The notes beneath the pieces are model-generated. The model did not search any database. It was not told the origin of the DNA and saw only the letters and a program-made list of their open reading frames with translations. Positions 1 through 64,000 of a stretch of 64,000 nt of DNA are shown here, piece after piece; position 1 is the stretch's first letter, and every line of letters begins with the position of its first letter. The stretch lies in contig OZ242320.1 of assembly GCA_965208125.1 (NCBI GenBank), positions 960,001 to 1,024,000 on the forward strand. Reading direction: 5' to 3'. Both the position numbers and the translations under genes were made by a program. The DNA comes from Candidatus Latescibacterota bacterium. Lineage in GTDB: Bacteria; Latescibacterota; UBA2968.

Positions 1-946
1 CTGAACCCATTACTGAGGGCTTCAACTTTTCTGCGCTGTCTTCTCCAGCCGTGAGTACGAAAACTTCAACAGATTTCTTCTGGTTGGAAACGCGCAACTG
101 TAACGATGCTGTCAACGCTTGTTGAAATAGCAATTCGAACTGATTGGTCGGCAGTCTGACTGAAATCTCGTACCGCGACTCTAAAAGTGCTTTTGGACCT
201 ATAATCCGCGTTGTGGGAACACCATAAGCCATGCTCAAAATCTGGTGCAATGTATTGCTCTCTGCTTCCCGTTGTTTGTATCCTTTTGAAATTTTGCTTG
301 AACTACGGCCACCTTCTTTTTCTGTAGGTGCAATCGAGATTTTGAAGATGGGATCGGTGCCTTCGTTTTCGACAGTTTTCGGTTTTGGCAATTTGGGACG
401 CTCTATTTTTTCTCCCTTGCTGACTTTTTTGATCATGTCAGATGATAGCCCCACTGGGTGAAGCGATGTGGCGATGATGCCTTTTGGGTCGATCAAAAAT
501 GTCCGTGGGATTCCCCTGACACCATAAGCTTCGAAAGCCGACCGATCCGTGTCCAGTCCAATCCACGATTTCATTTCTTGTCGTTTCAGAAATGGCGCAA
601 TTACGTCTTCATCTTCATCTGTTATTGAGATAAACTGCACTTGCTTATCGTGAAATTCCTCGCTTAACTGGTTCAGATGCGGAATTTCTGCCACACAGGG
701 AGCGCACCATGTTGCCCAAAATTCCAGGACGACAACCTTGCCCTTTAATGCGGATAAGCTCTTTTCTCCTTCTGGTGCTTGCAGGTATTTTTCAATGTCC
801 AATTCTGGCGCAGTCTGTCCAATCAGGCTCTGCTCTCCCATAACCAACACTTCTTTGGCCTTCTCAACGGTGCTTTCCTGCGCTATGACACTTGTAGCAA
901 ATATCTGAACAATGATTGCGATTTTTAGTAGATGAGCGTTATACAT
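1..946 (-). CDS. Exported TlpA/redoxin-family thiol-disulfide oxidoreductase with C-terminal extension (TIGR03435-like); runs off the left edge
   Basis: Not in the ORF track. Manual translation from ATG at 946 (RBS AAGGAG 955-960): MYNAHLLKIAIIVQIFATSVIAQ...GKVVVLEFWATWCAPCVAEIPHL...YGVRGIPRTFLIDPKG; WCxxC motif and signal peptide. Confidence 0.85.
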   Translation of the reverse strand, partial: MYNAHLLKIAIIVQIFATSVIAQESTVEKAKEVLVMGEQSLIGQTAPELDIEKYLQAPEGEKSLSALKGKVVVLEFWATWCAPCVAEIPHLNQLSEEFHDKQVQFISITDEDEDVIAPFLKRQEMKSWIGLDTDRSAFEAYGVRGIPRTFLIDPKGIIATSLHPVGLSSDMIKKVSKGEKIERPKLPKPKTVENEGTDPIFKISIAPTEKEGGRSSSKISKGYKQREAESNTLHQILSMAYGVPTTRIIGPKALLESRYEISVRLPTNQFELLFQQALTASLQLRVSNQKKSVEVFVLTAGEDSAEKLKPSVMGS

Positions 947-1156
947 TGAGATTTCTCCTTTTAATATGGCTGGTTTACAGGTACGCGCTTGACGGGCAAA
1001 TTTTGCAGTGCGCGGTTGAGCAGGTCCCGAAAACGCTTTGTTCGTGAGCCAGCGCGTCTGGGGGAGATGTTGTGTCTGCTATGGGGCTTAAAAAAAGGTG
1101 AGAAGTGAAACGTAAGACGTTAAAGTCACCCCTTCTTACGTCTTATATCTTAAAAC

Positions 1157-1176
1157 GGGCGAGGCATGCCTCGCCC
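1157..1176. repeat. Perfect 20-bp palindrome GGGCGAGGCATGCCTCGCCC (REP-like)
   Basis: Perfect inverted repeat directly after the S41 gene stop; resembles GTAGGGGCG-type REP stems. Confidence 0.7.
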
Positions 1177-1181
1177 CCATC

Positions 1182-2573
1182 TTACTTCTCACCGCCTTTC
1201 AACAATTCAAGGGCTGCGTTGATCAACGGGTCATGATCCCCTGGCTCGTCGGGAAATTCGACGTGAACATCGGGTGATATACCCTTACCCTCAAACGGCT
1301 CTCCATCGGGCGTCAAAGCTACCCAAGAAGGAAGAAACACAGTCACCCCATTCGCCAGGAAAATGGGCTTTGGATTGCCCGAACAACCGTAGGACTTCTC
1401 GCCCATCAGCGTGCATTGCGGTGCCTGCTTCATCATCAACAAAAACGCCTCGCAACTGCTCATATTGACCGGTCCTATCAAAATGACCGTGCGTCCTCGA
1501 AACCCGGGCCGAATCGGCTCCAGCGTTCGCTTCTTGATCCTGGAAAAACCAGAAGGACTGGAGGTGTCGCGATTGAGATGGCCGGCATATACCACAGACC
1601 GCTCGACAAATCGACCGGCGATCTTTTTCGCCAACCGCTCGTCTCCCCCGCTGTTGAATCGAATATCCAGAATCAGGGTATCATCGGGCGACAGTTCGTC
1701 GATCCATTTTGCGGCGGCTTCGATATCCCGGGCAGCCTTTGGTGACCAACTTCCAATCATCAGATACGCCGGTCCCTCCGGAAACCTCCCGGTAGCCACC
1801 ACACGATTGACGAATTGAAACTGAGGTACTGTTTGTTTCAGCAACTCTCGATCCACGTTGGGGCGAACACTGCGCTGAAAACCAGCTAATCGATCACCAT
1901 CCACATTGACCTTGATATGAGCGTCGCGGGCGACCTTTAGGAGTTGTCCAGCAAGAATGGCAAACCGGCCGGACGTCTTCGCATCGATCAACTGCGCCTC
2001 GAACTCGGCAAACCTGGCATCCCAATCCACACCCCGCAGATCGCGATAGGAATACTTCTCCTCAATGGCCGACCTCAACTGCTCCAACGATTTCCGATTC
2101 TTTTCTGGATCCGGGGGTTTCACATCGCCTGATAGAGCAGTCCAGAAAAAGAGAGGGTAGGGAACTGCGGGAAGCCCGTTGGTTCCTCGAAAACCCTGAT
2201 AGAGTTCCGAGTTAATACCCAGACTGTATTCACGGCCCGGTTTGAGTTTCACAGGAAGAACAATAGTCGTCTCAGAAATCCACCGGGGCTTTCCGGCAAC
2301 CCCTGGGAACATAGATTTGCTCCCCACAGTCGTAAACGACATGCCGCGCCCCATGGGCTGGTCAAAGGTGACGCGCAATTCCGTAGTAGTAGCATCCACC
2401 GACTGCGCGCCATTCTCCGGCACAGTCCGCACCACACGAGGCGGTTCCTCAGCACCTGCGGTCACACATCCGATAAACAAACAGAAGCCCAACAGTGTTC
2501 GACGCGCTGTTGCGAATATCCCGAAACCAGAGCGGCAGGACTTAAAATATTGAGATGTCATTTGACCCTCCAA
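1182..2573 (-). CDS. S41 family peptidase with N-terminal Ig-like domain, secreted
   Basis: DIRFNSGG, GPVNMSSCEAF (catalytic Ser region), GEKSYG, EGKGISPDV motifs; N-terminal PRVVRTVPENGA...VTFDQPM Ig-like segment. Confidence 0.85.
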   Translation of the reverse strand: MEGQMTSQYFKSCRSGFGIFATARRTLLGFCLFIGCVTAGAEEPPRVVRTVPENGAQSVDATTTELRVTFDQPMGRGMSFTTVGSKSMFPGVAGKPRWISETTIVLPVKLKPGREYSLGINSELYQGFRGTNGLPAVPYPLFFWTALSGDVKPPDPEKNRKSLEQLRSAIEEKYSYRDLRGVDWDARFAEFEAQLIDAKTSGRFAILAGQLLKVARDAHIKVNVDGDRLAGFQRSVRPNVDRELLKQTVPQFQFVNRVVATGRFPEGPAYLMIGSWSPKAARDIEAAAKWIDELSPDDTLILDIRFNSGGDERLAKKIAGRFVERSVVYAGHLNRDTSSPSGFSRIKKRTLEPIRPGFRGRTVILIGPVNMSSCEAFLLMMKQAPQCTLMGEKSYGCSGNPKPIFLANGVTVFLPSWVALTPDGEPFEGKGISPDVHVEFPDEPGDHDPLINAALELLKGGEK

Positions 2574-2750
2574 TCGAATGAAAAATCATCAGTGTCTTAG
2601 TGTTCTACCTAAATAATACACTCAAACAATTCTCCTGTCAAGCAGAAAAATAAAAAAATCCTCAAAACCCGAAGGCTCTAAGGATTTAAACATCGATATA
2701 GTGTATCGTGCGAGAGAGTCGGGAAAAGGATTTTCCTCCTACTTCAACAT

Positions 2751-2783
2751 CTGGATCGCGGCTAAAACCATGCCGCGATGACA
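2751..2783 (+). repeat. REP-like hairpin, copy 1 (CTGGATCGCGGCTAAAACCATGCCGCGATGACA)
   Basis: Four near-identical copies in the window (2751, 4343, 58866, 59438); stem ATCGCGGC/GCCGCGAT. Confidence 0.9.
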
Positions 2784-2789
2784 CCTGGG

Positions 2790-2852
2790 AGCCTGCCCCG
2801 TAATGATTCTATACGGGAACCGTCCCCTACAACATCATAGCCTGCCCCTACA
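2790..2852. repeat. Cluster of GTAG-type REP fragments (CCGTCCCCTAC, GCCTGCCCCTAC)
   Basis: CCCCTAC ends (GTAGGGG on the minus strand) recur at about 59490 and 61180. Confidence 0.55.
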
Positions 2853-2889
2853 TAGTTTAAGCAGGAGCCACTATGACAGCCAAATTATA

Positions 2890-4305
2890 TCATTGCCCCT
2901 GCCACATCCTGGCCCGGGTCATGAAAACTGAGTGATCCTGTCGCCACTCTCCATAGCCGATGCGCTGGTCATCCGTCAGATAATTGATCTTATCATCAAT
3001 ACAGGCAGCCAAATCCGCATCCTCTACAGAAAGCGTAAAACCGCCATACTCAACTGCAGCATCCAGCGCAGTCACCACAAACGCACCACCCGAAGCCTGA
3101 ACCGCATCGCGGTTGCCGATCTCTCCTCGCGCCAGGGCATCTACCCTACCAGACGCAAGCGCACCGAGTAATTCCTCTTCCCCCAGATAAACCACCTGCG
3201 GCATCGTATCTACAGCCGGGAAAATACGCTGCCTGCCCTCGAGGTTCGGCGACGCGCCAGCAGCAGTAATAAAATAATCTGCACTGCCATCGGCGACCAC
3301 CGTATCCATTTGCGTTGCAACGCGCACACCCGCCGCCAAAACCCCATCGGCATTGACCAGACCAGTCAACATCAGCAAACGCGCCTCCCCCGTCGTACTC
3401 GCCAGCACCCCCACGCGCACCTCGCTCGTCAAATCATCGTGGCTCGCCCAGCGCGCCCCATCTTCGGCACGCACCAGAAGCGACTGCCGAAACGCAATAT
3501 GTCCCGAAGTAAAAGTCACCACCTGATTGCCCATCTCACCGCGGGTTCGAGAATCCAGAATCGTAATACCACCGCCGACAACATCGTATTCCGCACCAGC
3601 CGACAGCAGCCAGATATTGGGCCATATATCAATACCCCGCCGGGAAAACGACAGCCCCGCACCATCCATCTCTTCCAGCGCCGTCAACAAATCCGCCTCA
3701 TACCCCACATGCGTATTAAATCCAGTGGAATTCGGATCGGGATCTGCACTGGAACTAACCGGCGCAAAAAAAGCGAAAAAACCGACATTGAGCACCCGAT
3801 CCGCGCAAGCCGACGACGGAGACATCCTCATCACACTCGCCCTCTCCCCAACGGGCAAATTGACCACCACCTCATCGCCAGCATTAATCGGAATACTCGA
3901 CCATACCCCAATCACGCGCCCATCCTGCGATACACGCGCCTGATAATAACCCGTCGTATCGCCCGCAATCTCCAACCTGGCCCGACCATCTTCATCCGTC
4001 ATCCCCGACCACGCGTAATCTGCCACCTGCCCTGCGATAGAACGCGCAAACTCTACCATAGCACCACTTATGGGCGCATCATCCTGTCGCACAGAAGCCA
4101 CCACCACAGCCTCCGACGCACTGTTTTCCACCGCCAACTTACTCAGCGGCTGCCCAACTTGCTCATCCACCTCCATCATCACGCGCTCGCCACCACAGTG
4201 CCACATCAGTCCTGCGACAAGGACCAGCACAACCACACCGCTAAACCCTCTCAACATAACACTCACCCTCATATTAATAGTCTTCAGGCTATTGCATCGT
4301 GGCAT
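2890..4305 (-). CDS. Amino-acid ABC transporter substrate-binding (family 3) domain protein with N-terminal beta domain; start uncertain
   Basis: VLNVGF..FAP, GYEADLL, DVVGGGITI..R, FRQSLLVR and GRVDALA motifs; hydrophobic N-terminus ending in Cys. Confidence 0.75.
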   Translation of the reverse strand: MPRCNSLKTINMRVSVMLRGFSGVVVLVLVAGLMWHCGGERVMMEVDEQVGQPLSKLAVENSASEAVVVASVRQDDAPISGAMVEFARSIAGQVADYAWSGMTDEDGRARLEIAGDTTGYYQARVSQDGRVIGVWSSIPINAGDEVVVNLPVGERASVMRMSPSSACADRVLNVGFFAFFAPVSSSADPDPNSTGFNTHVGYEADLLTALEEMDGAGLSFSRRGIDIWPNIWLLSAGAEYDVVGGGITILDSRTRGEMGNQVVTFTSGHIAFRQSLLVRAEDGARWASHDDLTSEVRVGVLASTTGEARLLMLTGLVNADGVLAAGVRVATQMDTVVADGSADYFITAAGASPNLEGRQRIFPAVDTMPQVVYLGEEELLGALASGRVDALARGEIGNRDAVQASGGAFVVTALDAAVEYGGFTLSVEDADLAACIDDKINYLTDDQRIGYGEWRQDHSVFMTRARMWQGQ

Positions 4306-4342
4306 AAGTCATACACCATACAGACAGGAACAGCAAAACCTT

Positions 4343-4375
4343 CTGGATTGCGGCTAAAACCATGCCGCAATGACA
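4343..4375 (+). repeat. REP-like hairpin, copy 2
   Basis: CTGGATTGCGGCTAAAACCATGCCGCAATGACA; compensatory C-G to T-A change in the stem relative to copy 1. Confidence 0.9.
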
Positions 4376-4449
4376 ATCGCAAGTTAAATTGATATGACCA
4401 GTTTCTTTTGCCGAGAAGCAGTAGTCTCTTTTGCCGCGATGAACTACAC

Positions 4450-4647
4450 TTACTCATCTCTCTTGTGCTTCATCCTTTGATAGCGCGTCACCTGATTCTT
4501 ATTCTTCACAAACGCAACCACAACAAGCACCACAAATACACCAATAGCCAACAGACTTCCCACCTCTTTTTTTGGATGATCCATCCACCACGCCAGAGCA
4601 ATCACCGCCCCAACGGATATGCCAGCCATTACAATCTCGCGTATCAT
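4450..4647 (-). CDS. Small two-TM membrane protein
   Basis: 65 aa, two hydrophobic stretches, RBS GAAGGAG upstream. Confidence 0.55.
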   Translation of the reverse strand: MIREIVMAGISVGAVIALAWWMDHPKKEVGSLLAIGVFVVLVVVAFVKNKNQVTRYQRMKHKRDE

Positions 4648-4848
4648 TTGCTCGCTCCTTCAAAAATGTAATACCTTTCAAATACTCAACATCGCGCATC
4701 AATTCGCCGCATAAAAATACACCATCGACAAATTGCAGTCCACATAAAAAGACTGACATAGACAGGAACAAGTAACACTATCATTTATATAATTTTATGT
4801 GTATCTTAAAAACTCTTCTAACTTCACACTTCTAACTTCACACTTCAC

Positions 4849-6210
4849 ATGCTCTTAACCATCACAACCACATACAACCCCGCAACTGACGTGGGCTATC
4901 TGCTGCACAAACATCCCGGACGCGCGCAGACCTTTGACCTCTCGTTTGGTCGCGCACATGTATTTTATCCCGAAGCCACAGATGAAAAATGCACGGCTGC
5001 CCTGTTGCTCGACCTCGACACCATTGGCCTCAAACGCCGTCGCCAAAACACCTTTGCACTTCGCGATTACGTCACTGACCGACCCTATGTCGCCTCCTCG
5101 TTCACCAGCGTAGCCATCGCCCGCGTATTTGGCAGCGCGCTCAAAGGCCAGTGCGCCGACCGACCAGACCTCGTTACCCGGCCCATCCCCCTGCGTGCAG
5201 AAATCCACGTTCTCCCTTGTCGCGGAGGCGATCAACTGCTCAACGACCTGTTTCAACCATTGGGATATAAAGTCACAGCCAAACCGCACCGCCTCGACGA
5301 ACAATTCTCAGAATGGGGGCACAGCCCGTATTACACCGTCGCACTCGAAGCAAACATCCCGCTAAAAGACCTGCTCACCCATCTCTACGTCCTCATCCCC
5401 GTACTCGATGACGACAAACACTACTTCGTCAGCCAGTCAGAAATCGACACCCTGATGCGCCGCGGCGAAGGCTGGTTATCAGACCACCCCAAACGCGACC
5501 TCATCATAGACCGATACCTCAGACACCAGCGCATCCTCACCCAGGAAGCCTATCGCCTTATGGATGAACAACCCTTAGAGCGCAATATCAAAGACAACGA
5601 ACTCGTCGTCGAAAACAACCTCAGGCTGAACCAGCAACGGCACAATGCCGTACTCAAAGAACTCGAAATCAGCGGCGCACAACGCGTACTCGACCTCGGC
5701 TGCGGTGAAGGTCACTTCACACAAGTCTTGTCAGAACGCCCCCAATTTACCAAAATTCTCGGCATGGAAGTTTCACACTATGCCTTGAGCCGCGCCCAAA
5801 AACGTCTCGACCAGCCCATACAACGCAACCGCATCGAACTCATTCACGGATCGCTATTCTACCGCGACACGCGCCTCGACGGCTATGACGCCGCAGTGCT
5901 CCTGGAAGTTATTGAACACCTCGACCCATCGCGATTGCCCGTCTTCGAACGCGTCGTATTCGAATATGCCCATCCCAACACCGTCATCATCACCACCCCA
6001 AATGCCGACTTCAACACACTTTGGGAATCTCTCCCTGCCGGACAATTTCGCCATCCAGATCACCGCTTTGAATGGTCGCACAAACAATTTCAACACTGGA
6101 CACAAAGCATAGAAAAAAAATTCAACTACAGTACAACAATCAAACCCATCGGTCCCGTGGATCCCGAAGCAGGTCCACCAACGCAAATGGCCGTATTAAA
6201 CCAAAAATAA
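4849..6210 (+). CDS. hen1: 3'-terminal RNA ribose 2'-O-methyltransferase Hen1
   Basis: N-terminal MLLTITTT..PATD.GYLLHKHP, YV.DRPY..SS, VLDLGCGEG SAM motif, EVIEH, FRHPDHRFEW; directly upstream of pnkp. Confidence 0.97.
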   Translation: MLLTITTTYNPATDVGYLLHKHPGRAQTFDLSFGRAHVFYPEATDEKCTAALLLDLDTIGLKRRRQNTFALRDYVTDRPYVASSFTSVAIARVFGSALKGQCADRPDLVTRPIPLRAEIHVLPCRGGDQLLNDLFQPLGYKVTAKPHRLDEQFSEWGHSPYYTVALEANIPLKDLLTHLYVLIPVLDDDKHYFVSQSEIDTLMRRGEGWLSDHPKRDLIIDRYLRHQRILTQEAYRLMDEQPLERNIKDNELVVENNLRLNQQRHNAVLKELEISGAQRVLDLGCGEGHFTQVLSERPQFTKILGMEVSHYALSRAQKRLDQPIQRNRIELIHGSLFYRDTRLDGYDAAVLLEVIEHLDPSRLPVFERVVFEYAHPNTVIITTPNADFNTLWESLPAGQFRHPDHRFEWSHKQFQHWTQSIEKKFNYSTTIKPIGPVDPEAGPPTQMAVLNQK

Positions 6211-6213
6211 ACC

Positions 6214-8751
6214 ATGAACATCACAATCCCCGAAATCGCACTCGTCGTCCTCATCGGCGTATCTGGCTCTGGCAAATCCACATTCGCCAGAACCCACTTC
6301 AAACCGACCGAAGTCCTGTCCTCCGACTACTTCCGCGGACTCATCAGCGACGACGAAACCGATCAGACCATCACAAAAGAGGCATTTGAAACCCTCCACT
6401 ACGTGGCCGCCAAACGCCTCGCCAATTACAAACTCACCGTTATCGACGCCACCAGCGTACAGGAAAGCGCCCGCAAACCTCTCGTCGCATTGGCCAAACA
6501 ACATCACGTCTTCCCCATCGCCATAGTTCTCGACATACCCGAAGACCTCTGCCGCGAACGCAACAAACATCGCCCAGACCGCAACTTTGAACATCGCGTT
6601 ATCGCGCAACAACGCCACCAACTCCGCCGCTCGTTCAAACGCCTCAAACGCGAAGGATTTCGCCGCATCTACACCCTGCGCTCAGAAGACGAGGTCCAGC
6701 GCGTGTGCGTCACACGAGAAAAAGTTTGGCCCAACCGCCGCGACGAACGCGGCCCCTTTGACATCATCGGCGATGTACACGGCTGTTACGACGAACTTCT
6801 CGCGCTACTCGACAAACTCGGCTACGACATTCAGCCCGACCACATAACACCACCGCCGGGACGCAAAGCCATCTTCCTCGGCGACCTCGTAGATCGCGGT
6901 CCCCAAACACCCCAGGTACTCGACCTCGTCATGCAAATGGTCGATTCCGACACCGCCCTCTGCATCCCCGGCAACCACGACACGCGCCTCGTTCGCGCGC
7001 TGCAGGGCAAAAAAGTCAGACCCACTTATGGCCTTTCCGAAACCCTCGAACAACTCGAATCATATCCCACTGAAGACCGCAAACGCTATGCAAAATTCCT
7101 CGACAGCCTCGTCAGCCACTACATACTCGACAATGGCAACCTCATCGTTGCACACGCCGGAATGAAAGAAGAACTGGCCGGACGCACCTCGGGCACCGTG
7201 CGCGCCTTCGCACTATATGGCGAAACCACGGGCGAAACCGACGAATTTGGCCTGCCCATCCGCATCAACTGGGCGGCGCGATACCGCGGCAAAGCCACCG
7301 TCGTCTATGGACACACCCCCGTGGCCAATCCCGAATGGCTCAACAACACCATCAACATCGACACGGGCTGCGCCTATGGCGGCGCACTCACAGCCCTGCG
7401 CTATCCCGAAAAAGAATGCATTTCCGTACCCGCGCTCAAAATATATAGCAAACCCGCGCGCCCACTTGCCTCTCAGACCACGCGCTCCGCACAGCAAACG
7501 CACGACGACATGCTCGACATCGATGACGTCAGCGGCAAACGCGCCGTAGATACCTTTCTCATCCCACGCATCACCATCCGCGAAGAACACGCCACAGCCG
7601 CACTCGAAATCATGAGCCGCTATGCCATCGACCCCAAATGGCTGATCTACCTGCCGCCGACCATGGCCCCATCAAAACCCAGTTCGCGTCCCAATATCCT
7701 CGAATATCCCGACGAAGCTTATGCCTACTACCGGGAAAACGACATCACCAGGGTCATAGCTGAAGAAAAACACATGGGATCTCGTGCCATCGTCATCCTG
7801 TGCAAAAATGACGATATTGCCCGCACGCGTTTCGGTCTATCCGAACCCGCACCCGGCGCGTGTTATACCCGAACGGGCCGTTCCTTCTTTGACGATACAA
7901 CCCTCGAAGCCGCATTCCTCACACGCCTCCAAAACGCCGTCTCCAAAGCCGACCTCTGGAAAAGCCTCAACACCACCTGGATAGCCCTCGACTGCGAACT
8001 CATGCCCTGGTCTGCTCGCGCACAACAACTATTGCAGGAACAATATGCGGCTGTCGGTGCATCTGCACGCGCATCTCTCAACGCCACCCTCGCGGCCCTC
8101 AAAGCCACCGCTGCCAACAACATCGACGTCTCCGACTGGCTCGCCAAATACAAAGACCGCTCACAGCGCATTGACCGATACATTCACGCGTACCGCGCCT
8201 ATTGCTGGCCCGTTCACAATCTCACAGACCTCAAACTCGCGCCCTTTCACATCCTCGCCACCGAAGGAAGCGTTCACCACAATCAGCCACACACCTATCA
8301 CATGGAAACCCTCTCAAAACTGTGTGCAGCCGATCCCGAACTCTTCCACACCACATCATACCGCGTCGTCGATCTCAACGACGCGCAAAGTTGTGCCAGC
8401 ACCACTGCCTGGTGGAAAGAAAAAACAGCACAAGGAAGCGAAGGCATGGTCGTCAAACCCATAAATTTCATTGCGCGGAACAAAAAAGGCAGGCTGATTC
8501 AGCCCGCCATCAAATGCCGAGGCCGCGAATACCTCCGCATCATCTACGGTCCCGAATACACCACCCCCGAAAATCTCAAAAAATTGCGCTGGCGCAATGT
8601 CAAGACCAAGCAATCCCTCGCCCTGCGCGAATTTGCTCTGGGTCTCGAAGCCCTCAGTCGCTTCGTTCAAAACGAGCCCCTGCGCCGCATCCACGAATGC
8701 GTCTTCGGCGTCCTCGCGCTCGAAACAGAACCTGTGGATCCGCGGCTGTAG
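6214..8751 (+). CDS. pnkp: Polynucleotide kinase-phosphatase-ligase Pnkp (bacterial RNA repair)
   Basis: P-loop GVSGSGKST; metallophosphoesterase GDVHG/GDLVDRG/GNHD; ligase EEKHMGSR, EGMVVKP, KCRGREYLRIIYG; C-terminal VDPRL. Confidence 0.97.
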   Translation: MNITIPEIALVVLIGVSGSGKSTFARTHFKPTEVLSSDYFRGLISDDETDQTITKEAFETLHYVAAKRLANYKLTVIDATSVQESARKPLVALAKQHHVFPIAIVLDIPEDLCRERNKHRPDRNFEHRVIAQQRHQLRRSFKRLKREGFRRIYTLRSEDEVQRVCVTREKVWPNRRDERGPFDIIGDVHGCYDELLALLDKLGYDIQPDHITPPPGRKAIFLGDLVDRGPQTPQVLDLVMQMVDSDTALCIPGNHDTRLVRALQGKKVRPTYGLSETLEQLESYPTEDRKRYAKFLDSLVSHYILDNGNLIVAHAGMKEELAGRTSGTVRAFALYGETTGETDEFGLPIRINWAARYRGKATVVYGHTPVANPEWLNNTINIDTGCAYGGALTALRYPEKECISVPALKIYSKPARPLASQTTRSAQQTHDDMLDIDDVSGKRAVDTFLIPRITIREEHATAALEIMSRYAIDPKWLIYLPPTMAPSKPSSRPNILEYPDEAYAYYRENDITRVIAEEKHMGSRAIVILCKNDDIARTRFGLSEPAPGACYTRTGRSFFDDTTLEAAFLTRLQNAVSKADLWKSLNTTWIALDCELMPWSARAQQLLQEQYAAVGASARASLNATLAALKATAANNIDVSDWLAKYKDRSQRIDRYIHAYRAYCWPVHNLTDLKLAPFHILATEGSVHHNQPHTYHMETLSKLCAADPELFHTTSYRVVDLNDAQSCASTTAWWKEKTAQGSEGMVVKPINFIARNKKGRLIQPAIKCRGREYLRIIYGPEYTTPENLKKLRWRNVKTKQSLALREFALGLEALSRFVQNEPLRRIHECVFGVLALETEPVDPRL

Positions 8752-8761
8752 TTAAAAAGGA

Positions 8762-9937
8762 GTGTTGCAAATGTTATTACAAAAAAGATTCTTATTTATT
8801 CTCGCCCTTGCATTACTGGCCTTTGTGAGTCAAGCCTCTGCTGGCCCCAATGCAAATGTGACACTATCGCTTGATCTCATTCCCGATGGCGGAGCGGGCA
8901 ACCAGACAGATGATGGCATTACTTCAGGCACGGTCTCTGGACAGGGCACAAAAATTGCCGTTGAAATCTTCGCAAAAGGTGTAACCACACCTCTCGCCGG
9001 GGTGATAGTCATATTCGACTTTGATCCTGCTATTTTGACTTTTGACAAAGCCGAGAACAGTGCGTTTCAATTTGCTGTTCCAGAACCGGATAAAACTGGC
9101 ATAAACTTCGTCACAAATCCCCCTATCACCTTGCTGGAATCCGGTTTTCTGACACGCGCTGAGTTTACCACCGCAGTGGATGTAACGGATAAGGCATTTA
9201 CCCTTGGCATTAAAATAGTTTCACTTGCTCAAAGCGTGGCAGTGATCGACACAATCACGACGACAAATGCCATATCGTTTAACGAGCCTGTAATCGGCGA
9301 ATTTGAAGGCATGCAACTCCACCTCGACACACAAATTGAAACGCCCGCTGCACAGAACAACAAGCTGTTCATCCCCAAACAAACAGCTGGCGATACGATA
9401 CAAATTCAACTCTTTGTTCCAACGGCTGCAGGCAAACAAACTTATGGTTACGAAATAGAACTCGACCTGCCGGGCAAGACATTTTCCGACTACATCGGCA
9501 GCATATCGGGCACGAGTTTTACAGACACACCCCTGCGCCAAACACCGGATCGCCCTGTCCTGTCCGCACTGCTCATCTCTACTTCTGCTGTGCCGGACAA
9601 TGGTTATCTCGGTCAAATTGACCTGCAAGTGACCAACACCCTTGACGCGGAGACAACCCTCATTGTCAAAACCGCTTTAATGGCCGATCTCAATAGGCAA
9701 CAGAGCTCATTGGATGTATCCAACGCCGTGATCACTGTTACTATCATTACCCTTATAGGCGATTTCGATGGCGACCTCGACGTTGACTTTGCCGATTTTC
9801 TCGCCTTTACCAGCGTTTTTGGATTATCATCATCAGATGCCAATTACGATGCGCGTATGGATATGAACGACGATGGTGTTATCAACTTTGCCGATTTTCT
9901 CATCTTTGTTAGCGTCTTTGGGACCACATACTCATAG
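8762..9937 (+). CDS. Secreted protein with cohesin-like beta domains and C-terminal dockerin/EF-hand pair
   Basis: Signal peptide; C-terminal GDFDGDLDVDFADFLAF...DMNDDGVINFADFLIF. Confidence 0.75.
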   Translation: MLQMLLQKRFLFILALALLAFVSQASAGPNANVTLSLDLIPDGGAGNQTDDGITSGTVSGQGTKIAVEIFAKGVTTPLAGVIVIFDFDPAILTFDKAENSAFQFAVPEPDKTGINFVTNPPITLLESGFLTRAEFTTAVDVTDKAFTLGIKIVSLAQSVAVIDTITTTNAISFNEPVIGEFEGMQLHLDTQIETPAAQNNKLFIPKQTAGDTIQIQLFVPTAAGKQTYGYEIELDLPGKTFSDYIGSISGTSFTDTPLRQTPDRPVLSALLISTSAVPDNGYLGQIDLQVTNTLDAETTLIVKTALMADLNRQQSSLDVSNAVITVTIITLIGDFDGDLDVDFADFLAFTSVFGLSSSDANYDARMDMNDDGVINFADFLIFVSVFGTTYS

Positions 9938-9996
9938 ATGAAACCAGATTTTTTTTAACCGTCGAGCCACCGCTCACTTTCAAAAAAGGATGTCTC

Positions 9997-11286
9997 ATGC
10001 CAGATCGTCCCAATATCCTCTTCATCATCACCGACCAGCAATACGCCGGGGCCATGTCCTGTGCGGGCAACCCCGATGTACACACCCCCAATATGGACAG
10101 CCTCGCCGAAACCGGTGTGCGATTCACCCGCGCCTATTGCACGCATCCCCTGTGCGGTCCTCAGCGCGCCAGCTATATGACGGGCCTCTATCCCCATCAA
10201 AACGGCGCCACGAGCAACGGCACACCGATCAAAGCCGAATACAAAGGCCAAACCCTCAGCAACTTTCTCAAAAACGCGGGCTACGATTGCGCCCTCTCGG
10301 GCAAATGGCACGTCCCCGGCACCACGCCAGAAGAAAGCGGCCTCGAAGTCATCTGCGGCAACCGCGACAACGAAGTGCCCCTCCGCGCCATCGAATTTAT
10401 GAAACGCGACCGCGACAACCCCTTCTTCCTCATCGCGTCATTCCTCAACCCCCACGACATCTGCCAGGTCGCCCGCAGTCAGCCGCTCCCGCAAGGACCC
10501 GTGCCAGAACCCGCAACCATAGAAGAATGCCCGAACCTGCCCGCGAACTTCGCCATCCCGCCCTATTCACCCGACATCCTGCAAATGCTGCGACAGGCCA
10601 ACCGCCGCGTCTATCCCACCATCGAATATACCGAAGACGACTGGCGACGCCTCCGCTTCCTCTATTACCGCCTGTGTGAAAAAGTCGATGCCGAAATCGG
10701 CGTCCTCCTCAACGGCTTGCGCGACCTGGACCTTGAAGAAGATACGTACATCGTCTTCACCTCAGATCACGGCGACGGACACGGCGCACACAACTGGAAT
10801 CAAAAAACCAGCCTCTACGAAGAAGTCATCAACATCCCATTCATCATCAGCCACACAGGCGTCACGCAACCCGGCGGCGTCAACGACACGCATCTCGTCT
10901 CCCTCGGCCTCGACCTCCTGCCCACATTGTGCGATATCGGCAGTGCGAGCACTCCCGATGGCCTCGACGGATTGAGCCTGCGGTCTCTCGCGGAAGGCAA
11001 CACATCCGGCGAATGGCGCGACGATCTCGTCGTCGAAACCATCATCGACCTCGGTTCTGGCCCAGGCGGCAGTGGTGCTTCGCGCGCCGTCCTCACCGAT
11101 CGCTACAAATACAGCGCCTTTCCCATGGGCCGCCACCGCGAACAACTCATCGACCTCCAGAACGACCCCGGCGAAATGGTCAACCTCGCTGTCAACGCGC
11201 GCTTCAAAAATGAACTCGACGACCATCGCCGCCGCCTGCGCGACTGGTGCGAAAAAACAAATGATAGGTCTTTTACAGGTGTATAG
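9997..11286 (+). CDS. Sulfatase (Cys-type)
   Basis: PNILFIITDQ, CGPQR signature, GKWH, SDHG. Confidence 0.93.
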   Translation: MPDRPNILFIITDQQYAGAMSCAGNPDVHTPNMDSLAETGVRFTRAYCTHPLCGPQRASYMTGLYPHQNGATSNGTPIKAEYKGQTLSNFLKNAGYDCALSGKWHVPGTTPEESGLEVICGNRDNEVPLRAIEFMKRDRDNPFFLIASFLNPHDICQVARSQPLPQGPVPEPATIEECPNLPANFAIPPYSPDILQMLRQANRRVYPTIEYTEDDWRRLRFLYYRLCEKVDAEIGVLLNGLRDLDLEEDTYIVFTSDHGDGHGAHNWNQKTSLYEEVINIPFIISHTGVTQPGGVNDTHLVSLGLDLLPTLCDIGSASTPDGLDGLSLRSLAEGNTSGEWRDDLVVETIIDLGSGPGGSGASRAVLTDRYKYSAFPMGRHREQLIDLQNDPGEMVNLAVNARFKNELDDHRRRLRDWCEKTNDRSFTGV

Positions 11287-11325
11287 TTTTATCGCTTAAA
11301 TCTTTACCTTAACAGGAGTTCCAAA

Positions 11326-12087
11326 ATGGCCGAGAACCTGCTCAAAAACAAACTCTCCAATGGCGGTGTTGCCATCGGACCTTTCGTCAACCTCAGCTCT
11401 GGCGCGCTCATCGAAATCGCGGCATATAGCGGATTTGACTTTGTCATCCTCGACACCGAACACGGGCCACTCGACATACCCACCTGCGAAGACCTCTGCC
11501 GCGTTGCACACGGCGTCGATATCACGCCCATTGTCAGAGTGCGAGAAAATGACCCCGCACAGATCCTGCGCGCCCTCGACATAGGCGCTGGCGGCGTACA
11601 GGTACCGCAAATCTGCAACAAAGCCGATGCCGAAGCCGTCGTGCGAGCAGCCAAATATTCACCGCTGGGCATGCGGGGTGTCTCGCCCTATACCCGAGCA
11701 GCCCGTTATTTTGCAGATGGTGGCGCCATCTTTGAACGCCTCAATGCCTCATCGATGATACTCATCCATATCGAAGGCGTGGAAGGTCTTGAAAACCTCG
11801 AAGAAATCATCTCCGTTCCAGGTCTCGACGTCATCTTCCTGGGACCTTATGACCTCTCGCAATCTCTCGGCATACCCGGCCAGGTCAACGACCCGCGCGT
11901 AGTTGACCGAATGCGCGAAGCCGCAAACTTAATCAACGACGCCGGACTCACCGTCGGCACATTTGCCGACTCTCCCGAAGCCGCCAACCGCTGGATCGAC
12001 GCGGGCGTGGGCTACATCTCGCTCTCCGTTGACACGGGCATCTACCTCTACGGCTGCCGCCACATCCTTCGAGAAATCCGAACCTGA
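11326..12087 (+). CDS. HpcH/HpaI aldolase family protein
   Basis: GFDFVILDTEHG, RALDIGAGGVQVP, YSPLGMRG, FLGPYDLS. Confidence 0.92.
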   Translation: MAENLLKNKLSNGGVAIGPFVNLSSGALIEIAAYSGFDFVILDTEHGPLDIPTCEDLCRVAHGVDITPIVRVRENDPAQILRALDIGAGGVQVPQICNKADAEAVVRAAKYSPLGMRGVSPYTRAARYFADGGAIFERLNASSMILIHIEGVEGLENLEEIISVPGLDVIFLGPYDLSQSLGIPGQVNDPRVVDRMREAANLINDAGLTVGTFADSPEAANRWIDAGVGYISLSVDTGIYLYGCRHILREIRT

Positions 12088-12109
12088 TCCATCATCGCAA
12101 AAAAAGAGA

Positions 12110-12140
12110 AAGGAGATACCGCCTGGTATCTCCTTATTTT
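12110..12140. terminator. Bidirectional intrinsic terminator
   Basis: AAGGAGATACC-GCCT-GGTATCTCCTT stem with A/T tracts on both sides. Confidence 0.75.
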
Positions 12141-12334
12141 CCATCATAAGCTCTCGGGGGTATCGTGAGTGCTGATGGCTTTATTTGCCTGCACAATAAT
12201 TTATAAAAAAAACAGTCAAGGGGAGACCTTGCTCCCGCGGTCCAATAGGTCAGACCTCTCGACTGTGCTGACAATTTTACTCAAAATCTATGTTCAATTC
12301 CCGTTTTCCAACGGGACGGGCTTTGGAAAATCGC

Positions 12335-12685
12335 TTAACCCTTGATGTAGGTCATAAAACTGAGGATAATAACCGCGACTGCAATGAGCAGAGACAACCA
12401 TTTTATGGTTTGCCCTTCCACGCGATTGATATCGCTTTTTAAATTGGTCTCCACGCGGTTAATATCGTTTTTTAAGGTACTTTCCAAGCGATTAAAGCCC
12501 GCGTTCATCTGGCTAATCAGTTGCTCAAAACGGTTGATCGTCTGATCTTCTATACGGTTAATATCTTTTGTGTTCTGTTCGGTCTGGTCGTCAAGCCCAA
12601 CCCCATTTTTTTCAATATTAATTAACCGCTGGTCTTGTTCGGCCACTTTCTTTTCAAGCCGTGCTATCTTCTCGGAATCTGTCAT
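12335..12685 (-). CDS. Coiled-coil protein with C-terminal TM helix (DUF1640/Bdr-like)
   Basis: Repeats KDINRIE/KNDINRVE/KSDINRVE followed by IKWLSLLIAVAVII anchor. Confidence 0.65.
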   Translation of the reverse strand: MTDSEKIARLEKKVAEQDQRLINIEKNGVGLDDQTEQNTKDINRIEDQTINRFEQLISQMNAGFNRLESTLKNDINRVETNLKSDINRVEGQTIKWLSLLIAVAVIILSFMTYIKG

Positions 12686-12698
12686 GACAATTCATCTT

Positions 12699-13043
12699 CT
12701 AATTAGACGCCTCATTTACGACAAATTGGTTCGATGCCGATGAATCGGCTGCTACTCTCTGAGTAGAAAGACCAAGGTAATCCAGAGCGTACTTGTAGCG
12801 GGGGCGTGACGATTTCTTCAACATAGGCAAAATATCTCTCTTTTTAAATGCCCAATAAATTTTCTCTGTCACCTTTTTATCTTCGTCCTGTGCCCGAACA
12901 ACACTTTGTAGAATGAACAGCAAAGCATCCAGATTCTGGTCTTCGTCATAAGTCTCCAGGGCGACATCAATATACTCATCTGCATACCTGGAATCTTTGA
13001 GTTTTGGCATCAGATAATCTTCAAAGGGAATAGCGGCTTTCAT
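12699..13043 (-). CDS. Addiction-module antidote-like (HI1420/HigA-type) protein with degenerate HTH; no cognate toxin seen
   Basis: FEDYL..KLKD..YA.EYI..ALE....D...LL..L..V..AQ pattern typical of this family. Confidence 0.6.
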   Translation of the reverse strand: MKAAIPFEDYLMPKLKDSRYADEYIDVALETYDEDQNLDALLFILQSVVRAQDEDKKVTEKIYWAFKKRDILPMLKKSSRPRYKYALDYLGLSTQRVAADSSASNQFVVNEASN

Positions 13044-13070
13044 AAAACACGCTCCTTATCCAATGCCTTA

Positions 13071-13391
13071 TTAAATCGGTGCTTGCAGTGCCTGGTTAGG
13101 CCATTTAAGTCGTTCTTCGGCATTCTCAATCGGCCAATTCACGATATCTATCCCCTCGCCTTTAGCCCAGGTCAACTCACGTTTGACCCATTCTGAACGC
13201 CGAGAATTTGGCGAATCAAAAAGAAGTACGCTCGAAGATTTGCGAAGAGCCTGACGAATTTGATCATCCATAGGTGTATCCAGATTGAGATGCTCGGAAT
13301 CAATCCACACATCGCGACCCATACCTGCCAACTGCTTTGTCACGTCATGGACAACTTCGGCGTCACGCCAGGAGTAACAGATAAATATCAT
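13071..13391 (-). CDS. Stand-alone TIR domain protein (TIR_2)
   Basis: IFICYSWRD, VWID, I..AL..S..VLL..SPNS..SEWVKRE with the catalytic Glu. Confidence 0.9.
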   Translation of the reverse strand: MIFICYSWRDAEVVHDVTKQLAGMGRDVWIDSEHLNLDTPMDDQIRQALRKSSSVLLFDSPNSRRSEWVKRELTWAKGEGIDIVNWPIENAEERLKWPNQALQAPI

Positions 13392-13493
13392 GCGTCACCA
13401 TCTTCCGTTTGCTGATGCTTGTGAACCAAGTAGTGACCATCTCCCTCTTCTGGGGATTTTATATAGCAGAGTGCCGAAAAGATCATAAAAGAA

Positions 13494-13524
13494 AAGGGCT
13501 ACTTCCATATTGGGAGTAGCCCTT
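13494..13524 (-). terminator. Intrinsic terminator after the 65-aa ORF
   Basis: AAGGGCTACTCCCA-ATA-TGGAAGTAGCCCTT followed by TTCTTTT on the minus strand. Confidence 0.75.
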
Positions 13525-13547
13525 CGGCTCTATGCGGGTAAAAGGAT

Positions 13548-13745
13548 TTACGGATCATTATCGCTTAGCCATCCACGTTTTCTATCTGCAATACACGCGG
13601 CAAGCGATATGATTAAAATAATTTGATCTTCCGTAAAATCTGAGTCCAGTAGTCTTTGTTTGAAAGAGTGAGAGCCTACGTGAACATCTGGAGAACCGAA
13701 TGTCTCAAGGGTTTTTATAATGTCTTCAACTTGTTCTCGATTCAT
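13548..13745 (-). CDS. Small hypothetical protein (phage-like)
   Basis: 65 aa; ATGA overlap with the upstream 47-aa ORF; followed by a terminator. Confidence 0.6.
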   Translation of the reverse strand: MNREQVEDIIKTLETFGSPDVHVGSHSFKQRLLDSDFTEDQIILIISLAACIADRKRGWLSDNDP

Positions 13746-13885
13746 TTTTTTCTTACCTCTCTTTTTCTATATAGCCGCTTAAACCTTTCTTTGTTTTGTT
13801 CGGTTTCTATTCGCCTTATGTCTTCTTCTACGGAACGAAATAAAGACTTGACTCCTACTTCCGTCACCTTCATCTTTAATTTCAT
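13742..13885 (-). CDS. Small basic hypothetical protein, 47 aa (below the track cutoff)
   Basis: MKLKMKVTEVGVKSLFRSVEEDIRRIETEQNKERFKRLYRKREVRKK; GGAAAGG RBS; stop overlaps the next start. Confidence 0.55.
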   Translation of the reverse strand: MKLKMKVTEVGVKSLFRSVEEDIRRIETEQNKERFKRLYRKREVRKK

Positions 13886-13958
13886 ATTCTACCTTTCCGT
13901 GGAGGATGGTGAATATCTGGCCCGGTAGCTCCTTACTACCGGGCTTTCTTTATGGGCA

Positions 13959-13987
13959 AATATATGAGAAGGGATGTGCCTTGTCAA
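13959..13987 (-). promoter_or_regulatory. Sigma70-type promoter of the two small ORFs
   Basis: TTGACA-17 bp-TATATT on the minus strand. Confidence 0.7.
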
Positions 13988-14105
13988 TCCCCAATAAGTG
14001 CCGAAAAGACTGGATGAAGTGGAGTTACCCCGTTTTAGATTACATCCTCTTTAGAAAGTTTATGTAGGTCCTGGAGTTACCCCGCTTGGGGGGTCCTGGT
14101 TAAAT

Positions 14106-14384
14106 ATGACAGAGTCCATACAGCGCATCTTGAAACGGCGAGGACTGGACGGACACTATCCCCAAACACCTGATCAAATCATCGACTGGTTGGAAGCCAC
14201 TGCTGCGGGATGGAATGTGCATCCAACGCCTTTCGAATGGGGTGGTAAAAGAGCAAAACGACGACAGCGTAGCAGAAACAGACGCTATGCCATAGGCGGA
14301 TCAAGGGCCTTCACCAGATCACCTTTGAGACGGTCTAAATCTGCACTATACCAATGGCAACGTGCATACCAAATGACCCACTAG
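14106..14384 (+). CDS. Hypothetical protein
   Basis: 92-aa ORF in the AT-rich islet; no recognised motif. Confidence 0.3.
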
Positions 14385-15013
14385 AAATAACGGCAATAAC
14401 CAGGACCTACCAGGGCCAATCTTTCCAAAACCCTCTTTTCCCGTTTTTAGGCTTTTCATCACTCATAATGCAATCTCCTTCTCACGCTTTCCAGCACTCA
14501 TCAACAAAAATGGCTTCACTGTCTTCACCCTTTTTATTTTGCAAAATGCGTGCCTAAAATCGTTTTGAAAGTAAAAAAAGCACTTGAAGACGATCAAGTG
14601 GTTGAAAAACAAAGAGATAAATTTCAAAAATTATTGATGTTGCAAATGCGGCATTTATTTATAGGTACATACTACTGTATGCACCTATAAATGCCCAACC
14701 AAACAAAATATATATAAATACCTGATTCATATAAAGATAAACATAGTGCATCCCACAGGATACACTGCATACGGCAGGATGCATCTACGCAATGGCTATA
14801 TCAAACCCATTGGACACCATCACCCATCACATAATGCCAGCAGACGCAACCCCTCGCTTATCCTCGCCCGTCTGTCCTCTTTCTGTATTCCCTACGATTT
14901 TATCACATTCTAAACACGCCCTTCCCGTTTTCACATTTTCTATCACTCCCAACTACGGATAACTCGCCGTTGCCTTTCCATCTGCGTCTTATCTGCGTCC
15001 ATCTGCGGATAAC

Positions 15014-18000
15014 TTATAACACAATCTCCGCATCTGAATCCCCAGCGGCGAGGGCGTTCATCCATGCGAGGCAAAGATCGCGGGAAAGGTAGCGGTCATA
15101 ATCAGTAGTTTCCTGACGCTCGACAATGGGGAAGGTGGAATAAATGTAGCGAATGTCGTCTCGGTCAGTGATACCGTAAAGGTGAAAGAAAAGAGCGTCC
15201 AATTTGGCGCGGATGTGGAGGCGACGATTTTCGTCCCATTGGAAGGGTGGACCTTCGTAGCCGAGATCGCGGGCAAAGGGAGTCAGGTCGTGAGCAGTGT
15301 AGGTGAGTTCGAGGACAGCATCGCGGACAATTTCGGCGGCGATTTTGGAGCCGAAGCGGGTGGACTCGTATTGGTCGGGCGGGACGACGGGGAGTTGTTC
15401 GATGATGTACCAATTGAGATGCTGGCCTTGAACCTTCTGACGGGCGACATAATCGAAGGGAATCGCGTTCAAGTTTGCCAGAAGGAGTGATACAGCCATT
15501 GCGTATGCGTCGGGATTCTCTAATGGGAGCAACACAGGGAACGTATTACCAACGCCTGATTGCGGTATGATTGAGGCAATGACTGTTCGAACATTGGTAG
15601 GAGCCGTTACGTCTTTCCAACCAATCCACCATTCGCAATCCTCAGTCGGAATCTGAGAGCGAGCCACCCAAAACTGCGGATCGGGCAGCCAATCCACATT
15701 CTCATGTTGATCCAGTGTCGCCGGTACGGGCTGTGCAGGGCGATGTCGGTTCTCTAAGTTGACAACAATGTTGGCGGCTCGGTGGTCATAAGCTTGCACC
15801 ATCTTGCCCTCGTAAAGTGGGATCCACTCTCCGCTCGGACTGTTGAAGCGATTGCCTCCAAGGGGATATGCGCCTTCCTCATCTTCCAACTCCTCTCGCG
15901 TGCGGAACAGGTGCGAGTCATTGGTCATGTGAAACATCGTTGCGTATCTCACCGGCCAGGCCTTGGCTTCATCTCCAGAAGAACGATCCATCAGCACGGG
16001 CAGGCAGCGATAAATCGCGGTCGTCAGTTCCGCGTCTCTGCGAGAGCGAAAAATGGGTGCAGTGCCAGTGTTGGGATTAACGCTGGCAAAATCCTCTGCC
16101 GTTAGAGAGAAGCAGCTATTCACGTCTTCCAATTCCGAAACATCCTGAATAAAGAACGCGCAACGGGCAGGATCATCCGTTGGCGATGGACTCGCCACAA
16201 ACGCGCAGAACTTGAAACGGCTATCCACATCTGGAAAAAATGGTGGCGCAGTGTAGCGCGTGCGGCGATTCTCAAAATCGTACAACGCCCGCAACCGCCC
16301 CTCTGTCGCTACTGAGCGGAAAAACGGCGCGGCGGTCTTGTCAGAGGCAATGCCCGAAGGTGTCAGCAAGCCTACCACACCATCCTCTTTCACCAGTGCC
16401 ATTGCCCGCTCCACAAACAGCGAATACAGGTTAATATCGCCACGCGCCAAGAAGGGATAATCGCCCCATTTGCGCGCTACGCGAGCCGCAGACTTAGCGC
16501 GTTCATCTGCGCGTTCAAACTCAACGAATAGCGGATCGCCGGACTTCTGCAACGCCCCAATCATCCGCTTGCGATCTGCCGCACGTTGGGCACTGGCAAT
16601 TTCGGGCTGTCGCGCCGCAAACCACTCCACCTGTTGCAACTTCACCCTATCCCACGGCGGATTGCCGATCACCGCGTCAAAGCCGCCACGCGGTGTAGCA
16701 GATCGCCAATCTTGCCAAATGCCGGGAAACGCCACCTGCCAGTTCAGAAAGCCCTCTTGATCAATCTGTTCTCGTGCTTCAGCCAGCAATTCCACAAACC
16801 GCTCTGCCCCCGGCACATCCATCCTCACCTCAACCGTTCCCGCCGCAACCTCCACGGGATTGCCGAACCGGCTGTCAAAAAAAGCGCGCAGGGCAATCTT
16901 ATCCTCCTTCCTCCGCACATCCGACCAATCGAACGCGTGAATCAGCGACAAAAACGCATCTAATGGCTGTGTACCCGCCTGCATATCTGCAAACAATTCC
17001 GCAGACCGCCCGGCCTCCTCAATCTCCGCATCGGTCAATTCCTCAATCAACTGCATCGCCTGTGCAGCCCCCGTTGCCCGCTGTATTGGCTCATTCAAAA
17101 ACAGGGGACTACCCTCTTCCATAGCCTTATCTATACCCTGACTGACCCAGCACCCAAACAAACTATCGCCACACCGCAGATGATGATCCAAAAAACTCAG
17201 CGGCGCGCCCGCAGTGAATGAGTGCAGCCACAGCGACACCTTAGCCAATTCCACTGCCATCGGATTCTTATCTACCCCATAAACGCATCGTTTGAGCACC
17301 ATACGTCGCACAATATGCCGGTCATCGAGTTGCGCCACATCTATAGCCCACTCGCGCTGTTCGGCATTTTTCAAGATCGTCTGGCGAATAGCATCAATGC
17401 GCTCAGTCAGCGGCGAAACATAGCCCGTGCTATCTACTTCGGCCATTGCAGCAATCACATGGTCGGAAAGGTAATCCACCAAACTGACTAAAAAGTGACC
17501 CGATCCCATTGCCGGATCGCAAATTTTCAGATCAAGCAATTTCTCTGCTGGATCGACTTGCGCGAGAGCCTTCCGCTTAAATCCCTCGCTCACCTTACTG
17601 TGTGTAATTTCGTCAACCTGTTTGGCAAAAGCATCCATACGTGTCTGCACCAATGGCTCAACCGTCTCCTTGAGAATCAGGCGCACAAGGGCATCCGGCG
17701 TGTAGTAACTCCCCGACCCCTTCCGCGCAAACACATTCGGACGCACTAAAATCTCGCCCTCTTCGCGCACGACCTCGTGTTCGAGCAACCGCTCGTAAAT
17801 CGACCCGAGTTGTTCAACGCTCAGGTCGCGGTAATTGATATACCGTCCATTCTCAAATGAAAGCGCATCAATAACATCGGCCACCACCTGATCGCCCAGC
17901 TTAATCTGGGCCAAAAGGGGTGTAATTTTACGATCAAACAGACCGCCGTTATACGGTGGCAGACCAATGGAGGAATCCCCCTCATCAATAGCACGGCAAA

Positions 18001-19033
18001 GATCATCAATAGCCGAATAATAGCGTGCAGCAGTCTCGGAGAACACATCATCTCGTGCTTTCCGTCCCCCAATGTCATCGCGTACCCGGCGCAAACAGTA
18101 ATCATCATAACGATCATCGCGCACCGGCAGCAGGTTGCGATCCTCTGCATACAAAATAAAAAGCAGGCGATAGAGCAATATCAGGGCTGCATCGCGCACA
18201 TCCGACAAGGACACATCCGGCGCAACAGCAGCAATAGCACGAGCCAAATCGGGAAAAACCCGAGAAAAGACCACCCCGGATAGGCTATTCGCCACGCGCT
18301 CCTGATAGAACCGCCCCTCGTCAAGCACGCGCTGGTGAAAAGTACGCGCATCCTCCGCATCGGGCAGAAACGCATCTCGCCCGAAAAACAGCGCGAACAA
18401 CTTCAAACAATAGCGTCGATCATCCTCGGAGAACGCACTGCCATCAAAACCGAGTACCGCCGCGAGATCTATCTCAAAAAACTGCTCGGAAACAGACCGC
18501 GCCCCCTGATAATAAAGCCGCCACTGCGCGCCATTTGTGAGTATGCCCCATCGCAACTTGCCCTCAGTCAAATCATCCACCCGACGCAAATAGCGAAGCA
18601 TCTGTGTCGAAGGCGCCGTTACCTGCTGGGTAGAACGGCGATCAAGTGGCAACCTCCACCGCTTGGACTCCACAATTGCCAGCCCCCACTCGTAGCGTCT
18701 CCATTCCTCGGCAAAACCATTGGCACGCGCCTTGCGTGCATCGTCCTCAAACAAAAGGCCGTCAGGCACATCATCACGACCCTGAGGCGTCAAATTTTGT
18801 TGCCGCAGGTATGCTTTCCATCCGAGTTGGTTGAGGATAGGCCAGATCAAATCATCTTCAGTCTGGCTTTCATTGGGGTTCTGATCTATTGGGAAGGCAT
18901 TGAAGATATTTTGAAGTTCGGTCTCAAATACCGCCTCTTCATCCCATCTCTGCCATTCGACCATCTCCTGGACAGCATCTATGAGAAAATCGCTCGTGAA
19001 CAGACCTCCCTGTAACACGCGCCCAATATTCAT
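15014..19033 (-). CDS. Type IIG (Eco57I-like) fused restriction endonuclease / N6-adenine methyltransferase
   Basis: PD...ESK nuclease motif, ILTNG..WRLY, YNGGLF, GSYYTP, DPAMGSGHF (motif I), IGNPPW (motif IV), C-terminal TRD; start set at MNIGR to avoid overlap with gdhA. Confidence 0.93.
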   Translation of the reverse strand: MNIGRVLQGGLFTSDFLIDAVQEMVEWQRWDEEAVFETELQNIFNAFPIDQNPNESQTEDDLIWPILNQLGWKAYLRQQNLTPQGRDDVPDGLLFEDDARKARANGFAEEWRRYEWGLAIVESKRWRLPLDRRSTQQVTAPSTQMLRYLRRVDDLTEGKLRWGILTNGAQWRLYYQGARSVSEQFFEIDLAAVLGFDGSAFSEDDRRYCLKLFALFFGRDAFLPDAEDARTFHQRVLDEGRFYQERVANSLSGVVFSRVFPDLARAIAAVAPDVSLSDVRDAALILLYRLLFILYAEDRNLLPVRDDRYDDYCLRRVRDDIGGRKARDDVFSETAARYYSAIDDLCRAIDEGDSSIGLPPYNGGLFDRKITPLLAQIKLGDQVVADVIDALSFENGRYINYRDLSVEQLGSIYERLLEHEVVREEGEILVRPNVFARKGSGSYYTPDALVRLILKETVEPLVQTRMDAFAKQVDEITHSKVSEGFKRKALAQVDPAEKLLDLKICDPAMGSGHFLVSLVDYLSDHVIAAMAEVDSTGYVSPLTERIDAIRQTILKNAEQREWAIDVAQLDDRHIVRRMVLKRCVYGVDKNPMAVELAKVSLWLHSFTAGAPLSFLDHHLRCGDSLFGCWVSQGIDKAMEEGSPLFLNEPIQRATGAAQAMQLIEELTDAEIEEAGRSAELFADMQAGTQPLDAFLSLIHAFDWSDVRRKEDKIALRAFFDSRFGNPVEVAAGTVEVRMDVPGAERFVELLAEAREQIDQEGFLNWQVAFPGIWQDWRSATPRGGFDAVIGNPPWDRVKLQQVEWFAARQPEIASAQRAADRKRMIGALQKSGDPLFVEFERADERAKSAARVARKWGDYPFLARGDINLYSLFVERAMALVKEDGVVGLLTPSGIASDKTAAPFFRSVATEGRLRALYDFENRRTRYTAPPFFPDVDSRFKFCAFVASPSPTDDPARCAFFIQDVSELEDVNSCFSLTAEDFASVNPNTGTAPIFRSRRDAELTTAIYRCLPVLMDRSSGDEAKAWPVRYATMFHMTNDSHLFRTREELEDEEGAYPLGGNRFNSPSGEWIPLYEGKMVQAYDHRAANIVVNLENRHRPAQPVPATLDQHENVDWLPDPQFWVARSQIPTEDCEWWIGWKDVTAPTNVRTVIASIIPQSGVGNTFPVLLPLENPDAYAMAVSLLLANLNAIPFDYVARQKVQGQHLNWYIIEQLPVVPPDQYESTRFGSKIAAEIVRDAVLELTYTAHDLTPFARDLGYEGPPFQWDENRRLHIRAKLDALFFHLYGITDRDDIRYIYSTFPIVERQETTDYDRYLSRDLCLAWMNALAAGDSDAEIVL

Positions 19034-19052
19034 AGAATGATTTACATTCACA

Positions 19053-20351
19053 TCAATCACTCCCACCTGTGAAATAGCTCTTGGTACCCTTAGCTTGCAC
19101 CGCATCACCGATTCGGTTCAAAGCGTGGACATAAGCCGCCGTACGCTGAGAAATACCCTGTGTCTGGGCAATATCCCAAACGCGCTCTGTCTCCTCGATC
19201 ATCTTCTGTTTCAGCCGCTGATTGACCTCATCCAGAGTCCAGTACAGACCCTGGCGATTCTGCACCCACTCAAAATAACTCACAGTCACACCGCCAGCAT
19301 TGACCAGAATATCGGGAAACACCACCACATCCCGCCCACGCAAAATCTCGTCCGCCTCCGGAGTAGTTGGACCATTTGCCAGTTCGTACACCGCCCGCGC
19401 CTTAATATCGCGGGCATTCGACGCTGTAATCTGGTTCTCCAGCGCCGCAGGAGCCAGAATATCGACATCGAGCGCGAGCAATTCCTCGTTGGTAATCGTC
19501 TCGTGATCGACCGCATTGCACACACTGCCCTCGCAATAAACAGCCTTAAGCGCGCGAGTCGAATCCTTGAACTGCCGCACACTGGGAACATCAAGACCCT
19601 CTCGCCGATATATCCCACCCCTCGAATCGCTCACCGCCACCACCTTGTAACCGGCGTTAAAAAGCAACTCGGCAATAATAGCTCCGGCATTGCCAAAACC
19701 CTGCACTGCCACAGTCGTCGTAGCGGGCGAGCCACTCAACCCAAGCCTGGGCAAAGTCGCTTCCATCGTAAAAAAGGCACCCATAGCAGTTGCCTTGTCC
19801 CTGCCGAGACTCCCCCCCATAGTCAAAGGCTTACCAGTAATCACCGCCGGCGCAATCTGCCGCTTGATAATGCTATACTGATCCACCATCCAGCCCATAA
19901 TCATCTCATTGGTATAAACATCTGGCGCTGGAATATCGACATCCGGACCAATGAAATCGGCCACCGCATCGATATACCCCCGACTGAGCCGTTCCAGTTC
20001 AAAAGGAGACAGCGACTTGGGATCAACCGTTATGCCGCCTTTTCCCCCACCGAAAGGCAAATTGGCCACCGCACATTTGAAAGTCATCCAAAAAGCCAGA
20101 GACTGCACCTCGTCAATAGACACATCTGGATGAAAGCGAATACCCCCTTTGGTGGGACCTCGCGTATCGTCGTAGCGCACCCGGTAGCCCGGAAAGATAC
20201 GCAACTCGCCGTTATCCATCCGCACCGGGATAGAAACTTTCAAACTCGACCTGGGCAATTTGAGCCGCTCAATAGCCTCCTCAGAAATAGAAGCATAAGC
20301 AAGAGCTTCATCGAGACGTTGGCTGGCATCGCTGAACAATGACTGGGACAT
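19053..20351 (-). CDS. gdhA: Glu/Leu/Phe/Val dehydrogenase (glutamate dehydrogenase)
   Basis: GPTKGGIRF, FGGGKGG, DIPAPD, QGFGNAG, NAGGVTVSYFEWVQN. Confidence 0.95.
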   Translation of the reverse strand: MSQSLFSDASQRLDEALAYASISEEAIERLKLPRSSLKVSIPVRMDNGELRIFPGYRVRYDDTRGPTKGGIRFHPDVSIDEVQSLAFWMTFKCAVANLPFGGGKGGITVDPKSLSPFELERLSRGYIDAVADFIGPDVDIPAPDVYTNEMIMGWMVDQYSIIKRQIAPAVITGKPLTMGGSLGRDKATAMGAFFTMEATLPRLGLSGSPATTTVAVQGFGNAGAIIAELLFNAGYKVVAVSDSRGGIYRREGLDVPSVRQFKDSTRALKAVYCEGSVCNAVDHETITNEELLALDVDILAPAALENQITASNARDIKARAVYELANGPTTPEADEILRGRDVVVFPDILVNAGGVTVSYFEWVQNRQGLYWTLDEVNQRLKQKMIEETERVWDIAQTQGISQRTAAYVHALNRIGDAVQAKGTKSYFTGGSD

Positions 20352-20425
20352 CGTACATCCTCCCCAAAGAGAAAGCCGTCAGGGATATATCCTGACGGCC
20401 ATGAAATCATCAATAAATTTCAAAG

Positions 20426-20863
20426 TCACTCATCGTCATCTGTAGAAATGGGCAAATCTTCGCGCTTCAAAACGCGGCGGGGCCGGCTACGCTGTTGGGG
20501 TGTGCGCTCGAGCCGTTCCTGAACCTGCACCGTATAACGCGCCGTGGGCATAGCCTCGAGCCGCATGGGATGAATGGGTTCACCGGATTCTTCGCAGAAT
20601 CCATAAGTTCGATTCTCAATTTTTTGCAAGGCATTGTCAATCTCGGCCAATTCGATCCGCTCGTGGTTGCCCAGCGTCGTCATCAACTCCAGCGACGACG
20701 CATTGCCCGCCGCATCGAGCGGATCGGCGGCGACATCGCTTCTAATTTCATCGAGATCCTCATCTTGACTGAGCACTTGCTTGAGCAACTCGCGCTTGCG
20801 CTCAGTCAAAATCTTTTTATAAAACGCGAGCTGTTCATCACTCAAAGGTTCATGCTTTGTCAT
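20426..20863 (-). CDS. dksA: DksA/TraR family protein, single-Cys (zinc-free type)
   Basis: Coiled coil with DPLDAA tip; YGFCEESGEPI...RLEAMPTARYTV. Confidence 0.85.
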   Translation of the reverse strand: MTKHEPLSDEQLAFYKKILTERKRELLKQVLSQDEDLDEIRSDVAADPLDAAGNASSLELMTTLGNHERIELAEIDNALQKIENRTYGFCEESGEPIHPMRLEAMPTARYTVQVQERLERTPQQRSRPRRVLKREDLPISTDDDE

Positions 20864-20988
20864 TACCTATTGGTCCTCTTTTTGTTTCCCAGAAATCTGC
20901 TCCCCATAAATTTGTCCGCAATTATATGTCAGAGGTAAAATAATGTCAAGTCTTGCAAAACAAGAAATAAATCGCGTCTCCAGATATC

Positions 20989-22698
20989 CTATCCCCCAAG
21001 CCCAGCCAAAAAATCCTCTACAGAAAGTGCATTGAGCACACCATCAGCCGTCAGACCACCCTTTCTGGCAATCCCCAACCCAAAGCACATATCTTTCAGC
21101 CCCTCCACACTGTGGGCATCTGTATTAATCGGGACTTGCACGCCCTTCTCCCGCGCATAAGATAAAAATCGCCAATCCAACTCCAAACGCGCGGGATTGG
21201 CATTGATCTCAATTGCCGTACGCGCCTCAGCCGCGGCATCAATCACAGCCTTCATATTGAGCGGATACCCCTCGCGAGACAATAACAAACGGCCTGATGG
21301 ATGCCCCAAAATATCGACATGGGGATTCTGAACAGCGCGAACCAACCGATTCGTAGCCTCTTGTTCAGTCATTGAAAACTTCGAATGCACAGACGCAACC
21401 ACCAGATCGAACTCAGACAAAAATTCATCGTCAAAATCCAACCCTCCATCGCTCACAATATCCACCTCAATACCCTTCAACACCCGAATACCTTCCATCG
21501 CATCATTGACCCGATCAATCTCATCCCACTGCAACCGAACGCGATCTTCATTCAGCCCATTGGCATAAGCCGCGGCCTTGCTGTGATCGCAAATACCGAT
21601 ATACGTATAACCCAGCGCCTTTGCCGCCCGCGCCATGTCCTCCACGCTATGCCTTCCATCGCTATACGTCGTGTGTACATGAAGCGTACCCTTCAGATCG
21701 GATTGCGCGACCAACTCGGGCAGTGGCGCTTGTGCAGCGCATTCAATCTCATCTCGTCCCTCCCGCAACTCGGGCGGAATATAATGCAAACCCAACGCGC
21801 TAAACAACGCTTTCTCATCGGCACAAATCGCGTTTTCATCCCCCTTGAACAACCCGTATTCATTGAGCTTCATACCCCGGTCTTTTGCCCGCTGTCGCAT
21901 CGCGGTATTGTGTTCTTTGCTCCCCGTAAAATGGTGCAATGCATAGGGAAACGCCTCATCTGCCACAATCCTCAAATCCGCGCGCATGCCCGAATCCAAC
22001 ACAACACTCACCTTTGTCTCACCCTGTCCCGTAACCTCCGCCACGCCGGGATACGCGACAAAAGCCCCGGCAAGTGCGCCCCCGTCTTTCGCGCTCGCAA
22101 CAATATCCACATCCTTGCTCGTCTCCATACATCGCCGCACACTGCCCGCCACCTTCAGACGCATCACCCCCGGTTGATCCGACAGATAAGCCCGCAAAGC
22201 CTCTGCTTCATCCCGCGCCGTACGGCTCAAAAATCGCCCGCGGTGTTGCTGCAAATAAGACACCCCTCGCAAAATACTCTCAGCGGTCTTCTTCCCGAAC
22301 CCACGCAATTTTTCTACCTCACCCGCCTCGCATGCCTTTGCCAGCGCATCCACATCGGCAATACCCAATTGCTCGTAAATAGACCGCACCCGTTTCGCCC
22401 CCAAACCGGGCACCTCAATCATCTCCAACAACCCTTCGGGCAACGCGGAACGCAAATCGCCCAGACCCGGCAACTGCCCCGTATCAATAAGGATTGCGAT
22501 ATTCTCCGCCATCTTCGCGCCAATACCGCGCACAGATTCCAATTCACCGCGCGCGCTCAAATCCGAAGCGGACTCTTGCAACAACTCAATCTGCCGCGCT
22601 GCATTGACATAAGACCGAATGCGAAATTCATTATCGCCATTCAATTCCATCAGCGTAGTCATCTCTTCCAATGCCGCGGCAATATCTTTATTATCCAT
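20989..22698 (-). CDS. polX: DNA polymerase/3'-5' exonuclease PolX (PolX + PHP)
   Basis: HhH GIG/GLG/GFG motifs, AGSVRR...KDVD, HFTGSKEHN; PHP HVHT..SDG, DHS, GHP, NTDAH. Confidence 0.95.
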   Translation of the reverse strand: MDNKDIAAALEEMTTLMELNGDNEFRIRSYVNAARQIELLQESASDLSARGELESVRGIGAKMAENIAILIDTGQLPGLGDLRSALPEGLLEMIEVPGLGAKRVRSIYEQLGIADVDALAKACEAGEVEKLRGFGKKTAESILRGVSYLQQHRGRFLSRTARDEAEALRAYLSDQPGVMRLKVAGSVRRCMETSKDVDIVASAKDGGALAGAFVAYPGVAEVTGQGETKVSVVLDSGMRADLRIVADEAFPYALHHFTGSKEHNTAMRQRAKDRGMKLNEYGLFKGDENAICADEKALFSALGLHYIPPELREGRDEIECAAQAPLPELVAQSDLKGTLHVHTTYSDGRHSVEDMARAAKALGYTYIGICDHSKAAAYANGLNEDRVRLQWDEIDRVNDAMEGIRVLKGIEVDIVSDGGLDFDDEFLSEFDLVVASVHSKFSMTEQEATNRLVRAVQNPHVDILGHPSGRLLLSREGYPLNMKAVIDAAAEARTAIEINANPARLELDWRFLSYAREKGVQVPINTDAHSVEGLKDMCFGLGIARKGGLTADGVLNALSVEDFLAGLGG

Positions 22699-22808
22699 TC
22701 AAAACCACCGGGAAATGTAGTGGACATTTGGCAATCTACATGGTTATTTTACCTTCAATCGCCTGCGTCAAAGTTTGGAGAATATAGATACAGAATGGAG
22801 CTAAGTCA

Positions 22809-23837
22809 ATGAACCAAACCACAAAAATCGCCATCGTCGGACTGGGGCGCATCGGCTGGCGATTTCACTTTCAGCAAGCCCTCTCATCCGACCAATTTGA
22901 ACTCACCGCCGTTGTCGATCCCCTGCCCGAACGCTTATCCGAAGCACGCGCAGCAGCGGGTTGTGAAACCCACACCGATTTTGAATCTCTCTGGTCCGGC
23001 CCATCGCCCGACGTGGTCGCCATTGCCACGCCGACCACATTGCACGAAGACATGACCATTCGCGCCCTCAATGAAGGTTGTCACGTCATCCTCGAAAAAC
23101 CCATGACCACCTCCCTCGCCTCGGCAGATCGCATGATCGCCCAGGCCGAAAAGAACAACCGCCGCATCTTTCTCTATCAACCCCATCGCCTCACACCCGA
23201 AACGCAAACCGCGCGAGAAATTATTCAAAGCGGCATGCTGGGACCCATCTACGCCATACACCGGGGCGTATATCGCTATGTGCGCCGAAACGACTGGCAG
23301 AGCTTGCGGAAAAACGGCGGCGGCATGCTCAACAACTACGGCGCGCATTACCTCGACCAACTCATCTATCTCTCGGACGACTCGGCAATCACAGAAGTCG
23401 ATTGCAAACGCTGGGCAATTGCCACCCGGGGGGATGCCGACGACGTAGTCAAAGCCTGGGTAAAAAAAGACTCTGGACAACTCTTAGACGTGCATATCAA
23501 TCAGGCCACTGCTCACATCATGCCCCTCTGGCATATCTGTGGAAAATACGGCACAGCCATCCGCGACGACAACGTATTCAAAGTACGATACTACGACCCC
23601 GCAGAAGCACCCCCGCTAAACGTCGTCGAAGGCGCGGCACCCGAACGCAGCTACGACAATAAGGACCGATTGCCCTGGCGTGAAGAAGATATCCCGATCA
23701 CCCGGGACAAACAGCGCGACTTCTACGCCAACATCTACGACGTAATCGTCAACAACGCCACGCCCTATATACGCATAGAAGAATCGCGCGAACTCATGCG
23801 CGTCATGGACTTATGCCGCCAAAGTGCCAAATTCTGA
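22809..23837 (+). CDS. Gfo/Idh/MocA oxidoreductase
   Basis: GLGRIG, EKP, GGGMLNNYGAHYLD. Confidence 0.92.
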   Translation: MNQTTKIAIVGLGRIGWRFHFQQALSSDQFELTAVVDPLPERLSEARAAAGCETHTDFESLWSGPSPDVVAIATPTTLHEDMTIRALNEGCHVILEKPMTTSLASADRMIAQAEKNNRRIFLYQPHRLTPETQTAREIIQSGMLGPIYAIHRGVYRYVRRNDWQSLRKNGGGMLNNYGAHYLDQLIYLSDDSAITEVDCKRWAIATRGDADDVVKAWVKKDSGQLLDVHINQATAHIMPLWHICGKYGTAIRDDNVFKVRYYDPAEAPPLNVVEGAAPERSYDNKDRLPWREEDIPITRDKQRDFYANIYDVIVNNATPYIRIEESRELMRVMDLCRQSAKF

Positions 23838-23919
23838 TCAGGATGTGCCGGATTAAAGGATATACAGGATAAAATCCGTAGATCGAACCAACGATACAAT
23901 CAAACTATCAGGAGACACG

Positions 23920-24774
23920 ATGAAACTTTCACTCACCTCTGTCATGCTTCCCCGATGGGATTTGGAAACCACATTCAAAAAATTGGAAAAACACGGTTAC
24001 GAAGGCATTGAACTCCGCTGCCGATACAATCCCGAAGACCCCAATGCCGAATTGTTCTATTGGGGACGCCACCTCACGGATGTCAGCCCAGACAATATCC
24101 TGGACAAGGCAGCGCAGATACGCGACCTCTCAAACCAAACCGGCGTGCGCGTTTGCACCCTCGCATCCAATTTCACTTATGATAAGATCGAAATCATCGA
24201 AAAAATATTCAAAGGCGCGCGTGCAATCGACTCCGATAACCCACCCCTCATTCGCGTTGGTGCCCAGAGCCACGACCGCCAGGCGCCCTATATTCCCCAA
24301 TTCCTCAAAGCGCGCGCGAGTTTTGCCGACCTGGTCGAAATGGCGCGCGATTACGGCGTCAAAATCATCTATGAAATTCACGTTGGCACCATCGCTGTGA
24401 GCGCATCTCGCACCATCGCCCTCTTAGAAAACCTCGATCCCAATCACATCGGTGCCATCTGGGATGTGCCCAACATGATCCGCGTGGGACTTGAAGACAG
24501 CAAAATGGGCCTCGAACTACTCGGCCCGTATCTCGCCCATGTACACATCGGCAATGCCACACCTGTGCAAACCGAGCGCGACGAGACCGGAAGCATGCAA
24601 TGGGAATGGAATTTTAGCGACCTGCGAGAAGGCATGGCAGATATTCCCCAAATTATCCAGGACCTCAAAGACGTCGGATATCGGGGTTATATCTCACTTG
24701 AAGAATTTGGTCCCGGCGATGACGAAGAAAAAATCAGTTCCCAGGGCAACTATTTGAAATCCCTCATCAATTAA
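23920..24774 (+). CDS. Sugar phosphate isomerase/epimerase (xylose isomerase-like TIM barrel)
   Basis: GYEGIEL, YEIH, WDVPN, HVHI, GYRGYISLE. Confidence 0.85.
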   Translation: MKLSLTSVMLPRWDLETTFKKLEKHGYEGIELRCRYNPEDPNAELFYWGRHLTDVSPDNILDKAAQIRDLSNQTGVRVCTLASNFTYDKIEIIEKIFKGARAIDSDNPPLIRVGAQSHDRQAPYIPQFLKARASFADLVEMARDYGVKIIYEIHVGTIAVSASRTIALLENLDPNHIGAIWDVPNMIRVGLEDSKMGLELLGPYLAHVHIGNATPVQTERDETGSMQWEWNFSDLREGMADIPQIIQDLKDVGYRGYISLEEFGPGDDEEKISSQGNYLKSLIN

Positions 24775-24787
24775 CAAGGAGCACACT

Positions 24788-25678
24788 ATGGTCCCCCTCA
24801 TCAGCAGTCTCGTCTATGGCCCGCTCGGCGCGTGTCAATTGCCCCGCACATGGTGGAAAGTACTCACGCGCAACGCCGGTATTTTAGACGACGAATACCC
24901 CGACATGACGGATAATGGCCTCGACCCCCGTGTACTGCGCGCATTGAATCTGGATATCGAAACCACATTGGCCTACTTGCGCGAAAACATGCCCTCATAC
25001 CTCGAATTTGAAGCGTGGATACTCGAACAGAGAGGCGACGACTTCTGGGGCTTTGAACAGCAAGACGCCATCGTCCGATGGAACGCGTTTATCCGCGCAC
25101 GGCGACACCGCGGGGAAAAAATCGAAGAAACGTACACAGACACGGGTCTGCCGCAGGATGCGGGCATTGATTCTGCAACCGTACTCAACTGCCTTCAGGA
25201 TTTGCAGTTATTTTACAAGCGCGACCTGTCCGAACTCAGCGGAAACATCGTCCCACTCGTCGCCACAATCGACTACGGACCCCTCGGCGTACGCCAGTTG
25301 CCCCGCACCTGGTACAAAATCCTCCTCAAAGCAAAAGGCCTGCTACACCCCGACTATCCCGACATGACAGAGAGCGGCCTGGACCCCCGCGTACTGCACG
25401 CATTAAATCTGGACATCGACGCCACATTAAACCACATCCGCACAAACCTGCCGTCCTATCTCGAATTTGAAGGCTGGGTACTCGAACAGTGCGGCGGTCA
25501 AATTCCCGTACAAGCCGTTGGCGAATGGAACGACTACTTGTGCAATCGCATCCACAACGACGCCAAACGCGCAGAAATCCGCGCAACCGTGGGATGTGGC
25601 GACATATCCTCAGCCGTCGTACTCAACCACATCGAAGACTGGCATCTGGCACACCAGTGGCTCTTAAGTGCCGTGTGA
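24788..25678 (+). CDS. Tandem-domain protein (DUF5069-like, two copies)
   Basis: Both halves carry GPLG..QLPRTW.K...YPDMT..GLDPRVL.ALNLDI...PSYLEFE.W. Confidence 0.65.
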   Translation: MVPLISSLVYGPLGACQLPRTWWKVLTRNAGILDDEYPDMTDNGLDPRVLRALNLDIETTLAYLRENMPSYLEFEAWILEQRGDDFWGFEQQDAIVRWNAFIRARRHRGEKIEETYTDTGLPQDAGIDSATVLNCLQDLQLFYKRDLSELSGNIVPLVATIDYGPLGVRQLPRTWYKILLKAKGLLHPDYPDMTESGLDPRVLHALNLDIDATLNHIRTNLPSYLEFEGWVLEQCGGQIPVQAVGEWNDYLCNRIHNDAKRAEIRATVGCGDISSAVVLNHIEDWHLAHQWLLSAV

Positions 25679-25693
25679 AAAGGAGAGAAGACA

Positions 25694-26803
25694 ATGTCTA
25701 TCGAACTCGGCGAATTGTCCAATGGCGTGGCACTCACACAGGTGACCACAGACACGCATGACAAATCCAACATCTACTGCGAACTGCCCTACTGCTCTGC
25801 TGACTCGCGCGTCTTTATCTATGAGCAGAAAAATTCAGACACCGCGCCCAACACCACCGAATACGTCGCCTGCGAATTTGGCACATGGGAAACCGAAGTC
25901 ATCGGTCGCGGTCTGGGCGGACCTGGCATGACCCACAGCGGCATCTTCTTTTATCGGCGCATTGTCCCTAACAAATGTCAGGAACTCGTACGCGTTGACC
26001 TTCGCACGGGCAAACAGCGCGTCATCCATGAATTTCCCGAAGACCTTCAAACGCGCGGCCTGGGCACCCTATCCCCCGATGAACGCTATTACGCTTATGG
26101 CGTCACCATCAGCTATCACCCCAAAATGTTTGGCATTGAACTCGTCGATCTCGAAAAGGGAACGCGAGAAATCATCAACACCGACCCCGACATCTGCAAT
26201 CCCCACACGCAATTTGAACCCACAGAAGGCAAACAAATTATGGTTCAACACAACCGGGGCTGCGAATTTAAACCCGATGGCACCCGCGTCAAACTCGTCG
26301 GAGACGAAGGCGCCACCGAATACCTCGTCGATATACCCGACGGCAAAGTCACGCGCCTTCAGGTCGGCCCACCCCATACGCCGGGCATCACCGGGCACGA
26401 AGCCTGGATCGCGGGTGCGAATGAAATCCTCCTATCCGTCCGCGCCGAAGGCGAGTACGCACCCGACAAAGGCAACCTCGTCAAAGTATCGGCAAACAAA
26501 CCCGCGGAGCGCGTCGGCACGCCGGGCTATCGCTTCAACCACGTCGGCACCTCCCCGTGTGGTCAATACTTCTTCTGCGACGACTGGCAGGGTGCCAGCA
26601 AACTCGTCGTCGGCAATATCCAAACCGGCAAAACCGCAGTCGTATGCGAAGCCCATACATCCATGAGCACCGCGCAAAACACACACGGGCATCCCTATCT
26701 CTCGCCCGACCTCAAATGGCTCGTCTTCAACTCCGACCGCTCGGGTCATCCCCAGATCCACGTCGCATCCGTGCCGTCTGATCTTATCGCACAGTTGAAT
26801 TAA
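25694..26803 (+). CDS. Oligogalacturonate lyase-like / TolB-like beta-propeller
   Basis: [41 protein letters not shown]. Confidence 0.7.
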
Positions 26804-26828
26804 AAAACCACAACCCAAAGGAGAACGC

Positions 26829-28232
26829 ATGAGCGAAAGACCCAATATCCTATTTATCATGACCGATGATCATGCATCGCATGCCATGAGTTGTTATAAC
26901 AGTCGGATTAACGAAACGCCCAACCTGGACCGCATCGCAGAAGGTGGTATGCGCTTTAACAACTGCTTTTGCACCAACTCAATATGTGCGCCGAGTCGGG
27001 CGGTAATCTTAACCGGAACGTACAATCACATCAACGGCGTAACCACATTGCGCACGAACCTGGACGGGCGACAGGTCACATTTCCCAAACTCCTGCAAGC
27101 CGCGGGATATCAAACTGCAATGGTAGGTAAATGGCATCTCGGACACGGCGGGCACAATGACCCTACCGGATTTGACTACTGGAATGTACTCCCCGGCCAG
27201 GGCGCGTATCACAACCCCATGATGTACGACATGGGCAAAGAAGTACACTACGAAGGATACACCACAGACATCATAACCGACCTCGCACTCGACTGGTTAA
27301 AAGACCGCGACAAAAACAGACCATTCATGCTCATGTATCACCACAAAGCACCTCATCGCCCCTGGGAGCCGGACGACAAACACGCGGACATGTACGAAGA
27401 CATCGACATCCCGGAACCCGAAACCCTGTGGGACGACTACAGCAACCGCGCCACAGCCGCATCGCAGGCTGAAATGCGCGTCAACCGGGACCTGAATCCC
27501 CGCGACCTGAAACAGCCCGTACCCGAAGGCTTGACCCCCGAAGAAGACATGAGATGGAAATACCAGCGCTACATCAAAGACTACCTGCGCTGCGTGGCAT
27601 CCGTCGATGACAATGTCGGCCGCGTACTGGACTATCTGGACGAAGAAGACCTGACGGACAACACCATCGTCGTCTATACATCTGACCAGGGCTTTTACCT
27701 GGGCGACCACGGCTGGTACGACAAACGCTTTATGTACGAAGAATCCCTCCGCATGCCATTCCTCATCCGGTACTCCAAAGAAATCAAACCCGGCAGTGTA
27801 TGCGACGACATGATCCTCAACGTAGATTTCGCATCCACATTCCTGGACTATGCCGGCATAAACATCCCCAGCCATTTTCAAGGACACAGCATGCGCCCCC
27901 TGTTAAATGGCGACCGCCCCGCCTACTGGCGCGCCTCAATGTATTACCGCTATTGGATGCACCTCAACGGACACAACATCTACGCGCACTACGGCGTCAG
28001 AACGCATCGGCACAAACTCATCTACTATTACGCCGACGGATGTGGGCAGGAAGGCGCCTCGGACGACGCCAGAGAACCAGAATGGGAATTATTTGACCTG
28101 GACAAAGACCCGTATGAACTGAACAGCGTCTATCACAATCCAGAATACGCAGAAATAGTCGCCGAACTAAAAGACGAACTCCACCGCTTGCAAGATGAAG
28201 TGGGAGATGAGCGGTATGAAAAAGACGTGTAA
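26829..28232 (+). CDS. Sulfatase (N-acetylglucosamine-6-sulfatase-like)
   Basis: [35 protein letters not shown]. Confidence 0.93.
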
Positions 28233-28244
28233 GAGGAGCGTTTA

Positions 28245-29591
28245 ATGCCTAATGTCGTATTCATCATGACCGACAACCAGGGGGCATGGACCCTGGGCTG
28301 TTATGGCAATCCGGATATCCGAACCCCCAACATCGATAGACTTGCAAATGAGGGAATTCGGTTTTCAAACGCCTACTGCGTAAACTCGGTCTGCTCGCCC
28401 AGCCGCGCCACATTTATGACCGGACTGATCCCCTCCCAGCACGGCGTACACTGTTACCTCGGCGGAGAAAAGCCAGACGCACAGATGGGACCAGACGCGT
28501 ACTGCACCATTCGGGAATTTACAAACCTCCCCCGCGTCATGGCAGACGCGGGCTATGTATGCGGACTGAGCGGAAAATGGCATCTGGGAGACAGCCTGCG
28601 GCCCCAGGAGGGATTTTCATACTGGTTTACCCGGCCAAAGGGACACACCACCACATTTTACGACGACGAATGGATCTGGCAGAACCGGGTTTATACAGAA
28701 CCGCGATACACAACCGAAGCCATAACAGAACACGCCCTGAAATTCCTGCAACAAAACCACCACCAGCCGTTCTTTCTCTATGTCGCGTACAACGGTCCCT
28801 ACGGCCTGGGAAAAAGCATGTTGGAAACACATCTCAACCGACATACCGAATACTACGCGGACAAAGAACTGCTGAGCTTCCCCAGAGAGCCAGTGCATCC
28901 GTGGTTACGCAGCAACCGGGACATGATCAACAACCCGGTAAGCATTCGCGGATATGCCGCAGCGGTAAGCGGAGTAGATGATGGGGTAGGCGAAATAACA
29001 AACGCCTTAAAAGAATACGGCCTGGAAGAAGACACCCTGGTAATTTTCACAGCAGATCAGGGCTGGTGCGGCGGACACCACGGAATGTGGGGCATGGGAG
29101 ACCACTCCCGACCCCTGCATACATTTGAAGAAACCATCCACATCCCGCTGATATTCCACCAGCCCGGACGGATACCGGCGGGCGGGATATTTGAAGGGCG
29201 AACATGCAACTACGATTTTTTCCCATCCGTACTGGACCATCTGGAATTGCGGGATCGAATTGCCGACAACCCCAATCTCCCGGGCGTGAGTTATGCCCCA
29301 GCACTTATAGGAGAGGAAATAGCATGGAATAATGAGATATTCCACGAATTTGAAAACACACGCCTGGTGCGAAATGACCGCTGGAAATACACCTGGCGCC
29401 ATCCAGATGGCCCGGATGAACTATACGACATGCTGGCAGACCCAGAAGAACGCAACAACCTGGCAAATAATTCCCACGCAAAAGTCATTAACGAATATCG
29501 CAACCGCATCCAGAACTTCTTTAACCAGTATGCAGACCCTCAGTACGATCTGTGGCGCGGCGGGCACTCCAAAGCGGGGCGAATAAGATAA
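28245..29591 (+). CDS. Sulfatase
   Basis: PNVVFIMTDN, CSPSR, GKWHLG, ADQG. Confidence 0.92.
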   Translation: MPNVVFIMTDNQGAWTLGCYGNPDIRTPNIDRLANEGIRFSNAYCVNSVCSPSRATFMTGLIPSQHGVHCYLGGEKPDAQMGPDAYCTIREFTNLPRVMADAGYVCGLSGKWHLGDSLRPQEGFSYWFTRPKGHTTTFYDDEWIWQNRVYTEPRYTTEAITEHALKFLQQNHHQPFFLYVAYNGPYGLGKSMLETHLNRHTEYYADKELLSFPREPVHPWLRSNRDMINNPVSIRGYAAAVSGVDDGVGEITNALKEYGLEEDTLVIFTADQGWCGGHHGMWGMGDHSRPLHTFEETIHIPLIFHQPGRIPAGGIFEGRTCNYDFFPSVLDHLELRDRIADNPNLPGVSYAPALIGEEIAWNNEIFHEFENTRLVRNDRWKYTWRHPDGPDELYDMLADPEERNNLANNSHAKVINEYRNRIQNFFNQYADPQYDLWRGGHSKAGRIR

Positions 29592-29600
29592 CGGGACCGC

Positions 29601-30770
29601 CTACGCCTCCCAAATCAGTGCCAGCGCGCCCGTATAGCTATGAACAAAATTGCGCCCGGCCACAGGTGCCAGTTCTGAATTGCCAAAAAAGCCAGCCATC
29701 GGAAAAGCGCCCAGATGTTTTCGAATCACCAGAACATCGTGATCGGGCTGTCCGTAAAGCCCAAATCCGCGTCCCCTACAGTTAAAATACAAACCACATG
29801 TATTGGACGGACGCCCGACAGACTGCCGCAACTCCTGCATCACCTTCACCATATCTTCATGCCCTGCCTGGGGCGTGCGCCGATTAAATTGAATAGTCTG
29901 CCCCACAGACACCTGTTCATTAACCGCAATCGCTCCCGACTGCTCGTCGATATGCGTCAAACTGCGAATTAAAAAATCGCCTCGCCTCCGTTCAATTGCG
30001 TATTCATCCATCGCCAGACCCACGAAAATATTGTAGCGCAAATCAGCCTTTTCCTCTGCCGAAAGCGTATTGAGCGCCTCCTTTAGCGCATCCACAGCCG
30101 GAACAAATGCGATCTGCTGAATCACATTGCCCTCGGCTCTGGTAATCGCATAAGCCTGTCCAAACGGTTGGCAACCTTGTGCCACCCCCGTAGCCACCTT
30201 TACCCCGGACAACAACGCCCCCACCACCCCGTGTTCACCAATCCACCGACCACACCATTGCAATGTCTGCGGCGACGCCGATCCCCACGGATTGCCCGAT
30301 GCGACGCCCCCCACAATGGGCACATCGCCAGCCATCTCGGCAATCTGTTCCAGACAAGTCGCCGGATTGGAATAAATCCCACACATAAGCACCAGCAACG
30401 CATCCTCTGTTCCCTGGGCTGCCACGCGCTCGCCAATCATAACCCCCGCATCTGTCCCCTCTGCCACAAGAGGTGACACCTCGAGATGATCTCCGCCCAA
30501 AACCAGCACCGCCACCCCAGGCTCGCGATCATTTTCTCGGGCATCTGTCAAAACCCCCATGCCACTACATCCAAACACAGCCTCTGTCTCCACCCGATCG
30601 ATAACAACATCCACCATAGCAGCCGCATCGCCCATGTGGTGATAGGTCAAAAAAAGAAACGCGGCATCAACAGCAACATCGCCCAGCCCCTTCATAGCTT
30701 CTGACAAAGCGACCTCAACAGCGTACATGCCTTCGGCTTCATTTGAATGTCCAGCCCCGGATCGCAGCAT
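29601..30770 (-). CDS. FIST N/C domain signal-transduction protein
   Basis: FGCSGMG, PIVGG.AS, VAQGCQPFG, FNCRGRG, AGFFGNSE..P, HSYT; start at MLRSG with GGAG RBS. Confidence 0.9.
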   Translation of the reverse strand: MLRSGAGHSNEAEGMYAVEVALSEAMKGLGDVAVDAAFLFLTYHHMGDAAAMVDVVIDRVETEAVFGCSGMGVLTDARENDREPGVAVLVLGGDHLEVSPLVAEGTDAGVMIGERVAAQGTEDALLVLMCGIYSNPATCLEQIAEMAGDVPIVGGVASGNPWGSASPQTLQWCGRWIGEHGVVGALLSGVKVATGVAQGCQPFGQAYAITRAEGNVIQQIAFVPAVDALKEALNTLSAEEKADLRYNIFVGLAMDEYAIERRRGDFLIRSLTHIDEQSGAIAVNEQVSVGQTIQFNRRTPQAGHEDMVKVMQELRQSVGRPSNTCGLYFNCRGRGFGLYGQPDHDVLVIRKHLGAFPMAGFFGNSELAPVAGRNFVHSYTGALALIWEA

Positions 30771-31001
30771 ATCTTCTCCACAGCAATAACAAATTTCAAA
30801 AAATAGTGTCATGCAATATAGAGGCAAAAAACCGCAGATCAAACAATTTCCGAACTGACCTTTTTGAGCAGATGTATTGGATTTGCTCTCTATGCTATAT
30901 TACTATAACAATACTTGCCACACCCATGTAAATACCTTATATTAAATTGCTGTAAAATTATACCCCTAAATCCCTCTAAAATCACCCCAAGAGCCTTCCC
31001 A

Positions 31002-31469
31002 ATGAATCTGAATTACAGCCTCCACAACGACACAGTAAAACACGTTGATCTCTCCTTTTACGTCGAAGTACAAAAAGACAATCCCGTTGATCAGGTCATC
31101 GCAAAAATGCAGAATAGTCAGCGCAAATGCGCGCTGGTAATGGATCAGGACAAACTAATCGGCATCTTTACAGCACACGATATTGCCCGCCGCGTAATCG
31201 ACCAATCCGAAGTAATCAACGAGCCTATAGAAACGATCATGACCCCCGATCCGCTCACCCTGCAATCGGATACCACACTAATCGAAGCCATCCGATTTAT
31301 GAGCGACAAACCCCACCGCTACATGCCCGTTGTAGATGCAGAAGGGCGCGTATTGGGCACACTGACACACTATGCTATCATCAAATACATGAGCGATCAT
31401 TTCCCAGAAGAAATCTACAACTTACCGCCAACACCCGACCACTTTGCCAGCGCTCGGGCTGGTGCCTAA
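31002..31469 (+). CDS. CBS-pair domain protein
   Basis: LIGIFTAHD, IMTPDP, RYMPVVD..G.VLG. Confidence 0.88.
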   Translation: MNLNYSLHNDTVKHVDLSFYVEVQKDNPVDQVIAKMQNSQRKCALVMDQDKLIGIFTAHDIARRVIDQSEVINEPIETIMTPDPLTLQSDTTLIEAIRFMSDKPHRYMPVVDAEGRVLGTLTHYAIIKYMSDHFPEEIYNLPPTPDHFASARAGA

Positions 31470-31486
31470 AATATTCAGGAGGATTT

Positions 31487-33379
31487 ATGGCCGAAATAGA
31501 CATTGAAGAAACGGCCGAATCGGCGCTTTTCGAACTATCCGAAATCGAATCAATTGCCATTCGCTTTGCAGGTGATTCCGGTGACGGCAGTCAGCTCATC
31601 GGCAAAGAATTTGCCAACACCTCGGCAATAGTCGGCAATGACATCAGCACTCTGCCGGACTTTCCCGCTGAAATCCGCGCGCCCGCTGGCACATTGCCCG
31701 GCGTTAGCGGGTTTCAAATCCACATATCCAGCGAAGAAATATATACGCCCGGCGATGAACCCCAGGTCCTCGTGGCGATGAACCCGGCAGCACTCAAAGC
31801 CAATATCAACGACCTTCCAAACGGCGGCATCGTCATTGCCAACACAGACAACTTCACGCGCAACAACCTGCGCAAAGCCGGATACGACGGCGATCCCCTC
31901 GAAGGCAATGATCTCTCCAATTACCGCGTGGTTAAAGTTCCCCTCACAACGCTGCACAAAGAAGCTGTCGCACACGTTGAGGGCCTGAGCAATCGCCAAA
32001 TTGACATGATGAAAAACTTCTTCGCTCTGGGCCTGTCCTACTGGATTTTTGACCGCCCGATTGAGCCGACCATTCGCATGCTCGAAAAGAAATTTCAGGG
32101 CAAAGACGAAATCATCGACGGCAATGTGAGCACCCTGAAAGCCGGCTACAACTTTGGTGAAACAGTCGAAGAATTTCAGGTTCAGTACCAGGTTAAAAAA
32201 GCCGTCGTCGCACCGGGCACTTATCGCGCTGTCACGGGTACACAAGCCACGGCAATAGGCATGGTTACTGCGGCTCACAAAGCGGGCAAAACCCTCTTTT
32301 ACGGCAGCTATCCCATCACGCCGGCCAGCGCGGTACTCGAAGAATTGGCCGCATTGAAAAATTTTGACGTGCGAACCTTTCAAGCAGAAGATGAAATTTC
32401 CGCATTGGGCTCAGTCATTGGCGCTGCTTTCGGCGGCGCGTTTGCCGCCACGGGCACCAGTGGCCCCGGCATCGCACTGAAAAGCGAAGCCATGAACCTC
32501 GCTCTGATGATGGAATTGCCCCTCGTTATCTGCGATTTTCAGCGCGGCGGTCCCAGCACCGGCATGCCCACCAAAACAGAACAATCGGATCTGCTCCAAT
32601 GCATGTTTGGTCGCAATGGCGACAGTCCCATCCCCATTGTCTCACCGGCCACGCCCTCAGACTGCTTTGACATGGTCATCGAAGCGTTTCGCATCGCCGT
32701 TGAAACCATGAGTCCGGTCATTTTCCTCTCCGATGGATACCTCAACACCAGCGCTGAGCCGTGGAAAATTCCCGATCCGGATGATATTCCGACCATACAG
32801 ACCGAGCACAGGACCGATCCCGAAGACTTCTTGCCCTATCTGCGCGATCCAAAAACTCTATCTCGTCCCTGGGTATTGCCGGGCACACCGGGCCTTGAAC
32901 ACAGACTGGGTGGACTGGGCAAAGAAGACGGTACAGGCAATGTATCCTACGACCCGGATGACAACCAGCACATGGCGAACATACGCGCCGAACGCCTGGC
33001 GCGCATCGCCGACCGCATTCCACTCCAGCACGTCATGGGTCCCAAATCGGGCGATCTGCTCGTCCTGGGCTGGGGATGTACTTATGGTGCGATCCGCTCG
33101 GGAGTGCGCCGAATGCGACAGCAGGGCTATTCGGTAGCCGCGGCACATCTGCGCTACCTCAACCCATTCCCCAAAAATCTGGGCGCGATACTATCGAGTT
33201 ACAAAACTATACTCGTGCCCGAACTCAACATGGGACAGCTGTCTTTGCTGCTCCAGGCCAAATATCCCACACAGGTCATCGTCCCCTTCAATAAAGTTCA
33301 GGGATTGCCCTTCAAAATTTCAGAAATCTCCGACAAAATTGCCGAAATACTGGGCGTTCCAAAGAGCGCATCGTTATAG
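31487..33379 (+). CDS. korA: 2-oxoacid:ferredoxin oxidoreductase alpha subunit
   Basis: FAGDSGDG, PAEIRAP, YPITPAS, QAEDEI, TSGPG, QRGGPSTGMPTKTEQ; AGGAGG RBS before 31487. Confidence 0.95.
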   Translation: MAEIDIEETAESALFELSEIESIAIRFAGDSGDGSQLIGKEFANTSAIVGNDISTLPDFPAEIRAPAGTLPGVSGFQIHISSEEIYTPGDEPQVLVAMNPAALKANINDLPNGGIVIANTDNFTRNNLRKAGYDGDPLEGNDLSNYRVVKVPLTTLHKEAVAHVEGLSNRQIDMMKNFFALGLSYWIFDRPIEPTIRMLEKKFQGKDEIIDGNVSTLKAGYNFGETVEEFQVQYQVKKAVVAPGTYRAVTGTQATAIGMVTAAHKAGKTLFYGSYPITPASAVLEELAALKNFDVRTFQAEDEISALGSVIGAAFGGAFAATGTSGPGIALKSEAMNLALMMELPLVICDFQRGGPSTGMPTKTEQSDLLQCMFGRNGDSPIPIVSPATPSDCFDMVIEAFRIAVETMSPVIFLSDGYLNTSAEPWKIPDPDDIPTIQTEHRTDPEDFLPYLRDPKTLSRPWVLPGTPGLEHRLGGLGKEDGTGNVSYDPDDNQHMANIRAERLARIADRIPLQHVMGPKSGDLLVLGWGCTYGAIRSGVRRMRQQGYSVAAAHLRYLNPFPKNLGAILSSYKTILVPELNMGQLSLLLQAKYPTQVIVPFNKVQGLPFKISEISDKIAEILGVPKSASL

Positions 33380-33391
33380 AGGAATCCAAAC

Positions 33392-34933
33392 ATGGCAGAC
33401 GCTATTGAAACACTGACGCGAAAAGACTTCGTATCCGACCAGGAAGTGCGCTGGTGCCCCGGTTGTGGTGATTACGCCATCCTTGCACAGATGCAGCGCG
33501 TGTTGCCCGAAATGGGCATTGCGCGGGAAGATATGGTCTTTATATCGGGCATCGGTTGCTCCAGCCGCTTCCCCTATTACATGAACACGTACGGTCTGCA
33601 CACCATTCACGGTCGTGCGGCAACCGTGGCGACTGGCCTCAAAGTGGCCAATCCCGACCTCCACGTATGGGTAATCACCGGCGATGGCGACAGCCTATCC
33701 ATAGGCGGCAATCACCTGTTGCATGTGCTGCGTCGCAACGTCGATCTCAACATCATACTCTTCAACAATGCGATCTACGGCCTCACCAAAGGACAATATT
33801 CGCCCACATCGCCACCGGGCACGCGCACCTATTCGTCGCCCATGGGCTCTGTGGAACAGGACTTCAATGCCATCTCCGTTGCCCTGGCAGCCGAAGCCAC
33901 CTTTGTCGCCCGCAGTGTTGACCGCAACACCAAGCACATGGCCGAGATCCTCAAACGCGCCACCGAACATCGCGGCACGTCCTTTGTCGAAATTTACCAG
34001 AACTGCAACATCTACAACGACGGTGCCTGGTTTTTTGCCACCGAAGCAGATGTCAAAGACGACCAGACCGTCATTCTGGAACACGGCCAACCCATCATTT
34101 TTGGCAAAGACCGCGACAAAGGCATCCGCGTCAATGGACTCGCGCCCGAAGTCGTAACTCTGGGTAATGGCGTATCGGAAAGCGACTTGCTCACACACGA
34201 CGAAACCCTGGACAATCCAGCCCATGCGTATTTGCTCAGCCGCCTCACACATCCGGAATATCCCGTACCATTCGGCGTATTTCGCTGTGTCGAACGTCCA
34301 ATTTACGAAGAGCAAATCATCGCACAGGGCCGCCAGGCGGTTGAAGAACGCGGCGCAGGCGATCTCAATGCACTGTATCACGCGACAGACACCTGGATTG
34401 TTCCCGAAGGTCCCGACGCCGAAACCGTGCAAGAAGTCCACGAAGAATTGCCCACATCGAATATCATTCCCGATATCGAACAAGAAGACCCCATGGCACC
34501 GCGCACCGCGCTTCAGCAACTGCTCTACGACCCCATCTCATCCCTCGACCTGCCAGCACCCGAATGCGTATCCGCCGATACCTCGGTAGCCGATGCCGTC
34601 GAGACCATGCGCAGCAAAAATCTGGGTTGTTTGCTGGTCGTTGACAAACAGGGCTTGTTGCGCGGCATATTCGCACAGGGCGATCTCTTTGAAAAAGTTG
34701 CCGGGCGCGATATAGACCTGACAAAAATAACGGTCGATAGCCTGATGACCAAAGACCCCACTGCATTGAAAACATCTGATCCCATCGGTCACCTCCTGCA
34801 CCTGATGTCTCTGCACGGCTTCCGTCACATACCTATTGTAGATCCCGATGGGCGTCCCGTGGGCCTGGCATCCTTTAAAGTCATGCTCAAGTTCACCGGC
34901 GGCCTCTTCTCAGACGACATATCGCCCAACTAA
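33392..34933 (+). CDS. korB: 2-oxoacid:ferredoxin oxidoreductase beta subunit fused to a C-terminal CBS pair
   Basis: WCPGCGD, SGIGCS, GDGD..SIG.NH TPP motif, YGLTKGQ; C-terminal GIFAQGD...LMTKDP...FRHIPIVD. Confidence 0.93.
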   Translation: MADAIETLTRKDFVSDQEVRWCPGCGDYAILAQMQRVLPEMGIAREDMVFISGIGCSSRFPYYMNTYGLHTIHGRAATVATGLKVANPDLHVWVITGDGDSLSIGGNHLLHVLRRNVDLNIILFNNAIYGLTKGQYSPTSPPGTRTYSSPMGSVEQDFNAISVALAAEATFVARSVDRNTKHMAEILKRATEHRGTSFVEIYQNCNIYNDGAWFFATEADVKDDQTVILEHGQPIIFGKDRDKGIRVNGLAPEVVTLGNGVSESDLLTHDETLDNPAHAYLLSRLTHPEYPVPFGVFRCVERPIYEEQIIAQGRQAVEERGAGDLNALYHATDTWIVPEGPDAETVQEVHEELPTSNIIPDIEQEDPMAPRTALQQLLYDPISSLDLPAPECVSADTSVADAVETMRSKNLGCLLVVDKQGLLRGIFAQGDLFEKVAGRDIDLTKITVDSLMTKDPTALKTSDPIGHLLHLMSLHGFRHIPIVDPDGRPVGLASFKVMLKFTGGLFSDDISPN

Positions 34934-35002
34934 CGCGCGTCAACATCACAGCGCAAAAAGAGTCCGCAAGCACCTCGCGGACTCTTTTTTATTGGAGAAA
35001 AA

Positions 35003-35878
35003 ATGAACGATGGAATCATCGGCTCGGGCGGTATGGCGAATCAAAATAAAAGAGGAAAGCCTGCCTTGAGCACCGCTGCCGAACGCGACTATCTGTTGGG
35101 AACAAATGACGAGGAACTGCGCCGTCTGCAAGCACAACACAATACATGGCAAGCCGAAACCACAGACCTGTGGGATCGCGTCGGCTTTCGCGCTGGGCAA
35201 ACGATTCTCGACCTCGGTTGTGGCCCGGGATTTACGAGTTTAGAACTGGGCGAGCACGTGGGCACGGGTGGGCGCGTTCTCGCCGTAGATGGATCAAAGA
35301 AATTCGCGGACTTTCTCCGACACCGCGCTGCATCAGCCGGTATGACGCAAATCGAGGTCGTCGTAGCGGATGTCCGCACCCTTGACCTGCCAGCCGCTTC
35401 TATAGACGCTGCGTTCGCCCGTTGGCTACTCTGCTTCATAAAAGAGCCAAAAAAGGTGATTGAGCAGGTAGCCTGCACGCTTAAAAGGGGCGGGCACCTG
35501 CTCGTTATGGATTACTGCGCCTATGGGGCATTTGTCGCCCAGGTCCAATATCCCCACTTGCGGCGCGTACTGCAGGCGGTACACAGGAGCTTCGGCGATG
35601 GGCTCGAAATCGGCGATAAGCTACCCCAACTCATGGAACGTTGTGGCCTGGCGGTCGTGGAGGTCGTTCCTATCGGCGGCATTGCCCGCCCGGGCAACCG
35701 CATCTGGTGCTGGATAGAAGATTTCTTGCGCATGTATTTACCCGAACTCGTGGCACGCGGCGCATTGCGCGAAGAAGATTGCGCGGCGCATTGGGAAGAA
35801 TGGCAAACAAATGCCCGCGACCCACAAGCCACTATTTCATCGCCATCAATGACCGGCGTAATTGGCGTCAAGGTCTAA
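35003..35878 (+). CDS. Class I SAM-dependent methyltransferase; first codons copied from the downstream gene
   Basis: YLLG....E..RL..Q, ILDLGCGPG, RWLLCF. Confidence 0.9.
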   Translation: MNDGIIGSGGMANQNKRGKPALSTAAERDYLLGTNDEELRRLQAQHNTWQAETTDLWDRVGFRAGQTILDLGCGPGFTSLELGEHVGTGGRVLAVDGSKKFADFLRHRAASAGMTQIEVVVADVRTLDLPAASIDAAFARWLLCFIKEPKKVIEQVACTLKRGGHLLVMDYCAYGAFVAQVQYPHLRRVLQAVHRSFGDGLEIGDKLPQLMERCGLAVVEVVPIGGIARPGNRIWCWIEDFLRMYLPELVARGALREEDCAAHWEEWQTNARDPQATISSPSMTGVIGVKV

Positions 35879-35891
35879 GTTTGGAGGAAAA

Positions 35892-36866
35892 ATGAACGAC
35901 ATTCGCATTGGCATCATCGGCTCAGGCGGTATGGCGAGTCGCCATGCCCAGAGCTTTTCCCGAACAGACGGCTTTGAACTCATTGTCATTGCTGCGCGAA
36001 ACATAGAAACCGGGCCAGCACTCGCCAACAAGCACGGTATAGATTACTTGCCGACCTATCGGGACATACTCAAACGCGACGACATCGACGCCATCGCAAT
36101 ATGCACCTACAACAATACCCACAGTGAAATCGCCCTTGCCGCGCTCGATGCAAACAAACACGTTTTTACCGAATATCCCGCGGCGCGCAATATCGATGAA
36201 GCGCGACAACTACTTTCCAGAATCGACCAATCATCTCGCGTCCTCCGCGTGGGCCACAACGAAGTACTCTCGCCATCTCACCGGGCACTCAAACGACAAA
36301 CAGCCCAAACGGGAAATCTCATAACCGCACTATTCACCCGCCTCACCCCGGGCCGAGGTCAACGCCCTGAAATCCTCTTTAATATTTCCATATCGGGTCC
36401 ACCAGCCCTCTTTTTTGTCTATAATATCTATCCACTCGTCGATTGTTTTGGTCCCGCCACCTGGGTTGAAGCCGCTGCCCACTATGAAAATCTGCGCGAT
36501 GACAGCACCTACGATAGCTTTGCAAATTCCGTCACAGTCGGTTTTGAAAACGGCGGTATTGGGCAATGGAACTGGACCGGTGGCATCGAAATCTCCCATG
36601 CCGAAGAATATCGCCACATCGTCATGACAGACGGGACGCTCGTCAACAGAGGCGATGGCTGGCACTTATCGATAAAATCAGGCGAACGCGACCTGCCCGC
36701 AGCCGAACCAACGGACATCACAATCCAAACCCAATTCCTCAACGACATCCACAATGGCAACTGGCAAACCGACGCCCGCACAGCCATCAACGCCGCGCTG
36801 ATCGGTCTCGCAGCCGAACGATCAATTGAGGAAAACCGCCGGATAACCCTCTCAGAACTTCTGTAA
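35892..36866 (+). CDS. Gfo/Idh/MocA oxidoreductase
   Basis: IGIIGSGGMA Rossmann motif; KHVFTEYP. Confidence 0.88.
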   Translation: MNDIRIGIIGSGGMASRHAQSFSRTDGFELIVIAARNIETGPALANKHGIDYLPTYRDILKRDDIDAIAICTYNNTHSEIALAALDANKHVFTEYPAARNIDEARQLLSRIDQSSRVLRVGHNEVLSPSHRALKRQTAQTGNLITALFTRLTPGRGQRPEILFNISISGPPALFFVYNIYPLVDCFGPATWVEAAAHYENLRDDSTYDSFANSVTVGFENGGIGQWNWTGGIEISHAEEYRHIVMTDGTLVNRGDGWHLSIKSGERDLPAAEPTDITIQTQFLNDIHNGNWQTDARTAINAALIGLAAERSIEENRRITLSELL

Positions 36867-36948
36867 AAGCACAGAATATGCGTGACAGTCTGCGTTGTTT
36901 CGCGTATCATGAAGGTCAAAGTATCTTCTCTCATAACTTTAAAAAATC

Positions 36949-37815
36949 ATGACCCAAACCATTTCCTTAAGCGACCTGGACTTCCAGTCCAAAGACATCG
37001 ACCTTCAACGCGCTGCCGAGACATTCAAAACGCATGGCGCGATAGTCGTGCGGGGACTGCTCCGCGAATACATCGACGCGCTTCACCGCGACATCGAAGC
37101 CACGGCAAGGCAATCTCTCGCTCTCCTCGATCAAGCCACCGCAATCCCCGAAGGATGGCGCACGCCCAACAACACCCTCTTTATACCCGCGCCGGAAAAT
37201 TACGAACGCGACCGACAAATCATGGTCCTGGGCATCAACTACCACACCAGCGCCACCTTCTTTCGCTCGGCATTTCACCCGCCCACCCTCGACATAGTAG
37301 AAGCCATCCTCGGCCTCAACATCGAACTCTACGGCAACGGGCAATGCCTCTACAAAGAACCCGTCGGAGGCCATCCCAAACACCTGCACCAGGACTCGGC
37401 GTATTTTGAACACCGATACGAAGGACCCGTTGGCATCCTCACCTACGTCGTACCCACCGACCTCAACAACGGCGCCCTCCACGTCGTCCCCGGCTCTCAC
37501 AAACTCGGGCAACTCGACCACATAGACACCTTCTCGCACCTGGGACTCGCAGACCGCGAATGGCCCTGGGAGCGCGCCCTCCCAATACCCGGTCAACCCG
37601 GCGACGCCATCTTCTTCCACGTCAAAACCGTTCACGGCTCCAAACAAAACCACTCAGACAAACCCCGCCCCGTCTTCATACACCGCTACCGCAGAGCCGA
37701 TGACTACGTCGTCATACGCGGCACCACCACAAAAAACCGCGCAGAATCGTCAAAGCGTCCTGTAGAAGAAAAAAAAGAAAATGGATTCATGGTACGCGGT
37801 TTTCGTCCATATTAA
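36949..37815 (+). CDS. Phytanoyl-CoA dioxygenase (PhyH) family Fe/2OG enzyme
   Basis: HQD...NGALHVVPGSHK...GDAIFFH..TVHGS facial triad. Confidence 0.92.
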   Translation: MTQTISLSDLDFQSKDIDLQRAAETFKTHGAIVVRGLLREYIDALHRDIEATARQSLALLDQATAIPEGWRTPNNTLFIPAPENYERDRQIMVLGINYHTSATFFRSAFHPPTLDIVEAILGLNIELYGNGQCLYKEPVGGHPKHLHQDSAYFEHRYEGPVGILTYVVPTDLNNGALHVVPGSHKLGQLDHIDTFSHLGLADREWPWERALPIPGQPGDAIFFHVKTVHGSKQNHSDKPRPVFIHRYRRADDYVVIRGTTTKNRAESSKRPVEEKKENGFMVRGFRPY

Positions 37816-37850
37816 AAAAGCGTGGGACATAATCCCACGCTTTTAATTTT
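37815..37850. terminator. Bidirectional terminator between phyH and the M14 3' remnant
   Basis: AAAAGCGTGGGA-CATAA-TCCCACGCTTTT. Confidence 0.8.
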
Positions 37851-37866
37851 CACCATCTGAACTTCC

Positions 37867-38070
37867 CTAAACCTGCGCCTCCACCATCACCTCAATAGCT
37901 GTCAGATGCGCTGCAACGCGCACATCCATCGGCTGTGCTGTCGGGCTTTCTGACGTCACCAGATGACTCGTATGCCCTCGCTGATACAAAGCAATGGGAA
38001 TACCCTCCCCGTACTTCCGCCTCGACACCTCCATATTGGGATGAATCACCCCATTGACCGCAACATCACC
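37867..38070 (-). pseudogene. Duplicated 3' end of the M14 peptidase gene (direct repeat of 41781-41974)
   Basis: 194 bp with about 15 mismatches by manual alignment; encodes GDVAVNGVIHPNMEVSRRK...EVMVEAQV*. Confidence 0.93.
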
Positions 38071-38172
38071 AACTATCAGATAAGCGGGGATAGGGGCGCA
38101 GCGGCTCTGCTGAGATTACCGCCTTCTACCCTGTATGGCAAAATGAGAAAACTGGGCATCAAAATTCCTTAA
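38071..38172 (+). pseudogene. C-terminal Fis-type HTH remnant of a sigma-54 enhancer-binding protein
   Basis: ISGDRGAAALLRLPPSTLYGKMRKLGI* matches the FhlA/NtrC-type tail; truncated exactly at the duplication junction. Confidence 0.8.
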
Positions 38173-38340
38173 GTTGTGTATCATATATTCTTAATATCGG
38201 CAATCGCCATATATGGTTAAATATCACCATATAAAGTTACCAAGAATATAAAATTTCAGACTGATTTTTATATATCCTTTTTTAACTACTTAAATATAAA
38301 TAATACTTTATGAGTAAAATCATCTTGTGACAAATTCATA

Positions 38341-38357
38341 TTGGCACGGATATTGCA
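38341..38357 (+). promoter_or_regulatory. Sigma-54 (-24/-12) promoter
   Basis: TTGGCACGGATATTGCA, exact GG-N10-GC spacing, AT-rich upstream region. Confidence 0.85.
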
Positions 38358-38617
38358 TGATTAGATCACATTTGCGAAGAAGAATATGTGCCCCAAAATT
38401 TGAACCGTTTTGAGGCTAATTTCCGCTGAGAATCAGCCGTGATATTTCTCAGCAAAAACAGCAGGAGGCCCTGTCGGATTGGTAGTCAGCCTGTGGCCTT
38501 CTGCCGCAACATACAGAGCGAGAATGGTCCAACAAACCATAACCTACTCTTTTTTAAAGAGGTAATTCGTCGTAATCGGCTTTCAAACACCGCGCAACAA
38601 CTTCTCCAGAAACATAT

Positions 38618-40585
38618 ATGCTGAGATTTGCTGAAGAAATACTGCTGCTGCTTCACAACGAAGATCGAGGCGATTTCGCGTCCGGTCTTGCGCCGCATGC
38701 ATTGAACATCGTCCTCGCTGGTGCCGTATTGATGGATTTGGCCCTTGAAAACCGCATCGATACCGATCTCGATCATCTCTTTTTGGCTGATGCCACGCCT
38801 CTTGAAGACGACCTGCTTGATCCCACCCTTGCCGACATCGCGCGCGATACGGACACACGAGACGCCAACTATTGGCTCGCACAAACGACCAAACGGGGCG
38901 ACGAAATCCGCGATAAAGCACTTGCGCGACTGATCAACCGGGGCATCCTGGAAGCCGAATCCGAAGGGATCTTCTTCCTTTCGCACCTGGTATCGCACTG
39001 CCGCCACTATCCAACCATTGATGGACAACCAGTAGAAGAAGTCCGGTTACGCATTATGCGCGTACTGTTCACCGATGAAATTCCGGACCCACGCGACATC
39101 GTCATTATCTGTCTGGCGGATGCCTGCGGCGTTTTCAAGAATATTTTATCCCAGTCAGAACTATCGGAGGTACAAGAACGGATCGAACTGATTCGAAAAA
39201 TGGACCTGATCGGCCAATCGGTTACCAGAGCGATTCGCAAGCATGAGCCTCCTACCCCTGTCCCTACTCCACGCAAGGAGATACCGCAGGCACCGGGGTT
39301 GCCGCTTATTGGCAACACCATCGGCATGAAGCGCGATTTGCGCTCGCTTCTCGTCAAACAATACCGAAACTTAGGGCCGATTTTTCGCATCAAGGCATTC
39401 AATCGCCGCTTCATCGCCCTCGTAGGTCCCGAGGCGAATACCTTCGTAAAGCGAGGGGGTAAGTACTTTCGCACGCTTGAAAACTGGGTGGATTACAACA
39501 AAGCTGGGGGCGTCGGACGCAACATAATCAGCATGGATGGCCCCGAACATATTCGCATGCGCAAAGAACTGGCGGATGTGTACACCCACCGCCTCATTGA
39601 AGGCCGCGTGGCAGACGTTGTCCGCGTTCTTCAACAAGATATCGCCGGATGGCCCCAGGACAAGCCGCTACCGGGCTTATACACCTGGCAGCGCATCGTC
39701 TTAAATCAGATCGGTGTGCTGGCCCTCAGCATGCCTGTACACGACTACTTAGACGACATTATGGTTTATTTTCACAGCAAGATGAAAACGTATATCATGC
39801 GGCAGCAACCCAGGCTGATGTTATATCGGCCACGCGTCCGGCGTGCCTTCAAGCGGATGGAAGAACTGACTCAGCGCATTCTGGCTGATCACGAACCAGA
39901 AAAACGCCGCAACAAGCCACCGGATACCATTGACCATTTGCTGGAACTGCACCGCAGGGATCCGCAATTTCTTCCCGAGACCGATTTAGAGGTAATAGGT
40001 CCTCTCACGGCCGGTCTCGATACCGTGGCAAATACCTGTGCCTTCATATTCTACGAACTGTTGAAGCGACCCGATCTGCGCGAGCAGGTAATTGCTGAAG
40101 CAGACGCCCTCTTTGACCAGGGTATGCCTGAGGTGAGCGACCTGCGTCAACTCGATGTCCTGCACCGCACGGCAATGGAAACCTTGCGCCTCTATCCCCT
40201 TGCACCGGTAATGTCATTGCGCACGGTAGCCAACTCATTTGAATTTGAGGGCTACAAGGTCTCTGCTGGCGAGACCCTTCTTATTGGATTCACAATACCG
40301 CACCTGATGTCAGAATATTTCCCCAATCCGGAGCGCTTCGATATCGACCGCTACACCGCAGAACGCGCTGAGCACCGCCAGCACGGGGTCTATGCCCCCT
40401 TCGGTTTAGGAGCGCATCGGTGTCTGGGTAGCAATCTCGCCGAGGCGTTCATTGCGCTCAACATGGCGGCCATCTTCCGCGAGGCCGATTTGGTTCTCGA
40501 TCCGCCCGATTGCGAATTAAAGACCAAACAGACCTATTCCCTTCTACCCTACTTCAAGTTCCGCCTGGTGCGTCGGCACCGATAG
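38618..40585 (+). CDS. GPP34/GOLPH3-family domain fused to cytochrome P450
   Basis: N-terminal AEEILLLL...LAGAVLMDLALENRI...D.LLD..L (GPP34 pattern); Pro-rich linker PGLPLIG; P450 motifs AGLDT, ETLR, PERF, FGLGAHRCLG. Confidence 0.88.
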   Translation: MLRFAEEILLLLHNEDRGDFASGLAPHALNIVLAGAVLMDLALENRIDTDLDHLFLADATPLEDDLLDPTLADIARDTDTRDANYWLAQTTKRGDEIRDKALARLINRGILEAESEGIFFLSHLVSHCRHYPTIDGQPVEEVRLRIMRVLFTDEIPDPRDIVIICLADACGVFKNILSQSELSEVQERIELIRKMDLIGQSVTRAIRKHEPPTPVPTPRKEIPQAPGLPLIGNTIGMKRDLRSLLVKQYRNLGPIFRIKAFNRRFIALVGPEANTFVKRGGKYFRTLENWVDYNKAGGVGRNIISMDGPEHIRMRKELADVYTHRLIEGRVADVVRVLQQDIAGWPQDKPLPGLYTWQRIVLNQIGVLALSMPVHDYLDDIMVYFHSKMKTYIMRQQPRLMLYRPRVRRAFKRMEELTQRILADHEPEKRRNKPPDTIDHLLELHRRDPQFLPETDLEVIGPLTAGLDTVANTCAFIFYELLKRPDLREQVIAEADALFDQGMPEVSDLRQLDVLHRTAMETLRLYPLAPVMSLRTVANSFEFEGYKVSAGETLLIGFTIPHLMSEYFPNPERFDIDRYTAERAEHRQHGVYAPFGLGAHRCLGSNLAEAFIALNMAAIFREADLVLDPPDCELKTKQTYSLLPYFKFRLVRRHR

Positions 40586-40602
40586 CAAAATGGAGCGTCA
40601 AA

Positions 40603-41733
40603 ATACCTGCTAAGAAACCACAGTCCAGGAATGTAGATCACCCCAACACGCCCGCACCGCTGCGCGTTTGGGCGAGGCTCCTCTGGGGTCAGGACGGGGT
40701 GAGGGTCGCGCCCCAGCACCGGGGACGAGTGAGGCGAATTCTCCTTGGCTCGGCCCTGATGGTACCGCTACGCTTGATCGAAAAGATGCGCTACGGGCGC
40801 GCCGTGGCTCGGACTAAGATCGCGCATCCACCGATCTTTATCATCGGCCATGCCCGCTCGGGCACGACGCACTTGCACTATCTCCTGACGCGCGATCCGC
40901 AGTTCGCAATCGTCTCGATATTCCAAGCCGCCGTCCCGACATTCTTTCTGATCGGTCGCGGTTGGATCAAGCGTTTCATGGCCAAGCAGCTCGGGTCGAA
41001 ACGCCCGCAGGATGATGTCAAAATAACTATGGACATGCCGAACGAGGAAGAATTTGCGATTGCCAATTCCTCTGAGCTATCCTTTGTTCACTTCCTTACA
41101 TTCCCATCCAAGACGATGGAGTACCTTGAAAAATATGTCTTCATGAGGGGGCTAACCGATCAGCAACTGGCACGCTGGGATGCCGTCATCACGGACATCA
41201 TTAAAAAAGCCACATTTGCGGGCGGCGGAAAGCAGTTGGTACTCAAAAGCCCCACCAACACCGGCCGAATCCCCCACATCCTGCGCCTTTTCCCCAATGC
41301 GAAGTTCGTTCATATCGCAAGAAATCCATGCGATGTCTATTACTCGACAAACCATACATTCAGAAAGATGTTTGAGTTGTTCCTGCTGGAGGAGCATCCA
41401 GGCGATGTTGCGGATTTCGTCATCACCAAGTACAAGGCTCTAATGGAACAATACCTGAAAGACAGAGCTTTGATCCCGGAAGGCAATCTGGCGGAAGTGA
41501 AGTACGAGGACCTCGTAGCTGATCCGTTGGGCGAACTGGAACGCATCTACGCGGCCCTCGGATTGTCCGGTTGGGAAAGCGGAGGGAAGCAAGCGGTCGT
41601 CGAGTACCTGAGCACGCTTTCGGACTACCAAAAAAATACATTCGAGCCGGACCCTGACGCTATGGAGCGCATCTCACAAGCCTGGCGGTTTGCTTTCGAA
41701 GAATGGAATTATGAACTACCAGTAAAGCTATAG
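40603..41733 (+). CDS. PAPS-dependent sulfotransferase, Stf3-like; start uncertain (ATA after GGAG)
   Basis: PPIFIIGHARSGTTHLH 5'-PSB loop, P.EEEF, LKSP..T.RI, FPNAKFVHIARNP..VY.S, YEDLV.DP. Confidence 0.88.
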   Translation: MPAKKPQSRNVDHPNTPAPLRVWARLLWGQDGVRVAPQHRGRVRRILLGSALMVPLRLIEKMRYGRAVARTKIAHPPIFIIGHARSGTTHLHYLLTRDPQFAIVSIFQAAVPTFFLIGRGWIKRFMAKQLGSKRPQDDVKITMDMPNEEEFAIANSSELSFVHFLTFPSKTMEYLEKYVFMRGLTDQQLARWDAVITDIIKKATFAGGGKQLVLKSPTNTGRIPHILRLFPNAKFVHIARNPCDVYYSTNHTFRKMFELFLLEEHPGDVADFVITKYKALMEQYLKDRALIPEGNLAEVKYEDLVADPLGELERIYAALGLSGWESGGKQAVVEYLSTLSDYQKNTFEPDPDAMERISQAWRFAFEEWNYELPVKL

Positions 41734-41758
41734 ACCGACCTCAATCTATGTGCCAGTT

Positions 41759-42502
41759 TTAGATGAAATCCCTCGCATTAGCCTCCACCATCACCTCAAC
41801 CGCTGCCAAATGCGCTGCAACGCGCACATCCATCGGCTGTGCTGTCGGGCTTTCTGACGTCACCAGATGCCCTGTATGGCCTCGCTGATACAAAGCGATC
41901 GGTATGCCCTCCCCGTACTTCCGCCTCGACACCTCCATATTGGGATGAATCACCCCATTGACTGCAACCTCGCCCTCAATCTCAGCCTCTTTATTAATCG
42001 GACACACCTGTGCCACCCGCGTCACCATCTTCCGTCCCAGAGATTCTCTGTCCCCAAACATCTCGTACAAATAAAACCCCGCACTCTCCCAATCCTCGTG
42101 CAAATCGATCACACCTGCAAAAACTCGTCCTTCTACAAAACCCTTCAAAATCTCAATCTCGGGCACATCATCGCGCAAAAACGCCCAATTCACATCCACC
42201 TCCTGTGCATTGAGCCGCGCATTGTGAACATAGCTCCACGGGCACAAACACGGAATAACTTCAAAACGCACCCGATCAGCCCAGCGATCCCACTCCCTCT
42301 CTAAAAAAGCCAGCGCGGCCTCTATGCCAGCCGGTTCATCGCCGTGCGTCCCCCCATTGATATACACAACAGGCGCGTCTCCCTTGCCAGCAGACACGCG
42401 CAAAACCGGCAACCCTTCAACCACCCCCAACTCATACACATCAACACCAGACACTGCTTCCACACGCTTGACAACAGCATCGTAATCCCGTTGAACCATC
42501 AC
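41759..42502 (-). CDS. M14 metallopeptidase / succinylglutamate desuccinylase-like
   Basis: GGTHGDEPAG (HxxE), D.N..F, IDLHED. Confidence 0.85.
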   Translation of the reverse strand: MMVQRDYDAVVKRVEAVSGVDVYELGVVEGLPVLRVSAGKGDAPVVYINGGTHGDEPAGIEAALAFLEREWDRWADRVRFEVIPCLCPWSYVHNARLNAQEVDVNWAFLRDDVPEIEILKGFVEGRVFAGVIDLHEDWESAGFYLYEMFGDRESLGRKMVTRVAQVCPINKEAEIEGEVAVNGVIHPNMEVSRRKYGEGIPIALYQRGHTGHLVTSESPTAQPMDVRVAAHLAAVEVMVEANARDFI

Positions 42503-43464
42503 ATATCCCGAAGCGCGTCAATCACCCGCACGTGAATCTCCCGGGCACTCACCACCACCCCGCGATTGTCTTCCATCTGAGCAGCAGACACAAAATCCAG
42601 CGGCCTGCCAAACATATCGCTCACCTGTCCACCGGCTTCCTCAACAATCAGAGCACCCGCAGCGTGATCCCAGATATTCTCGCGATAATCCGGATATTCT
42701 GGCGACGGCAGCCTCAAATACAACGCCGCATCGCCGCGTGCCACCGCGCCGTATTTCACCTGACTATCCATCCTGAGCGACGGCGAAACAATCCCAACCG
42801 CACGAGCCACCGCTTGCTGTGCATCGAAATCACAGTGTGACGACTCCACGCTCTCTGCAAACCGCCATGCAGGGTCATCAATGCGAACATCAACACCATC
42901 CCCACCTGCAAGAGACATCGCTCGTGTACCCTCTCCCCTAACAGCCACAAATAACACCCCACAATCACCGTCCACCTGATCCATATCCACCGGCAGAGCC
43001 GGACACGCCAGCGCAGCAACCTTCACCTCCCCGCAATCGACGAGCGCCAGCGCCACCGCGTATTGATCCCCGCGCAAAAAACCCTTTGTCCCATCGATGG
43101 GATCGAGCGTCCAGAAACGCTCTGCAACATCCCCATTACCCGCATCAATCCAGTCACAAACCGTATTCTCATCCGCCCGTGCATACGCCCGAACAAACTC
43201 ACACACAGTCTTCCGCATCGCCGTTTGCCCGGCATCCCGAAGCGCCGATGCATCTTCCTCCGCCACAATCGGATCCCCGGGAAAAACCGACTTTAACTGT
43301 CGGCACACAAGCGCCTGCGAGCCAAAATCCGCAACCGTCACCGGACTGCGATCCTCCTTCTCCATCGCCCCAACAAGTGATTTTCGCACATCCACACAAA
43401 GCCGCGCAGCCTCGCGCACAGCCTCAACAGCGACCTCCCGTTCCCGATCATATCCCATAAACAC
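42499..43464 (-). CDS. 3'(2'),5'-bisphosphate nucleotidase (HAL2/CysQ type, PAP phosphatase)
   Basis: SPVTVADFGSQA, AEED, WTLDPIDGTKGFLRGDQYAVAL, RMDSQVKY, WDHAAG. Confidence 0.93.
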   Translation of the reverse strand: MFMGYDREREVAVEAVREAARLCVDVRKSLVGAMEKEDRSPVTVADFGSQALVCRQLKSVFPGDPIVAEEDASALRDAGQTAMRKTVCEFVRAYARADENTVCDWIDAGNGDVAERFWTLDPIDGTKGFLRGDQYAVALALVDCGEVKVAALACPALPVDMDQVDGDCGVLFVAVRGEGTRAMSLAGGDGVDVRIDDPAWRFAESVESSHCDFDAQQAVARAVGIVSPSLRMDSQVKYGAVARGDAALYLRLPSPEYPDYRENIWDHAAGALIVEEAGGQVSDMFGRPLDFVSAAQMEDNRGVVVSAREIHVRVIDALRDM

Positions 43465-43466
43465 CC

Positions 43467-44366
43467 CTATTTCTTTTGCGCACCAAAATGATCCATCTCG
43501 CCGCGATCAATCCAACCCGGCAATCTAATCTTCTCCGACATCTTCCACGCCGTCAAATAAAGCGAAACCGTAAAACCCGCAGCCCGCTTTGCATGCTTCT
43601 CGGCAAAAGCGCGCACCGCAGGCTCATTCTTCCAATCCACATCATTTGGAATGAGATACTGCTCCATTGCCAGCGCGGCCTCAACCTCACCAAAACTCTC
43701 GTGCATCTGCGCCACAATACCCGCCATCAAACTATCCACAGGCGCGGCAGTCAAACCCTCGGCAATCGCCTCAGGTTCCAGATCCAAATTTTGAAGCAAC
43801 CCATCAATCTTCTCGTGAATGCGCGTCATCGACGACTTGCCATCCACAACGCGACCATTCCAGTGAATCGTCAAATTCAGAGGTTGACAAATCTCCTGAG
43901 CAAAATGCGCCACATACCCGGCGTATATCAGACACTTATTTTGAACAAACGGACTCTCGGGCCACTTGCGAAACTCTGCAAAAGCCAGAGCGAGTTGCTC
44001 GGTATATTCCGCTGTTACGTAAGGCAGTAAACCCACCTGCTCAGGCTTCTTCCCCGACTCTGCACAGCGCCTGCCAAACTCGTACCGCGACGCGGGCAAA
44101 TTCCCCACGTCAAACAGCTCCATATTAAAATAATGAACCGGATGCCCGGCCCGCTCCAGATGAAGCGTACCGCGATTTTTCGCAACATCTGGATCAACAG
44201 CCGCATGAGCCACCATACCCGCACCAGCCCTGAGAAAAGCAGGCGCATCTGCTGGAAGCGCCTGAACAGCCGCCCGCGTCAAAATGCCATGCCCTCGCGG
44301 CCACCAGCCCCAGGCGGACGATCCGAATACAAATAGTGCCAATAATACCATACCCAATCGACGCAT
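43467..44366 (-). CDS. Secreted S1/P1 nuclease / Zn-phospholipase C fold protein, paralogue 2 (ligand substitutions)
   Basis: Signal peptide then W.PRGH, DPD, HYFN, HFAQEICQPLN, IHEKID. Confidence 0.7.
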   Translation of the reverse strand: MRRLGMVLLALFVFGSSAWGWWPRGHGILTRAAVQALPADAPAFLRAGAGMVAHAAVDPDVAKNRGTLHLERAGHPVHYFNMELFDVGNLPASRYEFGRRCAESGKKPEQVGLLPYVTAEYTEQLALAFAEFRKWPESPFVQNKCLIYAGYVAHFAQEICQPLNLTIHWNGRVVDGKSSMTRIHEKIDGLLQNLDLEPEAIAEGLTAAPVDSLMAGIVAQMHESFGEVEAALAMEQYLIPNDVDWKNEPAVRAFAEKHAKRAAGFTVSLYLTAWKMSEKIRLPGWIDRGEMDHFGAQKK

Positions 44367-44385
44367 CGATAATCTCCTTTCTTTT

Positions 44386-45279
44386 CTACTTCCCGTCCCA
44401 AACCTCTCGCTTCACATAATCTGCAATCTCCAAACGCTCGGACAATCGCCAGGCAGTCAAATAAAGCCGAGCAGTAAACCGCGTTGCAGCGCGGGCGCGA
44501 TCTTTTGCAAAAGCGATCACCTCGGCATTTGGGACCCAATTCTCCTCATCATATCTGGGAATATTCGGCCCCATTTCATAAACCCGATCAACCAGTGCAA
44601 ACCCCTCCTCAAACTCCCGCATAATCTCAGACATCACATCATCAAAAGGCGTCACATCCTGATCGCGCGACAAATCCTCGGGTTTCATCTTCAAAAACTG
44701 CACCAACCCATCCACCTTCTGGTGAATACCCCTCTGCAACTTTTCTCCCCCCTCCACCACGCGCCCATCGTAGTGAATCGTCAAATGCAAAGGCTGGCAC
44801 ATATCCTCGGCATAATGCGCGAGAAAACCCGCATAAATCAGGCACTTACTCTGAATATGCGGATTATCGGGCCACTTGCGAAACTCTGCAAAAGCCACCG
44901 CCAGCCGCTCAGTCCACTCATTCACCGCATAGGGAACAAACCCCATCTTCTCGGGCGACACCCCATGCTCATAACACAACTTGACAAACGCGTATCGACT
45001 CGCGGGCAGCGTCTCCACATCGAGCATCTCGCGATCCAAAAAATGCTCGGGATACTCTGCCCCTCGCACCTGCGGCGTACCCCGATTCTTGCCCATATCG
45101 GGATCAATACTCAAATGCGCCACCGTCTTTGCCCCCTGCCTGAAAAACGCGGGAACCTCATCGGGCAAAGCCGCCACAGCGGACAAAGTCAGAATATGAT
45201 GCCCCTCCAGAAACCAGCCTCGAGCAGGAGAACACAACCCTGCTAAAAGCAAAACAGAAACAGCAAATCGTTTGATCAT
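44386..45279 (-). CDS. Secreted S1/P1 nuclease / Zn-phospholipase C fold protein, paralogue 1
   Basis: Signal peptide then WFLEGH, DPD, HFLD, HYAEDMCQPLH, IHQKVD; AGGAGG RBS. Confidence 0.78.
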   Translation of the reverse strand: MIKRFAVSVLLLAGLCSPARGWFLEGHHILTLSAVAALPDEVPAFFRQGAKTVAHLSIDPDMGKNRGTPQVRGAEYPEHFLDREMLDVETLPASRYAFVKLCYEHGVSPEKMGFVPYAVNEWTERLAVAFAEFRKWPDNPHIQSKCLIYAGFLAHYAEDMCQPLHLTIHYDGRVVEGGEKLQRGIHQKVDGLVQFLKMKPEDLSRDQDVTPFDDVMSEIMREFEEGFALVDRVYEMGPNIPRYDEENWVPNAEVIAFAKDRARAATRFTARLYLTAWRLSERLEIADYVKREVWDGK

Positions 45280-45319
45280 CACACCTCCTGGGGTAGTGTC
45301 AGCAGTCACACATAAAGAC

Positions 45320-45348
45320 AGCGGAGAAACTCAGAAAGTTTCTCCGCT
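45320..45348. terminator. Hairpin directly downstream of tRNA-Sec
   Basis: AGCGGAGAAACT-CAGAA-AGTTTCTCCGCT. Confidence 0.6.
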
Positions 45349-45356
45349 ATCAAAAA

Positions 45357-45454
45357 TGGCGGGAATGTGTGGGAATCGAACCCACCAAGCGTGGGGTTAG
45401 CACGCAACAACGGGTTTGAAGCCCGCGGGGGACACCAGTTCCCCATCCACTCCC
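45357..45454 (-). tRNA. selC: tRNA-Sec (anticodon UCA)
   Basis: GGGAGUGG...GGGGAAC-UGGU-GUCCCC long D arm, GCGGG-CUUCAAA-CCCGU anticodon arm, long variable arm, GUGGG-UUCGAUU-CCCAC, G discriminator and CCA; 98 nt; 2 nt after selD. Confidence 0.96.
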
Positions 45455-45456
45455 AA

Positions 45457-46500
45457 TCACGCGCGTACCTCAATTTCACCGGGATGTTCTGCAACCACCT
45501 CGCCAATATCTCGAGCCATCACACCGCGCTCAATGAGTGCCCCAAGAAAAGCATCAGCCACATCGGGCGCAAGTGCAATCAGCAGGCCACCAGAAGTCTG
45601 CGGATCAAAAAACAAACGCCTCAAAGACTCGTCAACATCTTCGGCAAACCGCACCGCATGCCCTCGCGCCGCCCGATTGCGCCGCAAACCACCGCCCTCA
45701 CGCCCCTCTGCAATCTGCAAAGCCAGATCGAAACGCGGCACATCAAGAGCACGTATGCAAAACCCAACGCCACTCGCCTCAGCCATCTCCAACCCATGCC
45801 CCAGCAACCCAAACCCGGTAATATCCGTACATCCACCCGCATTATATGCAACCATCTCCTCGGCTGCGACGCGATTCAACTGCACCATAGAATCCACCGC
45901 AACCTGCAAAGCATCTTCATCGATCTCGTCATTTTGATACGCATCCGACATCAAACCCGTACCCAGCGGCTTGGTCAGAATGAGACGATCACCCACCCGC
46001 GCACCCGCATTGGTCTTCACATCGTCTGGATGCACAACCCCCGTCACAGACAACCCGAACTTGGGCTCCACATCCTCCACAGAATGTCCACCCACCAGAA
46101 CTGCGCCGGACTCCGCCACCTTCTCCTGTCCCCCTCTTAAAACCTCGGCAATCACCTCTGGATCGACATCATCACTCGGAAACCCGCAAATATTCAGCGC
46201 AGTAATCGGGCGCCCTCCCATCGCATACACATCGCTCAGCGAATTGGCTGCCGCAATCTGCCCATACGCATGCGGATCATCGACAATAGGCGTAAAAAAA
46301 TCCACCGTCTGAATAAGCGCCACATCCTCAGAAATCCGAAACACACCGGCATCATCAGCCGTATTCATCCCCACCATCAAATCGGGATGCGCCACAGGCG
46401 GCAACTTTTTCAAAATCACATCCAGCACCGCTGGATCGAGTTTCGATGCTCAACCACCGCAACTGACGAGCTGAGTCAATCTTCTACCGCGATACTTCAT
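45457..46500 (-). CDS. selD: Selenide,water dikinase SelD, selenocysteine-containing (UGA at 46450-46452, codon 17)
   Basis: MKYRGRRLTQLVSCGG-U-ASKLDP...DDAGV, QTVDFFTP, NSLSDVYAMGG, TDITGFGLLGH, DPQTSGGLL; hairpin AUCCAGC-GGU-GCUGGAU after the UGA. Confidence 0.95.
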
Positions 46501-47324
46501 TTTTTCAACTCCTCATCTTCTCTCGCCATCTGTTCCTTTTGCCAGCGATAATCGACCTTGCCATCGTAAAACATCCCGGGGTTCTCTATCGCCCACAACT
46601 GCTTTCGGATTAACCAATTCTTGGGATCCAGAACATACGCGCGCTTTAACTCAGCAATAGCATCTTCGCGCTTGCCCTGTTTCAGCAACACAATAGCGCG
46701 CTGAAATTTCGCATCGGCCTCCTGCTCATCCGCAGTCAGCACGCGGGGTTTCGCACCCTTATCCCCATCGCGCCATGCGCCGGGAATAGCCCCCGTTGTT
46801 ATCCATTCACCCAGTTCTTCGCGCAGCGTCTCATTGTCAATATTAACGCTACCAACACTGCGGACAAGTCGCCCTTCTTCATCCACAAAAATCCCAACCG
46901 GCACGAATTTGACATTATACGCTTTCCCAATCGCGTTATGCTGATCCAGCAATGCGCGATATGTACCACCGGCCTTTTCAACCCAGGGTCTGGCAACCTC
47001 GGCACCCTGGGCATCCTGGGCAATAACCACCACCTCAACCTGTTCACCATACTCCTGATAAAACGCTTGCCATCCAGGCAACTGAGCGCGGCACCCTCAC
47101 CAGGAAGCCCACATAAAAAACGCCGTTTTCTTACCGAGAAAATCACTCGAAGAAATCAGTTCCCCAGAGTATAAATCCGGCAGTATAAACGCAGGCGGCA
47201 CATGCCCAATGCTCAGGCCAACATCATTCAGTCCAGGCTCCAAAGTCTTCACAGATTCCTCCCCTGACAGGGTATGAGCCGACCCATTTATCAACAAGAG
47301 CAACACAAATACTATTTTTTTCAT
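46497..47324 (-). CDS. Exported thioredoxin-fold (AhpC/TSA-TlpA-like) selenoprotein with U-G-C motif and C-terminal TPR-like helices, 275 aa
   Basis: Track ORFs 47097-47324 and 46497-47081 are in frame across TGA 47097-47099: FFMWASW-U-GCRAQLPGWQ; SECIS-like hairpin UUGCC-UGGAU-GGCAA; stop overlaps the selD start. Confidence 0.88.
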
Positions 47325-47461
47325 CTCGTATCCAATCTAACAGAATTTGAACAATGTGCAACACACAAGCTCGTTTTCATCTCGTATCCGGACCCGTGAA
47401 TACAAACCGCCCGGCAATCATCTCACCGAGCGGCTCGAAATGCAACAAGTATTGTATTCCA

Positions 47462-48421
47462 CTAACCGTACAGATGCGCCACATAATCGCCATACCCATT
47501 GTACATTCGGGTCGGCACGCGATCCATCGTCCCGATCAACCGCTCCGTTGCCTGAGACCAGCGCGGATGTGGCACATTGGGATTTACATTAGACCAAAAA
47601 TCGTACTCTGAAGGAGCCACCTTGTTCCAGAACGTCGGCGGTTGCCGTTTCGTGAACTCGATCTTTACAATGGACTTAATACTCTTATACCCGTATTTCC
47701 ACGGCGTCACCAACCGAATGGGTGCCCCGTGCTGTTTGGGCAACGCATGACCGTAAATACCCGTCGTGAGCAACGTCAGTTCATTCGTCGCCTCTTCCAT
47801 AGTCAGCCCCTCAAAATAAGGCCACGGATACCAGGACTGCGTCTTCATGCCCGGTGCCTGATCCGGACGATTGAACGTCACCATCCGCACGTACTTTGCC
47901 GACGACTTGGGCTGCACATAATCGATCAACGCCTTCATCGGAAACCCCGTCCACGGCACCGTCATCGCCCATGCCTCCACGCACCGAAACCGATACACGC
48001 GCTCTTCCAGTGCGAACCGCTTGAGCAAATCATCCAGGTCATACGTCCCGGCCTTCTCCACATAACCCGAAATCTCGATCTCCCAGGGACGCACCTCAAA
48101 CTTATCCGTCAACTCGTGGACCTTGCCCTTATTCGTAGTAAACTCGTAAAAATTATTGTATCGTGCGGCGACCTTCTCCCGCGTCAATTCCCGCTCAACC
48201 GTGTACGCTTCATTCCGCTTTGCCGGATACAAACCCGGCAGCGATGGGGGAACTTCCACCTCAAACTCATCTTCTGCTGTCGCGCAGCCCGCGCCAATCA
48301 CCGCACTCGCGCCCGCAACACCTATAGCCTGCATAAAGCGCCGCCGATTCAGGTAAATATGTTCGGGCGTAACCTCGCCTTCGGGCAACTGCCAGCCTTT
48401 GGGAATATGGATAAAAGCCAT
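47462..48421 (-). CDS. msrP: Protein-methionine-sulfoxide reductase catalytic subunit MsrP
   Basis: Tat motif NRRRFM, YNNFYEF, YRFRCVEAW, HGAPIRL, WKYGYKSIKSI, PHPRWSQA.ER. Confidence 0.96.
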   Translation of the reverse strand: MAFIHIPKGWQLPEGEVTPEHIYLNRRRFMQAIGVAGASAVIGAGCATAEDEFEVEVPPSLPGLYPAKRNEAYTVERELTREKVAARYNNFYEFTTNKGKVHELTDKFEVRPWEIEISGYVEKAGTYDLDDLLKRFALEERVYRFRCVEAWAMTVPWTGFPMKALIDYVQPKSSAKYVRMVTFNRPDQAPGMKTQSWYPWPYFEGLTMEEATNELTLLTTGIYGHALPKQHGAPIRLVTPWKYGYKSIKSIVKIEFTKRQPPTFWNKVAPSEYDFWSNVNPNVPHPRWSQATERLIGTMDRVPTRMYNGYGDYVAHLYG

Positions 48422-48451
48422 CGCATGCCTCCAATTTTTTTTAACGGAGAA

Positions 48452-49759
48452 TTACCGCTGATCCATCGCCACATAATCGCGCTTATCTGCCCCGGTATAA
48501 ATCTGGCGCGGGCGGGCGATCTTCTGTTCACTATCCCCCAGCATCTCTTTCCACTGCGCCAGCCAACCGCACGACCGTCCCACCGCAAATAACACCGTCA
48601 TCATCCGCGTGGGCAATCCAATCGCCTGATAAATAATACCCGAATAAAAATCCACATTGGGATACAACTGACGCGAAATAAAATACTCCTCCTGCAGGGC
48701 AATCCGCTCCAACTCCAGCGCAATATCAATCAGGGGATTTTTACCCGTCACCTCAAACACACTATACGCGGTCTCTTTGACAATCGCCGCCCTGGGATCG
48801 TAATTCTTGTAAACCCGATGCCCAAACCCCTGCAACACCACCTCTTTATTTTCTACCCGCTCGATATAAGCCGGCACCTTATCCACCGAGCCGATCTCAT
48901 TGAGCATATTGAGCACGGCTTCATTCGCGCCCCCGTGTGCCGGACCGTAAAGCGCCGCTGCTGCACCGGCCATAGATGAATACGGATCTGCCCCTCCACT
49001 GGCAATACCCCGCATGATACTGGTAGATAAATTCTGACCGTGATCGGCGTGCAAAATGAGCAGCACTTCCAGCGCGCGCTCGAGCACCGGATCAGCCCGA
49101 TACGCCTCCCCCTCCGTGCCAAACAACATATTCAAAAAATTGCCGTAAAACCCCAACCCGGGATCTGACGACACATAAGGCAGACCCGCACTGCGGCGAT
49201 GCACCGCAGCACCTATGGTCGCAACATTGCCGATCAGACGACAAATATGACGAATCTGTGCCTCTTCGGTTCCAAAATCTCCCTCATCGTCGTAAAAAAC
49301 CGACAGCCCCCCCAGCGCACCCACCAGCATACCCATCGTATGAGACCCTTTGGGAAAACCATCGATAAAAGACAAAATATCGTCTGAAATCACCGTTTGA
49401 GAATTTACCTGCTCGGAAAATCCATCCAATTGATCGCGGCTGGGCAACTCGCCATAAACCAGTAAATAAGCCACTTCGAGATACGAAGACCCCGCCACCA
49501 ACTGCTCAATGGGATACCCGCGATAGCGCAAAATCCCCTTCGCCCCATCGATATACGTAACCGCACTGCTGCAAGACGCCGTATTGACATACGACGGGTC
49601 GTATCCCAAAAGGCCAAAATCATTATCCGAACCCTTGATTTGGTTCAAATCTGCCGAACGCACATGGGCACCGTCCTCAGAATACGTGCCATAAGTAATA
49701 GGTAAATCATACGTTTCATCTGTCCGATTATCAATAACTTTAAGTGAATCCTTGCTCAT
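48452..49759 (-). CDS. gltA: Citrate synthase
   Basis: GILRYRGYPI, LHADH, GPAHGGANE, GFGHRVYKNYDPRA, YPNVDFYSG. Confidence 0.95.
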   Translation of the reverse strand: MSKDSLKVIDNRTDETYDLPITYGTYSEDGAHVRSADLNQIKGSDNDFGLLGYDPSYVNTASCSSAVTYIDGAKGILRYRGYPIEQLVAGSSYLEVAYLLVYGELPSRDQLDGFSEQVNSQTVISDDILSFIDGFPKGSHTMGMLVGALGGLSVFYDDEGDFGTEEAQIRHICRLIGNVATIGAAVHRRSAGLPYVSSDPGLGFYGNFLNMLFGTEGEAYRADPVLERALEVLLILHADHGQNLSTSIMRGIASGGADPYSSMAGAAAALYGPAHGGANEAVLNMLNEIGSVDKVPAYIERVENKEVVLQGFGHRVYKNYDPRAAIVKETAYSVFEVTGKNPLIDIALELERIALQEEYFISRQLYPNVDFYSGIIYQAIGLPTRMMTVLFAVGRSCGWLAQWKEMLGDSEQKIARPRQIYTGADKRDYVAMDQR

Positions 49760-49810
49760 CACAAGCCCCTTTCTCATAATCCACCCATTTGGAGGAGAAT
49801 TGTTCTGCTA

Positions 49811-50473
49811 TTACGCTATAACCTGATAAACTCTACGCGAACTGCTCTGATCTGCGGGATCAAACTGCACAGAAACCGCATCAAAAACGCGCCGCAGTGC
49901 CCGTTCATAAGACGCCCCACCCGCACAAATCGCAAGAGTCCCACCCGCCCGAAGTCGCATTTGCAACACACGCAACATCGACAAACTATAAGCCTGGCGA
50001 TTCTCTGCTCGCGCCACCTGATCTGGCCCAACATCAATATGCATCGCAATACCGTGATAATTGCGCGGAGAACCCTGCACATAAGAACAAAAATCGCCCA
50101 CAACAAGCTCGACCCGTGCGTCATTCAGCAAATCGGCATTGGTCAAAAAGGTGCGATTCCATTCCACAATTTGCGGCTCAATTTCCACCACACAAACGGA
50201 CTGCACAGCCCTGTGCTTCAGCACCTGCCGCAGCGTCACGCCCAATCCAAGCCCACCAATCAACACATCGGCATATCTCTGACCTGGAGAAATCCCAGCC
50301 AGCGCGAGATCGGCAAGAGCGATCTCCAAATCGGAACTGCTACTCGCAATCGCACACCCATTTATAGAAAGCACATGATGCATCTGCTCGTCAACCGTCA
50401 CCGCTTCAAGCCGAAAATTTCCATTTTGTGTCTGGACCGATGCCACATGACCTGACGTACTATCGCTCTGCAT
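49811..50473 (-). CDS. Spermidine synthase-like methyltransferase-fold protein
   Basis: VLIGGLGLG.TL, VVEIEP.IV.WN, D.RVE...GD. Confidence 0.75.
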   Translation of the reverse strand: MQSDSTSGHVASVQTQNGNFRLEAVTVDEQMHHVLSINGCAIASSSSDLEIALADLALAGISPGQRYADVLIGGLGLGVTLRQVLKHRAVQSVCVVEIEPQIVEWNRTFLTNADLLNDARVELVVGDFCSYVQGSPRNYHGIAMHIDVGPDQVARAENRQAYSLSMLRVLQMRLRAGGTLAICAGGASYERALRRVFDAVSVQFDPADQSSSRRVYQVIA

Positions 50474-50636
50474 TCATCGCGCCTTTTTTACTAAAAATCC
50501 AGTCTGGGCCAGTATTACAATATAACGGAGATTCCAAAATTTTCAAACACATTTGGTCGGAAAACGGGATCATTACCCACTTGATTTTTCAAACGCGAAT
50601 CCCTTTATTGACGCACCGTCCAACAGGAATACATTT

Positions 50637-51458
50637 ATGAGTCAACACATCGGCAACATTGAAATCATAGCAACACACATCCCTCGGGGACATTACCGTT
50701 CAGTACTCTTTGATTTTGACGGCACATTGTCGCTCATTCGCCAGGGCTGGCGTGAAATCATGATCCCCATGATGGTCGAAGTGCTCTCCGAACTCAACAC
50801 CGGCGAAACCGAAGCGGAACATCGCGTTCTGGTCACCGAATTTATCGACCGCCTCACCGGCAAACAAACCATCTACCAGATGATTCAACTCTGTGAAGAA
50901 ATCCAAAAACGCGGTGGCACACCAGACGATCCGCTCGCCTACAAACAGCGTTTTCACGACCTGCTCAACGCCCACATAGCCCATCGCATTCGCGGCCTCG
51001 AAACCGGCGAAATGGACCCCGGCAACCTCATGCTACCCCATACCCGCGCACTGCTCGACAATCTATCCAACCGCGGCCTGATGCTTTATTTAGCCAGCGG
51101 CACCGACCTCGTCTTTGTCCGCCGCGAAGTCGAATTACTCGGCCTTACAGCCTACTTTGAAGACCGCGTCTTTGGCGCTCTGGATCAGCACGAAAACTTT
51201 TCCAAAGCCATGGTCATTCAAAACATGCTCAAAACCCACGCCATAGACGGCTCTGAACTCCTCGGATTTGGCGATGGATACGTCGAAATCGAAAACGTAA
51301 AAGACGTGGGCGGCACCGCTGTCGGTGTCGCATCAGACGAAGTCAAACGCGAAGGCATTAATGCCTGGAAGCGAAACCGCCTCATCGAAGTCGGTGCAGA
51401 TATCATCATCCCGGAATACCGCGACCAAGAAACCCTCATCGCATATTTGTGTGACTAA
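50637..51458 (+). CDS. HAD superfamily hydrolase
   Basis: FDFDGTLS, LASG, FGDGYVE. Confidence 0.9.
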   Translation: MSQHIGNIEIIATHIPRGHYRSVLFDFDGTLSLIRQGWREIMIPMMVEVLSELNTGETEAEHRVLVTEFIDRLTGKQTIYQMIQLCEEIQKRGGTPDDPLAYKQRFHDLLNAHIAHRIRGLETGEMDPGNLMLPHTRALLDNLSNRGLMLYLASGTDLVFVRREVELLGLTAYFEDRVFGALDQHENFSKAMVIQNMLKTHAIDGSELLGFGDGYVEIENVKDVGGTAVGVASDEVKREGINAWKRNRLIEVGADIIIPEYRDQETLIAYLCD

Positions 51459-51477
51459 CCACCCCAAAGGAGTTACC

Positions 51478-52602
51478 ATGAAAATTACCAAACTCGAAAC
51501 CTTTCTCGTCAAACCGCGCTGGCTCTTTCTAAAAATGCACACAGACGAGGGCCTCGTTGGCCTTGGTGAACCTATCCTCGAAGGACGCGCCCGTACCTGC
51601 GCTCAAGCCGTAGCAGAACTCGAACCCTATCTCATCGGCAAAGACCCCCGTCGCGTGGTCCATCACTGGCAGGCCATGTATCGCCATGCATTTTATCGCG
51701 GCGGACCCATACTCACCAGCGCCCTATCCGGTGTCGAACAAGCACTTTGGGACCTCGCCGGAAAAGCCGCAAACATGCCCGTCTATGAAATGCTCGGCGG
51801 CCCCCTGCGCGACCGCATCAAAATGTACAAAGGCACGGGAGGAGGCGGCACACCCGAACAGGCTGCTGCCGCAGTAAAAGAACGCAAAAAACAGGGATTT
51901 ATCGCCATAAAGACCGGTCCAGCCAAAATTCGCCCGGCGCGCATCGTCGAAACCCCGGCCTTCATCGATCACGCCGTTGAAACATTTGCCGCCATGCGCG
52001 AAGCGGGCGGGCCTGACTTTGACATCGCCATCGACTTTCACGGCGCCATATCACCGCAAACCGCTGCCATACTCATCAAAGCTCTCGAACCCTACCAGCC
52101 GATGTTTGTCGAAGAACCCATCCAGTGTCAAGACATAGAAGGCATGGCAGAACTCGCGCGCAAAACCCACTTACCCATCGCAACAGGCGAACGCATCTTC
52201 ACCAAATGGGGCTTCCGCGAACTCCTCGAAAAACGCGCCTGTTCCATCATACAGCCCGACCTGTCACACGCTGGTGGCATCTTCGAGACCCGCCTGATCG
52301 CGGGCATGGCCGAATCCTATTACGCAGCCGTTGCCCCACACTGTCCACTCGGTCCCATCTCCCTGGCCGCCTGCATCCAGCTCGACGCCAGCATCCCCAA
52401 CTTCCTCGCACAAGAACACACCATGTTTGGCGAAGACTACCTCAAAGAACCGTTCCAATTCAAAGACGGCTACGTCGAATTGCCCAAAGGTCCCGGCCTT
52501 GGCATTGAACTGGACGACGACAAAATGGAAGACAAAATAGGCCACGACTGGACCAATCAAAGATCCCTTCATCCCGACGATGGATCGGTCGTCGATTGGT
52601 AA
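51478..52602 (+). CDS. dgoD: Galactonate dehydratase (enolase superfamily)
   Basis: PRWLFLK..TDEG..G.GEP..EGRA, FYRGGP, DFHG, EEP, ATGER, APHCPLGP. Confidence 0.9.
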   Translation: MKITKLETFLVKPRWLFLKMHTDEGLVGLGEPILEGRARTCAQAVAELEPYLIGKDPRRVVHHWQAMYRHAFYRGGPILTSALSGVEQALWDLAGKAANMPVYEMLGGPLRDRIKMYKGTGGGGTPEQAAAAVKERKKQGFIAIKTGPAKIRPARIVETPAFIDHAVETFAAMREAGGPDFDIAIDFHGAISPQTAAILIKALEPYQPMFVEEPIQCQDIEGMAELARKTHLPIATGERIFTKWGFRELLEKRACSIIQPDLSHAGGIFETRLIAGMAESYYAAVAPHCPLGPISLAACIQLDASIPNFLAQEHTMFGEDYLKEPFQFKDGYVELPKGPGLGIELDDDKMEDKIGHDWTNQRSLHPDDGSVVDW

Positions 52603-52624
52603 AACAGCTTCTCAAGGAGACCGC

Positions 52625-53362
52625 ATGTCACAACTCACCGGAAAAATCGCACTCGTCACCGGCAGTGGACGGGGTATTGGTCGCGCCATAGCCATCGCCT
52701 TTGCCACAGAAGGAGCCGACCTCATACTCGCCGCACGCACGACCGAACAACTCGATGCCGTTGCCGAAGAAATTCGCGCCCTCGGTCGCAATGTCCTGTC
52801 CGTACCCACCGATGTCACCGATCGCGAGAGCGTAGATGCATTGGCAGAAAAAGTCCGCGGAGAATTTGATCGTCTGGACATCCTCGTCAACAACGCGGGC
52901 GGCGGCATAGAGCGCAACAGCATCCTCGACAGCAATCCCGACATCTGGATCAAAGACGTCACGGTAAACTGCATCAGCGCCTACCTCGTCTCGCACGCCC
53001 TGCTACCCCTCATGATCAAATCTGGCGGTGGCAGAGTTATCAACGTGGGATCGGGCATGGGCCATCGCCCCAGAGCGGGCAATTCTGCGTATAACGTCGG
53101 CAAAGCCGGTATGTGGATGTTCACTCAATGCCTGGCCGAAGAAGTCTGGGAAAACAACATCACAGTCAACGAACTCATCCCCGGCCCGGTAGCCACACAT
53201 CTTACCGGAGATCGCATGAGAGTGGGCGGTCCACCGCCATTTGCACCCAGCGAAGTCGTCAAAGCACCCGAAGATGTCGTCCCTCTCGCCCTCTTCTTAG
53301 CCACCCAACCCGATGGGGGACCGACCGCTCAAACCTTCAGCCTGACCCGTCGCCCGATTTAA
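52625..53362 (+). CDS. SDR oxidoreductase
   Basis: TGSGRGIG, NNAG, YNVGK. Confidence 0.92.
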   Translation: MSQLTGKIALVTGSGRGIGRAIAIAFATEGADLILAARTTEQLDAVAEEIRALGRNVLSVPTDVTDRESVDALAEKVRGEFDRLDILVNNAGGGIERNSILDSNPDIWIKDVTVNCISAYLVSHALLPLMIKSGGGRVINVGSGMGHRPRAGNSAYNVGKAGMWMFTQCLAEEVWENNITVNELIPGPVATHLTGDRMRVGGPPPFAPSEVVKAPEDVVPLALFLATQPDGGPTAQTFSLTRRPI

Positions 53363-53384
53363 CCCCATCCCAAAAGGAATAACT

Positions 53385-55337
53385 ATGTCAAAAAAAATAA
53401 TCGCCTACGGCATGGACGGCTTTATCACCCCCATGATGAAATACTTTGCCGACGAAGGCGTCATCCCAACTTTCAAACGTCTGCTCGACGAGGGCGCAGT
53501 CAACGAAACCTTTCCCTCCTTCCCGGTCTGGACACCCACCAACTGGGCAACCCTCTCCACTGGCGCGCACACCGGCACCCACAGCGTCACGCGCTGGCGC
53601 GTTGAAGTAGGTCCTGGCGAACGCATCAACTCTTTTCACGGCCGCGCCAACAATGCCCAGCGTCTGTGGAACGCCCTCGAGCGCGAAGGACTCAAAGGCG
53701 TTGCCCTGCACTATCCGGCAGCGCATCCATCAGGCGTGGAAAAAGGGTATGTAATCGATGGATTTGGTCATCCCGGACACGCCAGCACCGACTATGAAAT
53801 CGCCGCAGCACAGGCTTATACCACCGCCGAACACGTCGAAGAAATCGTACAAATGGACCACGACGGCACAGCCGTGCGCCGGAGACAGCGAAGCATAGAA
53901 CCCATCCCAGCACTATCGCCCGCAGATGGCTGGACCAATCTCCCGCAAAGTGCTACCCCGCCTCTCGCTTCTACCATTGAAATCCACGCGCGCCTCGGCG
54001 GCGACATCAACCGCTTTCACCTGCTCGTCTTCGCCAGTGCCAACAGCGGATACGACACCCTGCGCGTCTGCCGATCTCAAAATGGCAACGACCACATCGC
54101 CGAAGCCAGCACGGGATCGTGGAGCAACTGGGCCATCGAACCCTTCCGCATCGAAAGTCGCGAACAACGCGCCTCTGTGCGCTTCAAACTCCTCGAACTC
54201 GAACCCGATGGCTCCCATCTCAAGCTCTACCGCTCTCAGATCACATATAGCGACGGCTTCACATATCCAGATGACCTCGCCGACGAACTCATCCAGCGAT
54301 TTGGCCCCTATCAAGAACACGCCTCAATGACCCCCTACACCTCTGGCATGACCGACTTTGACACCGCCCTTGAAGAATGCGAATATCAGGGCCTCTGGTT
54401 TGCCGACGTCGCCAATTATATGCTCCACAAAAAAGATGCCAGTTTCTTCATCTGTCACTGGCACCTCTACGACTACATCAACCACATCCACCTCGACGGC
54501 GTCGATCCCGTTTGCCCGGCTTACGACCCCGACAAAGCCGACGACATCATGCACCTCTTCCGCAAAGCCTACATCGTTGGCGACAAAATTTTAAAACGCA
54601 TGTGGGACGCCGCCGATGACACCACCTATGTCGGCGTGCTTTCCGATCACGGCGCATCGCCGGATGTGCGCATCGCCAATATCCGAAAATTCCTGCACGA
54701 CACAGGATTCACCGTCCTGAAAGAAGACGCCAGCGACAGCGTCGAGCGCGATGAAGTCCTCGAAAGAGAAATCGACTTTGAAAAAACCCGCGCCTACCTC
54801 AAAGACGACAAGGGATTCGACATCTGGATCAACGCCGAACCCGGTCCCAAATTCGACGAAATCGAACGCGATGTCCTCCTCGCCCTTCGCACCTGGGTCG
54901 ATGAAGACATCGGTCGCAATGTAGTTGCCATCGCCCTGCCCAGACGCGACGCGTACATACTCGGGCAATGGGGCGACCAGTGCGGCGACGTCATCTTCGC
55001 CTGGGATCACGGATTCGTCAGCGGGTACTACGGCCAGTGGAAAGGCATTGTGGGCGGCGGCTGCGTAGGCGCACCCGAAGTCTTCGGCGCACACCACGGC
55101 GGCTTTATCCCCACGCGCAGCGATATCTCATCGAGCTTCGGTTCTTTCTTTCTATCGGGTCCCGGCATCAAAAAAGGCTACGAACGCCCCACCGACAAAC
55201 TCGGCTACATCCACGCCGCAGACGTCGTCCCCACGCTTTGCCACATCTTCGGCATTGCGCCACCGGACCAGAGTCAGGGCGCGGTTGCCTACGACATTCT
55301 CGAAGGGCATGAAATGGTGCGGGAACGGCCTGAATAA
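53385..55337 (+). CDS. Alkaline phosphatase superfamily nucleotide pyrophosphatase/phosphodiesterase
   Basis: GMDG, P.WTPTNWATLSTG (Thr nucleophile), D..NH, SDHG, D..PT. Confidence 0.8.
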   Translation: MSKKIIAYGMDGFITPMMKYFADEGVIPTFKRLLDEGAVNETFPSFPVWTPTNWATLSTGAHTGTHSVTRWRVEVGPGERINSFHGRANNAQRLWNALEREGLKGVALHYPAAHPSGVEKGYVIDGFGHPGHASTDYEIAAAQAYTTAEHVEEIVQMDHDGTAVRRRQRSIEPIPALSPADGWTNLPQSATPPLASTIEIHARLGGDINRFHLLVFASANSGYDTLRVCRSQNGNDHIAEASTGSWSNWAIEPFRIESREQRASVRFKLLELEPDGSHLKLYRSQITYSDGFTYPDDLADELIQRFGPYQEHASMTPYTSGMTDFDTALEECEYQGLWFADVANYMLHKKDASFFICHWHLYDYINHIHLDGVDPVCPAYDPDKADDIMHLFRKAYIVGDKILKRMWDAADDTTYVGVLSDHGASPDVRIANIRKFLHDTGFTVLKEDASDSVERDEVLEREIDFEKTRAYLKDDKGFDIWINAEPGPKFDEIERDVLLALRTWVDEDIGRNVVAIALPRRDAYILGQWGDQCGDVIFAWDHGFVSGYYGQWKGIVGGGCVGAPEVFGAHHGGFIPTRSDISSSFGSFFLSGPGIKKGYERPTDKLGYIHAADVVPTLCHIFGIAPPDQSQGAVAYDILEGHEMVRERPE

Positions 55338-55412
55338 ATAAAACATGACACAACAATTTGCCCTCTGCACCAATAACGAGGGATATGAAGCGTCTCTCAA
55401 AGTGAGTAAGAT

Positions 55413-56192
55413 ATGATGAATGCACAACATGCGGCGTTTACGCCAGCACAGGGGTATGTGGGGATCATTGTTCTTATCGCCTACCTGACGATTACATCCT
55501 GTACCGCCACGAAGGGCGCAACCGAGGCTGAGTTCAGCTTCACTTTTCAAAGCGATGCCGAAGGCTGGACGGCCGGATTTGCCGATCTTCCCGCCGACTT
55601 CGATCCATCAATCTACGAACTCGATTCCGGTTATCGCCCTCTGCCACCAGGTCTTGAAGGCAATGGTCTCTACATCCAGGGACATAATCGCAGCGACGAC
55701 CTCTTCATGTTTTTCAAGAGGCGAATTGACGGGCTTAAGGCAGATGCGACCTACGCGGTATTCGCCTCCCTCGACCTGGCGACCAATGTTCCGTCCAACA
55801 CCTTTGGCATCGGTGGCTCTCCCGGCGAGAGCGTGTACGTAAAAGCGGGCGCATCTACCGTTGAACCCGTAGCAGAGGGAGACAACCTCAGACTGAACAT
55901 CGACAAGGGAAACCAGTCCAACGGCGGCACGTCAATGGTCGTTATCGGAAACGTCGCTCATCCCGAGGTTGTCGGCGAAGAGTTCCGGCTCAAGTCTCTT
56001 GACAACGCCGACAATCCAGTGAACGTCACGACTGACAGCAAGGGTGGGCTCTGGCTGATCGTCGGTACCGACTCCGGCTTTGAGGGACTGAGCACTTTCT
56101 ACTACGCCCGCATTGCCTACACACTCAAAATAGTGGAATCCCCTAACTCAGGGGCTTCACTTCTCGGGCCGAGTAATCGGAGTTTGGATTAG
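55413..56192 (+). CDS. Hypothetical secreted protein/lipoprotein
   Basis: Hydrophobic N-terminus ending ITSC; beta-rich body (HNRSDDLFM, GTDSGFEG). Confidence 0.65.
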   Translation: MMNAQHAAFTPAQGYVGIIVLIAYLTITSCTATKGATEAEFSFTFQSDAEGWTAGFADLPADFDPSIYELDSGYRPLPPGLEGNGLYIQGHNRSDDLFMFFKRRIDGLKADATYAVFASLDLATNVPSNTFGIGGSPGESVYVKAGASTVEPVAEGDNLRLNIDKGNQSNGGTSMVVIGNVAHPEVVGEEFRLKSLDNADNPVNVTTDSKGGLWLIVGTDSGFEGLSTFYYARIAYTLKIVESPNSGASLLGPSNRSLD

Positions 56193-56278
56193 GTTTGCGC
56201 GAGCACTCAATATTCATTTGTTGTGGTGAAACGACCCGTAAAGTTTTTTAAAAATTTTTCTTTTCATGCCTTCGGCGA

Positions 56279-56308
56279 CTTCATTTTTTGGCGCGCCAAA
56301 AAATGAAG
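56279..56308. repeat. Perfect 30-bp palindrome
   Basis: CTTCATTTTTTGGCG|CGCCAAAAAATGAAG followed by CAAAAAAAGGGCGCCCC. Confidence 0.9.
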
Positions 56309-56510
56309 CAAAAAAAGGGCGCCCCTGCGGGGGGCTTGCACAGCGCAAATCGTTTCTATAGTACAACATCAGACGATGGCCTTCAAAGTTTAGTGCAAAA
56401 TGGACATTAGGTGCGAATCGGACTCACGCGCTGTGCGAGATGGCTTGAGCCGATAAAAATGCTGACGGCTTATTCTTTTGATTTATGCACACCTCTAAAA
56501 AAAGAATGAT

Positions 56511-56726
56511 ATGTTTGATATTCACAACCTTATGGCGAACCTATCCCAACACCGCCCGATATTCCATTCAGAAACGGATTTTCAATTACACTGGAAGGAT
56601 TACTCATCTCTTAAGTGGAGGATGCCCTTCTTCCCCGACCAGTCACCTTCCGATAGTTGGGAATATCATCCAATTGATTACTCACGATTCCGGTACCTCG
56701 CAGTCTCGGTTAAACCAAGTCCATGA
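56511..56726 (+). pseudogene. Probable internally deleted gene remnant
   Basis: RPIFHSETDFQ joined directly to W.DYS...FRYL; these recall the N- and C-termini of a longer conserved hypothetical family. Confidence 0.4.
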
Positions 56727-56844
56727 TGAAAACAGAGGGTGCTTTCTGTAGGCATAAAGAACTCCAGAACACATTAGACAGAAAAGGGTTTACGAGGTCG
56801 AATCTCAAGCTCTTAATACTCCACCAAAGCGGGGTAAATCCAGA

Positions 56845-56878
56845 GAATCCCAATGCTTCAGCTTTGGGAGTACGTCAA
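56845..56878 (+). mobile_element. IS200/IS605-family right-end hairpin remnant; no tnpA/tnpB in the window
   Basis: GAATCCCAATGCTTCAGCTTTGGGAGTACGTCAA resembles the GAATCCC..hairpin..GGGAG..GTCAA ends of tnpB elements. Confidence 0.65.
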
Positions 56879-56911
56879 ATCACGGTTTTTGAAAGCTAAT
56901 AGCGATAGATG

Positions 56912-56940
56912 TTGACACGAGTCCGGCAGAATGCGATACT
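56912..56940 (+). promoter_or_regulatory. Sigma70 promoter of hicBA
   Basis: TTGACA-17 bp-(TGC)GATACT. Confidence 0.7.
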
Positions 56941-56982
56941 TTCCACGCATTGCACCAAAAGCAAACTGGAAAGGAGTACAAG

Positions 56983-57228
56983 ATGATAGAAGGATATCGA
57001 TTACATCTTCAGATCAGGCGAGTAGAAAACGGCCAACACCTCGCTACCTCTGACGATTTTCCCGGTCTCGTGGCACAAGGAAGAACCGTGTCTGAAGCGA
57101 TTGAAATTGCTCAAGACGTGGCAAGGAAACTAATTGAATCCTATCGGGAACATGGCGACATTCTGCCAAAGGGTTTGCAGGCCATCAATACAGAGAGCGT
57201 TGAATTGGACGTTCTCGTAGGTGTGTGA
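56983..57228 (+). CDS. hicB: HicB family antitoxin (short form)
   Basis: ATSDDFPGLVAQGRTVSEAIEIAQD partial RNase H fold; AAGGAG RBS. Confidence 0.9.
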   Translation: MIEGYRLHLQIRRVENGQHLATSDDFPGLVAQGRTVSEAIEIAQDVARKLIESYREHGDILPKGLQAINTESVELDVLVGV

Positions 57229-57452
57229 TGGGTCGGCTGGCAGGTTTTACATATCGACAAGTGACCCGCAAATTGCGGCGTTTGGGATTCGAGTTTGATC
57301 GGCAAGCACGGGGAAGTCACGAGATCTGGTGGAACCCTGATACGCGATATCGGACCACTATTCCCAATCATCCTGGAGACTTACCAGAAGGAACTTTATC
57401 CGCAGTTTTGAAGCAAGCGGGTATAACCGTGGAAGAATTCCTTAGAGCTTAG
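57228..57452 (+). CDS. hicA: HicA family mRNA interferase toxin
   Basis: LRRLGF...RQARGSHEIW...IPNH..DLPEGTL..VLKQAG. Confidence 0.92.
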   Translation: MGRLAGFTYRQVTRKLRRLGFEFDRQARGSHEIWWNPDTRYRTTIPNHPGDLPEGTLSAVLKQAGITVEEFLRA

Positions 57453-57468
57453 GATATTGAAAAACGAT

Positions 57469-57645
57469 TTAATGAACTTCATGTTCAGGATCAGAAAGCG
57501 AGCAAGGAAGTTCAGATTCCCGTAGAATATTTTTTGGACCTTCACCAGGCCTAACATCCGTCCCTAAATGAAGCGTATCCTGCGTTGTAAGATGCTTCGC
57601 ATAGGGATTCTTGACGGATTTCGAGAAGTCGTATTCTTTTCTCAT
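57469..57645 (-). pseudogene. BrnA/CopG-type antitoxin fragment
   Basis: MRKEYDFSKSVKNPYAK.L N-terminus, then loss of similarity. Confidence 0.55.
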
Positions 57646-57683
57646 AACATATACCTCACACACAGCCTCATTGTGCTACTGGG

Positions 57684-57920
57684 CTATAATTTATCATATT
57701 CTTCCGGCTCTACATCCGGCACATTTGCCAAAACAGCTTCAAACTTCTGGCGGCTACCTCGCTTAGCACGCTCTTTTAGATACTCAACCGTCGCCAAAGC
57801 CGACATCTTCTCCGCCACTGCCAGAGTGATAAACTGGTTCATAGAAATCCCCTCCGCCTCCGCCATCTGCTTGATCCGCTTATGCAGTGAGTCGGGCAAT
57901 CGAATGCTCAATGTACGCAT
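57684..57920 (-). CDS. Ribbon-helix-helix antitoxin (HicB/CopG-like), orphan
   Basis: LSIRLPDSLHKRIKQMAEAEGISMNQFI..AVAEK. Confidence 0.85.
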   Translation of the reverse strand: MRTLSIRLPDSLHKRIKQMAEAEGISMNQFITLAVAEKMSALATVEYLKERAKRGSRQKFEAVLANVPDVEPEEYDKL

Positions 57921-58021
57921 GACAAAGTTCCTATTCTTAATTTATACATAATACCAAACATCTTGGCAATAGGCAGAACTCACTCCTCACCCAATGAGAG
58001 AAACGAAGCAGCCTTACCACA

Positions 58022-58783
58022 TCACCGACAACAGCGAAACCCGATCCCTTTGCCTTGCCATATGGGACTGAGTCTGCCGCGCTCTTGCACCCGCACGGCT
58101 GGCGCGCCATTTACCCAACCACCACCGCGCATCACGCGCAAGCTCCCACTCTCTGGTCCCTGGGGATTTTCCCGCGGACTATTGCGATAATAATCCACGC
58201 GATACCAATCCGACACCCACTCCCACACATTACCCGACAAATCCGACACCTCAAAAGGACTCATACCATTGGGAAAACTACCCACAGTCGTTGGCTTGCC
58301 CACATGCCCATTAAAATTCAACCGCGTCGGATCGGGATACTCATTGCCCCAGGGATAAATACGTCCATCGCCACCCGCGGCCTTTTCCCACTCCGCCTCG
58401 GAACACAACCGCTTGCCTGCCCACGCGCAAAAATCCTGTGCATCAAACCAGGTCACACCAACAACTGGTTGCCGCGCGGCATTAAACCCCACAGAATCCG
58501 CACAAGCCGAAGGATCGCGTCCTGTTGTCGCAACGAATAACCTGTAATCCGCGTTCACCACCTCAAAGCGATCAATCCAGAAAGCATCCAAAAACACCAC
58601 ATGTTCGGGACCTTCATCTCGTCCATACTCATTGGTCCCCATCACAAATTCGCCCGCTGGAATTTCGACCATCTCCTCAATCAACTCGCCCTCTGATTCT
58701 GGCTGAACGGGATAATCATCGCCGCAATTAGCTATCAACCCCATCCCAATGAGCACGCACAAAAATTTCAAAATATCGCTCAT
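58022..58783 (-). CDS. FGE-sulfatase/SUMF1-fold lipoprotein lacking the catalytic Cys pair
   Basis: IPAGEFVMG, PVVGVTW, RL.SEAEWEKA, GNVWEW, RGGGW, GFRC; lipobox IANC. Confidence 0.88.
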   Translation of the reverse strand: MSDILKFLCVLIGMGLIANCGDDYPVQPESEGELIEEMVEIPAGEFVMGTNEYGRDEGPEHVVFLDAFWIDRFEVVNADYRLFVATTGRDPSACADSVGFNAARQPVVGVTWFDAQDFCAWAGKRLCSEAEWEKAAGGDGRIYPWGNEYPDPTRLNFNGHVGKPTTVGSFPNGMSPFEVSDLSGNVWEWVSDWYRVDYYRNSPRENPQGPESGSLRVMRGGGWVNGAPAVRVQERGRLSPIWQGKGIGFRCCR

Positions 58784-58865
58784 TGTAGCCTCCTAAATGA
58801 CACCGCTAAAACAGCGGCATCCGAAAGAGGTTGTTTATCCTCAATATCGCGTGTATTTTTGCGTC

Positions 58866-58898
58866 CTGGATCGCGGCTAACACCATGCCGCGATGACA
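58866..58898 (+). repeat. REP-like hairpin, copy 3
   Basis: CTGGATCGCGGCTAACACCATGCCGCGATGACA. Confidence 0.9.
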
Positions 58899-58921
58899 CC
58901 TGTGAATACGTTGGAGAAATC

Positions 58922-59422
58922 ATGAACAAAGTCACCACATATTACCTCGAAATGAAATCGCCAACTTTGCTCAACGAAAAAACGGAATCAAACGGACTGC
59001 AAGTACATGAATGCGAAATCAAACAATATCAATTTAACAAATTCCTGTATCAATTCATAGGCGGACCCTGGGAATGGACAAATAAACTCTCATGGTCAGA
59101 CGAAAAATGGAAAGCACATGTAGAAAACGACAACCTGAGAACATGGCTTGCGCAGTACAAAGGCGCACCTGCTGGATACTATGAACTCCACAAGCAAGAC
59201 GATGGCAACGTCGAAATCCTCTATTTTGGTCTGGCCACCAAATTCATCGGACAGGGCTTTGGAGGTTATCTCTTATCCCATGCAATAAAATCCGCCTGGA
59301 AGTGGGGACAAACAAAAAGAGTATGGGTACACACCTGCACCCTTGACCATCCATATGCACTGCAAAATTACAAATCACGAGGCATGGAAGTCTATCGCGT
59401 GGAGACTACTGACCAGGAGTAA
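58922..59422 (+). CDS. GNAT N-acetyltransferase
   Basis: EILYFGL..FIGQGFGGYLL, RVWVHTCTLDHP.AL.NY..RG. Confidence 0.9.
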   Translation: MNKVTTYYLEMKSPTLLNEKTESNGLQVHECEIKQYQFNKFLYQFIGGPWEWTNKLSWSDEKWKAHVENDNLRTWLAQYKGAPAGYYELHKQDDGNVEILYFGLATKFIGQGFGGYLLSHAIKSAWKWGQTKRVWVHTCTLDHPYALQNYKSRGMEVYRVETTDQE

Positions 59423-59437
59423 TGACACCAAAACCTT

Positions 59438-59470
59438 CTGGATCGCGGCTAAAACCACGCCGCGATGACA
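59438..59470 (+). repeat. REP-like hairpin, copy 4
   Basis: CTGGATCGCGGCTAAAACCACGCCGCGATGACA. Confidence 0.9.
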
Positions 59471-59526
59471 AACGGGACGGCACGGGGGCCGTCCCCTACA
59501 ACACGCGAATAAACAAAGGAGAACCC

Positions 59527-60261
59527 ATGAGACTACAAAACAAAAACATCGTCGTAACGGGCGGTGCATCGGGCATAGGGCAGGCGGCAGCGCGATGCTG
59601 TGCCCGGGAAGGCGCGCGTGTAGCCGTCGCAGATCTGGACGGAGCAGGCGTAGAACGCACAGTTCGAGAAATCGAAAACTCGGGCGGGAATGCAGCGGGA
59701 TATCACGCAGACATAAAAGAAGAAACTCAGGTACGCGCACTCTTTGAAAACATCGGCAATGCCTTTGGACACATTGATGGCTTAATCAACGCCGCCGGCA
59801 TCCTCGAAGGCGCGTTCGTCCCGATCGATGAATTTGATGAATTTACCTGGGACAGAGTCATAGACATCAATCTAAAAGGAAGCTTTCTCGTCTCAAAATA
59901 CACCGTGCCACTAATGGAAAAAACCGGCAAAGGCGTCATCGTACTCATCGCCTCTGGCGCAGGCGTCAAAGGCGGCAGTTCATCCGTCGCCTATGGCTCC
60001 AGCAAAGGCGGTGCCCACGGCCTCTCCCTCGTATTGGCGGCCCAACTGGGCAACCGCAACATCCGCGTCCACGGCGTATGTCCGGGCGGTATTGAAACAC
60101 CGCTCAAAATGCGCGTTGTACAAAAACAAGCCGACGCCTCAGGACGCGACGTCTCAAAAATGGCAGCCGGACTCGGCGACCCCGAAGGCGTGGGAAAAAT
60201 ACTGTCCTTCCTCGTATCTGATGAAGCCGATTATCTTCGCGGCAGCATCTTCACGCGATAG
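59527..60261 (+). CDS. SDR oxidoreductase
   Basis: TGGASGIG, NAAG, YGSSK; AAGGAG RBS. Confidence 0.92.
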   Translation: MRLQNKNIVVTGGASGIGQAAARCCAREGARVAVADLDGAGVERTVREIENSGGNAAGYHADIKEETQVRALFENIGNAFGHIDGLINAAGILEGAFVPIDEFDEFTWDRVIDINLKGSFLVSKYTVPLMEKTGKGVIVLIASGAGVKGGSSSVAYGSSKGGAHGLSLVLAAQLGNRNIRVHGVCPGGIETPLKMRVVQKQADASGRDVSKMAAGLGDPEGVGKILSFLVSDEADYLRGSIFTR

Positions 60262-60272
60262 GAGACCAGACC

Positions 60273-61139
60273 ATGCGCTTAGGTGTAGTTGGCCTTTTGC
60301 CCCGGGATTTTCGCACCCTGCAATCGCCACATCTTCAGACCATCCAGGACCTCGGATTCACCGGCGGAGCCTTTCACTTTCCCGCAGAACTATGTGAAGA
60401 AATCACAACCGCTGACACGGACCGATGCCGCGCACTTTTTGCCGAACACAACCTCGACCTCGCACAATTCTCCATCACATATCCCGAATGCCTCTTTGAT
60501 CCCGATCCAGAAATCCGAAACGCAATCATCCGCAAAATGAAAAAAGGAACAGAAATCGCCGCGGGACTATCTGCACAAACCTATCTCCTGCGTCCCGGCA
60601 GCCGCAACCCCGCTGGAAGCTGGACGCCCCATCGCCAAAATCACACGCCAGAAGCCTGGGATCGCCTCATCGAAACCCTGCGAAAAATCACCCCCACCCT
60701 CGAACAACACGGCGTCACAGTCGTCATGGAAACCCACCTCGTCTCCATCCTCAAAAACCCGGAAACATGCCGCAAAATGGTCGAAAGCGTCGGATCGCCC
60801 AACCTGCGCCTGGTCATGGACTACGTCAACCACTTTGAAACCCTGAGCCAGGTCTATGCCAGCACCGACCGCCTGGACCACATCTTTTCCCAAATGGGCG
60901 CTTATGCCCCGGTCATGCACATCAAAGACATCTCCATCGGCAGAGGGCTTGTGGTCCACCTCGACGAAACCGTACCCGGCAACGGCGAACTCGATCTCGC
61001 CCACTGCTTCCGGCATTTCCAGAACCACCACCCCAACAACTACGGCCTCATCGAACACCTCAAACCCGACCTCATACCCGAAGCCGCTGCAAACACCCGC
61101 GCCATCGCAACCCACGCTGGTGTTTCGATAGACGAATAG
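60273..61139 (+). CDS. Sugar phosphate isomerase/epimerase TIM barrel
   Basis: METH, MDYVN, HIKD, PG.G..D, IEH. Confidence 0.85.
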   Translation: MRLGVVGLLPRDFRTLQSPHLQTIQDLGFTGGAFHFPAELCEEITTADTDRCRALFAEHNLDLAQFSITYPECLFDPDPEIRNAIIRKMKKGTEIAAGLSAQTYLLRPGSRNPAGSWTPHRQNHTPEAWDRLIETLRKITPTLEQHGVTVVMETHLVSILKNPETCRKMVESVGSPNLRLVMDYVNHFETLSQVYASTDRLDHIFSQMGAYAPVMHIKDISIGRGLVVHLDETVPGNGELDLAHCFRHFQNHHPNNYGLIEHLKPDLIPEAAANTRAIATHAGVSIDE

Positions 61140-61226
61140 ACGACCCCGCTCCACCACCCAACGGGCGGGCACAGGGGCACCGCCCCTACAGTGTGCAGGT
61201 ACTGTTATACTGACGCTGTACACCAT

Positions 61227-61349
61227 TCAATTCGGAGAAATCCAGCGTTTTTTCCACTCCCGCATAATGTGAAAATACTGTTGCACCTTGCTATACCGGC
61301 GCAAAATCTCGAGCACCTTTAACCGCAAAACATACTTTTCCTGTTCCAT
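61227..61349 (-). CDS. Small basic protein, 40 aa (below the track cutoff)
   Basis: MEQEKYVLRLKVLEILRRYSKVQQYFHIMREWKKRWISPN; strong AAGGAGG RBS just after the arylsulfatase stop. Confidence 0.5.
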   Translation of the reverse strand: MEQEKYVLRLKVLEILRRYSKVQQYFHIMREWKKRWISPN

Positions 61350-61361
61350 AAATGCCTCCTT

Positions 61362-62756
61362 TCACGTACTCCTGTCTCCTTCTCGATACCGATCCAAAAT
61401 CCCCAGCAATTCCTCTACAACCTCTTGCTTCTCACTGAATAAATTATTCTGCTCCTCCGGGTCGGATGCCATATCGTAAAGCTGCATCGGCGGTGCATCT
61501 TCTGGCACATCTGCCTCTCTCAAACTCCAGCCACCCGAACCGCGGCATGCCACCAGTTTCCATTGATCTTTGCGAATCGCAAACTCCCCGCTAATCGAAT
61601 GATGCACAGTCGCCTCTCGAATCGTATCCTCCTGATCGCCCCGCATATACGGCGAAATATCATAACTATCCTCCCCCGCATCCCTCGGCAAATCCACATC
61701 GCAAATCCCGGCTGCAGTCGCCAGCAAATCCGTCAAACACACCGTCTTATCACAACGCGACCCCGGTTCAATCACCCCGGGCCAAGAAGCGATAAACGGA
61801 ATGCGATGCCCGCCATCCCACGCATCGGACTTCTGCCCCCGATAAATATAATTCCCCAGATGATCGTACTTCTCCTTCAACCCGATCGGCTCTTCGTGAC
61901 AGCCGTTATCACTCGTCACAATAATCAGCGTATCATCCGCCAACTCATTGCGCTTAACCGCCGCCAAAATGCGCCCAACGCTCCAATCGTGCTCCGTCAC
62001 ATAATCCCCGTATTCCCCCGCCTGACTTCGCCCTGCAAATCGCCCCCGCGCAAAATGCGGCGTATGCGGCGAAGGCGCTGGAAAATACAAAAAGAACGGC
62101 TTATCCCCATTCTCCTTCGCGTGCTGATTGATAAACCCCTCGGCGCGAATCGTCAACTCCAGCAAACACGTATCATGCATAAACCCGGGCGCACACGCAC
62201 CCCCGCGCCAAAATTCTGGCCTCGGCGAATCCGCAGTCTCCTCAAGCGGTTGCTCCACCACCACCCCATCTTCAATATAACAATACGGAGCCATATCCAG
62301 CGACGCCGGAATAATAAACGAATAATCAAAACCCACCGTATGGGGTCCGTCCGTCAACGGCGCAGAAAAATCTACCGTCTCCCCATTCGCCCGCTCAGCC
62401 CCATCTCTCACCTGCCAGCCCAAACCCAGATGCCACTTGCCCACACACGCCGTCGTATAACCCTCATCGCGCAACAGCGACGGCACAGTCATCCGTCCAT
62501 CTTCAATCAACGGCTCAGAATACCCATTCAAAACCCCGCGCTTCAACCGAGAACGCCAGCAATAGCGCCCCGTCATCACCCCATACCGCGTGGGCGTACA
62601 CACCGCAGAATTGCTATGTGCATCCGCAAAAATCATCCCCTCAGACGCCAGTTGATCGGTATGCGGCGTAGGAATCTTCGAATCGGGATTCAAACAGCTC
62701 ACATCTCCGTATCCCCAATCATCGGCCAACAGGTAAATAATATTTGGCTTGCGCAT
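61362..62756 (-). CDS. Arylsulfatase
   Basis: PNIIYLLADDWGYGD, CTPTR, GKWHLG, PH.P, SDNG, GGHRIP. Confidence 0.94.
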   Translation of the reverse strand: MRKPNIIYLLADDWGYGDVSCLNPDSKIPTPHTDQLASEGMIFADAHSNSAVCTPTRYGVMTGRYCWRSRLKRGVLNGYSEPLIEDGRMTVPSLLRDEGYTTACVGKWHLGLGWQVRDGAERANGETVDFSAPLTDGPHTVGFDYSFIIPASLDMAPYCYIEDGVVVEQPLEETADSPRPEFWRGGACAPGFMHDTCLLELTIRAEGFINQHAKENGDKPFFLYFPAPSPHTPHFARGRFAGRSQAGEYGDYVTEHDWSVGRILAAVKRNELADDTLIIVTSDNGCHEEPIGLKEKYDHLGNYIYRGQKSDAWDGGHRIPFIASWPGVIEPGSRCDKTVCLTDLLATAAGICDVDLPRDAGEDSYDISPYMRGDQEDTIREATVHHSISGEFAIRKDQWKLVACRGSGGWSLREADVPEDAPPMQLYDMASDPEEQNNLFSEKQEVVEELLGILDRYREGDRST

Positions 62757-62823
62757 AAATCCAACTCCCTTCATAATAAAGACCGTCTCTTTCCTCACCT
62801 TAAAAATAAACTCACAGGACCCT

Positions 62824-63861
62824 ATGACACAACCTCATTTTCTCCAAATACTCCAGCGCTCCAATTCCAACCCCCTCTTAACCATCGACGACATCACCTG
62901 GGACTACAAAAAAAAGCGATCCATCATGTTTCCCAGCGTCATTGATATGCACGACAAACTGGACAACCCCATTGATCGCTACTACATGTATCTCGCCTCA
63001 CACGGCGGCAGAGAAATCGGCTTTGCAACCGCGCCAACGCTCGAAGGCCCCTGGACAATGCAAAAAGAAGCCGTCCTCCACCTCGATAACTGCCCCGCCG
63101 TCAAGGGCCACCTCAGTTCGCCCGAAATCATTTATTACAACAACCGCTTCATCCTCTACTATCACGGCGGCTGTCCGCCAGAAGTGCTCAAAGAACAAAA
63201 CCGCCGAATGCCCACCCACTATTATCGCCGCATTCAAAACTCAGGCGCAGCCACCTCAACCGATGGCATCCACTTTGATGTACATCCCAACAACCTCCTC
63301 TTGCCCATCACCACACCCGATCATTGGCGTGCGGCCACCAACATGTATCTGCGCGTCGTGCCCACAGAAAACGGATGCCACGGCTTCTTCATGACCATGA
63401 GCCGCGAAGAAGCGGATTACAATAATGAAACCAAAAAACTTCCCAAAGAACAACGGAGAGGTCGCCCCCATCCCACAAGCATTGGACACGCCTATTCACC
63501 CGACGGATTAAACTGGACCCTCGACGAAACCGGTGCCATCCTCACCGCCGAAGAAATATATGGGGAACACCAGCGCATTCGCCATATTGGATGTACGCTC
63601 ATCAACGACACACACATCCTGGCGACCTATTCTTGCTTTGCCAACATCAATGCAACCTTTGAAAGCATCTTCGCTGCCACATTACAAATCAACGGCCAGG
63701 CGGTACGCCTTGTTCAAAAACACGGTACAATCTTAACACCTCAAGGGGAATGGGAAAAGCGAAATGTGCGCGACCCCTTTCCCATATTTCACGATAAAAA
63801 ACTCTATCTCTATTACGCCGGTGGCGGAGAAAAAGGCATTGGACTGGCTATCAGCGCGTGA
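62824..63861 (+). CDS. Five-bladed beta-propeller glycoside hydrolase-like protein
   Basis: NPLL, FPSV, YYMY...H, GPW, SSPEI, S.DG..W/F, RDPF..LYLYYAG. Confidence 0.65.
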   Translation: MTQPHFLQILQRSNSNPLLTIDDITWDYKKKRSIMFPSVIDMHDKLDNPIDRYYMYLASHGGREIGFATAPTLEGPWTMQKEAVLHLDNCPAVKGHLSSPEIIYYNNRFILYYHGGCPPEVLKEQNRRMPTHYYRRIQNSGAATSTDGIHFDVHPNNLLLPITTPDHWRAATNMYLRVVPTENGCHGFFMTMSREEADYNNETKKLPKEQRRGRPHPTSIGHAYSPDGLNWTLDETGAILTAEEIYGEHQRIRHIGCTLINDTHILATYSCFANINATFESIFAATLQINGQAVRLVQKHGTILTPQGEWEKRNVRDPFPIFHDKKLYLYYAGGGEKGIGLAISA

Positions 63862-63917
63862 TTGTTTTCTGAACGCAAAAACATCATTTCTTTTATTGTG
63901 TATAACACGAGGTATTC

Positions 63918-64000
63918 ATGCCCAACAAACCAAACATCCTCTGGATCTGCACCGACCAGCAGCGCTTTGACACCCTCGGCTGTTATGGCAACCCCTATGT
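63918..64000 (+). CDS. Sulfatase, N-terminal part (runs off the right edge)
   Basis: MPNKPNILWICTDQQRFDTLGCYGNPY. Confidence 0.85.
   Translation, partial: MPNKPNILWICTDQQRFDTLGCYGNPY

Follow-up and report, generated by a model that had tools for sequence, protein, structure and literature searches.

A probable Sec-recoded TlpA/ResA-fold oxidoreductase of the UGC family, with two predicted translation starts, from a Candidatus Latescibacterota genome

The gene that overlaps selD in a genome of Candidatus Latescibacterota (GenBank assembly GCA_965208125.1) probably encodes a selenocysteine-recoded oxidoreductase of the UGC family with TlpA/ResA fold, which would repair or reshuffle oxidised protein thiols and would be made from two starts as an exported and a cytoplasmic form. 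The gene, referred to below as the redoxin gene, lies on the minus strand of a 64,000-nucleotide stretch of contig OZ242320.1 (positions 960,001 to 1,024,000), here called the window, whose numbering is used unless another contig is named.

The in-frame UGA and its hairpin

46497..47324, minus strand: coding sequence of a UGC-type TlpA/ResA-like selenoprotein (P0001), 275 aa, from translation, profile searches and predicted structure
47097..47099, minus strand: in-frame TGA, predicted Sec76, from translation, conserved in orthologues
47091..47093, minus strand: Cys78, predicted resolving Cys and the sole Cys of the protein, from translation and alignment
47066..47082, minus strand: SECIS upper stem-loop, UUGCC-UGGAU-GGCAA (47081-47067), from the synonymous-site test and covariation

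With TGA translated as U, a single 275-codon frame runs from 47324 to 46497 with one internal TGA, and it is across this codon (47099-47097) that a 75-aa and a 194-aa entry of the open-reading-frame list fuse in frame. The preliminary description had joined the two as WASW-U-GC, which the 275-aa translation bears out, the surroundings of the codon reading FFMWASW-U76-G-C78-RAQLPGWQ. Forty-five full-length orthologues, 47-100% identical, are present in 44 of 168 Latescibacterota genomes, and each of the 45 contains exactly one TGA; three partial matches occur besides these among the 168 genomes, two of them with other stops. The site reads WASW-U-GC in 42 copies, WASW-U-RC in two and WASR-U-GC in one, and the database records of relatives at 86-94% identity are those of Candidatus Latescibacterota. 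The variant motifs belong to loci L060 (genome G070), L063 (G105) and L064 (G097), and the G070 copy, located between selB and selC, may be in decay.

The hairpin downstream of the TGA has a loop of 5 nt, U-GG-A-U, that begins 20 nt past the UGA. Its folding energy does not stand out from that of shuffled sequences (z -0.05 and -0.28) and was dropped as SECIS evidence, so that the support rests on covariation, and because the peptide L-P-G-W-Q fixes much of the hairpin, synonymous sites were tested, using 45 loci (42 genome copies and three metagenome loci, with the three motif variants omitted) that comprise 35 distinct 48-mers. The 5-bp Watson-Crick stem is kept in 35/35 of these, against 0.265 expected from random synonymous redraws of the peptide. 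Within the stem the Leu and Gln codons co-vary (CTG/CAG in 27, TTG/CAA in 8), and the Pro and Gly codons pair at their third positions as T-A, C-G or A-T, with one exception. In an alignment of 33 of these 35 sequences, pairing holds in 98.7% of cells and 23 cells are compensatory, a level reached by 0/500 shuffles, with slid controls attaining at most 77% paired and 4 compensatory cells; the sequences are related, so that the figures do not amount to a probability, and 4 of the 7 hairpin pairs never vary. According to the accessible portion of PMC13188914, bacterial SECIS elements follow the model N1-G-[G/U]-N2 with an N1-N2 pair, and that of PMC4605307 places their conserved G ~20 nt downstream; the loop UGGAU, with its covarying N1-N2 pair, matches the model. 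The hairpin proposed in the preliminary description thus stands as far as the upper stem is concerned, but its lower CGC/GCG stem was rejected, the pairing not being kept in relatives. SelB would bind this hairpin 20 nt after the UGA, whereupon Sec76 would be inserted.

Taken together, the one TGA in every orthologue, the covarying SECIS-type hairpin and the Sec machinery of the genome make it almost certain, on comparative grounds, that the codon is recoded to selenocysteine, as had been proposed. If the TGA were a genuine stop, the locus would represent two fragments or a pseudogene, and it is true that databases hold pieces only, namely a 70-aa N-terminal piece annotated as ‘hypothetical’ and a ‘TPR protein’ of 162-195 aa, the range of all 120 listed of the 191 homologues, which cover 56-71% of the query. 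These lengths arise because gene prediction takes the TGA as a stop and truncates the protein there, an annotation to be corrected. A single TGA kept at the catalytic position down to 47% identity, a SECIS that covaries and full Sec machinery in the same genome leave the stop reading vanishingly improbable. In four metatranscriptomes, contigs of close relatives span both the UGA and the junction of the redoxin gene with selD, and a single one connects msrP to the redoxin gene; such contigs are unable to show transcription, strand or level and were not counted as evidence.

Homologues with Cys aligned to the UGA, suggested earlier as a check on the assignment, exist among protein records: the 65 of the best 150 cluster representatives that span the active site comprise 11 with W-x-x-W-C-G-C, 12 with other C-x-C, 5 with one Cys, 8 without Cys, 28 ordinary C-x-x-C proteins and 1 out of frame, the Cys being read from the protein records and, for the closest (P0125), from Logan/ENA gene calls. 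A DNA-verified Cys homologue was sought in plasmids, with no match at 1e-12. Full-length members of the wider family free of Cys (P0145, P0172, P0208, P0165, P0166, P0261, P0245 and P0271; e.g. W-S-G-S, W-D-V-S) suggest non-redox paralogues, such that the scaffold could have a non-redox role as well and part of the UGC family may operate without redox chemistry.

Fold, chemistry and family

46794..47210, minus strand: TlpA/ResA-type thioredoxin domain, about aa 39-177, with invariant V141-P142, from Pfam, alignment, AlphaFold and fold match
46500..46733, minus strand: helical TPR-like tail, aa 198-275, with invariant D-P-x-N-W-x-x-R-K-Q-x-W-A, from Pfam, alignment and AlphaFold

The thioredoxin fold and the TPR-like C-terminus of the preliminary description were both recovered. 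PF00578 (AhpC-TSA) matches aa 39-154 with 51.8 bits against a cut-off of 26, and in an AlphaFold model built on 30 sequences (pLDDT 89.5) residues 1-31 are disordered, U76 opens a helix spanning residues 77-92 and the tail is helical from residue 198, forming helical hairpins. The top fold matches are ResA and its kin (Foldseek E 2e-10, rmsd 2.8 over 141 columns), and the top sequence neighbours are StoA, pneumococcal Etrx and ResA. With ResA, StoA and TlpA (PDB 2h1b, 1st9, 3erw) the redoxin shares the fold, the WxxW before the nucleophile, the position of the cis-Pro loop and an N-terminal leader, whereas its C-x-x-C is shortened to U-x-C, a TPR-like tail is added, and no cytochrome c maturation context was seen. 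The tail contains one TPR-like repeat (aa 203-236), which stays below the Pfam cut-off of PF07719 (TPR_2; 23.5 vs 27 bits); PF07719 is present in many of the database fragments, and the conservation of the tail equals that of the active site.

In the bacilliredoxins BrxA and BrxB, the CGC site consists of an attacking Cys54 and a resolving Cys56, as stated in the accessible part of PMC5444506, and the redoxin resembles them in this C-G-C spacing, with attacking and resolving residues two apart. They form a separate family; the kinship put forward earlier was rejected, a PF06491 match being absent from both the protein and the genome and the fold matching ResA. Judged by its sequence and predicted fold, the redoxin is likely a thiol-disulfide oxidoreductase. 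Sec76, positioned N-terminally on the active-site helix in the place of the attacking Cys of TlpA, would attack a client disulfide or an oxidised Cys, and Cys78 would resolve the mixed bond to give a small strained Se-S ring, by analogy with Cys56 and Cys54 of the Brx CGC site. Reduction of this ring would fall to a DsbD-type membrane protein if the redoxin is outside the cytoplasm (one DsbD_TM gene is present in the genome) or to the thioredoxin system if it is inside, and the conserved TPR-like tail would pick the protein clients. A selenol peroxidase in place of a protein-disulfide enzyme is what the name given to the family in 2008, ‘Prx-like’, implies, and AhpC-TSA and Redoxin are indeed the best Pfam matches. 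With no T/S-x-x-C or Prx active-site pattern, with neighbours in sequence and fold that are StoA, ResA, Etrx and DsbE, and with a conserved tail suggestive of protein clients, a peroxidase appears improbable.

The gene had been presented as a hidden selenoprotein; as a family it is already on record. In the accessible portions of the sources, ‘Prx-like (UGC-containing)’ appears in Table 2 of PMC2398784 (2008) with 46 selenoproteins and 855 Cys homologues, and under this name or as UGC-TlpA it is listed as predicted in the reviews PMC9312934 and PMC13188914; MBL6689828.1 and MDE0950781.1 are its listed type sequences. Dataset S1 of PMC2398784, to the extent available, contains the W-[AS]-S-W-U-G-C site with a tail that is TPR-like by eye, and signal-like N-termini occur there on other Trx-fold selenoproteins. 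By PF00578, the U-G-C site and by-eye likeness to the 2008 sequences, the redoxin is a member of this known family, sharing also the (L)PGWQ-like residues and, by eye, the helical TPR-like tail. It differs from the 2008 sequences in that accessible portion by the Latescibacterota tail motif and by the genus leader, which is fused to the catalytic domain with no stalk and with a second start. Among NCBIfam models the closest is NF041054 (WAxxUGC_long, ResA-like, 354 positions), matched at E 5e-41 over profile positions 85-205; positions 1-84, an N-terminal C-x4-C domain, have no counterpart in the redoxin. The cut-off of this model, 300 bits, is exceeded by P0160 (514.6 bits) and reached neither by the redoxin (141 bits) nor by its stalk-bearing relatives (118-169 bits), with 0/168 genomes of the phylum passing, and the Latescibacterota proteins are therefore a sister subfamily and not members of that equivalog.

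Ahead of the catalytic domain, most relatives outside the genus possess an extra stalk domain of ~100 residues with a C-x4-C motif (up to x7), which matches the front of NF041054 and resembles the N-terminal domain of copper amine oxidase (over the cut-off in one of five tested). The 16 copies of the genus constitute a clade (100/99) and all lack the stalk, as do several other lineages; a stalk remnant was sought throughout the own genome by tblastn and HMM, including the region after selB, and none was found. Because the own-genus redoxin has only U76 and C78, the stalk cysteines are no obligatory relay, and its 251-aa core, stalkless and with one Sec/Cys pair, makes it the simplest member in which to study the function of a U-x-C site. 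The UGC family has been predicted since 2008, with no tested function in the accessible portions of the literature. No paper linking a WAxxUGC or UGC motif with selenoproteins was found, searches for Latescibacterota selenoproteins gave none naming the phylum among the matches listed, and UGC is not mentioned in the available part of bioRxiv 10.1101/2022.07.06.499078.

Leader and predicted second start

47253..47324, minus strand: signal-peptide-like leader M1-S24, with a basic n-region, ~10 hydrophobic residues and no canonical AxA, disordered in the model
47250..47262, minus strand: internal Shine-Dalgarno GGAGG (47262-47258), 5-nt spacer and GTG V25 (47252-47250), a predicted second start

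Export by a signal peptide, as originally proposed, is plausible in that a signal-like leader is conserved: 16/16 genus copies retain its frame and hydrophobic character, at lengths of 72, 75, 78 or 81 nt, a mark of coding constraint; the proposal is qualified by the better ribosome-binding site of an internal start that bypasses this leader. On a crude duplex score, which acidic codons that follow a cleavage site can raise by mimicking GGAGG, M1 is weak (-3.1 kcal/mol) and V25 attains -10.5 kcal/mol. The product predicted from V25 would be leaderless, with 251 aa, and would keep the whole catalytic domain. A GTG or ATG occupies the second start in 16/16 genus copies, which are close kin, and outscores the upstream start in 15 of them; the upstream start scores better in the remaining one (L011) and in two of ten long relatives (L025, L027). 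In 11/11 relatives with both leader and stalk (leaders assigned by eye, two of them doubtful) an ATG falls on the first stalk residue, and nine leaderless stalk-bearing relatives begin at the same position as the internal start. Among 408 signal-peptide-like long ORFs genome-wide, taken as a control, 6 have a comparable internal start.

The simplest reading of the two starts is that an old leaderless start was retained after a leader had been added. That both are used, giving an exported and a cytoplasmic form, is suggested by the sequence with something just short of an even chance. Somewhat more tentative is the fuller proposal that the weak upstream start supplies a periplasmic Sec redoxin and the strong internal start a cytoplasmic one, that this arrangement has been kept across Latescibacterota genera and has survived the loss of the stalk, and that the sel operon scales both pools. 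The same selenoenzyme might instead work in one location only, either with the leader always used and V25 a relic, or with V25 dominant and the protein cytoplasmic. In keeping with this, the upstream score is weak (23% of signal-like genes are equally weak) and many relatives are leaderless; the leader is nonetheless under coding constraint, leader and internal start are both retained in several genera, the latter having outlived the deletion of the domain it formerly began, which makes a single location unlikely. For two forms of one protein there are precedents outside selenoproteins: N-terminal proteoforms in bacteria are reviewed in PMC13515050, and in HBP35 of P. gingivalis internal in-frame starts give surface and cytoplasmic forms, as shown by Met mutants (PMC2907840), in the accessible portions of both papers. 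HBP35, unlike the redoxin, is no selenoprotein, and its internal starts lie >100 residues in. The literature searched yielded no earlier description of the stalk deletion or of the conserved second start, and no case of a bacterial selenoprotein that the choice of translation start directs to two locations, which the redoxin would be if both starts are used.

Ahead of the gene, 16 nt of the start region recur as a direct repeat (47392-47320, minus strand, copies 57 nt apart), creating a 19-codon mini-ORF (47380-47321, minus strand) whose stop overlaps the redoxin ATG; its frame is not kept in the genus, and it was set aside as the outcome of a tandem duplication affecting the start region. A palindromic hairpin is located just upstream of this repeat, at about 47435-47408.

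Gene neighbourhood

45457..46500, minus strand: selD, with its own in-frame TGA (U17, CGG-U, 46452-46450) and a hairpin at 46436-46420, from profile match and translation
45357..45454, minus strand: tRNA-Sec (selC), anticodon TCA, found 2 bases past selD
45317..45351, minus strand: 16-bp terminator-like hairpin after selC, of a kind found at chance frequency in the region
47462..48421, minus strand: msrP, with Tat signal, 137 bases upstream of the redoxin gene, a neighbour in the own genus only

The redoxin stop TGA (46499-46497) and the selD ATG at 46500 share bases (ATGA), an overlap found in 16/16 genus copies, and with selC next in line the arrangement is as first described. The cut-off of TIGR00476 is exceeded by selD (371 vs 125 bits) only if the gene is read from ATG 46500 through its TGA, and its hairpin is more stable than shuffles (z -3.2, 45 nt after the TGA); plain ORF calling puts the selD start at 46428, 24 codons late. 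At one locus (L009, genome G086) the redoxin gene is preceded by a degenerate second copy of the selD 5' end that takes in the CGG-TGA region. A genome without selA and selB had been named as an argument against selenocysteine; both genes are present above their cut-offs elsewhere in the own genome (C1:61052-64314), and selA is found in 42 of the 44 carrier genomes, the two misses being fragmented assemblies of 430 and 820 contigs. Promoter and terminator scans of the region returned counts at chance level.

A sel gene adjoins 27 of the 45 copies, selD standing beside 20 of them and 7 lying between selB and selC without selD; the other 18 have no sel gene in the available flanks (0.2-5 kb). 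At the 18 loci examined away from the main sel-linked set, no conserved partner beyond small clades was found. Families f1 and f2 have the arrangement selA-selB-gene-(selD)-selC; in the own genus selAB has been relocated and msrP lies upstream of the redoxin gene. Five near-complete genomes of the genus without the redoxin gene keep selA: msrP abuts selD in G085 and G087, unrelated DNA fills the gap in G091, msrP is elsewhere in a fourth, and the fifth gave no selD match. No full-length copy is present in 89 of 131 selA-positive genomes, and because of these genomes and the five of the genus the redoxin is dispensable for Sec synthesis. The preliminary description had considered that the protein might deliver selenium to SelD, for which the ATGA overlap throughout the genus and the frequent proximity of sel genes could be adduced. 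Given that selD adjoins fewer than half of the copies, that G085, G087 and G091 retain selA without the redoxin, that most selA-positive genomes do without it, and that the leader would part the redoxin from cytoplasmic SelD, this role is very improbable. The location in the sel cluster would rather be that of a selenium consumer co-expressed with its decoding genes, and not of a step in Sec synthesis.

MsrP is a molybdenum enzyme that is supplied with electrons via heme b and is not known to accept them from thiols. A search of the own genome for the MsrQ family (PF01794) gave no match, and together with the position of msrP upstream in the genus it could be argued that the exported redoxin donates electrons to the adjacent periplasmic MsrP. 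The heme route of MsrP counts against such a donor, the linkage is limited to one genus, and three close relatives retain msrP-selD-selC after loss of the redoxin gene; the idea is even less probable than delivery to SelD, and a redoxin acting on protein thiols is the reading preferred here.

Two tandem genes beyond selC (45309-44386 and 44366-43467, minus strand) have signal-like N-termini and a weak likeness to S1/P1 nuclease or Zn-phospholipase C (E 0.09); the first follows selC in many f1/f2 relatives and is thus a conserved member of the sel cluster. In the own genome (G000) a pair that is HicB/HicA-like by eye lies right after selB, at C1 about 60960-60520 (minus strand), the position where relatives have the redoxin gene, and it marks the rearrangement that split the sel cluster. 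A genome scan for Sec codons gave 52 hits, among them YW-U-PHC and YN-U-GTC redoxins (G000 C1: 5058587, minus strand, and 1038881, plus strand), a deiodinase-like FT-U-PPF (640817, plus), a UGSC protein (1753143, plus), YP-U-PAD (1446258, plus) and HG-U-GHN (3459152, plus). Elsewhere in the window, the 3' end of a hydrolase-like gene (41759-42502, minus strand) is repeated near-identically at about 37870-38050 (minus strand), a local duplication, and a 655-aa ORF (38618-40585, plus strand) presumably combines, by eye, a GPP34-like N-terminal part with a cytochrome P450 domain.
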